This document shows positions 1 to 64,000 of a stretch of 64,000 nt of DNA, piece by piece. A model generated the notes under the pieces. That model saw only the letters and a list, made by a program, of their open reading frames with translations, made no database searches and had not been told where the DNA came from. A program made the position numbers and the translations under genes. The stretch's first letter is position 1, and each line of letters starts with the position of its first letter. The stretch is from Candidatus Eiseniibacteriota bacterium (GTDB taxonomy: Bacteria; Eisenbacteria; RBG-16-71-46), in contig JBBRLX010000012.1 in NCBI GenBank assembly GCA_038231135.1, positions 1 through 64,000 on the forward strand, written 5' to 3'.

Positions 1-20
1 GGCCGGACATTGCGGCGCAG

Positions 21-935
21 GTGACGCCGCTGTCGGCGCGCAAACAGCAACCGTCCCCGGGGACGGTTGGGGCGCCCTTCGAGTTGGAGTCCCCTCAGAC
101 AGTCCAACCGTCCCCGGGGACGGTTGAGGACTTCACCGCCCCGCGGACGAAGGTCATGCCGTTGGCACCCGAACGGTTCGGGTTGCAGTTCACGATCGGC
201 CAGGCCACCTACGACAAGCTTAAGTATGCGCAGGGTTTGGCCAGTCATTCGATGCCTGCGGGGGACCTCGCGCAATTGTTCGACCGGGCGCTCGACACGC
301 TCATTCACAAGCTCGAGCGTCGCAAGTTCGCGGCGACGACGCGGCCGCGGCATTCGAACCAACACCCGAAGCGTTCGAGTGCAGGGCGGAAACATGTTCC
401 GGCCCACGTAAGACGTGCTGTCTGGGAGCGGGACGGCGGCCAGTGCACGTTCGTGAGCGAGACGGGCCATCGCTGCGCAGCGCGCAGCCTGCTCGAATAC
501 GACCACATCGACCCCGTGGCATTTGGTGGCGTAACGAGCATCGCCGGCATGCGGCTGCGTTGCAGGTCCCACAATCAGTACACGGCCGAATGCGAGTTCG
601 GTGTTAACTTCATGAGACGCAAGCGGGAACTCGCCCGGGAAGCGACGACGCAGAGACGTGTGCAGGCCGCCGCCGAGAAGCAGCGGCTGGCAAATGCTAC
701 GAATCCCGAATGTGACGTCATCCCGTGGCTCCGCAAACTCGGCTTCCGCATGGACGAAGTGAAGCGTGCGGCCGCTCACTGCGAGACCATTGCCGACGCC
801 TCGCTCGAAGATCGAGTTCGCTCCGCGCTGGCGTTCCTTACGTCGACCCCAGGACGCAGCACACCGAGGAATATTGGCACCATGGAGCGCGGCAGCGAGT
901 CGACCGCCTTGGCACAGAGTCTCGCTACCGCGTGA
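21..935 (+). CDS. HNH endonuclease-domain protein with RuvA C-terminal-like helical tail; probably 5'-truncated by the window edge
   Basis: HNH motif 'VPAHVRRAVWERDGGQC...RC...LEYDHIDPVAFGG...LRCRSHNQY'. Tail 'DVIPWLRKLGF...SLEDRVRSAL' resembles RuvA domain III. Confidence 0.8.
   Translation: MTPLSARKQQPSPGTVGAPFELESPQTVQPSPGTVEDFTAPRTKVMPLAPERFGLQFTIGQATYDKLKYAQGLASHSMPAGDLAQLFDRALDTLIHKLERRKFAATTRPRHSNQHPKRSSAGRKHVPAHVRRAVWERDGGQCTFVSETGHRCAARSLLEYDHIDPVAFGGVTSIAGMRLRCRSHNQYTAECEFGVNFMRRKRELAREATTQRRVQAAAEKQRLANATNPECDVIPWLRKLGFRMDEVKRAAAHCETIADASLEDRVRSALAFLTSTPGRSTPRNIGTMERGSESTALAQSLATA
48..126. repeat. Two identical perfect 22-bp palindromes (CAACCGTCCCCGGGGACGGTTG) at 48-69 and 105-126, with a 35-bp spacer
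   Basis: Read directly. Each copy equals its own reverse complement, and both encode QPSPGTV in the HNH frame. Confidence 0.95.
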
Positions 936-1341
936 GCCGGGCCGCGCTCCGTCGCGTGATCACCGCGGTGACCACGGCGGCGATCGATACCAGGAGCGCC
1001 AGCGGAACGGGAGCGCCTGCCCCGCGCAGCCACCAGCCGGCCGCCATCAGCAGCACCGTGGCGCCGCTCGTGATGCCGTGCCGCACGGGGATGCCGCGAG
1101 CGCCCGGGGGATAGGCGAGCGCGTCGAACACGCCGGGGATCGCGATGATCACGCCCGCGATCGCTCCGGCGCCGAGCGCCCATCGCGCCGCGGCCTGGAA
1201 CGGTGCGTGGTAGATCAGGGTGGCGAGATCCAGTGCCACGCTCGCTCCCAGTAGCGCCAGCGGAGCGATGGCGAGCACCGGATGCAGGGGATGTGCGGGG
1301 AGTGAACGCGGCGTGCCGTGGTCGCGATCGGGCACGCTCAC
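925..1341 (-). CDS. DUF2231-like membrane protein
   Basis: 'HPLHPVL..P' N-terminal motif, about 4 hydrophobic helices and a later 'HG'. Confidence 0.7.
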   Translation of the reverse strand: MSVPDRDHGTPRSLPAHPLHPVLAIAPLALLGASVALDLATLIYHAPFQAAARWALGAGAIAGVIIAIPGVFDALAYPPGARGIPVRHGITSGATVLLMAAGWWLRGAGAPVPLALLVSIAAVVTAVITRRSAARLTR

Positions 1342-1345
1342 GGTG

Positions 1346-1567
1346 TCAGCCGGGGATATGGCTCAGGATCTCGTCGGGCTCCGGAAAGCGGTGCTGCTGC
1401 TTCTTCGAGAAGATCACCAGGCCGTCGAGCATCACTTCGAACTGCCCGCCCGAACCCTTGGTCAGCGTCGCATCGATGTCGCGACGCCGCTTGATCTCGG
1501 CCGCCAGACTGGAGGCCCGGGGAAGATAGTTTCACGCAGTGCAGTAGATGATCTCGAGCTTGGGCAC
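1346..1567 (-). CDS. Rdx-family (SelW/SelT/SelH-like) selenoprotein, 73 aa, with in-frame UGA=Sec at codon 12
   Basis: Manual translation: MPKLEIIYCTA-U-NYLPRASSLAAEIKRRRDIDATLTKGSGGQFEVMLDGLVIFSKKQQHRFPEPDEILSHIPG. It has CxxU, 'GGQFEV', 'FSK' and 'RFPE' Rdx motifs, and a GGAGG RBS before the GTG. Not in the ORF track. Confidence 0.88.
1499..1517 (-). promoter_or_regulatory. Putative bacterial SECIS hairpin
   Basis: GGCC-U-CCA(GUC)UGG-C-GGCC starts 15 nt after the UGA. The G-starting apical loop lies 23 nt downstream of the UGA. Confidence 0.65.
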
Positions 1568-1723
1568 GATGCACCTCCAGAGTGGACGTCACGGCGCGCC
1601 CACTATAGCCAGCCTGCGGACCCCGGCCAACCTGCATGGAGCGGTCCAAACTGCCGAAAACCTCGCAACGAGGAACGCGGCGGTCCGCGTGGTTGACCGG
1701 TCCCGGGCGCGGCGGCAAGGTAG

Positions 1724-2731
1724 ATGAAACCCCTACCGAAAGGTCCCGTATCCATGGTGCAACGCGTCGCGACAGTGGAAGAACGCCTCCGCAGGGTGCT
1801 TGGGGAGGCGCTGCTCACCCAGGAGCCGATGCGCCATCACACCACGTTCCGCATCGGCGGACACGCCGACTACTTCGTGGCGGCGGAGACCCCCGAGCAG
1901 TTGGTGGCGGCGCTCGAAGTCGCGAACGAGATCCACCTGCCGGTGTTCCTGCTCGGCGGCGGCAGCAACCTGCTGGTGTCGGATACCGGCTTCCGCGGGC
2001 TCGTGGTGCGCAACGCGTGCGAGGCGGTCCAGTTCGAGGGCTCGGTCGCGCACGTCGAATGCGGCACAGACCTCCTGGACTTCATCCTGCAGTGCCGCGA
2101 CCGGTCGCTCGCCGGGCTGGAATTCGCGGCCGGCATTCCCGGGTCCGTGGGTGGCGCGCTCTACGGCAACGCCGGCTGCTACGGCAAGGACATCGGCTCC
2201 CACACCATCGAATGCACGTTCGCGACGCTCGATGGCGCGCGGGTCGAAACGCAGCCTGCGGCGTGGTTCGAGTTCGCCTACCGCGATTCGCGCCTCAAGC
2301 GCGAGCCGCGCGTGCTGCTGTCGTGCCTGCTGCGGCTCGCCCCCGGCGACCGGGCGGCGATCGCTGCCGAAATCGAGGAGAAACTCGAGATCCGCCGCGT
2401 GAAGCACCCGCAGTGGCGCGTCGAGCCCACGGCCGGCTCCTACTTCAAAAATCTGCCGCCGGACTGGCAGATGCCCGGCGCGAAGTTGTCGCCGGGCACG
2501 CGCCGCGTGGCGGCCGGCCAGCTGCTCGACGAGTGCGACTGCCGCGGGCTGCGCGTGGGCGACGCCATGGTGTTTGCGAAGCACGCGAACATCATCGTGA
2601 ATGCCGGCCGCGCGAGCGCGCGCGAGGTGCTGGAGCTGGCGGAGATCATGAAGGCCCGCGTCCGCGCGAAGTTCGGAGTCGAGCTGGAGGAGGAGGTCAT
2701 GTTCCTCGGCGACCGCCCGGCAGCCTGCTGA
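1724..2731 (+). CDS. murB: UDP-N-acetylmuramate dehydrogenase (alternative start 1754)
   Basis: HTTFRIGG, LGGGSNLL, GIPGSVGGA..NAG, F.YRDS, AGSYFKN, KHAN, V.LE.EV motifs. Confidence 0.95.
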   Translation: MKPLPKGPVSMVQRVATVEERLRRVLGEALLTQEPMRHHTTFRIGGHADYFVAAETPEQLVAALEVANEIHLPVFLLGGGSNLLVSDTGFRGLVVRNACEAVQFEGSVAHVECGTDLLDFILQCRDRSLAGLEFAAGIPGSVGGALYGNAGCYGKDIGSHTIECTFATLDGARVETQPAAWFEFAYRDSRLKREPRVLLSCLLRLAPGDRAAIAAEIEEKLEIRRVKHPQWRVEPTAGSYFKNLPPDWQMPGAKLSPGTRRVAAGQLLDECDCRGLRVGDAMVFAKHANIIVNAGRASAREVLELAEIMKARVRAKFGVELEEEVMFLGDRPAAC

Positions 2732-2750
2732 AAATCGCCGACGCAGCCTG

Positions 2751-4895
2751 CTATGCCGCGCGACGCCTCGGTTCGGACTGGTCCCGCGCCTGCGCCGCCT
2801 GCCGCGGCTCGCGCCACTTGAGGATCGGCAGCAGCAGGATCCAGTAGCCCAGCGTCGCGGCGCCCACGATCAGCAGCCACTCGGCGCCCAGGCGGTCGAG
2901 CGGCGCACGCGTGGCCGCCAGCACTTCGATCGAGACTACGGCGTGCGCCAGCAGCGCCATCGCGAAGCCCGCGGGTTTGAGCGCGCTGCGGGGCGTGGAG
3001 TTCGTGACCGGGGCGGTCGGCGGAGTCCCGGTCGCCGCGTGCGAACCCGAGATGCCGCTGCGGCGTCGCCAGGCTTCGAGTTGTGCGCGCAACCCGGCCG
3101 TGGCGCGGCGCACGGCGGTCAGGCGCTGCGCCATCACCGGCAGCAGGCAGAACGTTCCCGAGCTGCCGTCGGCGCGCTGCCAGTGCACGGCCACGCGCGG
3201 CGTCGCGAACCAGCCCGGAACTCCGGGCACGATCGTCATGGCGATGATCTCGGTGGCGAGCAGCGAGAACCGGCAGTCCTCGCCTTCGTAGTCGAGCCGG
3301 CCGGGTTCGAGCGACAGGAAGCCCAGGTCCCAGACCGGCAGTCCTTCGTAGATGCGCGGGGACTCGTGCAGCGAGAGTCCCACGAACGTCGCGTCGCCGG
3401 CGGGCGCGTGGTGGGCCGCGATGAGCCGGTCCGCGATCGGCCGCCGCAGCGTGCGATAGGGCGCGAGCACGCTGCTGTTCACGAAGGCGACGCCCGCGGC
3501 CACGGTGGCCAGGACGGCGAGCGTGAACGACACCGGCCATGGCACGTGCCCGAACGCGCGAACGTGGGAGAACAGCACGACGGCCATGGGCACGATCGCG
3601 GTGATCGCGATCACCGTCCAGCCGAGCCGCTGCCGCATGGCGATCTTGAACATGGTGCTGAACAGCCTGGGCTCCGCGAAGCCGATGGGAATCGTGTAGC
3701 GCGACGGCGCCGCGGCGGGATTCGTGGCGACGTCGATCGGGCCGTCACCGGGCGCACCTGCCGGCGGCGTCCCCTCGAGCGCGGACTCGATCCATGCCTC
3801 GATCCCCTCGGCGGGCACGCCGGCCACCTTCGCCAGCGCCCGCGCCCGGCGTTCCGTGGACGGGTGCGTGAGCCACCATTCGCGCGCACCTGACCAGCGG
3901 GCGGGAATATGGTTGAGGCGATTGAGCGCCACGAGTCCGGTGACGAGCGCCCGCGGGTCGCACCCGAGCTTCACCGCCTGGCGGTCGGCGACGTATTCGA
4001 ACCGGCGGCTGACGCCGAGCTGGAGCAGCAGTCCCGTTGCGATCACCGCGACACCCGCGATCCAACCGTCGAGCTGGAACGCCGCGAACGTTCCCGCCAT
4101 CATCGCCAGGGCCGCGACCGACAGGTAGGCCGGGTGCCGCAGCTGCAGATGCGCCATTTCGTGGGCCAGCACGGCGTCGACTTCGTCGCAATCGAGATGC
4201 TCGAGCAGGTAGTCGGTCAGGATCACCTGGTTGCCACGCAGCGCGAACGCGTTGGCGAGCCGCATGCGGCCGAGCGGGACGATGTAGAGCTGCTGGAGCC
4301 GCACGTTCGCGCGCGCCGCCAGCGCGAACACCCGTTCCCGCAGCGGGCCGCTCGTCACCGCCTGCGGAATCACGCCGGCGCCGCGACGCAGCGCGGTACC
4401 GAACGCGAACGCGGTGACGATTCCCGCGACGACGAACGTGATCGCGCGCACGTACTGGCCCTGCAGCATCGCGCCGATCGTCATCAGGCAGAACGTCCAC
4501 GGCACCACGAACGCGCCGCACCGCAGCAACGCGAGCTGCACGGCTTCGCGGCGCGTGGTCTCGACCGCGCGCACCTTCACCGAGATCTCGTGCACGACGA
4601 GGCTGCTCCACGCCATGAACACGGCCGCCGGCAGCAGCAGCCCCGGCACGAACACGATCATCGACGGCACGCCCCAGCGATGACTCCCCGCGACCGCCAG
4701 CGGTCCGAGCACGGGCGCGGCGACCAGCGGGGTCGCGATCAGCGTGACGAGCGTGAGTCCCTGCACGCGCTGGATGAACGCCAGCCACGCGCCGTAGGGA
4801 TTGCGGTGCAGGTGCCGCAGCGCGTCCGCCCGTATCCACTGCAGCAGCAGCGGGGGCAGGGCGAGGACGGCGGCGAGGCGGAGCAGGGCGGTCAC
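2751..4895 (-). CDS. M48 (HtpX/Ste24-like) membrane zinc metalloprotease with long C-terminal extension
   Basis: NAFA, HEMAH, SRRFEYVADR and THPSTERR motifs; multiple TM segments. Confidence 0.85.
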   Translation of the reverse strand: MTALLRLAAVLALPPLLLQWIRADALRHLHRNPYGAWLAFIQRVQGLTLVTLIATPLVAAPVLGPLAVAGSHRWGVPSMIVFVPGLLLPAAVFMAWSSLVVHEISVKVRAVETTRREAVQLALLRCGAFVVPWTFCLMTIGAMLQGQYVRAITFVVAGIVTAFAFGTALRRGAGVIPQAVTSGPLRERVFALAARANVRLQQLYIVPLGRMRLANAFALRGNQVILTDYLLEHLDCDEVDAVLAHEMAHLQLRHPAYLSVAALAMMAGTFAAFQLDGWIAGVAVIATGLLLQLGVSRRFEYVADRQAVKLGCDPRALVTGLVALNRLNHIPARWSGAREWWLTHPSTERRARALAKVAGVPAEGIEAWIESALEGTPPAGAPGDGPIDVATNPAAAPSRYTIPIGFAEPRLFSTMFKIAMRQRLGWTVIAITAIVPMAVVLFSHVRAFGHVPWPVSFTLAVLATVAAGVAFVNSSVLAPYRTLRRPIADRLIAAHHAPAGDATFVGLSLHESPRIYEGLPVWDLGFLSLEPGRLDYEGEDCRFSLLATEIIAMTIVPGVPGWFATPRVAVHWQRADGSSGTFCLLPVMAQRLTAVRRATAGLRAQLEAWRRRSGISGSHAATGTPPTAPVTNSTPRSALKPAGFAMALLAHAVVSIEVLAATRAPLDRLGAEWLLIVGAATLGYWILLLPILKWREPRQAAQARDQSEPRRRAA

Positions 4896-4896
4896 G

Positions 4897-5988
4897 TCAG
4901 CTCCCCGTGTGAGCCACCGGCACCTGACTGCTGCGCTCGATCGCGGCTCGCATGCCGCGGTTGATCACGAGGCCTGCGCGCGCGTCGGCCTGGCCGGGAT
5001 CCGCGTGGAGCGCGGTCTCGAACGCGTGGGTGGAACGATCGAGGATCGCGACGTCGCGATTCCGCATCGCGAGCTGACGCAGGCAGACGCCGCGGCCCAC
5101 GTGGGCGTCCGCTAAGTCCGGGTCCGCGGTCACGGACGAGTCGAAGTCGCACATTGCCGGCGCCGGCTGCTTGTCCCGATATTCCATGAGTCCGCGCTCG
5201 AAGTACGCCCGGCCCAGCGCCCGATGGGCATTGCCGAAGTCCATCAGGTCGAGCGCGTGTCGCGCGTAGGTGATCGCGCGCGCGTATTGCTGCCGGCGCG
5301 TCAGGAAATTGGCGAAGTTGGAGCACGTCCACGGTGACTGGGGACGGATCGCGAGGATGGCCGTGTACGTGGACTCGGCGCCGCCGAAATCTCCGCTGGC
5401 CTCGAGCACGGGGCCGAGCATGTCGCACGCCATGACCCGCTGGTACGGAACGAGGTCTTCCGCCAGCGCCGCGCGCCCGTAGCGCAGAACACCCGCGGAA
5501 TCCCCGGCATCGGCGGCGCATGTGGCGCGCGCCACCAGGATCTGGCCCGCACTCGCGTGAAACCGCTCCGCGGTGGCGATCTCGCGTTCCGCGCCGGTGC
5601 GATCGCCGGCCGAGCTCATGCAATAGGCGAGCTGGACATGCGCTTCGAAATTCCCGGGTTCCAGCCGGATCGCACGGTGCAGCACGTCGGCTGCGGCCCG
5701 CAACGCGCCATACGAGTAGTTGCGGCCCGAGCGGTATCCGGACTTCCGAATCGCGCGAGCCAGCTGGACCAGCGCCGCAGCGTTTTCGGGGTCCTGACGC
5801 ATGACCAGCTTCAGTTCAACCATGGTGGACTGGAGCTCGTCCGTGTCGCCGTTCCAGTCGTCCAGCACCTGGCGCGCGTGGGCGCAGGCGCGACCGGCAT
5901 CGACGATGACGGCGGGCGGCGCTGCCGCACAACCGGTGACCAGCAGCGCGAACGCGGCTGCCGCGAGGATGGAACGCGCTCGAGCCAT
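4897..5988 (-). CDS. TPR-repeat lipoprotein
   Basis: Signal peptide with lipobox LVTGC from ATG 5988. TPR-like repeats ('AIRLEPGNFEAHVQLA', 'ADPDLADAHVGRG'). Confidence 0.75.
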   Translation of the reverse strand: MARARSILAAAAFALLVTGCAAAPPAVIVDAGRACAHARQVLDDWNGDTDELQSTMVELKLVMRQDPENAAALVQLARAIRKSGYRSGRNYSYGALRAAADVLHRAIRLEPGNFEAHVQLAYCMSSAGDRTGAEREIATAERFHASAGQILVARATCAADAGDSAGVLRYGRAALAEDLVPYQRVMACDMLGPVLEASGDFGGAESTYTAILAIRPQSPWTCSNFANFLTRRQQYARAITYARHALDLMDFGNAHRALGRAYFERGLMEYRDKQPAPAMCDFDSSVTADPDLADAHVGRGVCLRQLAMRNRDVAILDRSTHAFETALHADPGQADARAGLVINRGMRAAIERSSQVPVAHTGS

Positions 5989-6138
5989 TGCGGTGCGTCT
6001 CCGAGGGTCCGGTAGTTCGGGGCGACGGTGGCGGCAGCCCCCGGGGTTTCGGCCGAAATGACCCGTGGCTTGAAGCGAACCTCGGCATCTCGGGGGGGCC
6101 GGGGTGAAACGGCGGGCGTCAGGCAATAGGATTGGGTC

Positions 6139-8088
6139 ATGGACTCCCCGACCCGACCGCTGCTGGTCTACGACGGCGACTGCGAGTTCTGCCGCATGTG
6201 GATCGCCCGCTGGCGTCACGCGACCGGCCCGCGCGTCGAATACACGCCGTATCAACAGGTGGCGTCACGGTTCCCCGGTATTGCCGTCGAACGCTTCCGG
6301 GCCGCCGTGCAATGGATCGCGGCGGATGGCGGCCGCGCCGAGGGTGCGGACGCCGTATTCCGTGCGCTCGCCTGCGCCCCGGGTCGGGCATGGCCGCTGT
6401 GGGCGTACCATCACCTGCCGGGGGTGGCGGGGGTGAGCGAGTGGGGGTATCGCAGGGTGGCGGGCAACCGGGTGCCGCTCGCACGACTCACGCGCCTCCT
6501 GTGGGGGCACCACGTCGTGCCGCCCGGCGACGCGGTCACGGCGTGGCTGTTCCTGCGCCTGCTCGGCGTCGTGTTCGCGCTGGCGTTCGCGTCGGCGGGC
6601 GTCCAGATGGCGGGGCTCGTGGGTCCCACCGGCATCCTGCCGGCGCGCGAATACCTTTCCGCGGTGGCGGCCCATTACGGTGCCACCCGGTACGTGGTCG
6701 TGCCCACGCTGTGCTGGCTCGGCTCGGGCGACGCGGCGCTCGCCACGATCGCCGCCGTCGGGGGCGCGGGAGCGCTCGCGCTCGCGGCCGGCATCGCGCC
6801 CGGGCTGGCGTTGCTCGTGGCGTGGGCGTCGTACCTGTCGCTGGTGTCGGTGGGGCAGGAGTTCTTCTGGTTCCAGTGGGACGCGCTGCTGCTCGAGGCC
6901 GGGTTCCTCGCGCTGTTCCTGGTGCCGTGGCGGTGGCGGTCGCGGCTTCGCGACGCGCCCGCGCCGCCGCGGTCGGGGGTGTGGCTGCTCCGCTGGCTGT
7001 TGTTCCGGCTGGTGTTCGCGTCGGCCGTGGTCAAGCTGTCGAGTGGCGATGCCACGTGGCGGAATCTCACCGCGCTCACCTGGCACTACCAGACGCAGCC
7101 GTTGCCGCCGTGGACCGCGTGGTATGCGCACCAGTTCCCCGTCGCGTTCCAGCGGCTGTCCGCGGCGGTGATGTTCGCGATCGAAGGCGGCGCGCCGTTC
7201 CTCATGTTCACGCCGCGCCGCCTGCGGCTCGCCGGAGCGGCCGCGATCGCCGGCCTTCAGCTCCTGATCCTCGTGACCGGAAATTACGGCGTGTTCAACG
7301 TGCTGACGATGGCGTTGTGCGTGCTGCTGCTCGATGACGGGGTGTGGCCGCGATGGCTCAGGCGGTGGCGCTGCGGGCCGGCCGCGGCGCCGTCACCGGA
7401 TGCGGCAGGACCGTCGGAATTCCGCGCGACCACGACCCCGGCTGCTCAGGCCTCCGCCAGCCGCGCGGCGGCATCGACTCTGCGGCGCGCGGTCGCGGCG
7501 GCGCTCGTGGCCCTGAGTCTGGTCCCGCTGCTGTCGGCGTTCCGCCGGCCGATGCCATGGCTCGAGCCGCTCGCCGCCGTGCACCGCTCGATCGCGCCGT
7601 TCGAGCTATCGAACTCCTACGGCCTGTTCGCGGTGATGACCACCGAGCGCGACGAGATCGTGGTGGAGGGCAGCGCCGATGGCACCGATTGGCGGCCCTA
7701 CACGTTCCGCTGGAAGCCCGGCGACCCGCGGCGGCGACCGGAGTTCGTCGTGCCCCACATGCCGCGGCTCGACTGGCAGATGTGGTTCGCGTCGCTGTCG
7801 GACGTGCGCCGCGAAACCTGGTTCCTGCGGTTCTGCGAACGCCTGCTGCAGGGCTCGCCCGCGGTGCTGCGCCTGCTGGAGGGCGCCCCGTACCCCGCGC
7901 CGCCGCGCTACGTCCGCGCGGTATCGTGGGACTACCGATTCACCGACGCGCGCACGCGCCGCGCGACGGGAGCGTGGTGGGTGCGCGAGCCGCGCGGCCT
8001 GTATTGCCCGGTGCTCACGCTCGATCACGGTTCGCTGGCGGCGGCGCCGATGGATTCGCTCGGCAACCTGGCCACGCCGGGCCCGTAG
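6139..8088 (+). CDS. Lipase maturation factor (LMF1) family membrane protein with N-terminal DCC (DUF393) thiol-disulfide oxidoreductase domain
   Basis: N-terminal YDGDCEFC. LMF motifs FQWDALLLEAGFL, HYQTQPLP, TGNYG.FN, SYGLFAVMT, PHMPRLDWQMWF. Confidence 0.9.
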   Translation: MDSPTRPLLVYDGDCEFCRMWIARWRHATGPRVEYTPYQQVASRFPGIAVERFRAAVQWIAADGGRAEGADAVFRALACAPGRAWPLWAYHHLPGVAGVSEWGYRRVAGNRVPLARLTRLLWGHHVVPPGDAVTAWLFLRLLGVVFALAFASAGVQMAGLVGPTGILPAREYLSAVAAHYGATRYVVVPTLCWLGSGDAALATIAAVGGAGALALAAGIAPGLALLVAWASYLSLVSVGQEFFWFQWDALLLEAGFLALFLVPWRWRSRLRDAPAPPRSGVWLLRWLLFRLVFASAVVKLSSGDATWRNLTALTWHYQTQPLPPWTAWYAHQFPVAFQRLSAAVMFAIEGGAPFLMFTPRRLRLAGAAAIAGLQLLILVTGNYGVFNVLTMALCVLLLDDGVWPRWLRRWRCGPAAAPSPDAAGPSEFRATTTPAAQASASRAAASTLRRAVAAALVALSLVPLLSAFRRPMPWLEPLAAVHRSIAPFELSNSYGLFAVMTTERDEIVVEGSADGTDWRPYTFRWKPGDPRRRPEFVVPHMPRLDWQMWFASLSDVRRETWFLRFCERLLQGSPAVLRLLEGAPYPAPPRYVRAVSWDYRFTDARTRRATGAWWVREPRGLYCPVLTLDHGSLAAAPMDSLGNLATPGP

Positions 8089-8268
8089 GAACCCCCGCGT
8101 TCATCCGCTCGCCGCCCGCTCGCCGCGCTGACCGCGGCGGATTCCGGTTCGGGACCGGGATCGACGCACTCGTCCGCACACGCCCCGCGATCGCGCACTG
8201 GTATGCGCTTCGCCGCGCTCGGCCGGTGTCCGTAGCCGCACCGCACGCCCCAGGATCAGTGTGGGATC

Positions 8269-10275
8269 GTGCACTCCGCTCCTCGATCCAAACCCGCACC
8301 GCGGCCCGGCCTCCGGGCCGGTTGGCAAACGCTGGTGCCGCGCGAACGGTTCGTGATCGTGGTGATGCTCGGTCTCACGGCGATCACTCTCGGCGTGCAC
8401 GTGCTCGCCACGTTCGACCCGCTGGTGCCATGGATGTGGGGCGTGCACGCGTATGCGTTCTTCCCCCGCGGCTGGCTGCTGGTGGCGGTGGCGGCGGTCG
8501 TGGCGGCGCTGGTTGCGATGGTGGGGTTGCGACCGCCCCGATTCGCGATTCCCGGTGGGCGGCGCGCGCCGGCATGGCGCCCCTGGGCGCTGTACGTCGC
8601 CGTCGCCGCCGGGGCGTTCGCGGTGTTCTGGCTGCTGCGCGCGCGCCATCTGTTCCTGGGTGACGGCTTCGTGCTCGTCGACAGCATTCCCCGCACCGAC
8701 GCGCTGCACAACTTCGAGCCGCTCATGGCGCACCTCCAGCACGCCATCTGGCGGCTCGCGGGGCCGCTGTTCCAGCGCCCCGGCAGCCGGCCGGCCGACG
8801 TGGCGGCTGCCACCACGGCGCTCGGCAGCGCGGTCGCAGGCGTGCTGTTCGTGCTGACGTTGATTCCGCTGTCGGCCGAGCTGCTGCGTGCGGCCAGCCG
8901 CGACGCCGTCGCCCGCGCCGACGTGTGGACGCGCGCCGGCATCGTGGTGGTGATCGCGTCGCAGGGCTTCGTCCAGCTGTTCTTCGGCTACGTCGAGAAC
9001 TACACGTGGCTCGCGCTCGCCGTCACCTACTACCTGCTCACGGCGTTCGCGTATCTGAACGGCCGCGCCTCGCTGCTGCCGGCGCTGGTGTCGTGCTGTG
9101 CGGCGTTGTGCCTCCATCTGTCGGCCGCCGCGTTGCTACCCTCGCTCACCGTGCTCGTGGCGTGGGGATTCCTCGATGCGCGCCGCCGCCGCGCGCTGCT
9201 CGGCGATCTCGTGTCGGGCGTGGTGCTGGTGGTCGTGCTCGCGATGCTGATCTCGATGGCGGGCAACGGCTACGACCTGCCGGCCACGCTGTGGCAGATC
9301 GCGCGCCTCGTACTGTCGGGCAGCGGCGACACGGCCGGCTACCTGCTGTCGGCGCGGCACCTGCAGGACTTCCTCAACGAGGTCGCGCTGGTGGGGCCGC
9401 TGGGCATGCTGCTGTTCGTCGTGCTGCTCGGCGGCATGCGCTGGGTCGGGCGCCCCGGCATCGCGCGGGTGTTCGTGGGAGTGCTGGGGCTCACGTGGCT
9501 CGCCGGCGTGTGGGTGGCGGGCGATTCGAACCTGGGCTACGCCCGGAACTGGGACCTGCTGGCGCCTGCCGGGCTGGTGTTCGCGGTGGCCGGCGTGTTC
9601 CTGCTGCTCGAGCTGGCGCAGCGCGGCGAGGTCCGGCGGCTCGCGCTCGGCATCGCGGTCGCGGCGTCGCTGTTCCACACCGCGCCGTGGATCGCGCTCA
9701 ACGCGTCGTTCGAGCGCTCGTTCGAGCGCTTCAAGACCCTGCCGCTCGGTGGCGGCCGCACCGAGTCCACCGTGGGCTACTGGTACGCCACGCACGGGCA
9801 GCTCGACGCGGCGGAGCAGTGGCTGATCCGCGCGCTCGACGCCAACCCCGGCAACAGCCGTGCGCACTACCTGCTGGGCCGCGTGTGCATGATGACCGGG
9901 CGCTACGACGAGGCGGTCGCGGCGTTCTCGGCGGCGCGGATCCAGCGCCCGGACCTCGAGCCATTTCGCATGGCGCTGATCGACGCGCTGGTGCGCACGA
10001 ATCACGGCAGCGCGGCGCTCGCCGAGGTCGACACCCTGATCGCCCGCAATCCCGGGGTCGCGCGCGACTGGGCGGTGCGCGGCGTGATCCTCATGGAGCT
10101 GAACAAGGCCGGCGAGGCGCGCGACGCCGTGGCCCGCGCGATCGCGCTCGATCCGGCGGACAACGCCTATCGCGACATCGAGCGGCAGCTCGATGCGCCG
10201 GGGGCGACGGTGATGCTGCTGGGTGGGACGGCGACGGTGCTCGGGGGGCGCTGGCAGGAGCTGATGGACCGGTAG
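8269..10275 (+). CDS. Multi-pass membrane protein with C-terminal TPRs (possibly GT-C fold); start uncertain
   Basis: About 12 hydrophobic segments, loops 'LGDG', 'FFGYVENY', 'RNWDLL', then TPR-like repeats. Confidence 0.65.
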   Translation: MHSAPRSKPAPRPGLRAGWQTLVPRERFVIVVMLGLTAITLGVHVLATFDPLVPWMWGVHAYAFFPRGWLLVAVAAVVAALVAMVGLRPPRFAIPGGRRAPAWRPWALYVAVAAGAFAVFWLLRARHLFLGDGFVLVDSIPRTDALHNFEPLMAHLQHAIWRLAGPLFQRPGSRPADVAAATTALGSAVAGVLFVLTLIPLSAELLRAASRDAVARADVWTRAGIVVVIASQGFVQLFFGYVENYTWLALAVTYYLLTAFAYLNGRASLLPALVSCCAALCLHLSAAALLPSLTVLVAWGFLDARRRRALLGDLVSGVVLVVVLAMLISMAGNGYDLPATLWQIARLVLSGSGDTAGYLLSARHLQDFLNEVALVGPLGMLLFVVLLGGMRWVGRPGIARVFVGVLGLTWLAGVWVAGDSNLGYARNWDLLAPAGLVFAVAGVFLLLELAQRGEVRRLALGIAVAASLFHTAPWIALNASFERSFERFKTLPLGGGRTESTVGYWYATHGQLDAAEQWLIRALDANPGNSRAHYLLGRVCMMTGRYDEAVAAFSAARIQRPDLEPFRMALIDALVRTNHGSAALAEVDTLIARNPGVARDWAVRGVILMELNKAGEARDAVARAIALDPADNAYRDIERQLDAPGATVMLLGGTATVLGGRWQELMDR

Positions 10276-10278
10276 CCG

Positions 10279-11667
10279 TCAGCGAACCACAGCACCCGCC
10301 GCCTTCGCGGCCCGCAGCATGGCGCCCAGGCTGCGCTCGACGTCGCGGTCCGTCGTCGCCCACGAACAGCAACTGATGCGCATCGCCGTGTGTCCCTGCC
10401 ACACCGTGCCGCCGCACCAGCAGGTGCCGTCGTCCTGGACGCCCGCGATCGTGCGCCGCGTCGTCTCGGGGTCGCCGAACGACACCAGCACCTGGTTCAG
10501 CACCACGTCGTTCAGCACCTCGCAGCCGGCGGCGCGCAGGCCGTCGGCGAACAGCGTGGCATGGCGGCAGCAGCGTCCGACCAGTTCCGCGAGGCCGGCG
10601 CGGCCGAGCGTGCGCAGCGCGGCCCATACCTCGACGCCCCGCGCCCGGCGCGACAGCTCGGGCGTGTGATCGCAGGGATTGCGGAACGGCGTCTCGGTCG
10701 GCAGGTACTCCGCCGTGACCGCCATCGCCGCGCGCAGCGCGGTGGCATCGCGCACGAACGCGAGCCCGCTGTCGTAGGGCACGTTGAGCCATTTGTGCGC
10801 GTCGGTGGCCCACGAATCGGCCTCGCCCATGCCACGCACCAGGTGGGCGTGCGCCGGCGACGCGGCGGCCCACATGCCGAACGCGGCATCCACGTGCACC
10901 CACGCGCCCGCCGTACGCGCGAGTGGCACGATCGCCTCGAGCGGGTCGAACGCGCCGGTGTTCACGTTGCCCGCCTGCACGCACACGATCGTCGGTCCCG
11001 AGATCGCGGGGAGCGCGTCCGCGCGCATGCGGCCCTGCCCGTCCGCCGGCACGCGCACCACGCGAGTACGGCCCAGGCCGAGCAGGCCGAGCGCCTTGCT
11101 GAGCGTGGGATGCACCTCGTCGCCGACGATCACGGTGATCGGCGGCGCGCCGAACAGCCCGTTGGCTTCGACGTTCCAGCCGGCGCGCTCCAGCACGCGA
11201 TGCCGGGCGGCGGCCAGTGCCGTGAAGTTCGCGATGGTGGCGCCGGTTACGAACCCCGCTCCGGTGCCGGGAGGCAGGCCGAACAATTCGACCATCCAGC
11301 CCAGCGCCACATCCTCGAGCATCGCCGTCCCCGGCGTCGGCGCCCACAGGCCGGTGTTCTGGTCCCATGCCCCGGCGAGCCAGTTCGCCGCCAGCGTCAC
11401 CGGGATGGTGCCGCCGATGACGAAGCCGAAGAACCGGGGTCCCGCCATGGCCGTCGTGGCGGGCGAGCCCAGCGAATCGAGCAGCCGGATCACCTCGCGC
11501 GGATCGGACGCCGCCGCCGGCAGCGGCTCGCGGAATCCCTCCAGCGCGGCCAGGGCGGCGGGAGCGGGAGCCACGGACCGGGCGTCGAGACCATCGAGAT
11601 AGCGGATCGCGCGCGCGGCCGCATCGCGCAGCAGTTCGGGGGTATCGCGAGGGTCGGCAGTGTCCAT
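10279..11667 (-). CDS. PLP-dependent group II amino-acid decarboxylase
   Basis: HVDAAFG and DSWATDAHKWLNVPYDSG (PLP-binding Lys). Confidence 0.9.
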   Translation of the reverse strand: MDTADPRDTPELLRDAAARAIRYLDGLDARSVAPAPAALAALEGFREPLPAAASDPREVIRLLDSLGSPATTAMAGPRFFGFVIGGTIPVTLAANWLAGAWDQNTGLWAPTPGTAMLEDVALGWMVELFGLPPGTGAGFVTGATIANFTALAAARHRVLERAGWNVEANGLFGAPPITVIVGDEVHPTLSKALGLLGLGRTRVVRVPADGQGRMRADALPAISGPTIVCVQAGNVNTGAFDPLEAIVPLARTAGAWVHVDAAFGMWAAASPAHAHLVRGMGEADSWATDAHKWLNVPYDSGLAFVRDATALRAAMAVTAEYLPTETPFRNPCDHTPELSRRARGVEVWAALRTLGRAGLAELVGRCCRHATLFADGLRAAGCEVLNDVVLNQVLVSFGDPETTRRTIAGVQDDGTCWCGGTVWQGHTAMRISCCSWATTDRDVERSLGAMLRAAKAAGAVVR

Positions 11668-11977
11668 CGGGCCGCAGTCTGCATGCCGCTGAATCCAATT
11701 GGCAAGCCTGCCGATAGCACCGTAGCGGCCGTTGCGAAACGGTCAAGACTTTGTGCCGCGGGTGCCCACGGGGTGGTTATCTGGATTCCGGTCGCTCCGG
11801 GATGCTAGACTCAGGCTGCGTCGTACTCCCTTGGATGACCGCGCGCGCGTCGCCGTACGGCCGCATCTCGGTCCGTCTTTCCGGTGCGCGTCGCGAACCG
11901 TCGCCGAGCATATAGAGTTCGTTCATGGCCGAGCCCCCCACGCTTTGGCCACCGCGCTAACCCGGAAACCCATCACG

Positions 11978-12844
11978 ATGTCACAGGCTCCCGCTATCGA
12001 ATCGCCCGAGGCCGCGAAACACACTCGACCGAAGTTCTCGATCTTGTGGTTCACCGTTCAGATCGTGCTGCAGTACGGCGTCATGCTGCTGGTCATCAAT
12101 CGGTTCATGCCAAGGCTTTGGGCCGCCCAGGTCGGCGCGGGACTGGGTCCATTCCTTGCGGCGTTCCTCGTCATCCACCTGTCGCTGTGTTTCTTCGAAT
12201 GGGGCTTCCATCGGTACGTGCTCCACTCGATCACCACTTCGTGGCTGACGCGGTTCGCGCGGGCACATCGCAACCATCACGGTCTCACGCCGATCCGGCT
12301 GCAGCCACTCCAGGCTGGCTCCGACCGTTACGTGCTCAACCGGTATCCCATCACCGATGTCGACCAGCACGAGGATTCCGCGTTTCCGCCGTACTCCCTG
12401 ATCGCGTTCGCGCTGCTGTTCAGCCCGCTGATCCTCGGATTGCAGCAGTTGTTCCCGCACATGCCGTACATCATCGCCGGCTACGGGGCCGTCACGTTCT
12501 CGCTGTCGCTGTACGAAATCCTGCACGCGGTCGAGCACCGGCCGTACGAGTGGTGGAAGCACGCCACCGAACACCCGCGGTTCGGCACGCTGTGGCGGAA
12601 GATCTACGGCTTCCACCACATGCACCATGCGAACGTGTCCTGCAACGAGGCGATCTCGGGGTTCTTCGGGTTGCCGATCGCGGACTGGACGTTCGGCACC
12701 TACCATCAGCCGAAGGAACTGCTGCTCGAAGGCCGCGTGGCCAGTGCGCGCGATTTCGCGGTGACGCCGCCGCCGGGCTGGGTGCGCAAGATCGACGGCT
12801 GGGCGCGCAAGCGGGAAGCGTCGATCCACCACCGCCGGGCCTGA
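11978..12844 (+). CDS. Fatty-acid hydroxylase/sterol desaturase superfamily membrane protein
   Basis: His boxes EWGFHRYVLH, HRNHH, YEILH..EH and HHMHH between TM helices. Confidence 0.75.
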   Translation: MSQAPAIESPEAAKHTRPKFSILWFTVQIVLQYGVMLLVINRFMPRLWAAQVGAGLGPFLAAFLVIHLSLCFFEWGFHRYVLHSITTSWLTRFARAHRNHHGLTPIRLQPLQAGSDRYVLNRYPITDVDQHEDSAFPPYSLIAFALLFSPLILGLQQLFPHMPYIIAGYGAVTFSLSLYEILHAVEHRPYEWWKHATEHPRFGTLWRKIYGFHHMHHANVSCNEAISGFFGLPIADWTFGTYHQPKELLLEGRVASARDFAVTPPPGWVRKIDGWARKREASIHHRRA

Positions 12845-12916
12845 CCGGCATGGCCCGGTCGCGGACTCGCGCTGCGACCGGCCGATAGCCGCCGGCAGCT
12901 TCACGGAGGAGGCCGC

Positions 12917-13264
12917 ATGACGATTACGCGCATTGCACCCGGGGCCCGCATGTCGGGGGCCGTCGTCCACGGCGACACGGTGTACTTGTCGGGCCACGTC
13001 GAAGCCGATTCGTCGCTCGGGGTGCGTGCCCAGACGGAGGCGATCCTCCGGCGGATCGACGAGCGGCTCGCCGCCGCGGGCACCGACAAGTCGAAGCTGC
13101 TGTCGGCCACGATCTGGCTCGCGGACATTGGCACGTTCGACGACATGAACGCCGCGTGGGATGCGTGGGTCGATCGCGGGAACCCGCCCGCGCGCGCCAC
13201 CGTCGAGGCTCGCCTCGCGGCACCCGCCTACAAGGTCGAGATCGCCGTCATCGCCGCACGCTGA
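12917..13264 (+). CDS. RidA/YjgF family protein (YoaB-like)
   Basis: RMS..V, MNAAWDAW, PARATVEA, KVEI motifs; GGAGG RBS. Confidence 0.9.
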   Translation: MTITRIAPGARMSGAVVHGDTVYLSGHVEADSSLGVRAQTEAILRRIDERLAAAGTDKSKLLSATIWLADIGTFDDMNAAWDAWVDRGNPPARATVEARLAAPAYKVEIAVIAAR

Positions 13265-13274
13265 ATCCTGCGCC

Positions 13275-14495
13275 TCACGCCCGGACGCGCAGCGACTCGA
13301 GCCCGCGCAGGATGTACGTGGCTTTCCACGCCGGCGTCTCGAGCAGTTCCAGTCCCGGCATCCGCAGCAGCAGCGTTTCGAACGCCACCTGCAGCTCGAG
13401 CCGCGCGAGCGCCGCTCCCAGGCAGAAGTGAATGCCCGCGCCGAACGCCAGGTGCGGGTTGGGATCGCGGGCGAGGTCGAGCGCGTCCGCGTGTTCGAAC
13501 ACGCGCGGGTCCCGGTTCGCGGCGCCGAACACGAGCCCGAGTTGCGCGCCCCGCGGCACCGGGACGCCGTGGATCTCGATCGGTTCGAGCACCCAGCGCT
13601 CGAACAACTGCAGCGGTGTGTCCCAGCGCAACAGCTCCTCGATCGCCCGGGGTGCGCCGGCGGGTGCCGCCCGCAGCCGCGCGAGCTGCTCCGGGTGCCG
13701 GAACAGCGTCCACCAGCCGATCGCCGCGCCGTTGACGCTGGCCTCGTGCCCGGCGTTCAGCAGCAGCACGCAGGTGCCGACCAGTTCGTTCTCGGTCAGG
13801 CGATCGCCGCCGTCCGCGACCTGGGTGAGCGCGCTGATCAGATCGTCGCCCGGCTCGTTGCGGCGGTGCCGCGACAGCTCGCGCAGGTAACCGCCGAATT
13901 CCACGCTGGCGGTGACCGCCCGCTGTGCCGTGGTGGGATCGGGGTCCAGCTCGTACATGCCGCAGATGTCCGCCGACCACGGACGCAGGAGCGCGCGATC
14001 TGCTTCGGGCACTCCCAGCAGCTCCGCGATCACCGTGACCGGCAGCGGCTCCGCGAAGTCGGCGACCAGGTCGAACGTGCCGCGCTCGAGCGCCGCGTCG
14101 GCGAGCATGTCGACGATGCCCTGGATGCGGCCGCGCAGCGCCTCCACGCGCCGCGGCGTGAACGCGCGCGACACCAGGCCGCGCAGGCGCGTGTGGTCGG
14201 GCGGCTCGCGATCGAGCATGCCGTCACGGATCAGGCCCCAGAACGGCGCGTGCTCCGGCGGATCCTCGGGCCGGCCCATGCCGGCATGTGTCGCGACGTG
14301 CAGATACGTGCGCCCCAGCCGCCGGTCGCGCAGCAGTGCGTTCACGTCCGCGTGGCGGGTGACGAGCCACAGGTCGCTGCGCGGATCGTGCAGCACCGGC
14401 GCGTGGTCGCGCAGCGCGGCGTAGGCGGGATACGGGTTCGCGATGAAGTCGGGATCGAGCGGGTCGAACCCGGCGAGCACGGCGGCCTCGGACAT
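13275..14495 (-). CDS. Cytochrome P450
   Basis: PPDHTRLR, AGHEAS, EELLR, FGAGIHFCLG heme motif. Confidence 0.95.
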   Translation of the reverse strand: MSEAAVLAGFDPLDPDFIANPYPAYAALRDHAPVLHDPRSDLWLVTRHADVNALLRDRRLGRTYLHVATHAGMGRPEDPPEHAPFWGLIRDGMLDREPPDHTRLRGLVSRAFTPRRVEALRGRIQGIVDMLADAALERGTFDLVADFAEPLPVTVIAELLGVPEADRALLRPWSADICGMYELDPDPTTAQRAVTASVEFGGYLRELSRHRRNEPGDDLISALTQVADGGDRLTENELVGTCVLLLNAGHEASVNGAAIGWWTLFRHPEQLARLRAAPAGAPRAIEELLRWDTPLQLFERWVLEPIEIHGVPVPRGAQLGLVFGAANRDPRVFEHADALDLARDPNPHLAFGAGIHFCLGAALARLELQVAFETLLLRMPGLELLETPAWKATYILRGLESLRVRA

Positions 14496-14539
14496 GCGGC
14501 AACCGTAGCAGGGTTCGCGGCCGCGCGGCCAAACCGGCC

Positions 14540-14590
14540 CCGTTCGCCACGTCCCTGGCGTCGTTCACCGGTGACGGGCGTCGATTCGCC
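14540..14590 (+). promoter_or_regulatory. Putative LytTR regulator binding array: three 9-bp direct repeats at 21-bp period
   Basis: CCGTTCGCC (14540), TCGTTCACC (14561), CGATTCGCC (14582), upstream of the operon that ends in a LytTR gene. Confidence 0.6.
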
Positions 14591-14700
14591 GATTGCCCCG
14601 GGCCTCGGGCCCGGTATCCGCCGTAACCTGCTTCACGTGGACGGACGGTGAACGCCAGGGACCGCGAACCCCGCGGATTCCGGGGCCGATGGAGGAGCCG

Positions 14701-15078
14701 ATGAACGAAGATCGCAGCTGGGGCAGGCTGGGTTGGGGCGTGGTGCTCGTCCTGATCGGCTGCCTGTTTCTCGCCGAGCAGTTCGACTGGCTGCCGGCCT
14801 GGTCGTGGAACTTGGAATGGTGGCCGTTGATCCCGATGCTGATCGGGCTCGTCCAGTTGCTGTCGGGCCGCACCGCGCGGCGCACCGCCAACGGTGTCAT
14901 GCTGCTGGTGCTCGGGGCCTGGTTCATGTTCGCCGCCAATGAATGGTACGGCCTGACCTGGCGCAACTCCTGGCCGCTCGCGCTGGTCGCGGTGGGGCTG
15001 GGCCATGTCATCCATGCGCTGTTGCTGCGGGTGATGCCCGACCTGCGCTACGTCGAGAAGGACAACCCGCATGCGTGA
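14701..15078 (+). CDS. LiaF-TM/DUF5668-type membrane protein
   Basis: Two 'WP' hairpin units (WWPLIPMLIG, SWPLALVAVG); GGAG upstream. Confidence 0.7.
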   Translation: MNEDRSWGRLGWGVVLVLIGCLFLAEQFDWLPAWSWNLEWWPLIPMLIGLVQLLSGRTARRTANGVMLLVLGAWFMFAANEWYGLTWRNSWPLALVAVGLGHVIHALLLRVMPDLRYVEKDNPHA

Positions 15079-15346
15079 CCGCGCCGGCGTTCGCCCGTCC
15101 CGCGTCCGCACCGGGATCGTCCTGGCCTGCGCCGTGTGCACGGTGTGGCTCGTGGTGCAGAATGCGATCCTGTTCACGTTCGTGTCGTGGGACCGGCTGC
15201 CGTCGATTCATTCGCTGCCCCAGGCGGCCGGCGTGATGTTCGGGGGGTTCATCGTGCTCACGCTCGCCGCCGCCGCGTTCGCGCTGGGATGGCTGGCGTC
15301 GCGCCACGGACACGCCTCACGGCATGGGGAGCACAGTCATGACTGA
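15071..15346 (+). CDS. Small two-TM membrane protein
   Basis: Overlaps neighbouring genes in the operon; two hydrophobic helices. Confidence 0.55.
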   Translation: MRDRAGVRPSRVRTGIVLACAVCTVWLVVQNAILFTFVSWDRLPSIHSLPQAAGVMFGGFIVLTLAAAAFALGWLASRHGHASRHGEHSHD

Positions 15347-16163
15347 CCGTCCGATGAACGACTCGCCCGCGATCACCTCGAAGCTGGTGTTCGGCATCGT
15401 CGTGCTCACGCTGGGCGTGCTGTGGACGCTCGACAATCTCGGCATGCTGGACGCGTCGCAGATTCTCAAGTGGTGGCCGATCGCGGCGCTCAGCTGGGGG
15501 CTGATGAGGCTGACCGGCATCGGCGTCCGCCAGCAGACGATGCCGGGATTTCTGTGGACCATCGTGGGGGCGGTGGCGTTGCTGCGCGTGTTCGGCCTCG
15601 TCCATTTCACGATCTTCGCGCTGTGGCCTGTGTTCCTGATCGCGATGGGGGCGTCGCTGATCTTCCGGGGCTCGCATCCGACGTCGTGGCCGGGAGCCAC
15701 GCAGGGTGGCCCACGGCTCACCACGTTCGCGTTCATGGCCGGCGCCGAGCGCAAGATCGTGTCCCAGAGCTTCGAAGCCGCCGAGGTCAGCGCGGTGATG
15801 GGCGGGGCGACGATCGATCTCAGGTCGGCGACGCTCGCGAACAACCGCGCGGTGATCGACGCGTTCGCGATGTGGGGCGGCATCGAGCTGGTGGTGCCCG
15901 TGGGCTGGCGGGTGATGGGCGAGGTGACGGCGATCCTCGGCGGCTTCCAGGATTCGACCGCCCCGCCGACCGACCCGAACGCTCCGACGCTGGTGGTGCG
16001 CGGCACCGCCATGATGGGTGGCATCGAGGTTCGCAACGACACTGCGTGGCGCATCGATCGTGTCCGCGCGGGGCACGGTGGCCTCGTGATGGGCGTCCAG
16101 GTCCGCCGCCGCAGGGACACCGACGAACCCGCGAGCGGCCCGCCGCCCGTGGAGCCGCGTTAA
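15339..16163 (+). CDS. LiaF-like protein (DUF5668 TM region plus DUF2154-type beta domain)
   Basis: WWP and LWP TM units; 'AVMGGATIDLR', 'AMWGGIELVVP..W', 'MMGGIEV'. Confidence 0.8.
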   Translation: MTDRPMNDSPAITSKLVFGIVVLTLGVLWTLDNLGMLDASQILKWWPIAALSWGLMRLTGIGVRQQTMPGFLWTIVGAVALLRVFGLVHFTIFALWPVFLIAMGASLIFRGSHPTSWPGATQGGPRLTTFAFMAGAERKIVSQSFEAAEVSAVMGGATIDLRSATLANNRAVIDAFAMWGGIELVVPVGWRVMGEVTAILGGFQDSTAPPTDPNAPTLVVRGTAMMGGIEVRNDTAWRIDRVRAGHGGLVMGVQVRRRRDTDEPASGPPPVEPR

Positions 16164-16192
16164 TGTCCCGTGCCGTCCGGGATCGCTAGCCC

Positions 16193-17278
16193 GTGCACCC
16201 CCTGTTCACGAGGCCGCTCCGGCTGCTGCTGTATCTCTCGGCCTGGCTGATCGTCGGCGTGCCGCTGGCCGGCGTGCTGTCGCTCGGCACGTCGCGGCCG
16301 TTCGCGCAGGCGCTGGTGTTCGCCGTGCCGCTCGCGCTGTTCTACGGCGTGATCTGTCTCGCGGCCTGGTGGGTGTGCCGGTCGAACCCGATCGAGGGCC
16401 GGCGCACGTTCGGCGCGGTGTGGACGCAGCTGCTCGCGGCGCTGCAGTCGAGCGCGGCGTGGGTGGGGCTGGGCACGCTGTGGGCGTTCGCGCTGTCGCG
16501 CGTGTTCCACATCGGGCCCGACCGGGCAGGCCTGGTGCACGACGTGACGGTGCTGTTCGTCGCCGGACTGCCGCTCTACCTGATCTCGGCGGTGGTCCAC
16601 TACCTCTATCTCGCGATCGAGGCGTCGCACGCCGCCGCCCAGCGCGCGCTGGAGTCCCAGGTGTCGGCGCGCGAGGCCGAGCTGCGGGCGTTGCGGGCGC
16701 AGCTCAATCCGCACTTCCTGTTCAACAGCCTCAACTCCGTGAACGCGCTGATCGGCACCGACCCCGAGGGCGCGCGGCGGATGTGCGAGGGCCTCGGCGA
16801 CTTCCTGCGGCGCACCCTGCAGCTCGGGGCGCGCGAGGCGGTGACGCTGCGCGAGGAGCTGGCGCTGGTCGACCGCTACCTCGCGATCGAGCAGGTGCGG
16901 TTCGGCGACCGGCTGCGCGTGGATCGGGCGATCGATCCCGAGGCGACCGGTTGCCTGCTGCCGCCGCTATTGCTGCAGCCGCTGGTCGAGAACGCCGTGA
17001 AGCACGGTGTCGCGGGGCGCGTCGAAGGCGGCACCGTGCAGCTGCGCGCGCAGTACGCCGCGGGCCAGCTCGTGCTCACGCTCGAGAACCCGGTCGACGA
17101 CGACGAGCAGCCGCGCCCCGGCAGCGGCATGGGTCTCGAGAACGTCCGGCGCCGGCTCGCGGTGTTCGGAGCGCGGGGCTCGTCGCTGCTCGCCGAGCGC
17201 GGCGCCGGCTGGTTCCGGGTCACGGTCATACTCGCCGCGCGCCCCGCGCCGGCGCTCGTGGAGGCGGCGCATGCCTGA
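16193..17278 (+). CDS. LytS/YehU-type sensor histidine kinase
   Basis: LRAQLNPHFLFNSLN, IEQVRFGDRL, LQPLVENAVKHG, GMGLENV. Confidence 0.93.
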   Translation: MHPLFTRPLRLLLYLSAWLIVGVPLAGVLSLGTSRPFAQALVFAVPLALFYGVICLAAWWVCRSNPIEGRRTFGAVWTQLLAALQSSAAWVGLGTLWAFALSRVFHIGPDRAGLVHDVTVLFVAGLPLYLISAVVHYLYLAIEASHAAAQRALESQVSAREAELRALRAQLNPHFLFNSLNSVNALIGTDPEGARRMCEGLGDFLRRTLQLGAREAVTLREELALVDRYLAIEQVRFGDRLRVDRAIDPEATGCLLPPLLLQPLVENAVKHGVAGRVEGGTVQLRAQYAAGQLVLTLENPVDDDEQPRPGSGMGLENVRRRLAVFGARGSSLLAERGAGWFRVTVILAARPAPALVEAAHA

Positions 17279-18059
17279 GACGGTTCTCGAGACGGTCATC
17301 GTCGACGACGAAGCTCCGGCGCGCAGCCTGCTGCGCGAGTACCTCGGCGCCCATCGCGAGATCGAGATCGTGGCCGAGTGCGCGAACGGCTTCGAGGCGG
17401 TGAAGCGCATCACCGAGCTCAAGCCCGCGCTGGTGTTCCTCGACGTGCAGATGCCGAAGCTCAACGGCTTCGAGGTGCTGGAGCTGATCTCGCCGGGCCC
17501 CGCGGTGGTGTTCTGCACCGCCTACGATTCCTACGCGCTCCGGGCGTTCGAGGTGAACGCCGTCGACTACCTGCTCAAGCCGTTCGGCCGCGAGCGCCTC
17601 GCGGAGGCGTTGGGGCGCGTGCGCGAGCGCATCACCGCGCGCTGCGCGGCGCTGTCGCCGCTCGACCACGACGCCCAGTCGGTGAAGACCGCGGCCGCAC
17701 TCGCGACCTCCGCGCGCGCGCCCGGCTCGTTCGCCGAGCGGGTGATCGTGCGCGACGGCGCCGACGTGCACGTGATCCCGGTCGACACCATCGACTGCAT
17801 GGAGGCGCAGGACGACTACGTGGCGATCCAGGTCTCGGGCAAGAGCTGGCTCAAGCAGCAGACGCTGGCCGACCTCGAGGCCGCGCTCGACCCCGACCGC
17901 TTCGTGCGCGTGCACCGGTCGTTCCTCGTCCCGCTCGACCGGGTCGCCCGGGTCGAGCCGTTCGGCAAGGAGCAGAAGCTCGCGGTGCTCAAGACCGGCC
18001 GCGAGATCCCCGTGAGCCGGGCGGGCTGGCAGCGGCTGAAGGAGAAGATGGAGAGCTGA
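17271..18059 (+). CDS. LytTR family response regulator
   Basis: VDDE, FLDVQMP, TAYD, DYLLKP receiver domain; FVRVHRS and PVSR LytTR domain. Confidence 0.95.
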   Translation: MPETVLETVIVDDEAPARSLLREYLGAHREIEIVAECANGFEAVKRITELKPALVFLDVQMPKLNGFEVLELISPGPAVVFCTAYDSYALRAFEVNAVDYLLKPFGRERLAEALGRVRERITARCAALSPLDHDAQSVKTAAALATSARAPGSFAERVIVRDGADVHVIPVDTIDCMEAQDDYVAIQVSGKSWLKQQTLADLEAALDPDRFVRVHRSFLVPLDRVARVEPFGKEQKLAVLKTGREIPVSRAGWQRLKEKMES

Positions 18060-18217
18060 GGGGTGCGGGGAGGATGCGGCCCGCGCGCGGGGCGCCCGTG
18101 GGGCGCGGAGGCCTCCGCGCCGCGGTGTGCCCGATGAATCGTCTATGATGGACGGCCCCGCAGCGCCGATGATCCGGGTCGGGAACCCCGGATGCCGCAC
18201 CTTCAGGAGACGACTTC

Positions 18218-19123
18218 ATGCATGACCACTCCCATCACGGGGCTCCCGCCGCCGGCTCGCGCGCGTTCGCCCTCGGGATCGGGCTCAATGCCGTGTTCAT
18301 CGGGGTCGAGGTGCTGTTCGGATTGCGGGCGCACTCGCTCGCGCTGCTCGCCGACGCCGGCCACAACCTGGGCGACGTGCTGGGACTGGGGGTCGCGTGG
18401 GGCGCGCTCGTGCTGGGGCAGCGTCCGCCCACGCCGCGGCATACCTACGGCATGCGGCGCGCCTCGATCCTGGCGGCGCTCGCGAACGCGATCCTGCTGC
18501 TGGTCGCGGTCGGTGGCATCGCGTGGGAAGCGCTGAACCGGCTGCGGCACCCCGCGCCCGTCGCCGCCGGCGTGGTCATGGCGGTGGCGACCATCGGCGT
18601 CGTGCTGAACGGCCTGACGGCGCTGCTGTTCGTCGCGGGCCGCAAGCGCGACATCAACGTCCGCGCCGCGTTCCTGCACATGGCGGCCGACGCCCTGGTA
18701 TCGCTCGGGGTTGTTGCAACGGGGTGGGCGATCCAGCTCACCCACCGGCAGTGGCTCGATCCGGCCGCGAGCCTGCTCATCGGCGTGGTGATCATCTGGG
18801 GCACCTGGAGCCTGCTGCAGGAGTCGCTGCGCCTCGCACTGGACGCCGTGCCCGAGACCGTCGAGCCGCAGGCCGTGGAGAGTTACCTGGCGGGGTTGCC
18901 CGGGGTGACGGCGGTGCACGACCTGCACATCTGGTGCATGAGCACGACCGAGACGGCGCTCACCGTCCACCTCGTCATGCAGCAGGTGCCCGACAGCGAC
19001 GCGTTCCTGACGTGCATCGCCGACGAGCTGCACCGCCGCTTCGAGATCGCGCATTCGACCGTACAATTCGAGCACGGCGACGGCGCGGTCCCCTGCCCGC
19101 AGGCGGCGAGCCACGTCGTGTGA
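18218..19123 (+). CDS. czcD: Cation diffusion facilitator (CzcD/ZitB-like) Zn/Co/Cd exporter
   Basis: SLALLADAGHNLGD, NVRAAFLHMAAD, VHDLHIW, HSTVQFE. Confidence 0.88.
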   Translation: MHDHSHHGAPAAGSRAFALGIGLNAVFIGVEVLFGLRAHSLALLADAGHNLGDVLGLGVAWGALVLGQRPPTPRHTYGMRRASILAALANAILLLVAVGGIAWEALNRLRHPAPVAAGVVMAVATIGVVLNGLTALLFVAGRKRDINVRAAFLHMAADALVSLGVVATGWAIQLTHRQWLDPAASLLIGVVIIWGTWSLLQESLRLALDAVPETVEPQAVESYLAGLPGVTAVHDLHIWCMSTTETALTVHLVMQQVPDSDAFLTCIADELHRRFEIAHSTVQFEHGDGAVPCPQAASHVV

Positions 19124-19135
19124 AGTGCGGACGGG

Positions 19136-20161
19136 TCAGGGTTCCGTTCGCGATTCCCTGGCCGCCCCCGCCTTGAACAGCCGGTACAGCCACCACAGTG
19201 ACGGGAACAGCACCACGGCGCCGCACGCCAGCGCCCACAGGATTGCGCGCAGCACGCTGTCGGGCGCGGCGGCGTTCGCGATCGTGATGTCGGGGACCAC
19301 GAGCGCCGGGAACTGCGAGAACCCCCAGCCGCATACGACCAGGGTCACCTGCGCGATCGCGAGCGCGCGGGCCAGCACGTAGCGCTCCTGCCACAGCGCG
19401 GCGAGCGCGCCCAGCGCCACGAGCCCGGTCGTCACCTGGAACGGCAGCGACCACGCGCGCGACGACAGCCCGTGATGCATCGCGGGCGCGCCGTGGCGGG
19501 CGAGCAGGAAGCTGACCCACGCCAGCACGCCGGCGGCGATCGCGGCGCCGAGCGCACGGGCGCGGAACGCGCGGCGCAGCTCGCGGTCGGTCGTTTCGAG
19601 CGTCAGATAGGTGGCGGCGAGGAACGAGCACAGCGCCAGCGCGAACAGTCCGACCGCGAACGGGAACGGTGCGAGCCACGGCGTCACGAAGTCGCTCGTC
19701 ATGACGGAGGTGGCGGGGTCGACGCGAATCCGGCCCGACAGCACGGCGCCGGCGCACACCCCCAGCATCACCGGCGTGATGATGCTCGCGATCGCGAACA
19801 CCCGGCTCCAGCGGCGCTTCACGCGCACGTCGTCGCGATCGTAGGTGCGGAACGTGAACGCGGCGCCGCGCAGCACGATGCCGATCAGCATCAGCGTCAG
19901 CGGCACGTGCAGCGCGGTGGTGATCGTCGCGAACGCCAGCGGAAAGCACACGAACAGCAGCACGACGATCAGGATCAGCCACACGTGGTTGGCCTCCCAG
20001 ATCGGACCCAGCGCGTGGGCGATCGCGGCGCGCTGGCGTTCGCCGGAGCGGCCGGCGGCGAGCAGGTCCCACACGCCGCCGCCGAAGTCGGCCCCGGCGC
20101 CGAGCGCGTAGAGCACCATGGCCGCGAGCAGCACGCCCCCCAGCAGCAACTGCGGCGTCAC
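19136..20161 (-). CDS. cydB: Cytochrome bd ubiquinol oxidase subunit II
   Basis: GADFGGG, GPIWEANHVWLI, LRGAAF; GTGA overlap with the cydA stop. Confidence 0.92.
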   Translation of the reverse strand: MTPQLLLGGVLLAAMVLYALGAGADFGGGVWDLLAAGRSGERQRAAIAHALGPIWEANHVWLILIVVLLFVCFPLAFATITTALHVPLTLMLIGIVLRGAAFTFRTYDRDDVRVKRRWSRVFAIASIITPVMLGVCAGAVLSGRIRVDPATSVMTSDFVTPWLAPFPFAVGLFALALCSFLAATYLTLETTDRELRRAFRARALGAAIAAGVLAWVSFLLARHGAPAMHHGLSSRAWSLPFQVTTGLVALGALAALWQERYVLARALAIAQVTLVVCGWGFSQFPALVVPDITIANAAAPDSVLRAILWALACGAVVLFPSLWWLYRLFKAGAARESRTEP

Positions 20162-21483
20162 CGCCGCGCTCCGCGGCGGGCGGCCGCCATGCCGGGGCTC
20201 GCGAACACCTGGCGGCGCAGCAGTGTCAGCACCACGCCCGCGAGCAGCAGGTACAGCGCGGCGATCACCACCAGCGGCACCGCGATGCCCGGCATCGGCG
20301 TCACGGCGTCGCGGGTGCGCATGATGCCGTAGACGATCCACGGCTGCCGCCCGACCTCTGTGACGGTCCAGCCCGCCTCGATCGCGACGAGCCCGAGCGG
20401 CGATGCCAGCACGACGAGACCCAGGTACCACCGCGACACCGGCAGCGCGCGGCGCCGCCACCACAGGAACGCGCCGAGCAGCGCCACCACGAGCATGGCG
20501 GTGCCGCTCGCCACCATGAGCTGGAACGCGAGGTGCGTGATCGTGACCGGCGGCCGGTCCGCGTGCGGCACCTGGTCGAGGCCCTTGAGTTCGGCGTTGC
20601 GGTCGCCGTGCACCAGCCAGCTCAGCATGCCGGGGATCTCGATCGCGTGCCGCGTCGTCTCCGTGCGCTCGTCGGGAATGCCGCCAATGCGCAGCGGCGC
20701 GCCGCGCTCGGTGCGCCACTGGCCCTCGAGCGCCGCGAGCTTCACCGGCTGGGCATGGCCGACCTGCCTGGCACTCACGTCACCCGAAACGAGCTGCAAC
20801 GGCGCGCACACCGCGGCGATCCCCAGCACGATCGCCAGCGCGCGCCGGTGGAACGCGTTGCCCGGGTCGCGCCGCAGCGCCCACGCGTGAATGCCGGCGG
20901 CGGCGAACGCGATCGCGAGGTAGGCGGCGATCGTCATGTGCAGCACCTGCTGGAACGCGGCGGGGTTCAGCATCGCCGCGAACGGCCGGATGTCGACGGC
21001 CTCACCGCCCGCCATGCGGAACCCGGCCGGCGTGTTCATCCACGCGTTCGCGCACACCACGAAGATGCCGGACACGCACCCGCTCACGGCGATCACCACA
21101 CCCGCGAGCCAGTGCGTGAGCGGCCGCACGCGGTCCCAGCCGTAAATATAGATGCCGATGAAGATGGCCTCGAGGAAGAACGCGAAGCCTTCGAGCGAGA
21201 ACGGCATGCCGATCACCGGGCCCGCCCAGCGCATGAACCGCGGCCACAGCAGGCCCAGCTCGAACGACAGCACCGTGCCCGACACCGCGCCCACCGCGAA
21301 CAGGATCGCGGTGCCGCGCAGCCAGCGTTTCGTGAGCTCGAGGTACACGGGATCGCGGGTGCGCAGCCACAGCCATTCGCTCACCACCATGAGCAGCGGC
21401 ATCGCGATGCCGGCCGCCGCGAACACGATGTGGAACGCGAGCGAAACCGCCATGTCGAGGCGCGCCGCGAGCAGGTTCGTCAT
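20158..21483 (-). CDS. cydA: Cytochrome bd ubiquinol oxidase subunit I (short Q-loop type)
   Basis: AFHIVF, GAVSG..LSFE, EGFAFFLEA, NAWMNTP, QPVKLAALEG, GWTVTEVGRQPW. Confidence 0.95.
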   Translation of the reverse strand: MTNLLAARLDMAVSLAFHIVFAAAGIAMPLLMVVSEWLWLRTRDPVYLELTKRWLRGTAILFAVGAVSGTVLSFELGLLWPRFMRWAGPVIGMPFSLEGFAFFLEAIFIGIYIYGWDRVRPLTHWLAGVVIAVSGCVSGIFVVCANAWMNTPAGFRMAGGEAVDIRPFAAMLNPAAFQQVLHMTIAAYLAIAFAAAGIHAWALRRDPGNAFHRRALAIVLGIAAVCAPLQLVSGDVSARQVGHAQPVKLAALEGQWRTERGAPLRIGGIPDERTETTRHAIEIPGMLSWLVHGDRNAELKGLDQVPHADRPPVTITHLAFQLMVASGTAMLVVALLGAFLWWRRRALPVSRWYLGLVVLASPLGLVAIEAGWTVTEVGRQPWIVYGIMRTRDAVTPMPGIAVPLVVIAALYLLLAGVVLTLLRRQVFASPGMAAARRGARR

Positions 21484-23414
21484 GGCTCGAGCCCGGCGGC
21501 GCCGAAGTCGACCTTCACCACGCGGTACTCGTCGTTCTCGAACGCCGGTTCGAACCCGGGCACCGGTTCGCGGCGCATGAGGCGCACCAGCACACGCCCC
21601 CGCTCGTCGGGCGTCGCGGACAGGCCGCGATCGATGTGTTCGGCGATCCTGGGGTCCGCCACCCACGCCACGTGCGAAAACGTTTCGGGCGGCGGCACCA
21701 GCAGGTAGCGGGCGCTGTCGCGCGCGCAGGTCGTGACGAGCTCGGCGGGATCGCGCGACAGGCAGGCGTGGAACAGGCCGAGGATGCGGCGCTGGTTCGC
21801 GGGGCTCTCGAGCAGGCCGTCGGTGAGCGCGGGCCGCCCGGCCACGGCCTCGATCTCGTAGCCATACCACCACGGCGCCGCGATCACGGCCGAGGCTGGC
21901 GTGTGCTCGCGCAGGAAGTGGAGGACCTCGAGCTCGGAGGGCTCGAATTCCGAATGCCGCGAGGACGCCAGCAGCACGCCACACACGGCGGTGGCGGCGA
22001 CGCTGAGTGCGAACAGGCCGCGCAGCGCCAGCCGCGCCATGGACGGCTGCGGGCCGGCCGGCGCCCGGCGGGCTCGCGCGCCGGAGCGTTCCGTCCCAGT
22101 ACCGGGTCTCAGCCGCGCGCTGCTCTCAGAGTTCCGCCACAGTGCCGCGCCGGCGCAGGCGCACACCACGGCGAGCACGGGGGCGAGCAGGACCTTGTTG
22201 CGCGCGAATGCCAGCGTGAGCACGGTGAACGACACCGCGAGCGCCGCCAGCAGGCCCCACGCGCCGCCGAACCCGCGCAGCGCTCCGCGAACGGTCTGCG
22301 CGCGGGCGCGCACCAGGAGGATGGGCGCGGCGAGGAACCACGGGCCCAGTGCCAGGAACTGCTGCGGTCCGAACGCGAACGCGACCGGCGTGAGCCCGAA
22401 CAACTCGACCACGTCGAGCTGGAGCCGGGCGAGCGGGCTCGCGTTCCCGATGTGGCCGGCGAGCGCCGTCAGCTTGAACGCGATCAACTCCAGCGTGCCG
22501 CCGTACTCGGCCGGCCCGAGCCACAGCGCCCCGGCAACCGCCACCGCCAGCGCCACGAGGGCGGCCGTGATCCGCACGGGCGCCCGCCCCCCGGGCCGCG
22601 CGGCCGGTACGCACGCCAGCGCCGCCGCGGCCAGCATCGGCGCCCAGCCCGCCGACGTCGCGAAGTGCTGCGCACGCATGGGATCGATCCTCAGGAAGCC
22701 GAGGGTGCCGACGAACGCCACCGCCAGCAGCCAGTCGCGCAGCGGACGCCCCGCGCCGGCCACCGCGATGGCCAGTATCGCCCACGCCGCCTCGAGCGGC
22801 GCGAGCGCCAGGCTCACCCGCCACATGGCGGCGGCCGCCACCAGGAACACCGCCGACAGCGCGGCGTCGGCGCGGCGGGTCTTCGACTCGCGCAGCGCAC
22901 GCAGCGCGAACGCGACATGCGTCATCGCCAGCAGCACGCCGGCCGCGTCGTAGCGCACCCAGTACCCGAACGTGCGGTGCAGATGGGCCGGCAGCGTGGC
23001 CACGATGGCGGCCGCGAGCCACCCGGCGACCGGCCCCGCGCCCATGGCGCGCGTGGCCGCGTAGACCGGCAGCGCGGTGAGCGCGCCGCACACCGCGATC
23101 CACAGCATCAGGTGCACGCGCACATCCGCGTGGTCGAGCGGCGCCAGCGCGTCGTGAAACGCGGCGGCCGTCACGTAGAGCCCCAGCGGCAGGTGATCGG
23201 CCAGGCGGCGCCCCGTGGGCGGTTCGCTCAGCCGGTCGACCTCGGGCACGCGGCCCAGGGCCACGGTCTCGCGGACGATGCGTTCGTGGAACGCGGCGTC
23301 GTCGCGCAGCGCGATCGACGGATCCAGCAGCCACGGCAGCAGGCGCAGCGCGACGCCTACGACCACGACGGCCGCGAGTACGGCCACCGTGGCGCGCTGC
23401 GGCGCGGGGTTCAT
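21480..23414 (-). CDS. STT3/AglB/PglB-like GT-C membrane glycosyltransferase (divergent)
   Basis: 'DDAAFHER' first loop, 'HLHRT..YWVRYDA', about 13 TMs, and soluble C-domain 'FLREHTP..AVIAAPWWYGYEI...GRPALTDG' at the WWDYG position. Confidence 0.6.
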   Translation of the reverse strand: MNPAPQRATVAVLAAVVVVGVALRLLPWLLDPSIALRDDAAFHERIVRETVALGRVPEVDRLSEPPTGRRLADHLPLGLYVTAAAFHDALAPLDHADVRVHLMLWIAVCGALTALPVYAATRAMGAGPVAGWLAAAIVATLPAHLHRTFGYWVRYDAAGVLLAMTHVAFALRALRESKTRRADAALSAVFLVAAAAMWRVSLALAPLEAAWAILAIAVAGAGRPLRDWLLAVAFVGTLGFLRIDPMRAQHFATSAGWAPMLAAAALACVPAARPGGRAPVRITAALVALAVAVAGALWLGPAEYGGTLELIAFKLTALAGHIGNASPLARLQLDVVELFGLTPVAFAFGPQQFLALGPWFLAAPILLVRARAQTVRGALRGFGGAWGLLAALAVSFTVLTLAFARNKVLLAPVLAVVCACAGAALWRNSESSARLRPGTGTERSGARARRAPAGPQPSMARLALRGLFALSVAATAVCGVLLASSRHSEFEPSELEVLHFLREHTPASAVIAAPWWYGYEIEAVAGRPALTDGLLESPANQRRILGLFHACLSRDPAELVTTCARDSARYLLVPPPETFSHVAWVADPRIAEHIDRGLSATPDERGRVLVRLMRREPVPGFEPAFENDEYRVVKVDFGAAGLEP

Positions 23415-24406
23415 CCGCCGATCGCGCTCATGCCGCGATCGGGCTGGCGGAAGAACGGGCTGTTGATCAGGTGGCCCGGCTCCTTGCGCAGCACCGCCGC
23501 GCGCAGCAACTCGACGATGTCGGCGTCCGACGCGTCACTCCGCAGCGCGCGCCGGAAGTCGTATTCGGTGAGCGAGAACAGGCAGGTGCGGATCTGGCCG
23601 TCGGCGGTGAGCCGGATGCGGTCGCAGTGTCCGCAGAACGGCCGCGTCACCGACGCGATCACGCCGACGGTGCCGCCGCCATCGAGGTAGCGGAACCGCC
23701 GCGCGGGTGCGCTGGGGTCGTCGCCCTCCATCGGCTCGAGCGGGAACTCGGCGCCGATGTGGTCGAGGATCTCCGCCGCCGGCACCAGCTTCTCGCGCGA
23801 CCAACCATGCTGGAAGTCGAGCGGCATCCACTCGATGAACCGCACCTCGAAGCCTTGCTCACGCCCCCAGCGCGCGAGCGGCACCGCCTCGTCGTCGTTG
23901 AAGCCGCGCATCAGCACCGTGTTCACCTTGATCGGCGTGAAGCCGGCGGCGCGCGCGGCATCGAGGCCGGCGATCACCTCGTGCCAACGGTCGCGGCGCG
24001 CGATCTGGAGGAACCGTCCGGCCTCGAGCGTGTCGAGGCTCACGTTCACGCGCTTGAGCCCCGCGGCGCGCAGCGGCGCGGCCATCGCGACGAGGCGCAG
24101 GCCGTTCGTGGTCAGCGACAGGTCGAGGTTGGGGGCGAGCGCGTTCAGCATCGCCACCAGCACCGGCAGGTCCTGCCGCACGGTCGGCTCGCCGCCGGTG
24201 AGGCGCACGCCGTGAACCCCCAGGCTCAGGCACACGCGGGTGAAGCGCGCGATCTCCTCGTAGGTGAGCAGGTCGTCCTTCGGCAGCCACGCCATGCCCT
24301 CGGCGGGCATGCAGTACACGCACCGCAGATTGCAGCGATCCGTGATCGAGATGCGCAGATCACGGACGGTGCGGCCGTGCGTGTCGACTAGCGGACTCAG
24401 GTTCAT
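23411..24406 (-). CDS. moaA: GTP 3',8-cyclase (molybdenum cofactor biosynthesis)
   Basis: LRISITDRCNLRCVYC, LTGGEP, FCGHCDRIRLTADG...CLF, C-terminal IGG. Confidence 0.96.
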   Translation of the reverse strand: MNLSPLVDTHGRTVRDLRISITDRCNLRCVYCMPAEGMAWLPKDDLLTYEEIARFTRVCLSLGVHGVRLTGGEPTVRQDLPVLVAMLNALAPNLDLSLTTNGLRLVAMAAPLRAAGLKRVNVSLDTLEAGRFLQIARRDRWHEVIAGLDAARAAGFTPIKVNTVLMRGFNDDEAVPLARWGREQGFEVRFIEWMPLDFQHGWSREKLVPAAEILDHIGAEFPLEPMEGDDPSAPARRFRYLDGGGTVGVIASVTRPFCGHCDRIRLTADGQIRTCLFSLTEYDFRRALRSDASDADIVELLRAAVLRKEPGHLINSPFFRQPDRGMSAIGG

Positions 24407-24558
24407 GTGGGCTCGAAGGTCGGTGGGGGCCAGGGCCGGGACCGCGTCCAATCGCCGGGTCCTCCATGACTCGTGCCTCAGGTGCCTCCTAGGATATAGG
24501 ATACGGGCGTGCAGGAACCCCGTCCAGAACGCCATCCCCCCCGCCTCGGGAACCGGGC

Positions 24559-25242
24559 GTGAGCGCCATCCGCCTGGCGTCGGTGCAGGTCGGCCTGCCC
24601 CGGACGCGCGGCGACGCCCATGCCTCCGATCCCGCGCAGGGGGAGTGGACGTCCGCGATCTTCAAGGACCCGGTGGTGGGCCGGGTGCGCCTCGACCTCG
24701 AAGGGCTCGCGGGTGACGGCCAGGGCGACCGGGAATCGCACGGCGGACCCGAGCGCGCGGTGCTGATGTATGGGGCGGCGCACTATCCGCTCTGGCGGTC
24801 GGAACTCGGCCTCGCGCTGACCCACGGGGCGTTCGGCGAGAACTTCACGATCGACGGCCTCGACGAGACCACGGTGTGCATCGGCGATTCGTTCGCGATC
24901 GGCGACGCGGTCGTGCAGGTGTCGCAGCCGCGCGGACCGTGCTGGAAGATCTCGCGCCGCTGGAATCGTCCGGAGCTGCTCGAACGCGTCGTGGTCACCG
25001 GACGCACCGGCTGGTACTGCCGCGTGCTCCGGGCCGGCGACGTCGCGGCCGGCGACGTGTGCACCCTCACCGGCCGGCCGTGCGACAGCTGGACCGTCGC
25101 GCGCGTCGCCGCGCTGACCCGGCCCGGCGTCGCGTCGCCGGCCGAGCTCGAGTTCCTGATCGGGTGCGAGCCGTTGGCGGACGAGCGGCGGCAACAGTTC
25201 GCAAGGATCAGGGACCGCCGCAATGCCGGATCGGCCGCATGA
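24559..25242 (+). CDS. MOSC domain protein (YiiM-like)
   Basis: HGGPERAV, GAFGENFT, SQPRGPCWK, GWYCRVL. Confidence 0.9.
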   Translation: MSAIRLASVQVGLPRTRGDAHASDPAQGEWTSAIFKDPVVGRVRLDLEGLAGDGQGDRESHGGPERAVLMYGAAHYPLWRSELGLALTHGAFGENFTIDGLDETTVCIGDSFAIGDAVVQVSQPRGPCWKISRRWNRPELLERVVVTGRTGWYCRVLRAGDVAAGDVCTLTGRPCDSWTVARVAALTRPGVASPAELEFLIGCEPLADERRQQFARIRDRRNAGSAA

Positions 25243-25267
25243 ACCGGGCTCCCGCGGAATCGCCGCA

Positions 25268-26368
25268 GTGAAGCATTCGCACCGGCTCGCGGCTGCGATC
25301 GCGGGCGTGTTCGTCGTGGCGGTCGCGCTCGGTGCGCTGCTGCCCCGGCTCGGCGGCTTCGGCCACGGCCGCGGCGCCGGCGGGCTCGGGCCGACGATCC
25401 GGCTGCCGTCGCTCGATGGCGCCGGCCCGTGGGTGACCGGCGCCATCGACTCGGATTCGCTGAGAGATCACGTCACGCTGGTCGTGCTGTGGTCCGACAC
25501 CGATCCCGTCGCGCTCGCGCTGCTCCCCGAGGTGCAGGCGTGGCACCTGGCCTACGCCCGCTACGGGCTGCGCGTACTCGGCGTGCACGTGCCGGAGTTC
25601 GCGTTCGCGGCCGACACCGCGGTGGCGTCGCGTGTGGCGCGGCGGCTCGGGCTCACGTTTCCGATCGTCGACGATCCGGCATACCGGCTGGCGTCGCGAT
25701 TCCGGCGCACGCTGCCGCGGCCGGCGTGCTACGTGGCCGATCCCGCGGGCCGCGTGGTGTTCGAAGGCGAGGGCTCGCGGCCCGACTCCGTGGATCGCGC
25801 GCTGCGCGATCAACTGGCGCTCGCGCGCCCCGACGCCGGCATCCCGGTGGGCCCGAACGCGCTGCGGGATCCCGCGCCGCGGCTGTGGCACCACGTGTAC
25901 CTGGGCACGTCGCGCGCGCAGGCGGGGCCGCTCGCGAGCTGCGACACCGGCCGGCCGCAGACGTTCACCGCCCAGTTCCGGTTTCAGGAGGAGGGTCGCG
26001 CGTTCGTGGCGTATCCGGTGGGCCGCTGGACGCCCGGCGCCGAGGGGCTCACCGCGACGCGCGGCGGGGCCGAGAACTTCCTGTGCATTCGCGGCGACGG
26101 GCGCTCGTGGGCGGTGCTGGCGCCGCCGCCCGGCGGCGCGGCCCGCGTGTGGCTGCTGGATCGCGACGCGTGGCTTCCGCGGGCGCGGGCTGGGTCCGAT
26201 GTGCAGTTCGACCCGCACGGCGCCGCGTTCGTGCTGGTGAACGAGCCGCGGCTCTACGACCTCGCGCGCTGCGACGGCGACTGCCTGCTCAAGCTGTCGC
26301 CGGACGCTCCCGGCGTCGCGTTCTACGCGTTCGCGTTCGGGCCCCCGGCGCGGCCGGGAGTGCTGTGA
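25268..26368 (+). CDS. Exported redoxin/DipZ C-terminal-like thioredoxin-fold protein lacking CxxC (start uncertain)
   Basis: N-terminal TM/signal; 'GLRVLGVHVPEF.F', 'LTFPIVDD', 'V.EPRLYDL', 'PGVAFYAFAFG' resemble the DipZ C-terminal region. Confidence 0.6.
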   Translation: MKHSHRLAAAIAGVFVVAVALGALLPRLGGFGHGRGAGGLGPTIRLPSLDGAGPWVTGAIDSDSLRDHVTLVVLWSDTDPVALALLPEVQAWHLAYARYGLRVLGVHVPEFAFAADTAVASRVARRLGLTFPIVDDPAYRLASRFRRTLPRPACYVADPAGRVVFEGEGSRPDSVDRALRDQLALARPDAGIPVGPNALRDPAPRLWHHVYLGTSRAQAGPLASCDTGRPQTFTAQFRFQEEGRAFVAYPVGRWTPGAEGLTATRGGAENFLCIRGDGRSWAVLAPPPGGAARVWLLDRDAWLPRARAGSDVQFDPHGAAFVLVNEPRLYDLARCDGDCLLKLSPDAPGVAFYAFAFGPPARPGVL

Positions 26369-27546
26369 TGGCCGCGCGCCCGGCCATTCTGCAGCGGCGG
26401 CTGCTCGCGTGGTTCGATGCCTCGCGCCGCGAGCTGCCGTGGCGCGCCACCCGGGACCCGTGGCGGATCTGGGTGTCCGAGATCATGCTCCAGCAGACGC
26501 GCGTCGCGACCGCGCTGCCGTTCTACGAGCGGTTCGTCGAGCGCTTCCCGACCGTGTCCGACCTCGCGCGCGCCGGCGAGCCCGAGGTGCTGCGGGCGTG
26601 GTCGGGGCTCGGCTACTACCGGCGGGCGCGTCATCTGCTCGCCGCCGCGCGGATCGTGGCGCGCGATCACGGTGGTCGCGTGCCGCGCGGCGAGGCCGAG
26701 TTCGGCGCGCTGCCCGGCGTGGGCCGCTACACGCGCGGCGCCGTGCTGTCGATCGCGTTCGGCGTGCCGCTGCCGGTGCTGGACGGCAACGTCGCGCGCG
26801 TGCTGTCGCGCGTGGCCGCGATGCCGCACGGCATCCGCGACCCGCGCGGCGCGCAGGAACTGTGGCAGCTCGCGGCGCAGCTCGTACCCGGCGCGCGGCC
26901 CGGCGACTGGAACCAGGCGCTGATGGAGCTGGGCGCCATGGTGTGCACCCCGCAGCAGCCGCGGTGCGGCGAGTGCCCACTGCGCGCCCATTGCGCCGCG
27001 CGGCTCGCGAACCGGGTCGACCACTACCCGCCGCGCGCCGCGCGCCCCGCCACGCGCCGCGTCCGGACCGCGATGGCGCTCGTCGAACGCCGCGGCCGCT
27101 GGCTCATGGTGCGGCGCGACGGCAGCGTGATGACCGGCATGTGGGAGCCGCCGGCTGCGGAGGTACCCGCCGGGGCCGCCGAGGTGGCTGGCGAGTCCGC
27201 CGAGCCAGTCGAGGCGTCTGGCAGGCCCCCCGGAGCGCGGCGCTCGCGCGTGTCGCGCCCGGTCGCGGCCCCCGCGTCGCTGGCGCACACGCTGGACGAG
27301 CTCGGCATCCACGGCGCCGCGACGCCCACCGGCGTGCGACTGCTGCACACCATCATGAATCGTGCGATCGAAGTCGACGTGTGGCGCGTGGCGCCCGCCC
27401 ACCCGCGCCGCCGTACCCGTGCCGTCACCCGCTGGGTGGATCCCCGCGATCCCGATGTGCCGCTCACCGGCATCGCCCTGAAACTCGTGCGCGCGATGCT
27501 CGCGCGCGAGGACGCCGGCGCGGCGGCGCCGCGGCGCGTGACGTAG
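26368..27546 (+). CDS. mutY: A/G-specific adenine glycosylase
   Basis: LPWR, WVSEIMLQQT, WSGLGYY, LPGVGRYT, DGNVARV, NQALMELGA, C-x6-C-x2-C-x5-C. Confidence 0.95.
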   Translation: MAARPAILQRRLLAWFDASRRELPWRATRDPWRIWVSEIMLQQTRVATALPFYERFVERFPTVSDLARAGEPEVLRAWSGLGYYRRARHLLAAARIVARDHGGRVPRGEAEFGALPGVGRYTRGAVLSIAFGVPLPVLDGNVARVLSRVAAMPHGIRDPRGAQELWQLAAQLVPGARPGDWNQALMELGAMVCTPQQPRCGECPLRAHCAARLANRVDHYPPRAARPATRRVRTAMALVERRGRWLMVRRDGSVMTGMWEPPAAEVPAGAAEVAGESAEPVEASGRPPGARRSRVSRPVAAPASLAHTLDELGIHGAATPTGVRLLHTIMNRAIEVDVWRVAPAHPRRRTRAVTRWVDPRDPDVPLTGIALKLVRAMLAREDAGAAAPRRVT

Positions 27547-27555
27547 ACTGCGACG

Positions 27556-28728
27556 ATGGTGACACCGGATCCAACGCCCGCGGGTCGCGTGCTCGTGACC
27601 GACGGCGAGTTCAAGCACACGCTGGGCATCGTGCGTGCGCTCGCCGCGCGCGGCCACGAGGTGCATCTCGTGGCCGCGTCCGCACGGGCGCCAGCGGTGC
27701 ATTCGCGCGCCGTACGCGCCTGGCACGTGGCGCCGCCCGCGCAGGCACAGGGGTACGACGAGCGACTGTTCCAGATCGCGCAGTCGCTGGCGCCGTTGAG
27801 TCTCGTCCCCGTTGGGAACGGCGCGATCGCCGCCGCCGAGCGCATGCGTGAGCGCTGGCCCGCGACGATCCGCGTGGCGCTGCCGCCGCCCGCGGCGTTC
27901 GCGATCGCGAACGACAAGACGCGCACCGGGGACGTGGCACGCGAGCACGACGTCCGCACGCCGCGCGAGCGGGTCGTCGCGACGGTGGATGATGCGCGAT
28001 CGGCGCTGGCCGAGTTCGGAGCGCCGCTCGTCATCAAGTCCGCCCGCGAGGAGGGGCGCAAGGTGCTGCGTTACGTGAACGCCGCCGCGGAGTTGAGGAC
28101 GGCGTTCGAGGACGTGGCGATTCGGTCGTCCGGAGCCGTGCTCGCGCAGGAGTTCATCGCCGGCGGCGGCTACGGATTCTCGGCGCTCTACTGGCGGGGC
28201 GCGCAGGTGCGCAAGTTCATGCACCGGCGCGTGCGCGAGTGGCCGCCGAGCGGCGGCACCAGCGCGTGCGCCGAAAGCGTTCCCGACGCTCCGGAGCTGG
28301 AACGCGCCGGCACGGCGCTGCTCGATGCGCTCCGCTGGCACGGCGTCGCGATGGTCGAATTCAAAGGCGACCCCGCGCGGGGTACTCTCTCGCTCATGGA
28401 AGTGAACGCGAAGTTCTGGGGCTCGCACGACGTGGCACTCGCGGCCGGGGTCGATTTTCCCGGCGACCTGGTCGCGCTGCTCGAAGGCCGGGTACTGCCG
28501 CCGCAACAGCCCTACCCGGCGGTGCGGTGCTCGTGGCCGCTCGGCGGCGACCTGTGGCACGGTCTGGCGCGCCCGTCGGCGCTGCCCCAGGTGCTGATGG
28601 ACGCGGTGTCGACGCGCGTGGCCCACACGTGGCGCGCATCGGATCCGTGGCCGACGTGGCGCGAGCTGATCCAGTGGGCGCGGTCCGCGCCGGGCGCGCT
28701 GCGCGAGCTCCGGGGCACGCGCCGATGA
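27556..28728 (+). CDS. ATP-grasp carboxylate-amine ligase
   Basis: NDK, PLVIKS, AQEFI.G, HRRVREWPPSGG, GVAMVEFK, MEVNAKFWGS. Confidence 0.85.
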   Translation: MVTPDPTPAGRVLVTDGEFKHTLGIVRALAARGHEVHLVAASARAPAVHSRAVRAWHVAPPAQAQGYDERLFQIAQSLAPLSLVPVGNGAIAAAERMRERWPATIRVALPPPAAFAIANDKTRTGDVAREHDVRTPRERVVATVDDARSALAEFGAPLVIKSAREEGRKVLRYVNAAAELRTAFEDVAIRSSGAVLAQEFIAGGGYGFSALYWRGAQVRKFMHRRVREWPPSGGTSACAESVPDAPELERAGTALLDALRWHGVAMVEFKGDPARGTLSLMEVNAKFWGSHDVALAAGVDFPGDLVALLEGRVLPPQQPYPAVRCSWPLGGDLWHGLARPSALPQVLMDAVSTRVAHTWRASDPWPTWRELIQWARSAPGALRELRGTRR

Positions 28729-29447
28729 GCTGGACGTTCGTGCAGCACGTGCACACGCGCCGATCGTTCGACTCGCGCGCCAACCCCGCGAAGATCGTCC
28801 AGCGCGCCGCCGCCGTGGGGATCGAGGTGCTCGCGGTCACCGATCACGACACCTGGCAGGGGTCGCAGGACTGCCGCGCGGCGGCGCTGTCGCTCCAGCT
28901 TCCCGTGCGCGTGATCACCGGCACCGAGGTGCGGACGTCGAAGGGTGACCTGATCGGGTTGTTCGTGACGTCGGACCTGCTGGAACGCGACGCCGTGAAG
29001 TTCTGCGACGCGGTGCACGAACAGGGTGGCATCGTCGTGCTGCCGCATCCCTACAAGTGGCACGAGCTCGACGACGAACTGCTGTCGCATGTGGACATCG
29101 TCGAGGTGCACAACGCGCGCTGCACGCCGCTCGACAATCAGCGCGCAGCCGAGCTGGCGCTCGAGCGCAACCTCGCGACGCTGGTGGGGCCGGACGCCCA
29201 TCGCCTCGGCGAGTTGCTGCTCGCGCGCAACGAATTCGACGGCGACCCGCCCGGCGACGAGGCCGCCATCAAGCATGCGCTGCTGCACGCGCCGCGCCGG
29301 TTCTTCGTGGAGCCGGGCACGATCTGGGACGAGTGGCTGAGCCAGGCCGTCAAGCTCACGCGGCAACCGTCGCCGGTGCTCGCCTGGGGGCTGCTGCGCG
29401 GCATGGTGCGGCGGCTCGCCAAGCCCGACGCATACCGGTACGAATGA
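28725..29447 (+). CDS. PHP-domain metallohydrolase
   Basis: HVHT, AVTDHD, G.EV, PHP, GPDAH. Confidence 0.85.
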   Translation: MSWTFVQHVHTRRSFDSRANPAKIVQRAAAVGIEVLAVTDHDTWQGSQDCRAAALSLQLPVRVITGTEVRTSKGDLIGLFVTSDLLERDAVKFCDAVHEQGGIVVLPHPYKWHELDDELLSHVDIVEVHNARCTPLDNQRAAELALERNLATLVGPDAHRLGELLLARNEFDGDPPGDEAAIKHALLHAPRRFFVEPGTIWDEWLSQAVKLTRQPSPVLAWGLLRGMVRRLAKPDAYRYE

Positions 29448-30658
29448 CTCAGGACGGCAGCGCGGCCGCCGGCCTCCACACGCCGCCGCTGCGACCGGAG
29501 GACGCGATCGAACGCCCGGTCGCGGCCGGAACACCCTCGATCCTGGCGCCGTTGCCGGACGGCGCGCCACCGTCGCCGCTGCTGCGCGGCCGCTCGTTGC
29601 GCGTGCTGCACGGCATGTACGAGATCGCCGGCCAGGGCATGGTGCTGGCGCAGTCACTGCGCGAATTGGGGTGTGACGCCAGGGCGTTCTCCTATCAGAT
29701 CGCCTGGGACGGCCGCCGCAGCGACATCGTGGTCGACCTGGACGTGCACTCCGCCACGCTCGGCAAGGGTCTCGCCATGGCAGGTGCATTCGCGCGCCAC
29801 GCGGCGGAATTCGACGTGTTCCATCTGCACTTCGGCACGTCGTTCCTGCCGCGGCGGCTCGACGTCCCGCTGCTGCGCGCGATGGGGCGCAAGCTCGTGT
29901 TCCACTTCCACGGCTGCGAGGTGCGGCACCGTACGCACATGCTGGCCACGCACCGGCTGTCGACCTGCACCGAGTGCGAGGCGTTCTGCCGGCCCGCGCA
30001 TCAGGCGCGACTGCTGGACGACGCGCGGCGCCACGGCGACCTGCTGCTCTACTCCACGCTCGATCTCGCCGAGTCGGTGCCGGGCGGCCGGAACCTGGCG
30101 CTCACGATCGACGCCGCGCGCTGGGAGGCCGCCGCGCGCGAGCGGCCGCTTCCCGACCCCGGCCGCCGCGACGGCGTGAACGGTCCGGTGGTGATCGCCC
30201 ATGCCCCCACGAACCGGCTCATCAAGGGGACGCGCCACGTGGTGGACGCGGTAGAGCGCCTGCGGCAGGAATTCCCGCGCGTCGAGCTGCGCATGATCGA
30301 GCAGCAGCCGTGGGCGTCGATGCCGGAATTCCTCGCCGGCTGCGACATCCTCGTCGACCAGCTCATGATGGGCTGGTACGGCCTGCTGGCGATCGAAGGC
30401 ATGGCCGAGGGCCGCCCGGTGATCGCCTACCTGCGCGAGGATTTCCGCCCGCTGCGGCCGGGGCTGCCGGTTGTGAGCGCGGAACCCGCCACGATCTACG
30501 ACGTGCTGCGCGGGCTGATACGCGATCCCGTGCGCCGCGCGGTGATCGGGACGCAGGGTCCGCCGTTCGTGCGCCGCTGGCACGACCTGCGCGCCGTGGG
30601 CGCGGTGCTGCTCGCGGAATATCAGAAGTTCTACGCCAATCCGGAGCGCCGGCCATGA
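29444..30658 (+). CDS. GT-B (GT4-like) glycosyltransferase
   Basis: HFHGCEVR, HAPTN..KGT, DILVDQL..GWYG..AIEGMA.GRPV. Confidence 0.8.
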   Translation: MTQDGSAAAGLHTPPLRPEDAIERPVAAGTPSILAPLPDGAPPSPLLRGRSLRVLHGMYEIAGQGMVLAQSLRELGCDARAFSYQIAWDGRRSDIVVDLDVHSATLGKGLAMAGAFARHAAEFDVFHLHFGTSFLPRRLDVPLLRAMGRKLVFHFHGCEVRHRTHMLATHRLSTCTECEAFCRPAHQARLLDDARRHGDLLLYSTLDLAESVPGGRNLALTIDAARWEAAARERPLPDPGRRDGVNGPVVIAHAPTNRLIKGTRHVVDAVERLRQEFPRVELRMIEQQPWASMPEFLAGCDILVDQLMMGWYGLLAIEGMAEGRPVIAYLREDFRPLRPGLPVVSAEPATIYDVLRGLIRDPVRRAVIGTQGPPFVRRWHDLRAVGAVLLAEYQKFYANPERRP

Positions 30659-32163
30659 GCGTGCGATTCATATTTCATGCGGTGGCGTGGGAGCATCCGC
30701 TGGCGCGCTGGACGGTCGAGACGCTGGCCCGCCTGCTGGAGGAGCCCTGGACATCCGAACCCGCGGGATCGGTTCCGCGATCCGAGGGCGCGCCCATCTA
30801 TGTAGGGCCAGTGTCCGAAGCGCCGGGGAGCGCCGCGGCGGTGATCGAATTCGAGCACTGGCCCGAGTGGGATCCCGACACGCTCGCGCTCGGCAACTTC
30901 GGCGGCGTGCCGCTGCCGTGCCCCGAGGCCTCACTGCCGGCGCCGCCCGGGCCGGCCGTCGAAGCCGACGACGGCACCGTGACGTCGCCGGTGCCGCGCG
31001 TGTTCCATGGGGAATGGCTGCGCTCGCTCGGGTTCATGCTCACCCGCGAGGAGGAGTTCCTCGACGATCGCCGCGACGAGTGGGAGTGCTTCAAGGGCAC
31101 GTGGTCGCGCCTGCACGACCTCGGTGTGCTCGACCGGCCGCTCGTGAACCTGGCCGCGGGGCAGCTCGCGGCGCGGGTCCGGTCGTGGCACGACGCGCGG
31201 AATCGGGACCCCGAGCAGGTGCCGCGCTGGCCCAACGGCGCTCGGTTCGCGGTGGCGCTCACCCACGACGTGGACGATGTGGCGCTGCGGTCGGCCCGCG
31301 GCGCGCTGCGACTGCTGGGGCGGACGCGGCGGCCGGGCGATTACGCGATGCGCGGCGGGTTGCGTGCGCTGGCGCGGTCGTTCACCGGTGGCCGGCCCGA
31401 TCCCTACGATTGCTTCGACCGCTGGGTGGGCGAGGAGGCACGGCGCGGCTTCAAGGCGTCGTACTACTTCGTGCCGCCCGATCGCGCGAGTTCGCACGAA
31501 TACGATCCCACCTACGCGTGGCAGGACCGCGTCCTGTTCGCAGGCCACCGCATCACGGTCGGCGGCATGATGCACGGCATGGCGCGCCTCGGCTGCGACG
31601 TCGGCCTGCATGGCGGCTATCTCAGCCACAAGGATGCCGCCGAGCTGGCGCGCGAGAAGCGCTCCGTCGAACGCGCCGCGGAGCACGCCGTCACGGGCGG
31701 CCGCCAGCACTTCCTGCGCTTCGACATCCGCAACACGTGGGACGCGCAGGAGCAGGCCGGGCTGCGCTACGACTCGACGCTCGGCTACAACGAGGCGATC
31801 GGGTTCCGCGCCGGCATCGCGGCGCCGTTCCGGCCCTGGAATCCCACGAAACGCGCCGCGCACGGGCTGATCGAACTGCCGCTCACGGTCATGGACGGCA
31901 CGCTGTTCCGCACGCTGGCGCTCGATCCCGCGCACGCCGTCGCACGCGTGCGCGAGCATCTCGAGCGTGTGGAGGAGACCGGCGGACTTGCGGTGCTGCT
32001 GTGGCACCCCAACGCGGCCGCGGAGGAGCTGTTCCCCGGGTGGTGGAACTGCTGGATGGCGACGCTCGACTGGCTCGCGACGCGCAAGGCGTGGGTCACG
32101 AGTGCTGCGGCGGTGGCGGAGTGGTGGCGGGAGCGGGAGGGGCGGCAGGGGATGGGAGGCTGA
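30655..32163 (+). CDS. Polysaccharide deacetylase family protein
   Basis: LTHDVD, VGLHG, GRQHFLRF, YDSTLGY..GFRAG, ELPLTVMD, LLWHP. Confidence 0.85.
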   Translation: MSVRFIFHAVAWEHPLARWTVETLARLLEEPWTSEPAGSVPRSEGAPIYVGPVSEAPGSAAAVIEFEHWPEWDPDTLALGNFGGVPLPCPEASLPAPPGPAVEADDGTVTSPVPRVFHGEWLRSLGFMLTREEEFLDDRRDEWECFKGTWSRLHDLGVLDRPLVNLAAGQLAARVRSWHDARNRDPEQVPRWPNGARFAVALTHDVDDVALRSARGALRLLGRTRRPGDYAMRGGLRALARSFTGGRPDPYDCFDRWVGEEARRGFKASYYFVPPDRASSHEYDPTYAWQDRVLFAGHRITVGGMMHGMARLGCDVGLHGGYLSHKDAAELAREKRSVERAAEHAVTGGRQHFLRFDIRNTWDAQEQAGLRYDSTLGYNEAIGFRAGIAAPFRPWNPTKRAAHGLIELPLTVMDGTLFRTLALDPAHAVARVREHLERVEETGGLAVLLWHPNAAAEELFPGWWNCWMATLDWLATRKAWVTSAAAVAEWWREREGRQGMGG

Positions 32164-32171
32164 GAGGCATT

Positions 32172-33200
32172 ATGTTGAATGTGCCGACCCAGGGAACCAT
32201 TGATCTCAGTCGTCTACCGCATGGCAGCCCATTCTTGCGCAGCTCCGGCGCCATTCTGCCATTCGTGATCTTGCTGCTCACATCCGGCTGTTCACAATCC
32301 ACCAAGCCGAGGACGTGTCCTCCATACTACGCACGCGGCTCGGTGGACATCAGCCCCACGTGGTCCCCCGATGCGAAGTTCATCGCGTACGACCGCGGCG
32401 TTCACAATGCCCCAGACACCACGGGCGTCTACGTCATCAGCTCGGCCGGTGGAACGCCGACCCTGCTCACGGCGATGCTCTTTTCGACGACCCCCGAACT
32501 CGCATGGTCGCCTGACGGCACTCGAATCGCGTTCTACGCCGGAGACATCTGGACGGTGACCGTTCCCGATGCAGCTTTGCGGCGGTGGACATTCAACGCG
32601 CCCTACGCCGTCCACCCTGCATGGTCACCGGATGGCCGCTACCTCGCTTATGTCGTCAACGCCAGGGATCCAGCACGGCCGGACAGTGCGTCCGGGCTCC
32701 ACATGATCGATACGCGCGATGGAAGCCAGCGTGCGTTGTTGCACAATGGTGTCGCAACGACATGCGAGCGGGTAGCCTGGTCGCCGCTCGGTCACACGAT
32801 CGCGTTTGCCGGCTACTCGGCGGGCAAGTCCACGACCGACATCTACACCGTGGCCGTCGATGGAACACAGTTTCATCGTCTGACCGACGTGAACGGGACC
32901 GCCAGCGATCCTCAATGGAATTCCGACAGTTCGCTCATTCTTTTCGACTTCGCTCCTGCGCCATGCATTCCATCGCTTTCGACCGATCGTACGACACTGA
33001 GCATTCACTCGGACGGAACCGGCCTCCGCCGATGGCCGGTAAATTTGGGCGACCCGCGCGTTACGTTCGCCTTCCCCTTCGTTCTGAGCCCCGACGGCCA
33101 ACGGGTGGCATTTGTGGGACTCGACGTCACCAAACGCATCGGGGTCATCTGGACGAAGGGCCTTGATGGCAGCGGCCCGAGGCAGATCACGCAGCCGTAG
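32172..33200 (+). CDS. TolB-like PD40 beta-propeller lipoprotein (start uncertain)
   Basis: LLTSGC lipobox; repeated P.WSPDG..IA motifs; lower GC than the flanks. Confidence 0.75.
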   Translation: MLNVPTQGTIDLSRLPHGSPFLRSSGAILPFVILLLTSGCSQSTKPRTCPPYYARGSVDISPTWSPDAKFIAYDRGVHNAPDTTGVYVISSAGGTPTLLTAMLFSTTPELAWSPDGTRIAFYAGDIWTVTVPDAALRRWTFNAPYAVHPAWSPDGRYLAYVVNARDPARPDSASGLHMIDTRDGSQRALLHNGVATTCERVAWSPLGHTIAFAGYSAGKSTTDIYTVAVDGTQFHRLTDVNGTASDPQWNSDSSLILFDFAPAPCIPSLSTDRTTLSIHSDGTGLRRWPVNLGDPRVTFAFPFVLSPDGQRVAFVGLDVTKRIGVIWTKGLDGSGPRQITQP

Positions 33201-33263
33201 CCACCGTGGACTGGATTGCAACTCGATCTGGACGAAACGTCAATCGCGCCGCAGAATTGAGTC

Positions 33264-34172
33264 ATGAAGGCAACGGGAGCGCCCAAATGGGGGCGCATGC
33301 GATTGTGGTCGGTGCTCGTTTCGGCACTCGCGGCGCTCACGGCGTTCGGAGCCGAAGAGTCCAGGTCATGCTCCTGCGTGGAATCCGATTACGGGTTCCT
33401 GCTGGCAGACAGCACGGAAGTACCCTCCAACCTGGGCGGTGTGCCGTGGTATGGGCCACCGGATGGCACCCCGGACACGTTCCTCCGCCAGGGTCTCGAA
33501 TTCTCGGTGGAACGCAGAGACGGAGCGGAATGGAATCGAGTGGCGTTTAACGTCCGATATCTCGAGGTTTCGCCTGTCGGCTCCCTGCGATCACCTTACG
33601 AGAGCAGCCGGGGCAGTCTGTGGCTCGTCGAGCCTGAACAGGGATTCACACCGGGTTTGGAATATCGCTTTCGCTACCGAGCCAGCAGCCTGACGCAGCG
33701 GGAGAACATCGTGGTTCACGTCGCAGTGTCGTCGCTCACCCCGTTTCGAGGGGAACTCAGGCTTGGATCGAGCGAGTCTCGGGTCGGGCCATTGGGCGTA
33801 TCCTCGCCCAATGGGATGTGCGCTGCGGGCATCTCGGCAGCCAGGAGCGATCTGGAGTTTCAATTGCCTGCAGCCTGGGCGCCGTTTCGGCAATCTTTGC
33901 TGTTCGCAACCAGAGTCGATGACCAATTCTGGCGGCCTGCGGCCGGAATGTGCAAGCTCGTTCCACCCGGGCTGAGCTGGTGCGGAGCTGCTCATGATCG
34001 CGTCTACACGGATTGTGGCGCCACCGATGGAATCATCTACAAGGCGATATTCTCGGAGGCGAGCGTAAAGCTGGACCCTGGACTGCATCGCGTCGAGATG
34101 GTCGCCTGGTTGCCCGGGACCAACCTGGAGATCAGAGAGCATGCGGTCGTGGATCTCGAATGCTCAAGATGA
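33264..34172 (+). CDS. Hypothetical secreted Cys-containing protein
   Basis: Signal peptide followed by CSC; 302-aa ORF fills the gap; lower GC. Confidence 0.6.
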   Translation: MKATGAPKWGRMRLWSVLVSALAALTAFGAEESRSCSCVESDYGFLLADSTEVPSNLGGVPWYGPPDGTPDTFLRQGLEFSVERRDGAEWNRVAFNVRYLEVSPVGSLRSPYESSRGSLWLVEPEQGFTPGLEYRFRYRASSLTQRENIVVHVAVSSLTPFRGELRLGSSESRVGPLGVSSPNGMCAAGISAARSDLEFQLPAAWAPFRQSLLFATRVDDQFWRPAAGMCKLVPPGLSWCGAAHDRVYTDCGATDGIIYKAIFSEASVKLDPGLHRVEMVAWLPGTNLEIREHAVVDLECSR

Positions 34173-34188
34173 TGAAAAGCTCCGCGCC

Positions 34189-34644
34189 TCACACCCGATG
34201 CATCAGCTGCCGAATCGCCCCCAGGTGATACGCGAGGTGCGCGATCGCGCCCATGCCGGCGCCTTCGTTGACGAACGTCTGCTCCGGCAGCGCCCGCATC
34301 ACTCTCAGGAATTCGATCCGCCCCGCTTCCAGCTCGCGCTGCAGTGCCGCCCATTCCTCGTCGTTGACCTGTTGCGGCGAGAAACTTCCGGGCCAGTCGC
34401 GGGGTCCGCGCACGCCCTGCACCCATTCGGCGCCCACGCGCAGGTGGAAACTCATGTGACGCGCGTGGCCGGCAATGCTGGGATGGCTGTCGAACGACCG
34501 CGAGGCCTGCGCGGCGGTGAGCGAGCGCAGTGTGCTCCGTACGCCCGAGGAGTGATCCAGGTACCGCGTGCCTTCACCGGGGCGCCCGCCGTCGAACGTC
34601 TCCCGGATCAATTCCTCCATCTCGGCGAATACGGCCACGTACAT
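34189..34644 (-). CDS. DinB/YfiT superfamily protein
   Basis: SIAGHARH and HLAYHLGAIRQ metal-binding His pattern; GAGG RBS. Confidence 0.8.
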   Translation of the reverse strand: MYVAVFAEMEELIRETFDGGRPGEGTRYLDHSSGVRSTLRSLTAAQASRSFDSHPSIAGHARHMSFHLRVGAEWVQGVRGPRDWPGSFSPQQVNDEEWAALQRELEAGRIEFLRVMRALPEQTFVNEGAGMGAIAHLAYHLGAIRQLMHRV

Positions 34645-34658
34645 GGGTTACCTCACAA

Positions 34659-37600
34659 TCAGAATTCCACCCGCACTTCCGCGAGAGCGTTGCGCGTGGC
34701 GGCTGGGATGAACTGCGGGGCGAGGTTCCCCGCCGCATCGTAGTCCATGTAGCCGCCGGTTTCGTAGCGGCGGTCGAACGCATTGAACATCCGCAACGTA
34801 AATTCCACGCGCGCGCCGTTGACCCGCATGCCGTACCCGCCGTTCAGGTCGAGCACGGAATGCGGCGCGATGCTCGCCGCGTCGGTCGCGGTGTTGTCGA
34901 GGAACATGCGGCCGATGCAGCGCCCATCCGCCCCCAAGCGTACTCCGTGGCTCGTCAAGGCTATGGAAAGATTGCCCAACGCGGCGGGAAAGAAGCCGAT
35001 CGTGTTGCCGTCGTAGCGGACCTCGTCGGCGGCGGTGGTGCCGTAGCGCTCCCGGTACTCCACGAAATGGTTGTCGGACAGGGTTGCGTTGGCGTTCACG
35101 GCCAGCGAGATGCCGCCCGCCAGCGCGTGTTGCCCTCGGGCCGCCAGCTCCACGCCCTGGTGCACGGAGCGGGCGGCGTTGCCGAGAATCGGATAGCCGA
35201 GGTCGGTGTCGAACTGCCCCGCGTACACGAGCTCGTCGCGGAACACCATGCGGAACAGGTTGACGGTAAGCGCGGCGCCGGCCGTTTGCCACGCGCCGCC
35301 GAGCTCCCAGTCCTGCACGTGCTCCGGGTGTACGAGCGGAACACGGTACGACTGCCGCAGCGGATCGTGCTGGGCATACAGCGGCACGTTGCCGACGCCC
35401 TCGCCGTCGTACAGATCGCGCAGCGCGGGTTCACGCGCGGCGCTCGACCACGCGGCGAACGCGCTCACGCGCGGCGTTGGGCTCCAGGTCACGCCGAGGC
35501 GCGGCAGCGCGAAGTCGTAGGTCTGATCGAACCGCACACCGTCGAAGCGATCGTCGCGCATCGAGTAGCGCTGATGCCGCCACGCGAGGTCGCCGGTGAC
35601 GCGCACGTCGCTCCGCGCGTTCCATTCCTCGCGAACGTAGGCGCCCGCCGCGAGCGTGCGCGGATGGAAGTCGTAATAGGTGAGGTCGGCCTCGGTCCCG
35701 GGTGGCAGCCCGTTGCCCGATACCACCTGCCCGAAGTGGCGCCCGTCGTGCGCGCGCAACTCGCCGCCCAGCGTGAGTGCCCCGCCCGCGTGCTCCAGCC
35801 GCACGCGCGGCACCCAGCCGTAGTGCTGGTTCTGCACAGTGCGGCGCCGCACGATGTCGGTGCGTTCCAGCAGTCGGCGGCCCTGCGCGTCGGTGACGTA
35901 GGCGCCGGTCGAATCGCGCGCGAAGTAGTCCCCGGGATGTGCAGTGGTGTCGGCGGTGAACCATGGCGCCAGCCGGTAGCCCGCCAGGTCCTGGCCGAAA
36001 CGCTGCTCGTCGTAGTAGCCGCGACCGTCGAACCAGAACAGCGTCTGTGTGAACGCGACCCGGTCGCGCGGCGACCACGAGTGGATCAGCTCGTAGTGCG
36101 GCTCGAAGAAGTGATCGCGCTCGCCGGCGTAGCCGAGCGGATTGAACCTGCGGTCGTCCGACGCGTTACCGGTGAGGCCGCCGTCGAGGTCTTCGCGCGG
36201 GATGCCGAGGTAGGCGAGGTGGGTCTCCTCGGGGCCGCCGTAGAGATTCATGCGCAGCGACTGCCGGCCCTGGAGCCGGCGCACGGACACGGCGTACGAC
36301 CACAGGCGCGTGTCGGACTGGTCGCGATAACCGTTCGTCTCGATACGCGAATAGCGGGCATAGGTGCTCCAGCCGTGCGCGAGCGGGCCCGAGTTCATCT
36401 CGAGCATCAGCCGCCGCGTGTCGTAGGACCCGCCGGACACGCTCGCGGTCATGGCGGGCGTATCCGACATGGGCGCCGTGTCGAGGTTCACGCTGCCGCC
36501 GACCGACGCGGCACCGTACAGCGACGAGCCGACGCCGCGCTGGAGCTGCACCTCGGCGGTCGACGCCAGCAGGTCGGGATGATCGATCCAGTACACCTCG
36601 TGCGACTCGGGGTCGTTGAGCGGCACGCCGTTGATGAGCACGCTGATGCGGCGCTGCGGGAAGCCGCGGATCGAGAGATAGGAGTAGCCGATGCCGTTGC
36701 CGGCATCGGAATAGGCGTAGGCGCCGGGCAGCATCGCGAGCGCCATCGGCGTGTCCTGGCCCCAGTTCGCCGACTTGAGCGCCGCGCGATCGAGCGTGGT
36801 GCGCGCGATCGGCGCCTGCGCGTCGGCGCGCGCGGTGTTCACCACCACCTCGGGCAGCGTGACCACGTGCGACAACGTGTCCGAGGCTGCCGCGCCGCCG
36901 CCCGCGACTGCCGGTGACGTGGAGTCCGCCGCCGCTCGGCTCGCCATGGACGGTGACGCGGAGTCGGCGGCGCGTGCGATGGCGAGCGCCCCGCTCAACG
37001 GTGTCGCGGCCAGCGCGAACGCCACCGCCGCGAGTGCCAGCGGTGCGCCCGACTCCGCGCCCCCGCCGCGACGGCGCTTGTTCACCGCCCAGCCCGCGGC
37101 GAACATCGCGACCGACGCCGCGAGCCCGGGGTAGATCGGCTCCATCCCCAACGGGTACGCCTGCTGCGGATGGAGGTGCTTCGCTACGACCCACGCCAGC
37201 GCGGTCGCGAACGGCACCAGCATCGTGGCGAGCGCCCACGCGCCGCCGCGGCTGCCCACTCCCAGCAGCGCCGAGGCCACCGGCACGAGCAGCGTCGGCG
37301 TGACGACCGACCCGATGTCGTGCCACAGGTCGATCACGCTATGGTTCATCAGCGCCAGACCGGTCGCGAACACGGTCGAGATCGCGAGCCCCAGGCGCGA
37401 GTAGAACGGCACGCGCGAATCGTCGGGGTCGCGGCGCAGGCGCCAGATGAAATCGCGGCCGATCGTGGTCGCAGCGATGAAACCGTAGGAATCGATCGTG
37501 CTCATCACCGTCGCGATCATGCCGAGATAGAAGATCCCCAGCGCCACGTGCGGCAGAGCGACGCGTGCCAGCTCCGGGAACGCATACACCGGGTCCTCGA

Positions 37601-38456
37601 GATGCGGCAGCAGGGCGCGCGCGTACAGGCCGCACGTCGTGGTCATGAAGTCGAACAGCGCCCACCACGCGATCGACCACAGCACGCCGTCGCGCGCCAC
37701 ACGCGGATCGCGCGCGGCGTAGGCGCGCTGCCAGAACCCGGGATCGACGAGCGTCGACAGCGCGATGAAGTACCACACGAAGATCGCCTGCGGCGGGTTG
37801 CCGCCGTTCCAGGTGAAATGCGAGGCGGGCAGTGCACCCGGCGTGAACGGCAACAGCCCGTGACGCGCGACGAGGAACGCCAGCATCATGGCGAAGCCGA
37901 GGAACATCAGCGCGAACTGCACCTGGTCGGTGAACACCACGGTGCGCAGCCCGCCCTTGTCGATGTAGAACATCGACAGCCCCGCAGCCATCACGATGCA
38001 CGGCGCCAGCGCCCAGCCGGTCATCGCCGAGAACAGCGTGCCCAGCACGAGCACGTATGCCGCCGGCGCCGACGACACGAATACCGTGAACGCGCCGAAC
38101 AGCGCGGCGCCGCGCCCGTAGCGGCGGTCGAGCAGGTCGGGCAGCGTGTAGAGCGACGCCACGCGCGCGCGCCGCGCGAACAGCAGCGCGAACAGCAGCG
38201 CACCCACGTAGTACGGCACGCCGAACACGATCCAGTTCGCCACGCCGTAGCGCCACGAATACTCGCCGACGCCCAGGATCCCGCCGTACCACGTGGCCAC
38301 GAGCGTGGCGACGAACGCCGGCAGCGTGACTGCGCGGCCTGCCACCATGTAGTCGAGCGTTCCCGCCCGGCGTCCGCGACCGCGCCACCACACCACGCCG
38401 AGGAACGCGAAATACGCGGCGACCAGACCCCAGTCGAGCATGCTGTTGCTGAACAT
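34659..38456 (-). CDS. Fusion of sodium:solute symporter (SSS; residues ~1-457) and TonB-dependent receptor (residues ~497-1265); probable thiamine/precursor uptake
   Basis: SSS: DYMVAGR, ATWYGG, YTLPDLL..RYG, GGLRTVVFTD, WQRAYAA, MSTIDS. TBDR: TonB box TLPEVVV, plug 'GYSYLSIRGF..RI.VLINGVPLND', 'QRGVGSS..GA..VGGSVN', C-terminal VRVEF. No stop between the two parts. Confidence 0.85.
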   Translation of the reverse strand: MFSNSMLDWGLVAAYFAFLGVVWWRGRGRRAGTLDYMVAGRAVTLPAFVATLVATWYGGILGVGEYSWRYGVANWIVFGVPYYVGALLFALLFARRARVASLYTLPDLLDRRYGRGAALFGAFTVFVSSAPAAYVLVLGTLFSAMTGWALAPCIVMAAGLSMFYIDKGGLRTVVFTDQVQFALMFLGFAMMLAFLVARHGLLPFTPGALPASHFTWNGGNPPQAIFVWYFIALSTLVDPGFWQRAYAARDPRVARDGVLWSIAWWALFDFMTTTCGLYARALLPHLEDPVYAFPELARVALPHVALGIFYLGMIATVMSTIDSYGFIAATTIGRDFIWRLRRDPDDSRVPFYSRLGLAISTVFATGLALMNHSVIDLWHDIGSVVTPTLLVPVASALLGVGSRGGAWALATMLVPFATALAWVVAKHLHPQQAYPLGMEPIYPGLAASVAMFAAGWAVNKRRRGGGAESGAPLALAAVAFALAATPLSGALAIARAADSASPSMASRAAADSTSPAVAGGGAAASDTLSHVVTLPEVVVNTARADAQAPIARTTLDRAALKSANWGQDTPMALAMLPGAYAYSDAGNGIGYSYLSIRGFPQRRISVLINGVPLNDPESHEVYWIDHPDLLASTAEVQLQRGVGSSLYGAASVGGSVNLDTAPMSDTPAMTASVSGGSYDTRRLMLEMNSGPLAHGWSTYARYSRIETNGYRDQSDTRLWSYAVSVRRLQGRQSLRMNLYGGPEETHLAYLGIPREDLDGGLTGNASDDRRFNPLGYAGERDHFFEPHYELIHSWSPRDRVAFTQTLFWFDGRGYYDEQRFGQDLAGYRLAPWFTADTTAHPGDYFARDSTGAYVTDAQGRRLLERTDIVRRRTVQNQHYGWVPRVRLEHAGGALTLGGELRAHDGRHFGQVVSGNGLPPGTEADLTYYDFHPRTLAAGAYVREEWNARSDVRVTGDLAWRHQRYSMRDDRFDGVRFDQTYDFALPRLGVTWSPTPRVSAFAAWSSAAREPALRDLYDGEGVGNVPLYAQHDPLRQSYRVPLVHPEHVQDWELGGAWQTAGAALTVNLFRMVFRDELVYAGQFDTDLGYPILGNAARSVHQGVELAARGQHALAGGISLAVNANATLSDNHFVEYRERYGTTAADEVRYDGNTIGFFPAALGNLSIALTSHGVRLGADGRCIGRMFLDNTATDAASIAPHSVLDLNGGYGMRVNGARVEFTLRMFNAFDRRYETGGYMDYDAAGNLAPQFIPAATRNALAEVRVEF

Positions 38457-38596
38457 GAGCGATCCTTGCGGGAGCGTCTCGTGCGGGAGCGCCGAAGCTC
38501 GATCCGCGTGCCGCGGCGCGTGAGACGCGCCCGCAACGAGACGCCGTCCACGCAGGGACGGCATGAAAACACAGCGGAGAGCTCGTCGGTTTTCGC

Positions 38597-38676
38597 CGTT
38601 TCCCTACGCTGGCTTTATCCAGTTCAGGTTCGAAGGGTGTGCTCTCAGGCCGGCACTTCGCCGACCACCCCTAACG
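38597..38676 (-). ncRNA. TPP riboswitch (THI element)
   Basis: Minus strand: CGTTAGGGGTG...CTGAGA..CACCCTTCGAACCTGAACTGGATAAAGCCAGCGTAGGGAAACG, with P1 CGTT/AACG; 140 nt upstream of the transporter start. Confidence 0.95.
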
Positions 38677-38791
38677 ACGCGTGTTCGCCGTGGAGGCGAA
38701 CGGGCGGCAGCATGCGCTCACGGAGGGATGTGGCGCAAGTCGGCGCGGGATCATCATTGCCGCCGAGGCCCCCGTCGCCTACGGTCCCGCA

Positions 38792-40354
38792 ATGCCGGTC
38801 GCCGACTCGCACCCGCCTGCCTCGCCGCTCGCCGCGCCGCCCCGCACGTACACGCTGCTCCTGACGCTCCTCGGCCTCGCGACACTCGCGCTCCATCTCG
38901 CGAACGCCACCCGCTACGGCTGGTTCCGGGACGAGTTCTATTACCTCATGTGCGGGCGGCGACTCGCCTGGGGTTATGTCGATCATCCGCCGGTCATCGC
39001 GGCGATCGCCGCGTTCACCGAGCGCGTGCTCGGCGGCTCGATCGCCGCCGTGCGACTGCCGGTGGCGCTCGCGCACGCATTGCTGGTCGTGGTCGCCGGG
39101 CTGATGGCGCGCCAGTTCGGCGGTGGCCGCGGGGCGCAGGTGCTGGCCGCGCTCGCGGTGCTGGCGGGGCCGGTCTATCTGGGCGGCGCATCGACGCTCA
39201 ACATGAATCCCATCGACCAGCTGCTGTGGAGCCTGTGCCTGCTCCTGATGGTGCGCGCGTTCGCGACGGACCGTTCGCCGAATTGGCTGCTGTTCGGCCT
39301 GATCGCGGGCATCGGGCTCATGACCAAGCACTCGACGGCGTTCTTTCTCGCCGCCACGCTCGCCGGCATCGTGGTCTCGCCGCAACGCCGGCTGTTGTTC
39401 CGGCGCGGGCCGTGGATGGCGGCTGCGGTCGCGGCGCTCGTCGTGTCGCCGAATATCTACTGGGAAATCCGGCAGCACTGGCCCACGCTCGAGTTCCTGC
39501 GCAACGCGTCGGCACATAAGAACTATGCCGCGTCGCCGCTCGAGTTTCTTTCGGCTCAGGCGCTGATCATCGGGCCGCTCAGCGTGCCGCTCGTGGTCGC
39601 CGGCGTGATCTGGCTGCTGGTGGCGTCGGGGGCGCGGGTGTTCCGCGCGATCGGCTGGGGGTTCGTCGCGATCTTCGCGTTGCTGTTCGCGATGAAGGCC
39701 AAGCACTACTACATGGCGCCGGCCTATCCGGTGGTGTTCGCCGCGGGCGCGGTGGCGCTCGAGCGCATGACGCGGCGACCGATGCTGCGCTGGCTGCTGC
39801 CGGCCTACGCGGTGCTCGTGGTCGCCGGCGGCGTGGCACTCGTTCCGTTCACCGTTCCCCTGCTGTCGCCGCAAGCGATCCACGACTACGCGATGTCGCT
39901 CGGTCTGCGTGAACCGCAGACCGAGCGACATCGCCCCGCGCGCCTGCCACAGACGTTCGCCGACATGTTCGGCTGGGAGGAGCTGGCGGCGACCGTGGGC
40001 CGCGTGTACCACGCGCTGCCCGATTCCGAGCGCCGTCACTGCGCGGTGTTCGCGAGCAACTACGGCGAGGCGGGCGCGCTCGAATGGTTCGGGCCGCGGT
40101 ACGGCCTGCCGCGGATCGTCAGCGGCCACAACAACTACTTTCTGTGGGGACCGCCAGACTCGCTGACGAATGTCGTGATTACGGTGGGGGAGGATTCGAG
40201 CGACGTCGCGAAATCATTGTTCAGCGTGACGCGGGCCGCGACGTTCAGCCATCCATGGAACATGCCCTATGAGAGCGATCTGCCCATCCTGGTCGCGCGC
40301 CGGATGCGCGCGCCGTGGCGCGTGATCTGGCCGCAGACGAAGAAGTACATCTGA
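38792..40354 (+). CDS. ArnT/PMT-like (GT-C) glycosyltransferase
   Basis: YGWFRDEFYY, LAWGYVDHPP, GLMTK, SPN..W, K.YY.AP.YP, NYGEAGA, SGHNNY..WG. Confidence 0.85.
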   Translation: MPVADSHPPASPLAAPPRTYTLLLTLLGLATLALHLANATRYGWFRDEFYYLMCGRRLAWGYVDHPPVIAAIAAFTERVLGGSIAAVRLPVALAHALLVVVAGLMARQFGGGRGAQVLAALAVLAGPVYLGGASTLNMNPIDQLLWSLCLLLMVRAFATDRSPNWLLFGLIAGIGLMTKHSTAFFLAATLAGIVVSPQRRLLFRRGPWMAAAVAALVVSPNIYWEIRQHWPTLEFLRNASAHKNYAASPLEFLSAQALIIGPLSVPLVVAGVIWLLVASGARVFRAIGWGFVAIFALLFAMKAKHYYMAPAYPVVFAAGAVALERMTRRPMLRWLLPAYAVLVVAGGVALVPFTVPLLSPQAIHDYAMSLGLREPQTERHRPARLPQTFADMFGWEELAATVGRVYHALPDSERRHCAVFASNYGEAGALEWFGPRYGLPRIVSGHNNYFLWGPPDSLTNVVITVGEDSSDVAKSLFSVTRAATFSHPWNMPYESDLPILVARRMRAPWRVIWPQTKKYI

Positions 40355-40365
40355 GTTCGAAACGC

Positions 40366-40395
40366 GAACGGGCCCCACAAATGCAGGGCCCGTTC
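40366..40395 (+). terminator. Stem-loop after the glycosyltransferase (possible terminator)
   Basis: GAACGGGCCC/GGGCCCGTTC 10-bp stem just after the stop; no clear U-tract. Confidence 0.4.
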
Positions 40396-40700
40396 CGATG
40401 CTCGGCCGGCACAGGGTAGCCGGCCGTGGTTCAGGCTCCGCGACTCCCCCTTGACGCCCGGAACCCCTCCCACACCTTAGGCTACGGATCGAGCGCTCCC
40501 GACGGATGAGCGATCGATTCGACAGCAGACGCCCTTGTACCGCGCCGCTTCCGGGCGTAACGTCCGGCCGCCGCGTCTCGGTACGGGCCGCCGTGCGCCT
40601 CGCGTTACGAGGCCGGACACCGTCGCCAGGCGCCGGCGGGCTCGTCCAATCGCCCGCCCCGCACGTAGATCCATTGAACATGAGCGGCAACGAGGTTCAT

Positions 40701-41258
40701 GTGGCCCAGCAAGAACTGGACTTCCAGTGCCTGCAACGCACGCAGGCCGGAGACAGCCGGTCGTTGAGCGAGCTCTACGACCGGTATACGCCACTGCTAT
40801 ACCCGGTGGCGCTCCGGATCCTGCGCAGCCCGGCGGATGCCGAGGATGCGGTGCAGGATGCTTGGCTGCAGGTGTGGAAGCGGTCGGCGAGCTACGACCC
40901 GCGGCGCGGAACCGTCGCGGCCTGGCTGCTCACCGTGGTTCGCACCCGGGCGCTCGATCGATATCGCAGCATGGCATCGCGCAATCGAGCCGAGTCCCGC
41001 GTGGACCCGGAGCCGGTGACTCCCCCTGAAGATCCGACGAGTCAGGCGAGCCAGGTGCAGTTGAGTGCACGGGTTCGATCCGCCATGGCGTCGCTGGCTC
41101 CCCAGCAGCGCCAGGTGCTCGAAATCGCCTACTTCGAAGGGCTGTCGCAGAGCGAGATCGCGGAACGATTGAGCGCGCCGCTCGGCACGGTGAAATCGTG
41201 GACCCGGCAGGGCCTGATGCGCCTGCGGGAGCTGCTGCCTCAGGAGGAGTGGGTGTGA
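40701..41258 (+). CDS. ECF sigma factor (SigK-like); alternative start 40680
   Basis: LYDRY, DAEDAVQDAWLQVW, WLLTVVRTRALD, YFEGLSQSEIA..L..PLGTVKS. Confidence 0.92.
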   Translation: MAQQELDFQCLQRTQAGDSRSLSELYDRYTPLLYPVALRILRSPADAEDAVQDAWLQVWKRSASYDPRRGTVAAWLLTVVRTRALDRYRSMASRNRAESRVDPEPVTPPEDPTSQASQVQLSARVRSAMASLAPQQRQVLEIAYFEGLSQSEIAERLSAPLGTVKSWTRQGLMRLRELLPQEEWV

Positions 41259-42199
41259 GCGACCATCGTCCGGAATACATCGACCTGTGCGCCGCCTGGG
41301 CGCTGGGCTGCCTCGATCAGGGCGACGTGGTCCTGCTCGACGAGCACCTGGCGCAGGGTTGCGCCGAGTGCGGGACGGCGATGGCCGAGTTCTCCGCCGC
41401 CACCGTGCTGGTCGCCGCGTCGGCGCAGCGCGCGCCCGCGTCACCCGCACTTCGCGAACGCGTGATGGCGGCGGCCGTGCAGGCGGCCGGGCCCGCCGCC
41501 ATCGCGGCCGCCGCCATCGCTCCGGTCGCCGGGGCGGCGACGCCGGCCGCGCGACCGGGAGTGGCGCCGGGTTCCGCGCCGCGTGCGGCGCCCCCCGTGA
41601 CCGGCGGCGGCGCGACTGCCGGCGGGCGCGATGGTGCTCGCGACGCCGGCCCGGCGCGGGTGATCGAATTCCGGCAGCGCCCGGCGTGGACGATGTGGGT
41701 GCCGCTGGCCGCGGCGGCGGCGCTCGCGATCGCCTCGGGCGTGCTGTGGATGCGCGTCCACAAGCTCGATTCCGACCTGGCGGCGAGCAACACGGAGATC
41801 GCGCAGTTGCAGCGAACGGCCGAAGAGGGCGACAAGTGGCTGGCGGTGCTGCACTCGGCCGACGCGCGCGTGTCGGTACTCGAGCCGACGACCGACGGCG
41901 ACGCGCGCCTGCGTGCCCGCGCCACCTATGACCCGGCCACGAAGCGGGCCGTGATCGTATTCGAGAACTTCACGAAGCCGACGAATCGCGACTACCAGTT
42001 GTGGGTGATCCGTGACGGCGCGCCGGCGAGCCTCGGCGTCGTGCACGCCGACGACCAGGGCCGCGCGGTGCTGGAGCTCGAAGGTGTCGGCGATTCGTTC
42101 GCGCTGAGCGCGTTCGCCGTATCGCTCGAGCCCGAGGGCGGCTCTCCGAATCCCACGCCGTCCGGACCCGTCGTGATGCTCGGGAAGCTGAGCGGATGA
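41255..42199 (+). CDS. Anti-sigma factor, RskA family
   Basis: N-terminal HLAQGCAEC zinc motif, single TM, 'DYQLW', 'FAVSLEPEGGS..P'; GTGA overlap with the sigma gene. Confidence 0.88.
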   Translation: MSDHRPEYIDLCAAWALGCLDQGDVVLLDEHLAQGCAECGTAMAEFSAATVLVAASAQRAPASPALRERVMAAAVQAAGPAAIAAAAIAPVAGAATPAARPGVAPGSAPRAAPPVTGGGATAGGRDGARDAGPARVIEFRQRPAWTMWVPLAAAAALAIASGVLWMRVHKLDSDLAASNTEIAQLQRTAEEGDKWLAVLHSADARVSVLEPTTDGDARLRARATYDPATKRAVIVFENFTKPTNRDYQLWVIRDGAPASLGVVHADDQGRAVLELEGVGDSFALSAFAVSLEPEGGSPNPTPSGPVVMLGKLSG

Positions 42200-42254
42200 C
42201 TCTGCCGCGCCGACCGGGCCACACCCGCCCCAGCGCCATCGAGCATTCGCCGGC

Positions 42255-43037
42255 ATGATCACCATCCGCCGCGAGAAGAGCACCGATCCCGCCTCGATCC
42301 GCCGCGTCATCGACGCCGCGTTCGGACGCCCGAACGAATCGGCGGCAGTGGAGGCGATGCGCCAGCGCGGCGCGATCGTGCTGTCGCTGGTGGCGATCCG
42401 GGCCGACACGATTATCGCTCAGTTGCTGTTCACCGCGGCACGATTCGATACTTCGACCGCTCCGGTCTGGCTCGACGGCGATCCCGACGCCCCCGCGGAT
42501 GCGGCCGGGAGCGCCGCTGCCGCAGCGCCGGTGGCGCGCCCGGTGCTCCAGCGCCGGACCGAGCCCGAAATCCAGTGGGTATCGCTTGAAGAGGAGTTCG
42601 AGAAGGAAGAGCGTCAACGTGAGATGGAGGAAGTCGCGGAAGCCGCCGCCGCGGTGGCCCGCGCGGCCAAGCGCAAGGCGCCAGCAGAGAAGGTCACGCG
42701 CGTTTCCACGCTCACGGGCGGCGGGATCCGCGTGCCGGAATTCGCGGTGATGGCGCCGGTCGCCGTGATCCCGAATCAGCAGCGCCGCGGCATCGGCAGC
42801 GAACTCGTCGAGGCGGGTCTCGAGCAGTTGTCACGCCTCCACGCTCGCGCCGTGTTCGTGCTCGGCGATTCCAGCTACTACAGCCGGTTCGGCTTCGTGT
42901 CGACGCGGCCGTTCGGCATCGGCTGCGACCCGCCGTCTAGGAGCGCTACGTTCCAGGTGCACGAGCTGCGTGCGGGCACGCTGGCCGGGTTGAACGGCGT
43001 CATACAGTTCGAGCCCGAGCTGAGGAACCTGGGCTGA
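42255..43037 (+). CDS. GNAT N-acetyltransferase (YhbS-like) with large internal insertion
   Basis: AAFGRPNE, APVAV.P..QRRGIGSELV, VFVLGD..YYSRFGF. Confidence 0.8.
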   Translation: MITIRREKSTDPASIRRVIDAAFGRPNESAAVEAMRQRGAIVLSLVAIRADTIIAQLLFTAARFDTSTAPVWLDGDPDAPADAAGSAAAAAPVARPVLQRRTEPEIQWVSLEEEFEKEERQREMEEVAEAAAAVARAAKRKAPAEKVTRVSTLTGGGIRVPEFAVMAPVAVIPNQQRRGIGSELVEAGLEQLSRLHARAVFVLGDSSYYSRFGFVSTRPFGIGCDPPSRSATFQVHELRAGTLAGLNGVIQFEPELRNLG

Positions 43038-44251
43038 ACGCGCGGCCGCCGGGCCAGGATCTGCGCGATCGCCGGCTGCTCTACACCGCCGCGTTCCTGC
43101 GCGCCCTCGCCACCGGTATGGCGGGCGTGCTGCTCGGCATCTACCTGGCGCGCGTCGGCCTCGACGCCACCCACATTGGATTCGTAATCGCCGCCGGGCT
43201 CGCGGGCGGAGCCGTGGCGACGCTGCTCGCCACCCTGCACGGCGATCGCTTCGGACGCCGCCAGTTGCTGATGGTGATCGCGCTGCTCGGAGTCGCGGGG
43301 GGCGCGGTCGTGGCGTTCGCGACCGATCCCTGGGTGCTGGTCGCGGCGTCGTTCCTCGGGATGATGAACGGCATGGGCCGCGATCGCGGCGCGGCGCTGG
43401 CGATCGAGCAGTCGCTGCTGCCGTCGACCACCGGCGACGCGGGTCGCACGCGCGTCGTGGCGTGGTACAGCGTGTTGCAGGACTCGGGACATGCGCTCGG
43501 CAGCCTGTTCGCGGGATTGCCGCAATTGCTGAGAATGCGCGGCGTCGGCGACCTGACCGCGCTGCGGATGCCGTTCGCGTTCTATGGCCTGCTGATCCTG
43601 GCGACGCTGCTGCTCTACCTGAGGTTGTCGCCGGCGCTCGAGGCGGCCCCGCAGGCGCGCACCCTTTCGGTGTCGCCCGAGAGCCGCAAGGTGGTGCTCA
43701 AGATCAGCGCGCTGTTCACGATCGACGCGCTCGGCGGCGGCTTCCTGACGACTGCGCTGATTTCATATTTCTTCTTCAAGCGGTTCCACGTCGAGGAAGG
43801 TGTGATCGGGCTGCTGTTCTTCTTCGCGCGGGTGGCGAATGCGTTCTCGCACCTGGGCGCCGCGTGGCTGGCGCGCCGCATCGGCCTCGTGAACACGATG
43901 GTGTTCACCCACGTGCCGTCGAGCATCCTGCTCGCCACGGTGGCGTTCGCGCCGACCTTCCCGATCGCGGCGGTGCTGTTCCTGCTGCGCGAGGGCCTCG
44001 TCGAGATGGACGTGCCGACGCGCACGTCGTACGTCATGGCAGTCGTGAAGCCCGAGGAGCGGCTCTACGCCTCGGGTGTCACGAGCATCGTGCGCATGGG
44101 CGCGTGGGCCGTGGCCCCGTCGTTCGCGGGACTGTTCATGCAAGGCGTGTCGATGGGCATGCCGCTGTTCATCGGCTCCAGCCTCAAGATCCTCTACGAC
44201 GTGCTGCTGTTCCGCGCGTTCAAGCACGTGAAGCCGCCCGAAGAGCGGTAG
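43034..44251 (+). CDS. MFS transporter (probable CTG start at 43034; first ATG at 43118)
   Basis: GDRFGRR motif, about 12 TMs, EMDVPTR.SY; hydrophobic TM1 lies upstream of the first ATG. Confidence 0.8.
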   Translation: MNARPPGQDLRDRRLLYTAAFLRALATGMAGVLLGIYLARVGLDATHIGFVIAAGLAGGAVATLLATLHGDRFGRRQLLMVIALLGVAGGAVVAFATDPWVLVAASFLGMMNGMGRDRGAALAIEQSLLPSTTGDAGRTRVVAWYSVLQDSGHALGSLFAGLPQLLRMRGVGDLTALRMPFAFYGLLILATLLLYLRLSPALEAAPQARTLSVSPESRKVVLKISALFTIDALGGGFLTTALISYFFFKRFHVEEGVIGLLFFFARVANAFSHLGAAWLARRIGLVNTMVFTHVPSSILLATVAFAPTFPIAAVLFLLREGLVEMDVPTRTSYVMAVVKPEERLYASGVTSIVRMGAWAVAPSFAGLFMQGVSMGMPLFIGSSLKILYDVLLFRAFKHVKPPEER

Positions 44252-44900
44252 CGACCGGGGCGTAGGCCGCGGCGCTGCGGTTCAGAACGCCACGCGAACC
44301 GCCAGCTGCGGATCGCCATGTGCGGGGCACGTTGAGCGCGATCGCCGCACCCTCGAACGGCAGCACCGCGGCGTGGAACTCCCGCACCAGGCGACGCCGG
44401 GCCTCAATCGGATTGGGAGGATGGTAGCCGTAATCCGGCTGGACCCGCGCCGCCTCCTCGAGCGTCATGCCATTGCGCTCGAGCCAGCCTGCGAGTTCCG
44501 GATCGCCCGCCAGTTGGCGGACGTACGAGTGATTCGCGGTGGTGGCGACACGCTGCACGAGCGCGCCCCCGCCCGCCGCCTCGATCACGTATGCCATCGC
44601 GCAGCGCGTGCCGTGCTCGTCGACGAAGCTCGGGCGGCGGCCGGCGGGGAAGTCGTGGTTGTGCGGGAACACCCCGGCGGTCCAGTAGGCGTGGAGCACA
44701 TCGAGGACATGCCCGCGCGCGAGCCGTTGCGTGGGCCCGAGTCGAGAAACATCGCGTATGCGCAGGGCGCGTTCGGCGCGAGCGAGATGGGCGCGGACGC
44801 GGGCTCCGTCAGCAGCGGCGGGATCGCCGGGGACGGTAGCGGATTGGACGACGACGGCGACGGCCCACATACATAGTAATACTGCGGCGCACGGTTTCAT
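44220..44900 (-). CDS. Hypothetical exported protein
   Basis: Signal peptide; protein-like core 'L.AYW.AGVFPHNH..RRPSFVDEHGTRCAMAY'. Overlaps the MFS 3' end by 32 nt. Confidence 0.6.
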   Translation of the reverse strand: MKPCAAVLLCMWAVAVVVQSATVPGDPAAADGARVRAHLARAERALRIRDVSRLGPTQRLARGHVLDVLHAYWTAGVFPHNHDFPAGRRPSFVDEHGTRCAMAYVIEAAGGGALVQRVATTANHSYVRQLAGDPELAGWLERNGMTLEEAARVQPDYGYHPPNPIEARRRLVREFHAAVLPFEGAAIALNVPRTWRSAAGGSRGVLNRSAAAYAPVATALRAASRA

Positions 44901-45034
44901 GGGAGCGTTCCTCCGGGCCCGGCTGCCCCGCGCCGGCCGGATCGGGTTCCCGATTTCCACACGACGAGCCGATCGGATCCTCCACACGCCCCGGCATCTT
45001 CGCCCCGCGCCCCGCCTTGCCGTATGTTCCGAGC

Positions 45035-45844
45035 ATGCGTCAGACCCAGGGCTCGATGATCTGTCCGTCGTGCGGCAAGCTGATCGGCGTCTCCGAGCAG
45101 GAGTGCCCGTTCTGCGGCGCCAAGAATCCGAGCCTGTTCGGCTACGCCCCCGTAATCCAGCGATGGTTCGGGCGCCGGCTCGATCTCATCTCGCTGATCG
45201 TGACGACGTGCGTGGTGCTCTACATCGTGGCGCTCGCGCTCGAGCCCGACGCCATCCTGCATCCGCAGGGCGGATTCTTCGGACTGCTGGCGCCGGGATC
45301 GCGGGCGCTCTACCAGCTGGGCATGACGGGTGGCCTCGCGTGGACGCAGCACTGGTGGTGGACGCTGCTCACCGCAATCTATCTGCACGGCGGGCTGCTG
45401 CACATTTTCTTCAACATCATGTGGATCCGGAACCTCGGCCCGACCGTGGACGAGGCCTACGGACCCGCGCGGGCGTTCGTGATCTTCAGCATCGCGGGCG
45501 CCGTCGGATTCCTGGTGTCGAACCTCGCCGCCGGCACGCCAACGATCGGTGCGTCCGGCAGCATCTTCGGTCTGCTCGCGGCGCTGATCGTCTACAACCG
45601 GCGCACAGGCTCGCATGCCATGACCCAGCAGCTCTGGCAGTGGGCGATCATCATGTTCGTGATGGGCTTCGTGATGAGCGCCGTGAACAACTGGGCGCAC
45701 GCCGGCGGGTTCGCCGGCGGCTGGGTCACCGCCCAATTCATGCGACTCGGCCACGAGAAGCGCGAGAGCATGGGTGTGCAGTTGCTGGCGCTCGCCCTGA
45801 TCGCCCTGACGGCCGTGGGGTTCGTGTTGTCGTTCGTGCGGTGA
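45035..45844 (+). CDS. Rhomboid intramembrane serine protease with N-terminal zinc ribbon
   Basis: CPSCG...CPFCG; H...HIFFN, GASG and AHAGG catalytic motifs. Confidence 0.92.
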   Translation: MRQTQGSMICPSCGKLIGVSEQECPFCGAKNPSLFGYAPVIQRWFGRRLDLISLIVTTCVVLYIVALALEPDAILHPQGGFFGLLAPGSRALYQLGMTGGLAWTQHWWWTLLTAIYLHGGLLHIFFNIMWIRNLGPTVDEAYGPARAFVIFSIAGAVGFLVSNLAAGTPTIGASGSIFGLLAALIVYNRRTGSHAMTQQLWQWAIIMFVMGFVMSAVNNWAHAGGFAGGWVTAQFMRLGHEKRESMGVQLLALALIALTAVGFVLSFVR

Positions 45845-46089
45845 CGTCGCTGCTGATGGGGCACTGAGCGCGGCGATTCCCGCCGAATGCCCGGCCCGAG
45901 CGGCGGTTTGCAGGTTCCGGACGCTCCCCACCGCGCAGTCATCAAGGACCGGGCTCCAGCCGCCGAAAACAACGAGGAATGATCCCGGCCGGTCGTGACC
46001 GCGGGGGAACACCTTGTGTACACTGCCGCCTTAGCGGCCCATGATAAGGCTCGCGAGCATCGAAGCACGGTGCGTAATCCCGGCTTCCG

Positions 46090-49050
46090 ATGCGCGCATT
46101 CCCCAAGGTCGGGATGTCGGAACCTTCCTACCTCGAACGCTTCTTCGTTCACTCACTTGACGAGTTCGTCGAACTCGCCCCCGAGGTCCGCGCCCAGAGC
46201 GTGCGGTCCGTGGTGCCCGACCTAAACTTCTTCCTCGACGAGGACCGGGCGCTCGGCGACCGCGACGCGCCGCCGCGGACGCGCACACTCGCGCGCTCGC
46301 TGTTCGAGGCGCTGGCGAAGGTCGCCACCCCCGACGGCGCCCGCACGCTGCGCGAGCGGGTGATCACCAACGCGCTGCTGCGCTCCGAGGCGGATCGCGA
46401 CCAGAACGTCTACCTGGGCCGGTTGTTCACTCGCTCGCTCACGCATGCGGTGCCCGACGTGATCCTCCAGCCTATGACGAGCGCCGAGACGGCGGCCGCA
46501 CTGCGCTGGGCGCGCGAGCACAAGGTGCCGGTGACGCTGCGCGGCGCCGCCACCACCGCCATGGGGGGCGCGGTGCCGAACGACGCCGGGCTGGTGCTCG
46601 ATCTGTCCCGGCTCGACTCGGTCGAGATCGACGCGGCCGCCGGCGTGTGCGTGCTCGGCGCGGGCGCGCGGCTGCGCACCGTGCACGCGGCGCTCGCGGC
46701 GCGTGGGCTGGCGTTACGCGCCTATCCCTCGAATCTCGGCGGCACGTTCGCCGGCTGGTTCGCCACCGGCGGCATCGGGCTCAACGCGGGGCTCGCGGGC
46801 CGGGCGCTCGACAACGTGCGCGCCGCCGACGTGCTGCTGCCGGGCGGGGACCACGTGCGGTTCCACGACGACGGCCGCATCGACGTTCCCGAGGGCAACA
46901 CGCGTGTCACGGTCACGGCCGAAGACGCGGCGCGCTGGTTCCACCGGCGCGGCAGCAAGCCGATGGCGCTCGCCGATCTCGCGGGCAGCGAGGGCGCGCT
47001 GGGCGCGATCCTCCACCTGACGGTCCGGATCGAGGCGCGGCCCGAGATCGCCCCGTTCCTGCTCGCGTTCGAGCGCGAGCAGGACGCCGTGGACGCCGCC
47101 GAATGGGTGGCGCGGCTCGAGTTGCCGGCCCGCCCGGCGAACGTGAAGTTCCTGTCGGGGACGCACGTCCATCATACGCTGCGGGTGTGGGACGACGAGG
47201 CGGCGCGGGTGTGGAAGCGGCATCCGGGCACCGGCTCGAACGATGCGGCGCTGCCGTGGACCCGCATCGTCGGGCCCGCCGAGATCGGCGCCGTGTGCAC
47301 GCCGATGACGGCGCATCCCGGCGCGTGCCTGTTCGTCGACTTCTTCGACCTGCGCGCGGCCCGGGAATTCGCGGCGCGCATCGCGGCATGTCCCGGCGCT
47401 CCGACGCTGCTCGAGGACAGCGTGCGGTTCGCGGCCGAGCGGTTCCGGCCGCAGCAGACCAAGCGCTTCGGTCCCGGCCTGCTGGCGGCGGAGATCTTCC
47501 TGCCGGCGCCCGAGGTGAAACGGTTCCTGCCGCGCGCGGCCGCGCTCGCGCGGCGCGCGGGATCGGCGCTCGATGCCGAGGTGTATTTCCTCGCCGACGG
47601 CTCGGCGCTGGTGATCGCGGGCTATCTCACCGATCACCGCAGCGGCGCGTTCGCGGTCGACCTGATGCTGGCGCCCGCGCTGCTCGACCTGGCGATGACC
47701 GACCACCAGGGCCGCCCGTACGTGCTCGGCCGCTGGCAGTCGGCGTGGTTCGAGAACAAGTTCGGACCCGCGGCCGCCGACCGGCTGCGCGGGTTCAAGC
47801 GGGCGCTCGACCCCGATGCGATCCTGAATCGCGGCGTGCTCCTCGAGCCGCGGCTCCACGGCGTGCTCGGCGCGATCGTGGCGGCGGCGTTCGCGCCCGG
47901 CGTCGGCATCGTGCGCCACGTGTTTCAGCTGCCGGCGCTGGCGTGGATGGCGCGCGGCGCCCGCAGCGTGCTGCGCGGCATGTCGGGGCCGGCGCATGGA
48001 CACGGCGAGCCGGCGGCGCCCGGCGCCCGGTTCCGCGTCGCCGCGCCGGAAGCCACGCGCAGTTCGAAGGCCCGGGCGGGCGAATCGCGTGCTGCCGCGG
48101 ACGAGACGCCGATCATGCTGGCGGTGCCGCCCTCGGCGGTTGCTGCGGGCGCGGGAACGGCGGGCGGCTCGAGCGGGCACGAGCCGCAGACGGCGTCCCA
48201 CGGCCACGGCGCCGACCGTGCCGCGGAGTTCGACCACCCGCCGGTACAACGCCCGGAGGATCGCGCGCTCCATTGTGTCAACTGCGGCGAGTGCAACAGC
48301 GTGTGCCCGGTGTTCCAGGACTCGAAAATCCGGCTGCCGCAGATGCTCACGCACCTCGGCGAATCGATGCGCGCGGGCGAGAAGTTGGGCGCCACGGGGG
48401 GCACGCTGCTCGACCTGTGCATGCGCTGCGGCAACTGCGAGCAGGTCTGCCAGGCCGGGATTCCGCACCTGCCGCTCTACGACGAGATGCAGCGGTCCGC
48501 CGATCGCGTCCATCCCCACGACGACGAGCGCCACACCGTGATCGTCGCCGCGGTCCGGTCCTCGCCGCACTACCTGCGCGAGTTCCTCGGCGTGCGCCCG
48601 GGCGGCTATCAGAAGCGCGCGCCGGTCGCGCTGCCGGGCCTGACGCGGTTCGTGGTGCTGCGATCCGAGAACGACGCAGGCCCGGCGGCCACGTGCATCC
48701 ATTGTGGCGCGTGCGTGCCGGTGTGCCCGACGCACGCCAACCGCGAGTTCCAGGGTGCGGACGCGCGGTGGATCACGACCGTGCAGAACCGCTGCATCGG
48801 CTGCGGCGCCTGCGTGGAAGTGTGCCCCAACAATCATCAGAATGGCGGCCAGACCCTGCGGGTGATGGAGGCGCCGACCCCCGACTGGTTCGCCGCGATC
48901 GCCGGGTTCCGTGGCGGGCGCGAGGGTGCGGGCGATATCCCCGGGTCCGGGTCGCCGCCGCGCGCCAGCGCTACATCGATGACACGAACGCCGGAAGCGG
49001 ATTCGCCGCTCCCGGTGGCAACGCAGGTTCACCGGGCTTCGCGCGGGTAA
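46090..49050 (+). CDS. FAD-linked (VAO/GlcD-type) oxidoreductase fused to four [4Fe-4S] motifs; alternative start 46114
   Basis: P.VILQP, RGAAT...GGAVP, GSEG.LG.I, K.ALDP..ILN.G; CVNCGECNSVCP, CMRCGNCEQVC, CIHCGACVPVCP, CIGCGACVEVCP. Confidence 0.85.
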   Translation: MRAFPKVGMSEPSYLERFFVHSLDEFVELAPEVRAQSVRSVVPDLNFFLDEDRALGDRDAPPRTRTLARSLFEALAKVATPDGARTLRERVITNALLRSEADRDQNVYLGRLFTRSLTHAVPDVILQPMTSAETAAALRWAREHKVPVTLRGAATTAMGGAVPNDAGLVLDLSRLDSVEIDAAAGVCVLGAGARLRTVHAALAARGLALRAYPSNLGGTFAGWFATGGIGLNAGLAGRALDNVRAADVLLPGGDHVRFHDDGRIDVPEGNTRVTVTAEDAARWFHRRGSKPMALADLAGSEGALGAILHLTVRIEARPEIAPFLLAFEREQDAVDAAEWVARLELPARPANVKFLSGTHVHHTLRVWDDEAARVWKRHPGTGSNDAALPWTRIVGPAEIGAVCTPMTAHPGACLFVDFFDLRAAREFAARIAACPGAPTLLEDSVRFAAERFRPQQTKRFGPGLLAAEIFLPAPEVKRFLPRAAALARRAGSALDAEVYFLADGSALVIAGYLTDHRSGAFAVDLMLAPALLDLAMTDHQGRPYVLGRWQSAWFENKFGPAAADRLRGFKRALDPDAILNRGVLLEPRLHGVLGAIVAAAFAPGVGIVRHVFQLPALAWMARGARSVLRGMSGPAHGHGEPAAPGARFRVAAPEATRSSKARAGESRAAADETPIMLAVPPSAVAAGAGTAGGSSGHEPQTASHGHGADRAAEFDHPPVQRPEDRALHCVNCGECNSVCPVFQDSKIRLPQMLTHLGESMRAGEKLGATGGTLLDLCMRCGNCEQVCQAGIPHLPLYDEMQRSADRVHPHDDERHTVIVAAVRSSPHYLREFLGVRPGGYQKRAPVALPGLTRFVVLRSENDAGPAATCIHCGACVPVCPTHANREFQGADARWITTVQNRCIGCGACVEVCPNNHQNGGQTLRVMEAPTPDWFAAIAGFRGGREGAGDIPGSGSPPRASATSMTRTPEADSPLPVATQVHRASRG

Positions 49051-49124
49051 CCGCTCGCGCCGAGGCTCACGTTCCGGAATGCCGCGGGGCTTTCGAGCTC
49101 CGCGGGGTTCGATTGGAGACCGCA

Positions 49125-51326
49125 ATGACTTCCACGTCGCATCGCATGCACCGCCTGTCCACGAACCAGCGCCAGCCGCGCGTGTTCGATCCGCCGCGCC
49201 AGCCAGATGGCCACCGTTCGCCCGTCAGCGCCTACTTCGGCCGCCACGTGCTGGACCTGATCAAGCTCAAGGAGCGGCTGCCGCGCGAGGTGTACCAGCA
49301 ACTGCTCACCACGCTGCGCAACGCCACGCCGCTCACCGCCGACGCCGCCGAGACGATCGCGTCGGTGGCGCGCGAATGGGCGACGTCGCACGGCGCCACC
49401 CATTTCACGCACTGGTTCCAGCCGATGACGGGGCTCACGGCCGAGAAGCACGACAGCTTCATCGACCTCAACGTCACGATGTCGGGAGAGTTCAAGGTGC
49501 TCGAGCGGTTCTCGGGCGCGCAGCTAACGCAGAGCGAGCCCGACGCCAGCTCGTTCCCGTCGGGCGGCATGCGTAGCACGTTCGAGGCGCGCGGCTACAC
49601 GGCGTGGGACCCCAGCTCGCCGATGTTCCTCGTCGAGAGCGTGAACGGGCGCACGCTGTGCGTGCCGTCGGTGTTCGTGAGCTATCACGGCGAGAGCCTC
49701 GATCACAAGACGCCGCTGCTGCGGGCGCTCGACGCGCTGAGCCGCACCGCGGTGCCGTTCCTCAAGCTGCTCGGCGACGTCGACGTGCGGTCCGTCAACG
49801 CGACGCTGGGCTGCGAGCAGGAGTATTTCCTGATCGACCGCGACCAGTACACCACGCGCCCGGACCTCGTGCTGTGCGACCGCACGCTGGTTGGCGCGGC
49901 GTCGGCGCGCGGCCAGCAGTTCGAGGACCATTACTTCGGGTCGATCCCGCCGCGCGTGCTCGCCTACATGGAGGAGCTGGAGTTCGAGCTGCACCGCCTC
50001 GGCATTCCGGTGAAGACGCGCCACAACGAGGTGGCGCCGATGCAGTTCGAGATGGCGCCGATCTTCGAGGACGCGAATCTAGCGAACGACCACAACGCGC
50101 TGTCGATGGACATCGCGCGCAAGGTCGCGCTGCGCCACGACTTCGTGTGCGTGTTCCACGAGAAGCCGTTCTGGGGCTTGAACGGCAGCGGCAAGCACTG
50201 CAACTGGAGCCTCGTGACCGATCGCGGCGAGAACCTGCTCGATCCGGGCCGGACGCCGCACCAGAACCTGAGGTTCCTGGCGTTCGTAGCGGTGTGCATC
50301 AAGGCCGTGCACGACCACGCGGACGCGATCCGGTTCTCGGTGTCGGGGCCGAACAACGACCTGCGGCTCGGCGCCAACGAGGCGCCGCCCGCGATCATGA
50401 GCGTGTTCGTCGGCGACCTGCTCACGAAGATCATCGAGCGCATCATGTCGGGCGCCGCGTCCGGCGACCCCGAGCACTTCGTAATGGAGGTTGGCGTGGC
50501 GCGGCTGCCGCAGCTCGCGCGCGACAACACCGACCGCAACCGCACCTCGCCGTTCGCGTTCACCGGCAACAAGTTCGAGTTCCGCGCCGTCGGCAGCAGT
50601 GCCAACTGCGCGGGCCCGATGACGATGCTGATCGCCGCGGTCGCGGACGCGATCGCCACCATGACGCCACGGCTCGAGTCCAAGATCAAGGCCGGCACCG
50701 CGCGCGACCAGGCCGTGCTCGACCTGCTGCGCGAGGTATTCAAGGAGACGTCGGCGGTGCGGTTCGAAGGCAATGGCTACAGCGCCGAATGGAAGGACGA
50801 GGCGGCCCGCCGCGGGCTGCCGAACCTGACCGACACGCCGGCGTCGATCGCAGCGCTGGCCGATGACCCCAAACGCACCGCATTCCTGCGCGAGCAGGCG
50901 ATCTTCACCGAGCGCGAGCTGGCGAGCCGGTTCAGCGTGGCGCTCGAGCGCTACATCAAGACGGTGATGCTCGAGGCGGAGACGCTGATCGAGATCCTCG
51001 GCACGTTCGTGATTCCATCGGCCGAGAAGCAGCTCGCGGTGTCGGCGAATGCGCTGCGGGACGCCCCAGGCGGCGTGACCGGGCTCGACAAGCGGCTGCG
51101 GGCGATCGCGCTCGCGCTCGCCGACGGCCTCGCGGGCGTCGATCGGCTGCAGGAGTTGATCGCGGGAGATGGCGGCCACGACGAGGCGGCATTCGCGCGC
51201 AAGCTGGCCTCCGAGGTGCGGCCGGCGATGGAGGCGGCGCGCGCGGCGTGCGACCGGCTCGAGCGGCTTGTCGATCACGACCTGTGGACGATGCCCAAGT
51301 ACCGGGAGATGCTGTTCGTCCGCTGA
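49125..51326 (+). CDS. glnA: Glutamine synthetase type III (733 aa)
   Basis: GATHFTHWFQP..G.TAEKHDSF, EPDASSFPSGG.R.TFEARGYTAWD, EQEYF, HEKPF..NGSGKH.NWS, RLGANEAPP, DRNRTSPFAFTGNKFEFR; GGAG RBS. Confidence 0.96.
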   Translation: MTSTSHRMHRLSTNQRQPRVFDPPRQPDGHRSPVSAYFGRHVLDLIKLKERLPREVYQQLLTTLRNATPLTADAAETIASVAREWATSHGATHFTHWFQPMTGLTAEKHDSFIDLNVTMSGEFKVLERFSGAQLTQSEPDASSFPSGGMRSTFEARGYTAWDPSSPMFLVESVNGRTLCVPSVFVSYHGESLDHKTPLLRALDALSRTAVPFLKLLGDVDVRSVNATLGCEQEYFLIDRDQYTTRPDLVLCDRTLVGAASARGQQFEDHYFGSIPPRVLAYMEELEFELHRLGIPVKTRHNEVAPMQFEMAPIFEDANLANDHNALSMDIARKVALRHDFVCVFHEKPFWGLNGSGKHCNWSLVTDRGENLLDPGRTPHQNLRFLAFVAVCIKAVHDHADAIRFSVSGPNNDLRLGANEAPPAIMSVFVGDLLTKIIERIMSGAASGDPEHFVMEVGVARLPQLARDNTDRNRTSPFAFTGNKFEFRAVGSSANCAGPMTMLIAAVADAIATMTPRLESKIKAGTARDQAVLDLLREVFKETSAVRFEGNGYSAEWKDEAARRGLPNLTDTPASIAALADDPKRTAFLREQAIFTERELASRFSVALERYIKTVMLEAETLIEILGTFVIPSAEKQLAVSANALRDAPGGVTGLDKRLRAIALALADGLAGVDRLQELIAGDGGHDEAAFARKLASEVRPAMEAARAACDRLERLVDHDLWTMPKYREMLFVR

Positions 51327-51337
51327 CGAGGGCCGCG

Positions 51338-54300
51338 ATGACCACCGAATCGCATCACCCGCCGGACGGCCTGCTGTTGGCCTTTGACCGAACCCAGCGC
51401 GGAGCCGCGGAGCTCATGCCGCAGCTCGCGCTGTGGGAGGACCTGCTCGCGCTGGTGGTCGATCCCGACAGCCCGCGCGTGGCGGATCGCGCCCGCAAGC
51501 GGGAGTTGCTGTCGTTCCTGCTCGAGCGCGGCGGCATCGACGAGGCGGCGTTCTGGAACCTGGGACGCGGCCGCCGCGGCCGCATGTTCCTCGCGCGCTG
51601 GTCGCGGGTGTCGCGCGAGATCCCGCAACTCGAGCTGACGTCGTTCGATCTCGACAAGGTGCTGAAGGAACGGCACCGCCACGAGCCGCTCACGGTGGGA
51701 GCGGCGTGGCACCACGGCTTCTGGCGTTCGTATTTCTCGCACGCCGCGATCACGCATCCCGCGAACGACGGGCTGCGCGAGGAGTTCTCGACGGCGTGGG
51801 ACATCGGCCGCCGCCATCCGGCGGTGATGTTCCGCACCGGAGCGGGCATCGAATTCCAGCCGCTGCGCTCGATCCGGCTCGCGTTGCCGATGATCGTCGG
51901 GCCGTTCCGCCACACGGACGGCATCACGCTCGAGCGCGCCTGGCTCGAAGCCGTGGCGGGCCCGCAGCCGGCGGACGGGCCTTCGGGCGGGTCGCTGGTG
52001 GTCGTCGACGGCATGAGGTTCATGGAGAACGTTGCGGAACTGCTGCCGCACGCCCGGCATCTGGTCGTGCGCGTTCGCCACGCGCAGCTCGCGGCGATCG
52101 ATGCGGCGTGGCCGTCGTCGGCTGCGCTGCGCGACCTGCTGGCGGTGGCGCGCATGATCGAAGTGGTGTGGAGTCCGGGCATCGCCACCGATGTCGCCGC
52201 GCTGCGCGAACGCCATCCGGAGCTGCTGGTGTCCGTATTCATGAAGTACGAGGCGGGCGGGCGGATCGAGGCGGGCCAGGGAACGACGCAGGACTTCTGG
52301 CGCGCGCTCGAGGACACGGTGCGCCTCGAATCCGTGGCGATGATCCACTACCACGCGGGGCCCGAGAAGTCCTACCGGCTGACGCCTCGCATCGACGCGT
52401 ATCTCAAGGCGCGATTCCTGCGCGCGCGCGTGCAACTCGTGTCCGCGGGCGGTGACACCGACACGCAGGCGTCGGCGGCGACGGTGTACGAATCGGTGCT
52501 GCTGGGCGCCAACGGCGGCGCGATGACCGACGTGGCGGCGATCGCGCTCCTGCCGGGGCTGATCGAGGTGTATCACGGTGCCGATCCAGCGCCGGTGCTC
52601 GAGGAGCTGAAGTCGCTCCCGAAGCGGGAGCTGCGCGAGCTGGCGGCGAATTCGCTCGACTGCTGGCAGCACAGCATCCTCGATTTCCTGTCGTGCATGG
52701 GCATCGACGACATCCAGAAGACCTCGGGCAACACCATGGCGATCACCATGACCGAGGACTGGATCCGCGAGGTGGACGCGCTCGCCACGCCGGCGTTCGG
52801 CGCCGTCAATCGCGAGCTGAACGCCGCGCGCATCGCCGCCGAGCCGGTGCCGGCGGACGTGCGTGAGCGCTACCGCGTGTCGTCGCTGCTGACGGAGCGC
52901 GTGGCGGAGCTGCCGCTGGTGGCGGCGGCGAAGATCCTCGCCCACGACAACGCGAACTTCCATCTCGAGAACACCAACCGGAACCTGAGCGCCGACTTCC
53001 TCGAGGTGATTTACCGCATGGCGGCGGGCGAGCTGCCGACCGCGGACGAGTTCCTGATCGACAGCGACATGGGCGAGCTGTCGCTCGACTCGGTGGGCGT
53101 GCAAGTGTCGCGCGAGTCGATCGCCTGGTCGCTGGCCCGGCTGGCGCGCGATCCGGCGCTGCTGGACTACGTGTCGCTCGCGGTGCCGCGCGGCTTCATG
53201 CGGCCGGGCGCAGTGGCGGCAGGCGCCCGGGTCGAGATCCGCGCGGCGTCGGACGGCCCGGCGCTGGTGGCGTTCACCGCCGATGCCCGCGGCGGATTCG
53301 AGCACCCGCTCGCCGCCGGGCATCCGCTGGATGCCGCGCTCGCGGGCGATTCACCGCTGTGGCTGGTCGTGCGCGACGCCGCGGGCGCGGAGCGGCGCAC
53401 CGAGCTGCAGGCGCTGGCGCATGGCGGGCACGGCCTCGGCGTGGCGCGGGCCTCGCGCGACGGCGCGGTCACGCTGCGGCGTGATCCGCGCGGCGGCGTG
53501 GTGATCGCCGGATTCGGGTTCCGCGAGCCGATCTGGCACGGGCCCGTCGCCCACGCCAGCATCTCGCTGGGGGCCGCGTCGGAGGACTTCCTCACCGCGC
53601 GCATCGAGGGCAACGCCGGGCTGGCGATGACGTCGTCCGGCGAAGGCGGCCCGATCCGCTTCGCCGGCGGCGAGATGGCGTGGGAGAGCATGCAGGCCGC
53701 GAGCGGGCACTTTGGCATCCACGCCGCCGACCTCCGGCGCGTGCGCGACGTCGAGATCAAGATCAACCAGGGCGCCAAGCCCGGCAAGGGCGGCCGGCTG
53801 TCGGGCGCCAAGGTCACGTCGACCGTGAGCCGGGCGCGCAACATCCCGATCGGCACCGACGCGCTGTCGCCCGATCCCAAGCACGACATCTATTCGATCG
53901 AGGACATGCCGGCCGAGGTGTGGCTGTGGCTGCTGTACCACAACCATTGCGGCATCAAGATCACCGGCTCCAACTACACGCGGTTCGTGGCCGCGGGCAT
54001 GTGGTCGAACTTCGTCGTCGACTATCTGCTCGTCGACGCCGGCCTCGGCGGCTCGGGCAACTACCACGCCGACAGCTCGCACGTCGGCTGGCCCGACATC
54101 TTCCGCACGATCCTGCACACCCACCACGCGCTGGTGTCCGAAAAGGTCGACCTCGACCGCTCGGGCCGGCTCCAGTCGCTGCGCGACTCGAACGGCGCGC
54201 CGTTCGGCGCCACGGGCGGCACGCGGCTGCTGGCGTCGGGCGGCCTGCGCGGCGAACTCGACATGATCAAGGTGCTGATCGCCGGCGCCGACGCGCTCGT

Positions 54301-57300
54301 CGAGGCCAGCATCGGCAAGGCGGTGGCGTTCGGCTGCAACCAGTGCGGTAACTGCCATCTCGACTGCCCGCGGGGCGGCATCACCACCAAGCCCGAGCTG
54401 ACGGTGCAGAACGACCGCGTGCTGATGCGCCAGCGGTTCCGCAACTGGACCGTGCTCAATATGGTGAAGCTGGCGGTGCTGATCGACGCGATGAACCGCG
54501 AGAGCGGCGCGCTCGACGAGGCCGGCCAGGTGGCGGTGGCGTCCATGCTGCTGAGCGACATCCGCCAGCTCCGCGGCCGCACGGATCTGCTCGCGATGCC
54601 GGTGCGCCCGCGCCCGGCGGACGGCTCGGTGCACGGGACTGTCGCCACGCCGTCCGCGATGACCGCGCGCGCCGCCGATGCCTCGGGGGCGCCCGCGATC
54701 GTCACGAGCGGGGCGGGCGCGGGGACCCGGCTCGAGCCCGAACGCGATTCGTGCCGCGTCGGCTCGCTCGCGGTGTCGGAGCCGGTCACGGTGCACGCGA
54801 TCTGGGAGTCGGCGCGGCTGTCGTACAACGGCGGCAACAATCGCGGCGGCGGCATCGATTTCGCCGGGTTCGCGCCGGCCGCGGTGCGCGAGAAGACCTG
54901 CGTGATCGTGAACACGATCGGCCCCGACCGCGCCGACACGATGCGCGAGATGCTGGATCACTTCGCCGGCTGCCGGTTCTTCGACGCCGCGGGCGCGAAG
55001 CTGACGCTCGACCAGGTGCGGTCGCGGCTGCCGGAGTTCCGCGTGCCGGTGCGCGGGCAGTGCGCGGCCGAGGACGGCTGGCGGCTCGCCGACCTGCGCG
55101 AGAATCCCGGCGACTTCACCGTGCTGTTCGTGGACCTGCGCGATGACGTGCTCGACCGCTACGGCCGCATGCTGCTCGCGAGCGAGCACTGGCTGCAGCG
55201 CCTCACGAAGTACGGCGAATTCGCCGCCGAGCCGGCGCCCGATCAGCTCGAGGACTTCACCGCCGACGTGCGCGAGGAGTACTTCACGGCGCTCGCCCAT
55301 CTGCTGGATTCCCGCTACTACCGCACGCACGCGCCCGCCGGCAGCACGCCGCCCGCCGGCAAGTACGCGGCGAAGCGCCGCGGCTTCGTGGTGTCGATGG
55401 GCGAGGACCTGGGCGCGATCAAGATCTCGGGCTGGACGCACACGATCCCCGAGTACTTCGACTTCGACCGGTTCTGGGCGGGTTACCCCGGCGCCGCGCC
55501 GGACGGCGTGGACATGCGCATCAAGGGCCGTCCGCTAAGGACCACCGCGCTGCACGCCCACGTGTGGGGCATGCACCATCGCTACCCCACGAACTCGCCG
55601 GCGATCGATGCCGAGGGCCGCGGCAACCCGGCGGGCGCGCATCCATTCAAGGCGTACAACGTGCTGCTGATGCACAACGGCGAGCAGGTGGCGGTGGATT
55701 CGACCGCGCCGTTCCTGATGGAGTACGGCTACGTGCACGCCGATCCGACGATGGGCCCGGGCCACGCCGACTATCACGGCGACTCGGTGTACGAACGCAA
55801 GGCGCTGACCGACACCGAATACGCGGCGTATCTCGTCGACTTCACGCGCCGCGTGCTGGGACTGACCACCGAGGAGGCGAGCCAGATCATCTCGCCGATC
55901 ACGGGCTTCGATCTCGCGAACATGGATCCGGTACGCCGTACCAAATTCGAGCTGCTGATGCGCAACTACGTGCAGCTCACGCCGACCGGTCCCTACAAGT
56001 TCACGATCGTGGAATCGCGCCGGCATCACGCGCCGTCCGCGAATGGCGGCGCCCGCTCGGCGCGGGTGGTGGGATTCCGCGAGAACATGGACATCAAGTT
56101 CCTGCGCCCGCACGAGATCGTGGTCAGCACCGACACCGGCAAGGGCGGCGTGCACGTGGTGGCGAACGGCAGCGAGGCCAAGATCGCCGACAGCATGCTG
56201 CGGGCGCTGCACGTGCAGGGCGTGCTGCCGGACGCCGCGCACGACCTGCGCTTCAACATGCGCCCCGGCGGCACGCCGGAGCGGCGCGACTACGGCGGCG
56301 TGTTCGAGGCGTTCACCGTTCCCGGCAGCGGCCGGCTCGACCTGAGCAACCGGTTCGGCGAGCCCGTCGAGGTGGCGCGGCGCGGCGCCAAGGTCGATTT
56401 CGCGGTGCCGCTCGACCAGGCGGTGGCGCGCGCGAACGGGCCGTGGAAGCAGCAGATCGACGCGCGCCTGCGGCAGCTCGCCGCGGCCGTCGACCCGCTC
56501 GCGGACGCGGCCGGCCGCCGACGGCGGTTCGGGCCCGACGACGACCTGCCGGCGCCGGCGTCGGAGTTGCTCGAGAGCCTGCTCGATCACACGCGCTCGG
56601 TGACGTTCGAGGACTATCGTTGTTTGGTGGAGCACGCGCTGCCCGAATGGGCGCGCGGCGGCGCGACGCCCGAGCCGGTGAAGGACGTGCGCACCGCCGT
56701 GGCGCTGCGCATCCTCACCGAGCTGCGCAAGCGCGTGAGCCTCGGCGACCTCGGCGGGAAGTCGCTGTCGAGCATGGAATATCTCACCGACGGCGGTCGC
56801 TCCGCCGACGGCAGCCCGGAGGGCGGCGTGTACCGGCTGCTCGATCGCGTCACGCCGCTGCACGCGGCGCTCGCGCCGCCGGCGCCGTCCGGACGCTGGG
56901 GCCGGCTCACGCTCGGCACCCGCGACGACCTGCTGCCGCCCACCGATCCCGAACGCGACGTGCTGGTGATCGACTTCCGCGGCTTCGAGAGCGAATCGTT
57001 CCGCATGGACTCGGCGTCGCGCACCGTGAGCGAGGCCGTGCGCATGGGCTGGCGGCAGTTCGTGGGCTACGACTTCATCGGCGGGCCGCGCTACATCGGC
57101 ACCAATCTACCGGCCGCGGACGGGCTTGCGGCGGTGGGCGTGACGCTCGAGCTCTACGGCCGCGAGTTCGGCGACTTCATTGGCGCGCTGCTCGAGGGCG
57201 CGCGCGTGTTCGTGTACGGCCAGGGCGAGAGCCACGTCGGCATGAAGGCCGATTCGGGCTACCTGTTCGTGCTGCAGGACATGCTCAACACCGGCATGTA

Positions 57301-57886
57301 CGCGGCGCACGGGGGCACGGTGAACGTGTGGGATTCGGGCTCGCGGTTCGCGGTCGCCGGTCAGAACAAGGTGCTGCTCGCCGACGGCAAGACCCCCGCG
57401 CCGGGTTTCAAGTCGATCCATTTCGGATCGCCCAACGAATACGCGTTCGAGTACCTGATGTCGGGCGGCGATAACTCGTTCCACGTCGTGATGGGACTCC
57501 AGAAGCCCGACGCGCGCGGCAACCTGTCGCTCAAGCCGCGGCCGTATTCCGGAAAGTTCTTCATGTCGGGCGCCGCGGCCGGCCGCGTGTTCGTATTCGA
57601 CCCGCTCGTGAAGCTCGATCCTGCGCAGTACACGGGCAACGTGCTGTCGGCGGTCACGCCCGAGGAGTGGGCCCGGGAGATCGGCCCGTTCATTGCGGAC
57701 GAGGCGGGGCGGCGCGGGCTGCCGATCCGCATCGAGGGGGACGCGATCCGCATCCGGCTCGACGGCGAGTGGCAGCGCTGGCACCGGGACGAGGCGTTCG
57801 CGAAGCTGATCCCGGTCAGGATCGCGAAGGCCGCGCAGCAGCAGGGCATCGCCCCGCCGGCGCTGACCCAGATCGTCGGGGAATAG
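51338..57886 (+). CDS. Domain-shuffled glutamate synthase-like protein (2182 aa): degenerate barrel + FMN Glu_synthase domain + internal class II amidotransferase + GXGXG-like beta-helix
   Basis: SGEGG, QAASGHFG, EIKINQGAKPGKGG, SP..KHDIYSIED, SGGLR, CNQCGNCHLDCP; then ERDSC, HHRYPTN, AHPF, HNGE, TDTE; then Gly-rich repeats ending in FFMSG.AAGRVFV. Confidence 0.85.
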   Translation: MTTESHHPPDGLLLAFDRTQRGAAELMPQLALWEDLLALVVDPDSPRVADRARKRELLSFLLERGGIDEAAFWNLGRGRRGRMFLARWSRVSREIPQLELTSFDLDKVLKERHRHEPLTVGAAWHHGFWRSYFSHAAITHPANDGLREEFSTAWDIGRRHPAVMFRTGAGIEFQPLRSIRLALPMIVGPFRHTDGITLERAWLEAVAGPQPADGPSGGSLVVVDGMRFMENVAELLPHARHLVVRVRHAQLAAIDAAWPSSAALRDLLAVARMIEVVWSPGIATDVAALRERHPELLVSVFMKYEAGGRIEAGQGTTQDFWRALEDTVRLESVAMIHYHAGPEKSYRLTPRIDAYLKARFLRARVQLVSAGGDTDTQASAATVYESVLLGANGGAMTDVAAIALLPGLIEVYHGADPAPVLEELKSLPKRELRELAANSLDCWQHSILDFLSCMGIDDIQKTSGNTMAITMTEDWIREVDALATPAFGAVNRELNAARIAAEPVPADVRERYRVSSLLTERVAELPLVAAAKILAHDNANFHLENTNRNLSADFLEVIYRMAAGELPTADEFLIDSDMGELSLDSVGVQVSRESIAWSLARLARDPALLDYVSLAVPRGFMRPGAVAAGARVEIRAASDGPALVAFTADARGGFEHPLAAGHPLDAALAGDSPLWLVVRDAAGAERRTELQALAHGGHGLGVARASRDGAVTLRRDPRGGVVIAGFGFREPIWHGPVAHASISLGAASEDFLTARIEGNAGLAMTSSGEGGPIRFAGGEMAWESMQAASGHFGIHAADLRRVRDVEIKINQGAKPGKGGRLSGAKVTSTVSRARNIPIGTDALSPDPKHDIYSIEDMPAEVWLWLLYHNHCGIKITGSNYTRFVAAGMWSNFVVDYLLVDAGLGGSGNYHADSSHVGWPDIFRTILHTHHALVSEKVDLDRSGRLQSLRDSNGAPFGATGGTRLLASGGLRGELDMIKVLIAGADALVEASIGKAVAFGCNQCGNCHLDCPRGGITTKPELTVQNDRVLMRQRFRNWTVLNMVKLAVLIDAMNRESGALDEAGQVAVASMLLSDIRQLRGRTDLLAMPVRPRPADGSVHGTVATPSAMTARAADASGAPAIVTSGAGAGTRLEPERDSCRVGSLAVSEPVTVHAIWESARLSYNGGNNRGGGIDFAGFAPAAVREKTCVIVNTIGPDRADTMREMLDHFAGCRFFDAAGAKLTLDQVRSRLPEFRVPVRGQCAAEDGWRLADLRENPGDFTVLFVDLRDDVLDRYGRMLLASEHWLQRLTKYGEFAAEPAPDQLEDFTADVREEYFTALAHLLDSRYYRTHAPAGSTPPAGKYAAKRRGFVVSMGEDLGAIKISGWTHTIPEYFDFDRFWAGYPGAAPDGVDMRIKGRPLRTTALHAHVWGMHHRYPTNSPAIDAEGRGNPAGAHPFKAYNVLLMHNGEQVAVDSTAPFLMEYGYVHADPTMGPGHADYHGDSVYERKALTDTEYAAYLVDFTRRVLGLTTEEASQIISPITGFDLANMDPVRRTKFELLMRNYVQLTPTGPYKFTIVESRRHHAPSANGGARSARVVGFRENMDIKFLRPHEIVVSTDTGKGGVHVVANGSEAKIADSMLRALHVQGVLPDAAHDLRFNMRPGGTPERRDYGGVFEAFTVPGSGRLDLSNRFGEPVEVARRGAKVDFAVPLDQAVARANGPWKQQIDARLRQLAAAVDPLADAAGRRRRFGPDDDLPAPASELLESLLDHTRSVTFEDYRCLVEHALPEWARGGATPEPVKDVRTAVALRILTELRKRVSLGDLGGKSLSSMEYLTDGGRSADGSPEGGVYRLLDRVTPLHAALAPPAPSGRWGRLTLGTRDDLLPPTDPERDVLVIDFRGFESESFRMDSASRTVSEAVRMGWRQFVGYDFIGGPRYIGTNLPAADGLAAVGVTLELYGREFGDFIGALLEGARVFVYGQGESHVGMKADSGYLFVLQDMLNTGMYAAHGGTVNVWDSGSRFAVAGQNKVLLADGKTPAPGFKSIHFGSPNEYAFEYLMSGGDNSFHVVMGLQKPDARGNLSLKPRPYSGKFFMSGAAAGRVFVFDPLVKLDPAQYTGNVLSAVTPEEWAREIGPFIADEAGRRGLPIRIEGDAIRIRLDGEWQRWHRDEAFAKLIPVRIAKAAQQQGIAPPALTQIVGE

Positions 57887-57964
57887 ACCCGGCTCGATTT
57901 CGTGGCCGGTCTTGGCTAGGTTCTCCGGGTTGCCCGCCTGCGCGGGCGGCACCGGAGGCCGACG

Positions 57965-58468
57965 ATGACCGAGATTCCCGCGGACGATCCCACCACCCGG
58001 CTGTTCCTGCGTCACGCGCTCGCGACGCTCGCCTACCGCGCCGGGAAGACCGTGCGCGGGACGCCGGCGGAGTTCGGCGCGTATCGCGCGACGCCGGACG
58101 CGCCGTCGTGCGTCGAGATCCTGGCGCACATGGGCGACCTCATGGAGTGGGTGCTGCGGATGGTGCAGGGCGAGCCGCGCTGGACCACGGCGACGCCGCT
58201 CGCGTGGTCCGGCGAGATCGCGCGGTTCTTCGCCGCGCTCGGCGCGCTGGACGCGCAGCTCGCGTCGAACGCGCCGATCCGGTTCGAGCCGGCGCGGCTG
58301 TTCCAGGGCGGCATCGCGGACGCATTCACCCACACCGGGCAGCTCGCGATGCTGCGCCGCATGTCGGGGCACAAGATGCCGGGCGAGAACTACGCGCGGG
58401 CCGACATCGTGGCCGGGCGCGTAGGGCTCGACCAGATACCGCCCGAGCCGAAGTACGAGTTCGATTGA
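57965..58468 (+). CDS. DinB-like protein
   Basis: EILAHMGD and DAFTHTGQLAMLRR; GGAGG RBS. Confidence 0.75.
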   Translation: MTEIPADDPTTRLFLRHALATLAYRAGKTVRGTPAEFGAYRATPDAPSCVEILAHMGDLMEWVLRMVQGEPRWTTATPLAWSGEIARFFAALGALDAQLASNAPIRFEPARLFQGGIADAFTHTGQLAMLRRMSGHKMPGENYARADIVAGRVGLDQIPPEPKYEFD

Positions 58469-58496
58469 GCCCGCCGAGCCGGGAACTGGAGCACTG

Positions 58497-59219
58497 ATGA
58501 GTGCCGGAGATATGCAGGACCGGGTCCAGGCGCTGGACGTGCGCTTCGCCGTGCCCGCTGCGGGCGACGTGTCGGGCCTGTGGCTGCGGCCGACCACGGC
58601 GCACGCGGCATTCGTGTTCGCCCATGGCGCGGGCGCCGGCATGCGGCACGAATTCATGGAGGACCTGTCGCAGCGGCTGGCATTGCGCGGGGTCGCGACG
58701 TTGCGCTACGCGTTTCCCTACAGCGATCGCGGCAGCCGGCGCATCGATCCGCAGCCGGTGCTGCTCGCGACCGTGCGGGCCGCCGTAGCCCGGGCCCGCG
58801 AGCTGGCGGGAGGTCTGCCGCTGGTGGCGGGCGGCAAGTCGATGGGAGGGCGCATGACGACGCTCGCGGCTTCGGCGGCGCCGCTCGACGGCGTGCGAGG
58901 CATCGTGCTCACGGGGTTTCCGCTGCACGCGGCCGGCGCGCCGCCCAATGTGACGCGCGCCCAGCACCTCACGACGGTCGGCGTGCCGATGCTGTTCCTC
59001 CAGGGCACCCGCGATTCGCTCGCCGATCTCGAGCTGATGCGCGGGGTGTGCGACGGCCTCGGCGCACGCGCCACGCTGCACGTGGTGGACGGTGCCGACC
59101 ATGGCTTCCACGTGCTCAAGCGCTCGGGACGCGACGACGACGCGGTGCTCGACGAGCTGGCCGATACGATCGACCACTGGGTGCGCGTACTGGCGCCCGT
59201 CGCCGGGGAGGCACCGTGA
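58497..59219 (+). CDS. Alpha/beta hydrolase (KANL3/Tex30-like)
   Basis: AHGAGAGM, GGKSMGGR, QGTRD, GADHGF. Confidence 0.85.
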   Translation: MSAGDMQDRVQALDVRFAVPAAGDVSGLWLRPTTAHAAFVFAHGAGAGMRHEFMEDLSQRLALRGVATLRYAFPYSDRGSRRIDPQPVLLATVRAAVARARELAGGLPLVAGGKSMGGRMTTLAASAAPLDGVRGIVLTGFPLHAAGAPPNVTRAQHLTTVGVPMLFLQGTRDSLADLELMRGVCDGLGARATLHVVDGADHGFHVLKRSGRDDDAVLDELADTIDHWVRVLAPVAGEAP

Positions 59220-59914
59220 TCTTTCGCGTCGGCACCAGCGGGTTCTCCTATCCCGAGTGGAAGGGCAGCTTCTATCCCGAGAAGATCAAGGCCGCCGACA
59301 TGCTGGCGTTCTACGCGCAGCGGTTCGACACCGTCGAGATCAACGCGTCGTTCTACCGCATGCCGACCGTCGCGACCGTTGAGGCATGGGCGTCGCAGGT
59401 GCCGCCGGAGTTCCGGTTCGTGATGAAGGCGTCGCGGCGCATCACCCACGACCGACGGTTGAACGAAGTCTCGGACACACTGACGTTCTTCCTCAACGTC
59501 GCGCTGGCGCTCGGCGAGCGGCGCGGGCCGCTGCTGTTCCAGCTCCCGCCCAACTTCAAGCAGGACCTGCCGCGGCTCGAGGCGTTCCTCGCGCTGCTGC
59601 CCGCTACCGTGCAGGCCGCGATGGAGTTCCGCCACGCGTCGTGGTTCGAGGACCCGGTGTTCGACGCGCTGCGCGCCCGCGGCGTGGCCCTGTGCATCGC
59701 CGACACCGAGGATGGCGTCGACGCGCCGTTCGTGGCCACGGCGCCCTGGGGGTATCTGCGGCTGCGCGACGTCGATTATTCGGACGAGCAACTCGCGGCG
59801 TTCATCGAACGCGCGCGGTCGCAGAACTGGTCGGAGGCGTTCGTGTTCTTCAAGCACGAGGATGCGGGCCGTGGGCCGCAGTTCGCGGAGCGGTTTGTGA
59901 AGCTGGCGGGGTAG
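59216..59914 (+). CDS. DUF72 (YecE-like) protein
   Basis: GTSGFSY..W.G.FYP, VEINASFY, LFQLPP, EFRH.SW, YLRL. Confidence 0.9.
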   Translation: MIFRVGTSGFSYPEWKGSFYPEKIKAADMLAFYAQRFDTVEINASFYRMPTVATVEAWASQVPPEFRFVMKASRRITHDRRLNEVSDTLTFFLNVALALGERRGPLLFQLPPNFKQDLPRLEAFLALLPATVQAAMEFRHASWFEDPVFDALRARGVALCIADTEDGVDAPFVATAPWGYLRLRDVDYSDEQLAAFIERARSQNWSEAFVFFKHEDAGRGPQFAERFVKLAG

Positions 59915-60115
59915 AGGGGCCGGCGGCGCAAGGGTCCGATTCTTCGCTGGAGTGGAGCGCCGGTGTTTGTCCGCCCGAATGGCGGGCGTGTATCCTGTTC
60001 GTGAAATCGGACACGCTGCAGCGTATGTCGATCGGCTCTTCTATCGACGGCAACACGCGCGCCACATCAACAGATCAGGCACCTAATAGCCGTCGCACAC
60101 TGGAAAGGCTCGACC

Positions 60116-60931
60116 ATGGCTTTCGTTACCCGTCTCTTCAACGAGCCCTATCCCATTCGCAAGGCATGCCGCATCGCGATACGCAAATTGAATCTGGGCA
60201 GCTATGCGTTTCGTTACGGCATTGGCGCGATTGATCGGCCGCACTATGCCTATTTGGTCTGGCAGGCCGCTAAAATGGCGGCGGGCCTTGGGCTTCCACG
60301 CGTATCTATTCTGGAATTCGGCGTTGCCGGGGGCACGGGATTGCTTTCGCTGGAGTATCACGCGGAGCAGGTCGAGAAGCTATTCCCCGTCAAGATCGAG
60401 ATATATGGGTTCGACACTGGGGAAGGATTGCCGCCGCCGGACGACTATCGAGACCTGCCCTATCATTGGAAGGCGGGTTTCTTCAAGATGGATGTCCCGG
60501 CGCTGCAGGCGAGGCTCAGGCGATCAAAGCTCGTTCTGGGTAATGTCGCCGAGACCTTCGGATCGTTCTTCGAAAACTATGCTCCGGCGCCGATCGGCGC
60601 CGTTTCACAGGACCTTGATTTCTACTCCTCCACGGTTGCCGCCTTGAAGCTGTTTGACGCCGACCACAATCGTTTCCTTCCGCGTATTGCGTGTTATTTC
60701 GACGACACGGTCGGCAATGATATCGAGTTCTACAATGACTATACGGGTGAACGTCTGGCGATTCATGAATTCAACGCAACTCACGCCGACGCGAAGTTCT
60801 CCCCGGCATATTATCTACTGGCCGCGCCGAACATGTCGGTCTGGCATCACCAGATATGGTCGCTGCATTATTTTGACCACCCGCAATACAACACCTTTGT
60901 CAGCGACAAGGATCAACAGCTGGCCCTCTAG
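60116..60931 (+). CDS. TylF/MycF-like SAM-dependent methyltransferase-fold protein (lower GC)
   Basis: LEFGVAGG, YGFDTGEGLP, DLDFYSST, FDD, GE..AI.EF. Confidence 0.6.
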   Translation: MAFVTRLFNEPYPIRKACRIAIRKLNLGSYAFRYGIGAIDRPHYAYLVWQAAKMAAGLGLPRVSILEFGVAGGTGLLSLEYHAEQVEKLFPVKIEIYGFDTGEGLPPPDDYRDLPYHWKAGFFKMDVPALQARLRRSKLVLGNVAETFGSFFENYAPAPIGAVSQDLDFYSSTVAALKLFDADHNRFLPRIACYFDDTVGNDIEFYNDYTGERLAIHEFNATHADAKFSPAYYLLAAPNMSVWHHQIWSLHYFDHPQYNTFVSDKDQQLAL

Positions 60932-60966
60932 CGCAACAGCGGCTGCGGGAGTGGGCGCCCCGGCGC

Positions 60967-61761
60967 TCAAGGCTTCTGCGCCGCTCCGCCCGGTCGAAAT
61001 ATCTGCGCCGCCTCCGCCGCGCCCATGTCCTCCGCGGCATAATACGCCGCCGCCGCCTCGCGCATGCCGGCGCGGGTGTAGGCGTCGGCCCGCGGATGTT
61101 CGATGACGTCCCAGATCACCGCGGCCACCTCCTCGACGGGCTGGGCCGAGGGGAATGCGCGCGAATCGGGGCCGCCGCCGAGCGCGTTCACGCCGAACTC
61201 GGTCGCGACGACGCCCGGCGACACTGTCGACACGTGAATGTTCGGGAACTCCTCCCGCAATTCCATGCGCAGGCTCGCGGTCAGTGCGTTGAGCGCGTGC
61301 TTGGCGGCGCTGTAGGCCGAGCGTGGTGGGAACAGCGGAATGCGGCCCAGCATCGAGGAGATATTGATGATGTGGCCGTGGCCGCGCTCCTTGAAGTGCG
61401 GCAGCACCGCCTGCATGCCGTAGAGCGCCGACTTCACGTTGACGAGCATCATCTCGTCGAAGTCGCGATCAGTGAGCTGGGACACGGCCCGGGTGATGCC
61501 GCGGCCCGCGTTATTCACCCACACGTCCACATGGCCGAACCGCGATCGGGCGGCATTCAGCACGTGTTCGACGTCGGCGCGAACCGTGACGTCGGCCACC
61601 ACCGCCAGCGCCTCGGCGCCACAGCGCGCCGCCGCCTCCTGCAGCTCGGGTTCGCGCCGTGCCGCGAGCACGACCTGGGCGCCGTGTGCCGCGGCGAGGC
61701 GGGCAAACGCCGCACCGATGCCGCTGCTGGCGCCGGTGATCACCACCACTCGCTCGCTCAT
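60967..61761 (-). CDS. Short-chain dehydrogenase/reductase
   Basis: ITGASSGIG, NNAG, NISS, YSAAK, PG. Confidence 0.93.
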   Translation of the reverse strand: MSERVVVITGASSGIGAAFARLAAAHGAQVVLAARREPELQEAAARCGAEALAVVADVTVRADVEHVLNAARSRFGHVDVWVNNAGRGITRAVSQLTDRDFDEMMLVNVKSALYGMQAVLPHFKERGHGHIINISSMLGRIPLFPPRSAYSAAKHALNALTASLRMELREEFPNIHVSTVSPGVVATEFGVNALGGGPDSRAFPSAQPVEEVAAVIWDVIEHPRADAYTRAGMREAAAAYYAAEDMGAAEAAQIFRPGGAAQKP

Positions 61762-61850
61762 GAGCGGAGACTAACGTATCGCCTGCGGCGCCGCGACAGG
61801 ATTGCGGTATGGTCGCCTGTGGAACGTCCCGGGAATCGACGGAGGAGCCA

Positions 61851-62978
61851 ATGATTCGAGCGGCCATGCGCGGACTGCTGCTGCTGTGCCTCGTGTCGCA
61901 TGCGGGATTCGCCGTCTCCACAAGCCACGCCGCGAAGCTCCCGCCCCCGCCGGCCCGCGGCGCCCAACGGGGCACCGCGGCGCGGGAGGGCGATTTCGTC
62001 ATTCCCAACTTCCGATTCGACTCGGGCGAGTCGCTGCCCGAGCTGCGTGTGCATTACCTAACGCTCGGGCAGCCGGCCCGCGACGCGCGCAACAGGATCA
62101 CGAACGCCGTGCTGATCCTGCATGGCACCGGCGGCACCGGGCGGCAGTTCATGTCGCCGCTGTTCGCGAACGTGCTGTATGGCGAGGGGGCGCTGCTCGA
62201 CACCACGCGCTACTACGTCATCCTGCCCGACGGCATCGGGCACGGCCGCTCGAGCAAGCCGAGCGACGGGCTGCGCGCAAAATTCCCGCATTACAACTAC
62301 GACGACATGGTCGCCGCGCAATACCGGCTCGTCACCGAGTATCTCGGCGTCCGACATCTGCGACTGGTGATGGGCACATCGATGGGTGGCATGCAGACGT
62401 GGGTGTGGGGCGAATCGCATCCGGACGCCATGGACGCTCTGATGCCGCTCGCGTGCCAGCCGGTGCGAATCGCCGGCCGCAACCGGCTGTGGCGCGAGAT
62501 GGTGAAGGACGCGATTCGCAGCGATCCCGCCTGGCAGGGCGGGGACTACACGGCGGAGCCCATGGACGGTCTGCGCGCCGCCGCCGATCTGCTCATCATC
62601 GCGGGCAGCGCGCCGCTGCGGATGCAGAAGGCGCTGGCGAACGCCGACAGCGTCGGGATCTGGCTCACGAACACGCTGGCCACCCGGTTGACGACGTACG
62701 ACGCGAACGACCTGATCTATCAGGTCGACGCGTCCCGCGACTACGACCCGTCGCCGAAGCTCGAGTCGATCACGGCGCCGGTGATGTTCGTGAACTCCGC
62801 GGACGATTTCATCAACCCGCCCGAGCTCGGCAACGCCGAGCGCGAGATCCAGCGCGTGAAGCACGGGAAGTTCGTGCTGATCCCGATCGGTGAGAATACG
62901 CGGGGTCACGGCACCCACACCGCGGCCGCGGTGTGGAGCAATTATCTGGATGAATTGCTGAAGGAATCCACGCACTGA
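61851..62978 (+). CDS. Homoserine O-acetyltransferase-like alpha/beta hydrolase with signal peptide
   Basis: F.F.SGE.LP.L..HY.TLG, LHGTGG, GTSMGGM, DANDL, NSADD, GHGTH; GGAGG RBS. Confidence 0.8.
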   Translation: MIRAAMRGLLLLCLVSHAGFAVSTSHAAKLPPPPARGAQRGTAAREGDFVIPNFRFDSGESLPELRVHYLTLGQPARDARNRITNAVLILHGTGGTGRQFMSPLFANVLYGEGALLDTTRYYVILPDGIGHGRSSKPSDGLRAKFPHYNYDDMVAAQYRLVTEYLGVRHLRLVMGTSMGGMQTWVWGESHPDAMDALMPLACQPVRIAGRNRLWREMVKDAIRSDPAWQGGDYTAEPMDGLRAAADLLIIAGSAPLRMQKALANADSVGIWLTNTLATRLTTYDANDLIYQVDASRDYDPSPKLESITAPVMFVNSADDFINPPELGNAEREIQRVKHGKFVLIPIGENTRGHGTHTAAAVWSNYLDELLKESTH

Positions 62979-63020
62979 CAGGCATGACCGCGCGGAGTCT
63001 GCGCGGAATCGGATGACGCG

Positions 63021-63602
63021 ATGACACAGGAGGCCGACGTGCCGATGACGGTGGCGGACGCCCAGCGCGAAGTGCGGACGGTGTATCTCGGAGGCTTTCC
63101 CGGTCAGATCGTTTCGGGGCTGCTGTGGCTGGGATCGGCCGCGCTCGGCACGTGGAGTTCGCCGCGTCAGGCGATCCTGCTGCTCGTGATCGGTGGTGTG
63201 TTCATCTTTCCGCTCACGATGCTGATGCTCCGGCTGATGGGCCGCCGGGCCACGCTGAGTTCCGGCAATCCGCTCAACGGGCTCGCCATGCAGGTCGCGT
63301 TCACGGTGCCCATGAGCCTGCCGCTGGTCGGCGCCGCCACGCTGCACCATCTTACGTGGTTCTACCCGGCGCTCATGATCGTGGTGGGCGCCCATTACCT
63401 GCCGTTCATGTTCCTCTACGGCATGTGGACGTTCGCTCCGCTGTGCGCCCTGCTGGTGGCCGGTGGGTTCGTCATCGGCACGTCCGCCCAGCCGTTCACG
63501 CTGGGAGGCTGGGTCACCGGCGCGCTGCTGCTGGTGTTTGCCGTGCTTGGCCTGGTGCTGGCGCGGCGGGAGGACACTCCGGTTCGGGCACCCGCACGTT
63601 GA
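63021..63602 (+). CDS. Six-TM membrane protein of unknown function
   Basis: Hydrophobic ORF with 'NPL..L' and 'GAHYLPF.FLY'. Confidence 0.7.
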   Translation: MTQEADVPMTVADAQREVRTVYLGGFPGQIVSGLLWLGSAALGTWSSPRQAILLLVIGGVFIFPLTMLMLRLMGRRATLSSGNPLNGLAMQVAFTVPMSLPLVGAATLHHLTWFYPALMIVVGAHYLPFMFLYGMWTFAPLCALLVAGGFVIGTSAQPFTLGGWVTGALLLVFAVLGLVLARREDTPVRAPAR

Positions 63603-63800
63603 GCGTTCGGCATCGACCGATGTCGAAACTCCCGGTCAATGTACCTTCTGCAGAGACGGGGATTGGAGATTCAGGAACGGAATCTCCCGTTTCAAAGGGG
63701 TTTCGGGTCGCGAGTCGAATCGTCCTTCTAGCACGATACTTGCGAGATCGAAGTGCCCAACGGACCCTTCCAGATCCCCCCGACGCGGAGAACGTTTGTC

Positions 63801-64000
63801 ATGATGAGACTCAAGAAGTGGCATGGCCTGCTCGTGGTGGTTGTCAGTCTCGCGGTGTTCGGTTGTGCCGCGGGCACCATGCAGATGGGCAGCAACTCGG
63901 AGATTCCCGGCGCCGCCGGGGCCGCGAAGCTGCACCGCACCAAGAACGGCAATACCCAGATCACGCTGAGCGTGAAGCACCTCGCGCCGCCCGACAAGGT
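63801..64000 (+). CDS. Lipoprotein (3'-truncated by the window edge)
   Basis: MMRLKKWHGLLVVVVSLAVFGC lipobox, GGAG RBS, open to the end of the window; not in the ORF track. Confidence 0.7.
   Translation, partial: MMRLKKWHGLLVVVVSLAVFGCAAGTMQMGSNSEIPGAAGAAKLHRTKNGNTQITLSVKHLAPPDK

Follow-up and report, generated by a model that had tools for sequence, protein, structure and literature searches.

A single open reading frame in the analysed stretch of 64,000 nucleotides (the window) joins a symporter of the SSS family to a TonB-dependent receptor behind a TPP riboswitch. We regard it as probable that the product is a polyprotein from which signal peptidase I releases two proteins, a symporter of the inner membrane and a receptor folded by BAM, the cleavage being predicted from the signal sequence. 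The reading frame (P0001; 34659..38456, reverse strand) comprises 1265 amino acids plus a stop codon and has no internal stop. The riboswitch aptamer (RF00059; 38584-38682, reverse strand; cmscan score 66.7 bits, gathering score 54.3) was the sole Rfam match in the window and the only TPP riboswitch match in the corresponding genome, G000. The surroundings of the riboswitch yielded neither a promoter nor a terminator call, and the leader RNA is predicted to fold over the Shine-Dalgarno (SD) sequence, a putative feature given a GC content of 70%.

By profile and predicted fold, residues 1-458 (37083..38456, reverse strand) form a member of the SSS/SLC5 family with putative sodium coupling. Pfam SSF (PF00474) matched residues 36-349 (E 7.6e-24, 84.8 bits against a cut-off of 22.8), the score against TIGR00813 was 98.5 bits and thus under that profile's cut-off of 184, and the AlphaFold model (pLDDT mostly >85 across residues 1-460) gave SGLT2 and CHT1 as best Foldseek matches (E about 1e-14). 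In our own reading the model contains 13 membrane helices, and this count together with the basic residues suggests that the symporter's C-terminus is cytoplasmic. The following basic tail, NKRRR (residues 459-463; 37068..37082, reverse strand), has basic counterparts in split relatives and may serve both as the symporter's C-terminal tail and as the n-region of a signal peptide. Its hydrophobic part (36969..37040, reverse strand) consists of an h-region, L473-A484, followed by Pro486 and candidate signal peptidase I sites; our hydropathy and motif script returned a hydropathy of 2.58 and four A-x-A sites, of which A494-R-A496, with cleavage before A497, is the most likely site. AlphaFold placed residues 471-499 in a helix at low confidence.

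In the fused chain, the receptor's signal peptide accordingly occupies residues 459-496 and not the translated N-terminus. It is followed by the motif LPEVVVNTA (residues 534-542; 36831..36857, reverse strand), which is conserved in position among relatives and which, by the usual consensus, we take to be the TonB box, by a Plug domain (residues 547-654; 36495..36818, reverse strand; PF07715, E 2.1e-12) and by a beta-barrel (34662..36185, reverse strand; PF00593 at residues 758-1218, E 2.1e-29) that ends in a C-terminal Phe (EVRVEF). TonB is encoded elsewhere in G000, completing the set of features expected of a TonB-dependent receptor. The receptor had no match among PDB sequences at E 1e-5. 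These features confirm the preliminary description of a riboswitch ahead of one 1265-codon frame holding both a symporter and a receptor. A gene located downstream (34189-34644) was without a match in 158 fetched loci and was left out of the system.

A frame of this kind might result from an assembly or sequencing error that joins two genes, and an indel placing the TGA of the GTGA at 37085-37082 in the symporter frame had been named as the way in which the fusion would be undone. Logan contigs of two sequencing runs, X1 at a depth of 10.9 and X2 at 28.5, both covered 34600-38750 without a single differing letter or gap; the two runs belong to one study and are possibly the source of the window's DNA, so that they check the assembly and do not count as an independent occurrence. 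Runs X3 and X5 contained partial, divergent pieces only, none of which spanned the junction. The GTGA is present, but its GTG encodes V458, the residue that closes helix 13, and aligns in frame with split relatives, e.g., L009, where GRAV is followed by KKSEATR and a stop, which leaves no room for an upstream indel. It is true that the majority of relatives are split and that a one-base change suffices to fuse an ATGA junction, as seen for L155, which differs from L002 by one extra spacer base and, being a single contig, may itself be such an error. However, G000 has no SD-ATG-TGA remnant that one indel could restore, and P0002, P0004, P0008 and P0011 each have additional full-length fused cluster members. 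The artefact explanation is largely refuted, and we consider it extremely improbable.

The fusion recurs in further genomes and metagenomes, a check for which the preliminary description had called. Its concern that close homologues might all be two genes was borne out in part: the majority of relatives, which the names of homologues place in the uncultured Ca. Eisenbacteria, have two genes coupled by an ATGA overlap, but this does not overturn the finding. The fused state occurred in 3 of the 133 genomes having the symporter and in 11 lineages overall. On a quick LG+G4 tree (112 rows, only loci with both halves), at least six gains or losses were required; the other tree was likewise a quick one. 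Fused forms were scattered, mostly as single tips, with the exception of an all-fused clade of G015, P0004 and P0005 (SH-aLRT 96 and 91; symporter identity 76-79%), within which the junctions were not alignable and which may have more than one origin. Two further long frames were rejected as fusions, namely that of G149 (1262 aa), a frameshift-ridden split locus, and that of G171 (1220 aa), whose receptor lies upstream in a different frame. Distant fusions did not come to light: in the 50% library, P0007 alone exceeded 900 aa among the best 150 of 8049 matches, and when longer proteins were searched with a profile, the 10 fused proteins already known came back and none further, which is weak evidence. 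Within what is mostly a two-gene operon, the fusion is thus an infrequent but recurring state, a point absent from the preliminary description. Repeated origins are understandable from the ATGA overlap of the ancestral genes: a slight shift of frame would delete the stop, the product would still sort correctly, and the receptor's own start site would then decay. The low frequency is more in keeping with a change that is tolerated than with an adaptation.

Rare and scattered occurrence, mostly at single tips, would also be expected if the symporter worked while the receptor was mis-sorted and degraded, the fusion being mildly harmful and recurring by drift. Against this, conserved receptor columns were retained (142 of 143 in G000; across 8 fused forms, 137-142), the divergence residuals of 8 fused forms showed no excess (z -1.6 to +1.5), and receptor dN/dS was 0.27-0.35 in fused forms compared to 0.31-0.45 in split pairs, values that indicate purifying selection on the fused receptor. 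Every fused protein ends in Phe, the fused clade has lasted to a protein divergence of about 25%, and the time available was sufficient for the ribosome-binding site to decay while the receptor did not. A fusion that is only partly functional and recurs by drift is therefore improbable. A second close receptor copy was not found in G000, G006 or G015.

The same three genomes have lost the ribosome-binding site that belonged to the receptor. Split receptor starts paired with the anti-SD sequence at a median of -8.0 kcal/mol (range -12.2 to -4.6, n=36), and a larger split set gave -8.1 kcal/mol (n=125), with 2.4% weaker than -4. In-frame starts ahead of the h-region in G000 and G006 reached just -1.7 to -3.7 kcal/mol, and G015 has no ATG, GTG or TTG in this region. 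Candidate receptor starts thus range from a weak GTG in G000 and a weak ATG in G006 to strong ones in L153-L155, which represent intermediates that are fused but still possess SD and ATG. Two of the five fused lineages with DNA retain both elements and could make the receptor separately. This raises the possibility that the receptor is mostly made alone from an in-frame start in G000 (GTG 37085 or ATG 37106) and so carries its signal peptide at the N-terminus in the normal way, while read-through would yield only a by-product with a tail that is cut off or degraded. Initiation at GTG 37085 would yield a good signal peptide, M-NKRRR followed by the h-region and A-x-A, its SD pairing of -3.7 is near the -4.7 of the symporter start, and P0008 and P0010 retain a Met at the old start. 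On the other hand, all 36 split starts are stronger, the GTG also occurs in the split locus L009 as merely the final codon of helix 13, G015 offers no start ahead of the h-region, and ribosomes coming from the symporter ATG would read through regardless, leaving a symporter that still needs to be freed from its tail. We consider such a nested start unlikely.

The signal anatomy speaks for processing. Scored with our script, the mean hydropathy of the h-region was 2.55 in fused (n=10) and 2.40 in split forms (n=39), and a strict A-x-A was present in 8 of 10 and 31 of 39, respectively. The spacer between the hydrophobic stretch and the TonB-box region spanned 15-46 residues in the 10 fused and 8-73 in the split forms (medians 21.5 and 20), so it was not lengthened upon fusion. 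All fused forms retain the receptor signal peptide and a short spacer, which makes an envelope-spanning tether unlikely; about 5 nm of extended chain cannot bridge a periplasm of roughly 15-25 nm. For an uncleaved transporter that spans the periplasm on a tether, as the Dma anti-sigma factors do, Dma1 sets a precedent as a single polypeptide in two membranes (PMC10927553), and G000 possesses the longest fused spacer, 46 residues. However, P0007 and P0008 have 15 residues, and Dma1 contains a long disordered region. Tethering, one of two options offered at the outset, is therefore very improbable, whereas the other, a processed polyprotein, gained support, with the linker being the receptor's intact Sec signal peptide.

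For the processed polyprotein we propose the following route. At low TPP the riboswitch, judged by its family, would permit expression, and one ribosome would make the 1265-residue chain. Sec/YidC would insert the 13 symporter helices and leave the C-terminus in the cytoplasm, and the basic tail with the next hydrophobic stretch would serve as an internal signal through which the receptor passes into the periplasm. A cut by signal peptidase I would follow at the A-x-A near residue 496; the released receptor would reach BAM via its C-terminal Phe signal and then work with TonB, while the symporter would remain in the inner membrane, the spent signal forming its 14th helix. G000 encodes two LepB homologues, BamA and TonB. 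Together, the two products would import thiamine, in this symporter-receptor family more likely as the monophosphate or diphosphate.

The assignment as a one-gene, two-membrane uptake system under TPP regulation is supported, and the fusion is the sole TPP-regulated locus found in G000. ThiC, ThiE, ThiG, TPK, ThiK, PnuT and ThiB were all without a match above cut-off in this genome, which is 93% complete, suggesting an apparent thiamine auxotroph. In the family of this symporter ThiL is present, but thiamine kinase and pyrophosphokinase were not found, a gene set suggesting that the SSS protein transports thiamine in phosphorylated form. Of the originally proposed substrates, thiamine or a precursor, thiamine is retained in phosphorylated form and the precursor is disfavored.

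On balance, we lean towards the broader view that bacteria can routinely make an outer-membrane barrel of the 22-strand class as a C-terminal extension of an inner-membrane transporter with 13 helices, from which signal peptidase I then frees it. The operon would display the full path, from ATGA-coupled pair via young read-through with a start to obligate polyprotein without one, at least six times repeated and as the apparent sole route for the vitamin, with a symporter that may carry phosphorylated thiamine. If cleavage is confirmed, outer-membrane protein biogenesis can do without an N-terminal signal peptide, an internal signal behind a polytopic membrane protein suffices, and one translation event sets a 1:1 supply of inner- and outer-membrane transporter. 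The split, young-fused and start-less forms explain the origin of such fusions and provide a natural series of matched constructs testable in E. coli. Database names of such proteins should be treated with caution, as they reflect one half only.

No SSS-receptor fusion was described in the literature searched, which covered few subscription journals. The closest known systems are split SSS and TonB-receptor operons of the same genus (G001/L002), which share riboswitch, order and signal peptide and whose proteins are 76% (symporter) and 71% (receptor) identical to the fused halves; they consist of two genes with an ATGA overlap and a strong SD, whereas the fusion is one frame without stop or SD. 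The parts are already known, and polyproteins with internal signals appear to have a precedent in the cytochrome b-c1 precursor FbcH of Bradyrhizobium japonicum, reportedly processed at an internal signal peptide according to Thony-Meyer and colleagues. As in FbcH, a polytopic inner-membrane protein is joined to a downstream exported protein, and one frame with an internal n/h/c signal behind a presumably cytoplasmic tail was found here; both FbcH products, however, remain in the inner membrane in one complex, whereas the second product of the fusion must reach the outer membrane via BAM. The FbcH fusion is mentioned in PMC4986455. Dma1, a dual-membrane anti-sigma factor detected at full length, likewise combines an inner-membrane helix and an outer-membrane barrel in one polypeptide, but its tether is long and disordered and its barrel eight-stranded (PMC10927553); the fusion has a cleavable-looking signal and a short spacer, and a long disordered linker without cleavage site was not found in the fused forms. 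Among thiamine systems, ThiV is a TPP-riboswitch-linked sodium:solute symporter and omr1 is TonB-type, both listed as putative B1 or pyrimidine transporters (PMC10881298); they are stand-alone genes of different taxa, likened by description and not by orthology, and ThiV accompanies thiE/thiG pyrimidine salvage, which was not found in the present symporter-receptor family. OMthi (BT2390) of Bacteroides forms a thiamine uptake system with PnuT and Tnr3 (PMC5613172). That system, again likened by description and not by orthology, has separate genes, PnuT instead of an SSS protein and a pyrophosphokinase; in common with it, the fusion locus carries the upstream TPP riboswitch typical of OMthi/Omr1 and pairs a TonB-dependent transporter under its control with an inner-membrane transporter.

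The fused locus opens with a TPP riboswitch (38584-38682, minus strand, 66.7 bits), followed after 127 bases by the ATG at 38456 of a single minus-strand frame of 1265 codons (38456-34659). The Pfam domains of this frame are SSF (residues 36-349), Plug (547-654) and TonB barrel (758-1218), and the chain ends in EVRVEF. In an AlphaFold model of residues 1-560, produced from a 48-sequence alignment, confidence holds to about residue 465 and 13 membrane helices are present by our own reading, followed by a low-confidence helix (471-499) and disorder; the top structural matches of the symporter model were SLC5 transporters. The region 34600-38750 was covered, with no mismatch or gap, by one Logan contig in each of two runs (depth 10.9 and 28.5), which bears out the single frame of the preliminary description; both runs come from a single study, and the genome may derive from them, so that they test the assembly only. 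The fusion is real, and an assembly or sequencing artefact is hardly credible. A 151-aa gene (34189-34644, minus strand) begins 15 bases downstream; it gave a weak mycothiol-S-transferase (DinB-like) match (E 0.007), and no conservation beside the operon was found in relatives. The window also holds, at 40506-42199 (plus strand), what we take to be genes for an ECF sigma factor and then an RskA-like anti-sigma factor.

By the names of its homologues, the organism belongs to Ca. Eisenbacteria. Of 206 genomes from this phylum, 133 contain the symporter, and frames longer than 1000 aa hold 5 of its 138 matches. Inspection retained as fusions those of G000 (the genome of the window), G006 and G015, each from a different genus, and led to the long frames of G149 and G171 being discarded. 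The symporter precedes the receptor in 44 of 61 classified loci (3 fused, 41 split into two genes), and a four-base ATGA or GTGA overlap occurs in 33 of the 41 split loci. None of the 17 loci in which the receptor is not downstream (upstream in those inspected) is fused; in reversed order, joining the two genes would leave the C-terminal signal of the barrel buried. Reversed order was also observed, with no fusion seen, in other families of the phylum (loci L050, L055-L062, L064-L069, L026 and L027). Further scans, which overlap the earlier locus sets, retrieved 78 genome and 80 metagenome loci; one fusion was seen among the 66 genome loci that had a junction and three among 73 metagenome loci. 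A protein collection contributed eight full-length and two partial fusions, P0003 and P0007 being the G015 and G006 proteins, respectively; for four of the fused lineages (P0002, P0004, P0008 and P0011), other records supplied additional full-length fused members of the cluster. The architecture first described in G000 recurs beyond it, with 11 distinct fused lineages across genomes and metagenomes, the locus L155 included. The unpublished genome G026 was counted in tallies only, and no specific claim depends on it.

The linkers of 10 fused proteins were compared with 39 signal peptides of split receptors. The stretch after helix 13 carries a net charge of +2 to +4 in the fused proteins, the hydrophobic core averages 2.55 in fused and 2.40 in split forms, and a strict A-x-A motif occurs in 8/10 and 31/39, respectively, the other two fused proteins ending in GRA↓Q and TWA↓Q. 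Judged by these features, the linker is the signal peptide of the receptor, and the basic tail of the symporter serves as the n-region. The preliminary description had offered either a processed polyprotein or an envelope-spanning tether; the intact signal peptide speaks for the former, whereas an uncleaved tether across the periplasm is very improbable, as the distance to the TonB-box region (15-46 residues in fused, 8-73 in split forms) includes nothing added to bridge the periplasm. Likely, the symporter would insert co-translationally into the inner membrane, the internal signal would export the receptor, signal peptidase I would cut near A496, and BAM would assemble the released receptor. 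G000 encodes two LepB homologues, BamA and TonB.

In two near-identical records (P0009 and P0172, 916 aa), a related SSS symporter is fused in frame, in the same way as to the receptor, to an alpha/beta hydrolase; the joining segment is a lipobox-like signal (LLALAIG↓C). This suggests that the symporter's cytoplasmic C-terminus accepts any exported neighbour. A distant SSS protein (P0012, 700 aa) is joined to a VTT/DedA domain.

Alternatively, the receptor might be made separately from a nested internal start, which we regard as unlikely. Ahead of the hydrophobic core, the in-frame starts of G000 show anti-Shine-Dalgarno pairing of -2.4 and -3.7 kcal/mol, and those of G006 -2.5 and -1.7 kcal/mol. 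All these starts are weaker than each of the 36 split receptor starts (median -8.0 kcal/mol, weakest -4.6), and G015 has no in-frame start ahead of the core. The stronger G000 site, a GTG, comes close to the symporter's own start (-4.7), so that an internal start at this GTG may occur in G000.

In a 112-row tree of both halves, with the linker left out, the 12 fused rows require eight changes, six of which strongly supported branches make unavoidable, and a 64-row symporter tree including P0009 also gave eight and six; these counts do not separate gain from loss, but the clear predominance of split forms makes repeated gain the simpler interpretation. Both trees recovered a fused trio (G015, P0004 and P0005; support 96 and 91), with symporter identities of 76-79% and receptor identities of 71-73%. 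G001, from the same genus as G000, has two separate genes. In its near relative L155, a single additional base ahead of the ATGA produces the fusion, and the receptor's ribosome-binding site and ATG are intact; L153 and L154 keep both and have lost the overlapping TGA, and G000 has lost all three. These loci look like successive stages leading from a coupled gene pair to a putative obligate polyprotein. Just ahead of the retained site and ATG, the symporter tail of L153 and L154, a P0002-type fusion, contains a run of seven A's, a possible slippage site.

Degradation of the receptor half is improbable: G000 retains 142 of 143 conserved receptor columns, and its receptor's pairwise dN/dS, by simple counting and GC-biased, is 0.27-0.35, compared with 0.31 and 0.45 in two pairs of split receptors at similar distance. 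In 8/8 fused forms, receptor identity to split relatives matched the symporter-based expectation (residual z -1.6 to +1.5). Each of the genomes G000, G006 and G015 has a single TPP riboswitch, located at the fused locus, and genome searches found no second close receptor copy in them. G000 (93% complete) encodes six transketolase-type TPP-enzyme domains and ThiL, with no above-cut-off match for ThiC, ThiE, ThiG, TPK, ThiK, PnuT or ThiB. ThiE and TPK were found in none of the 24 other members of its family f1. In the neighbouring families f2 and f3, 12 of 13 genomes have TPK. ThiL occurs in most of the 25 family f1 genomes. Taken together, these findings indicate that the cell probably obtains its vitamin B1 through the fused locus, and this in turn speaks for two working halves. 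As ThiL occurs without a recognised kinase, TMP or TPP would be the likelier cargo, or else thiamine with an unrecognised kinase; family f1 members look like thiamine auxotrophs needing one of these.

Processing at an internal signal is known from the b-c1 fusion. That fusion is described in Bradyrhizobiaceae (PMC4986455) and Dma1 as a tethered two-membrane protein (PMC10927553). A literature search of incomplete coverage returned no SSS-receptor fusion and no polyprotein of an inner-membrane transporter and a barrel. Riboswitch-controlled outer- and inner-membrane thiamine transporters are described as separate genes in PMC5613172 and PMC10881298. The present case adds an SSS partner, many separate origins whose intermediate states can still be seen, and a probably essential pathway.
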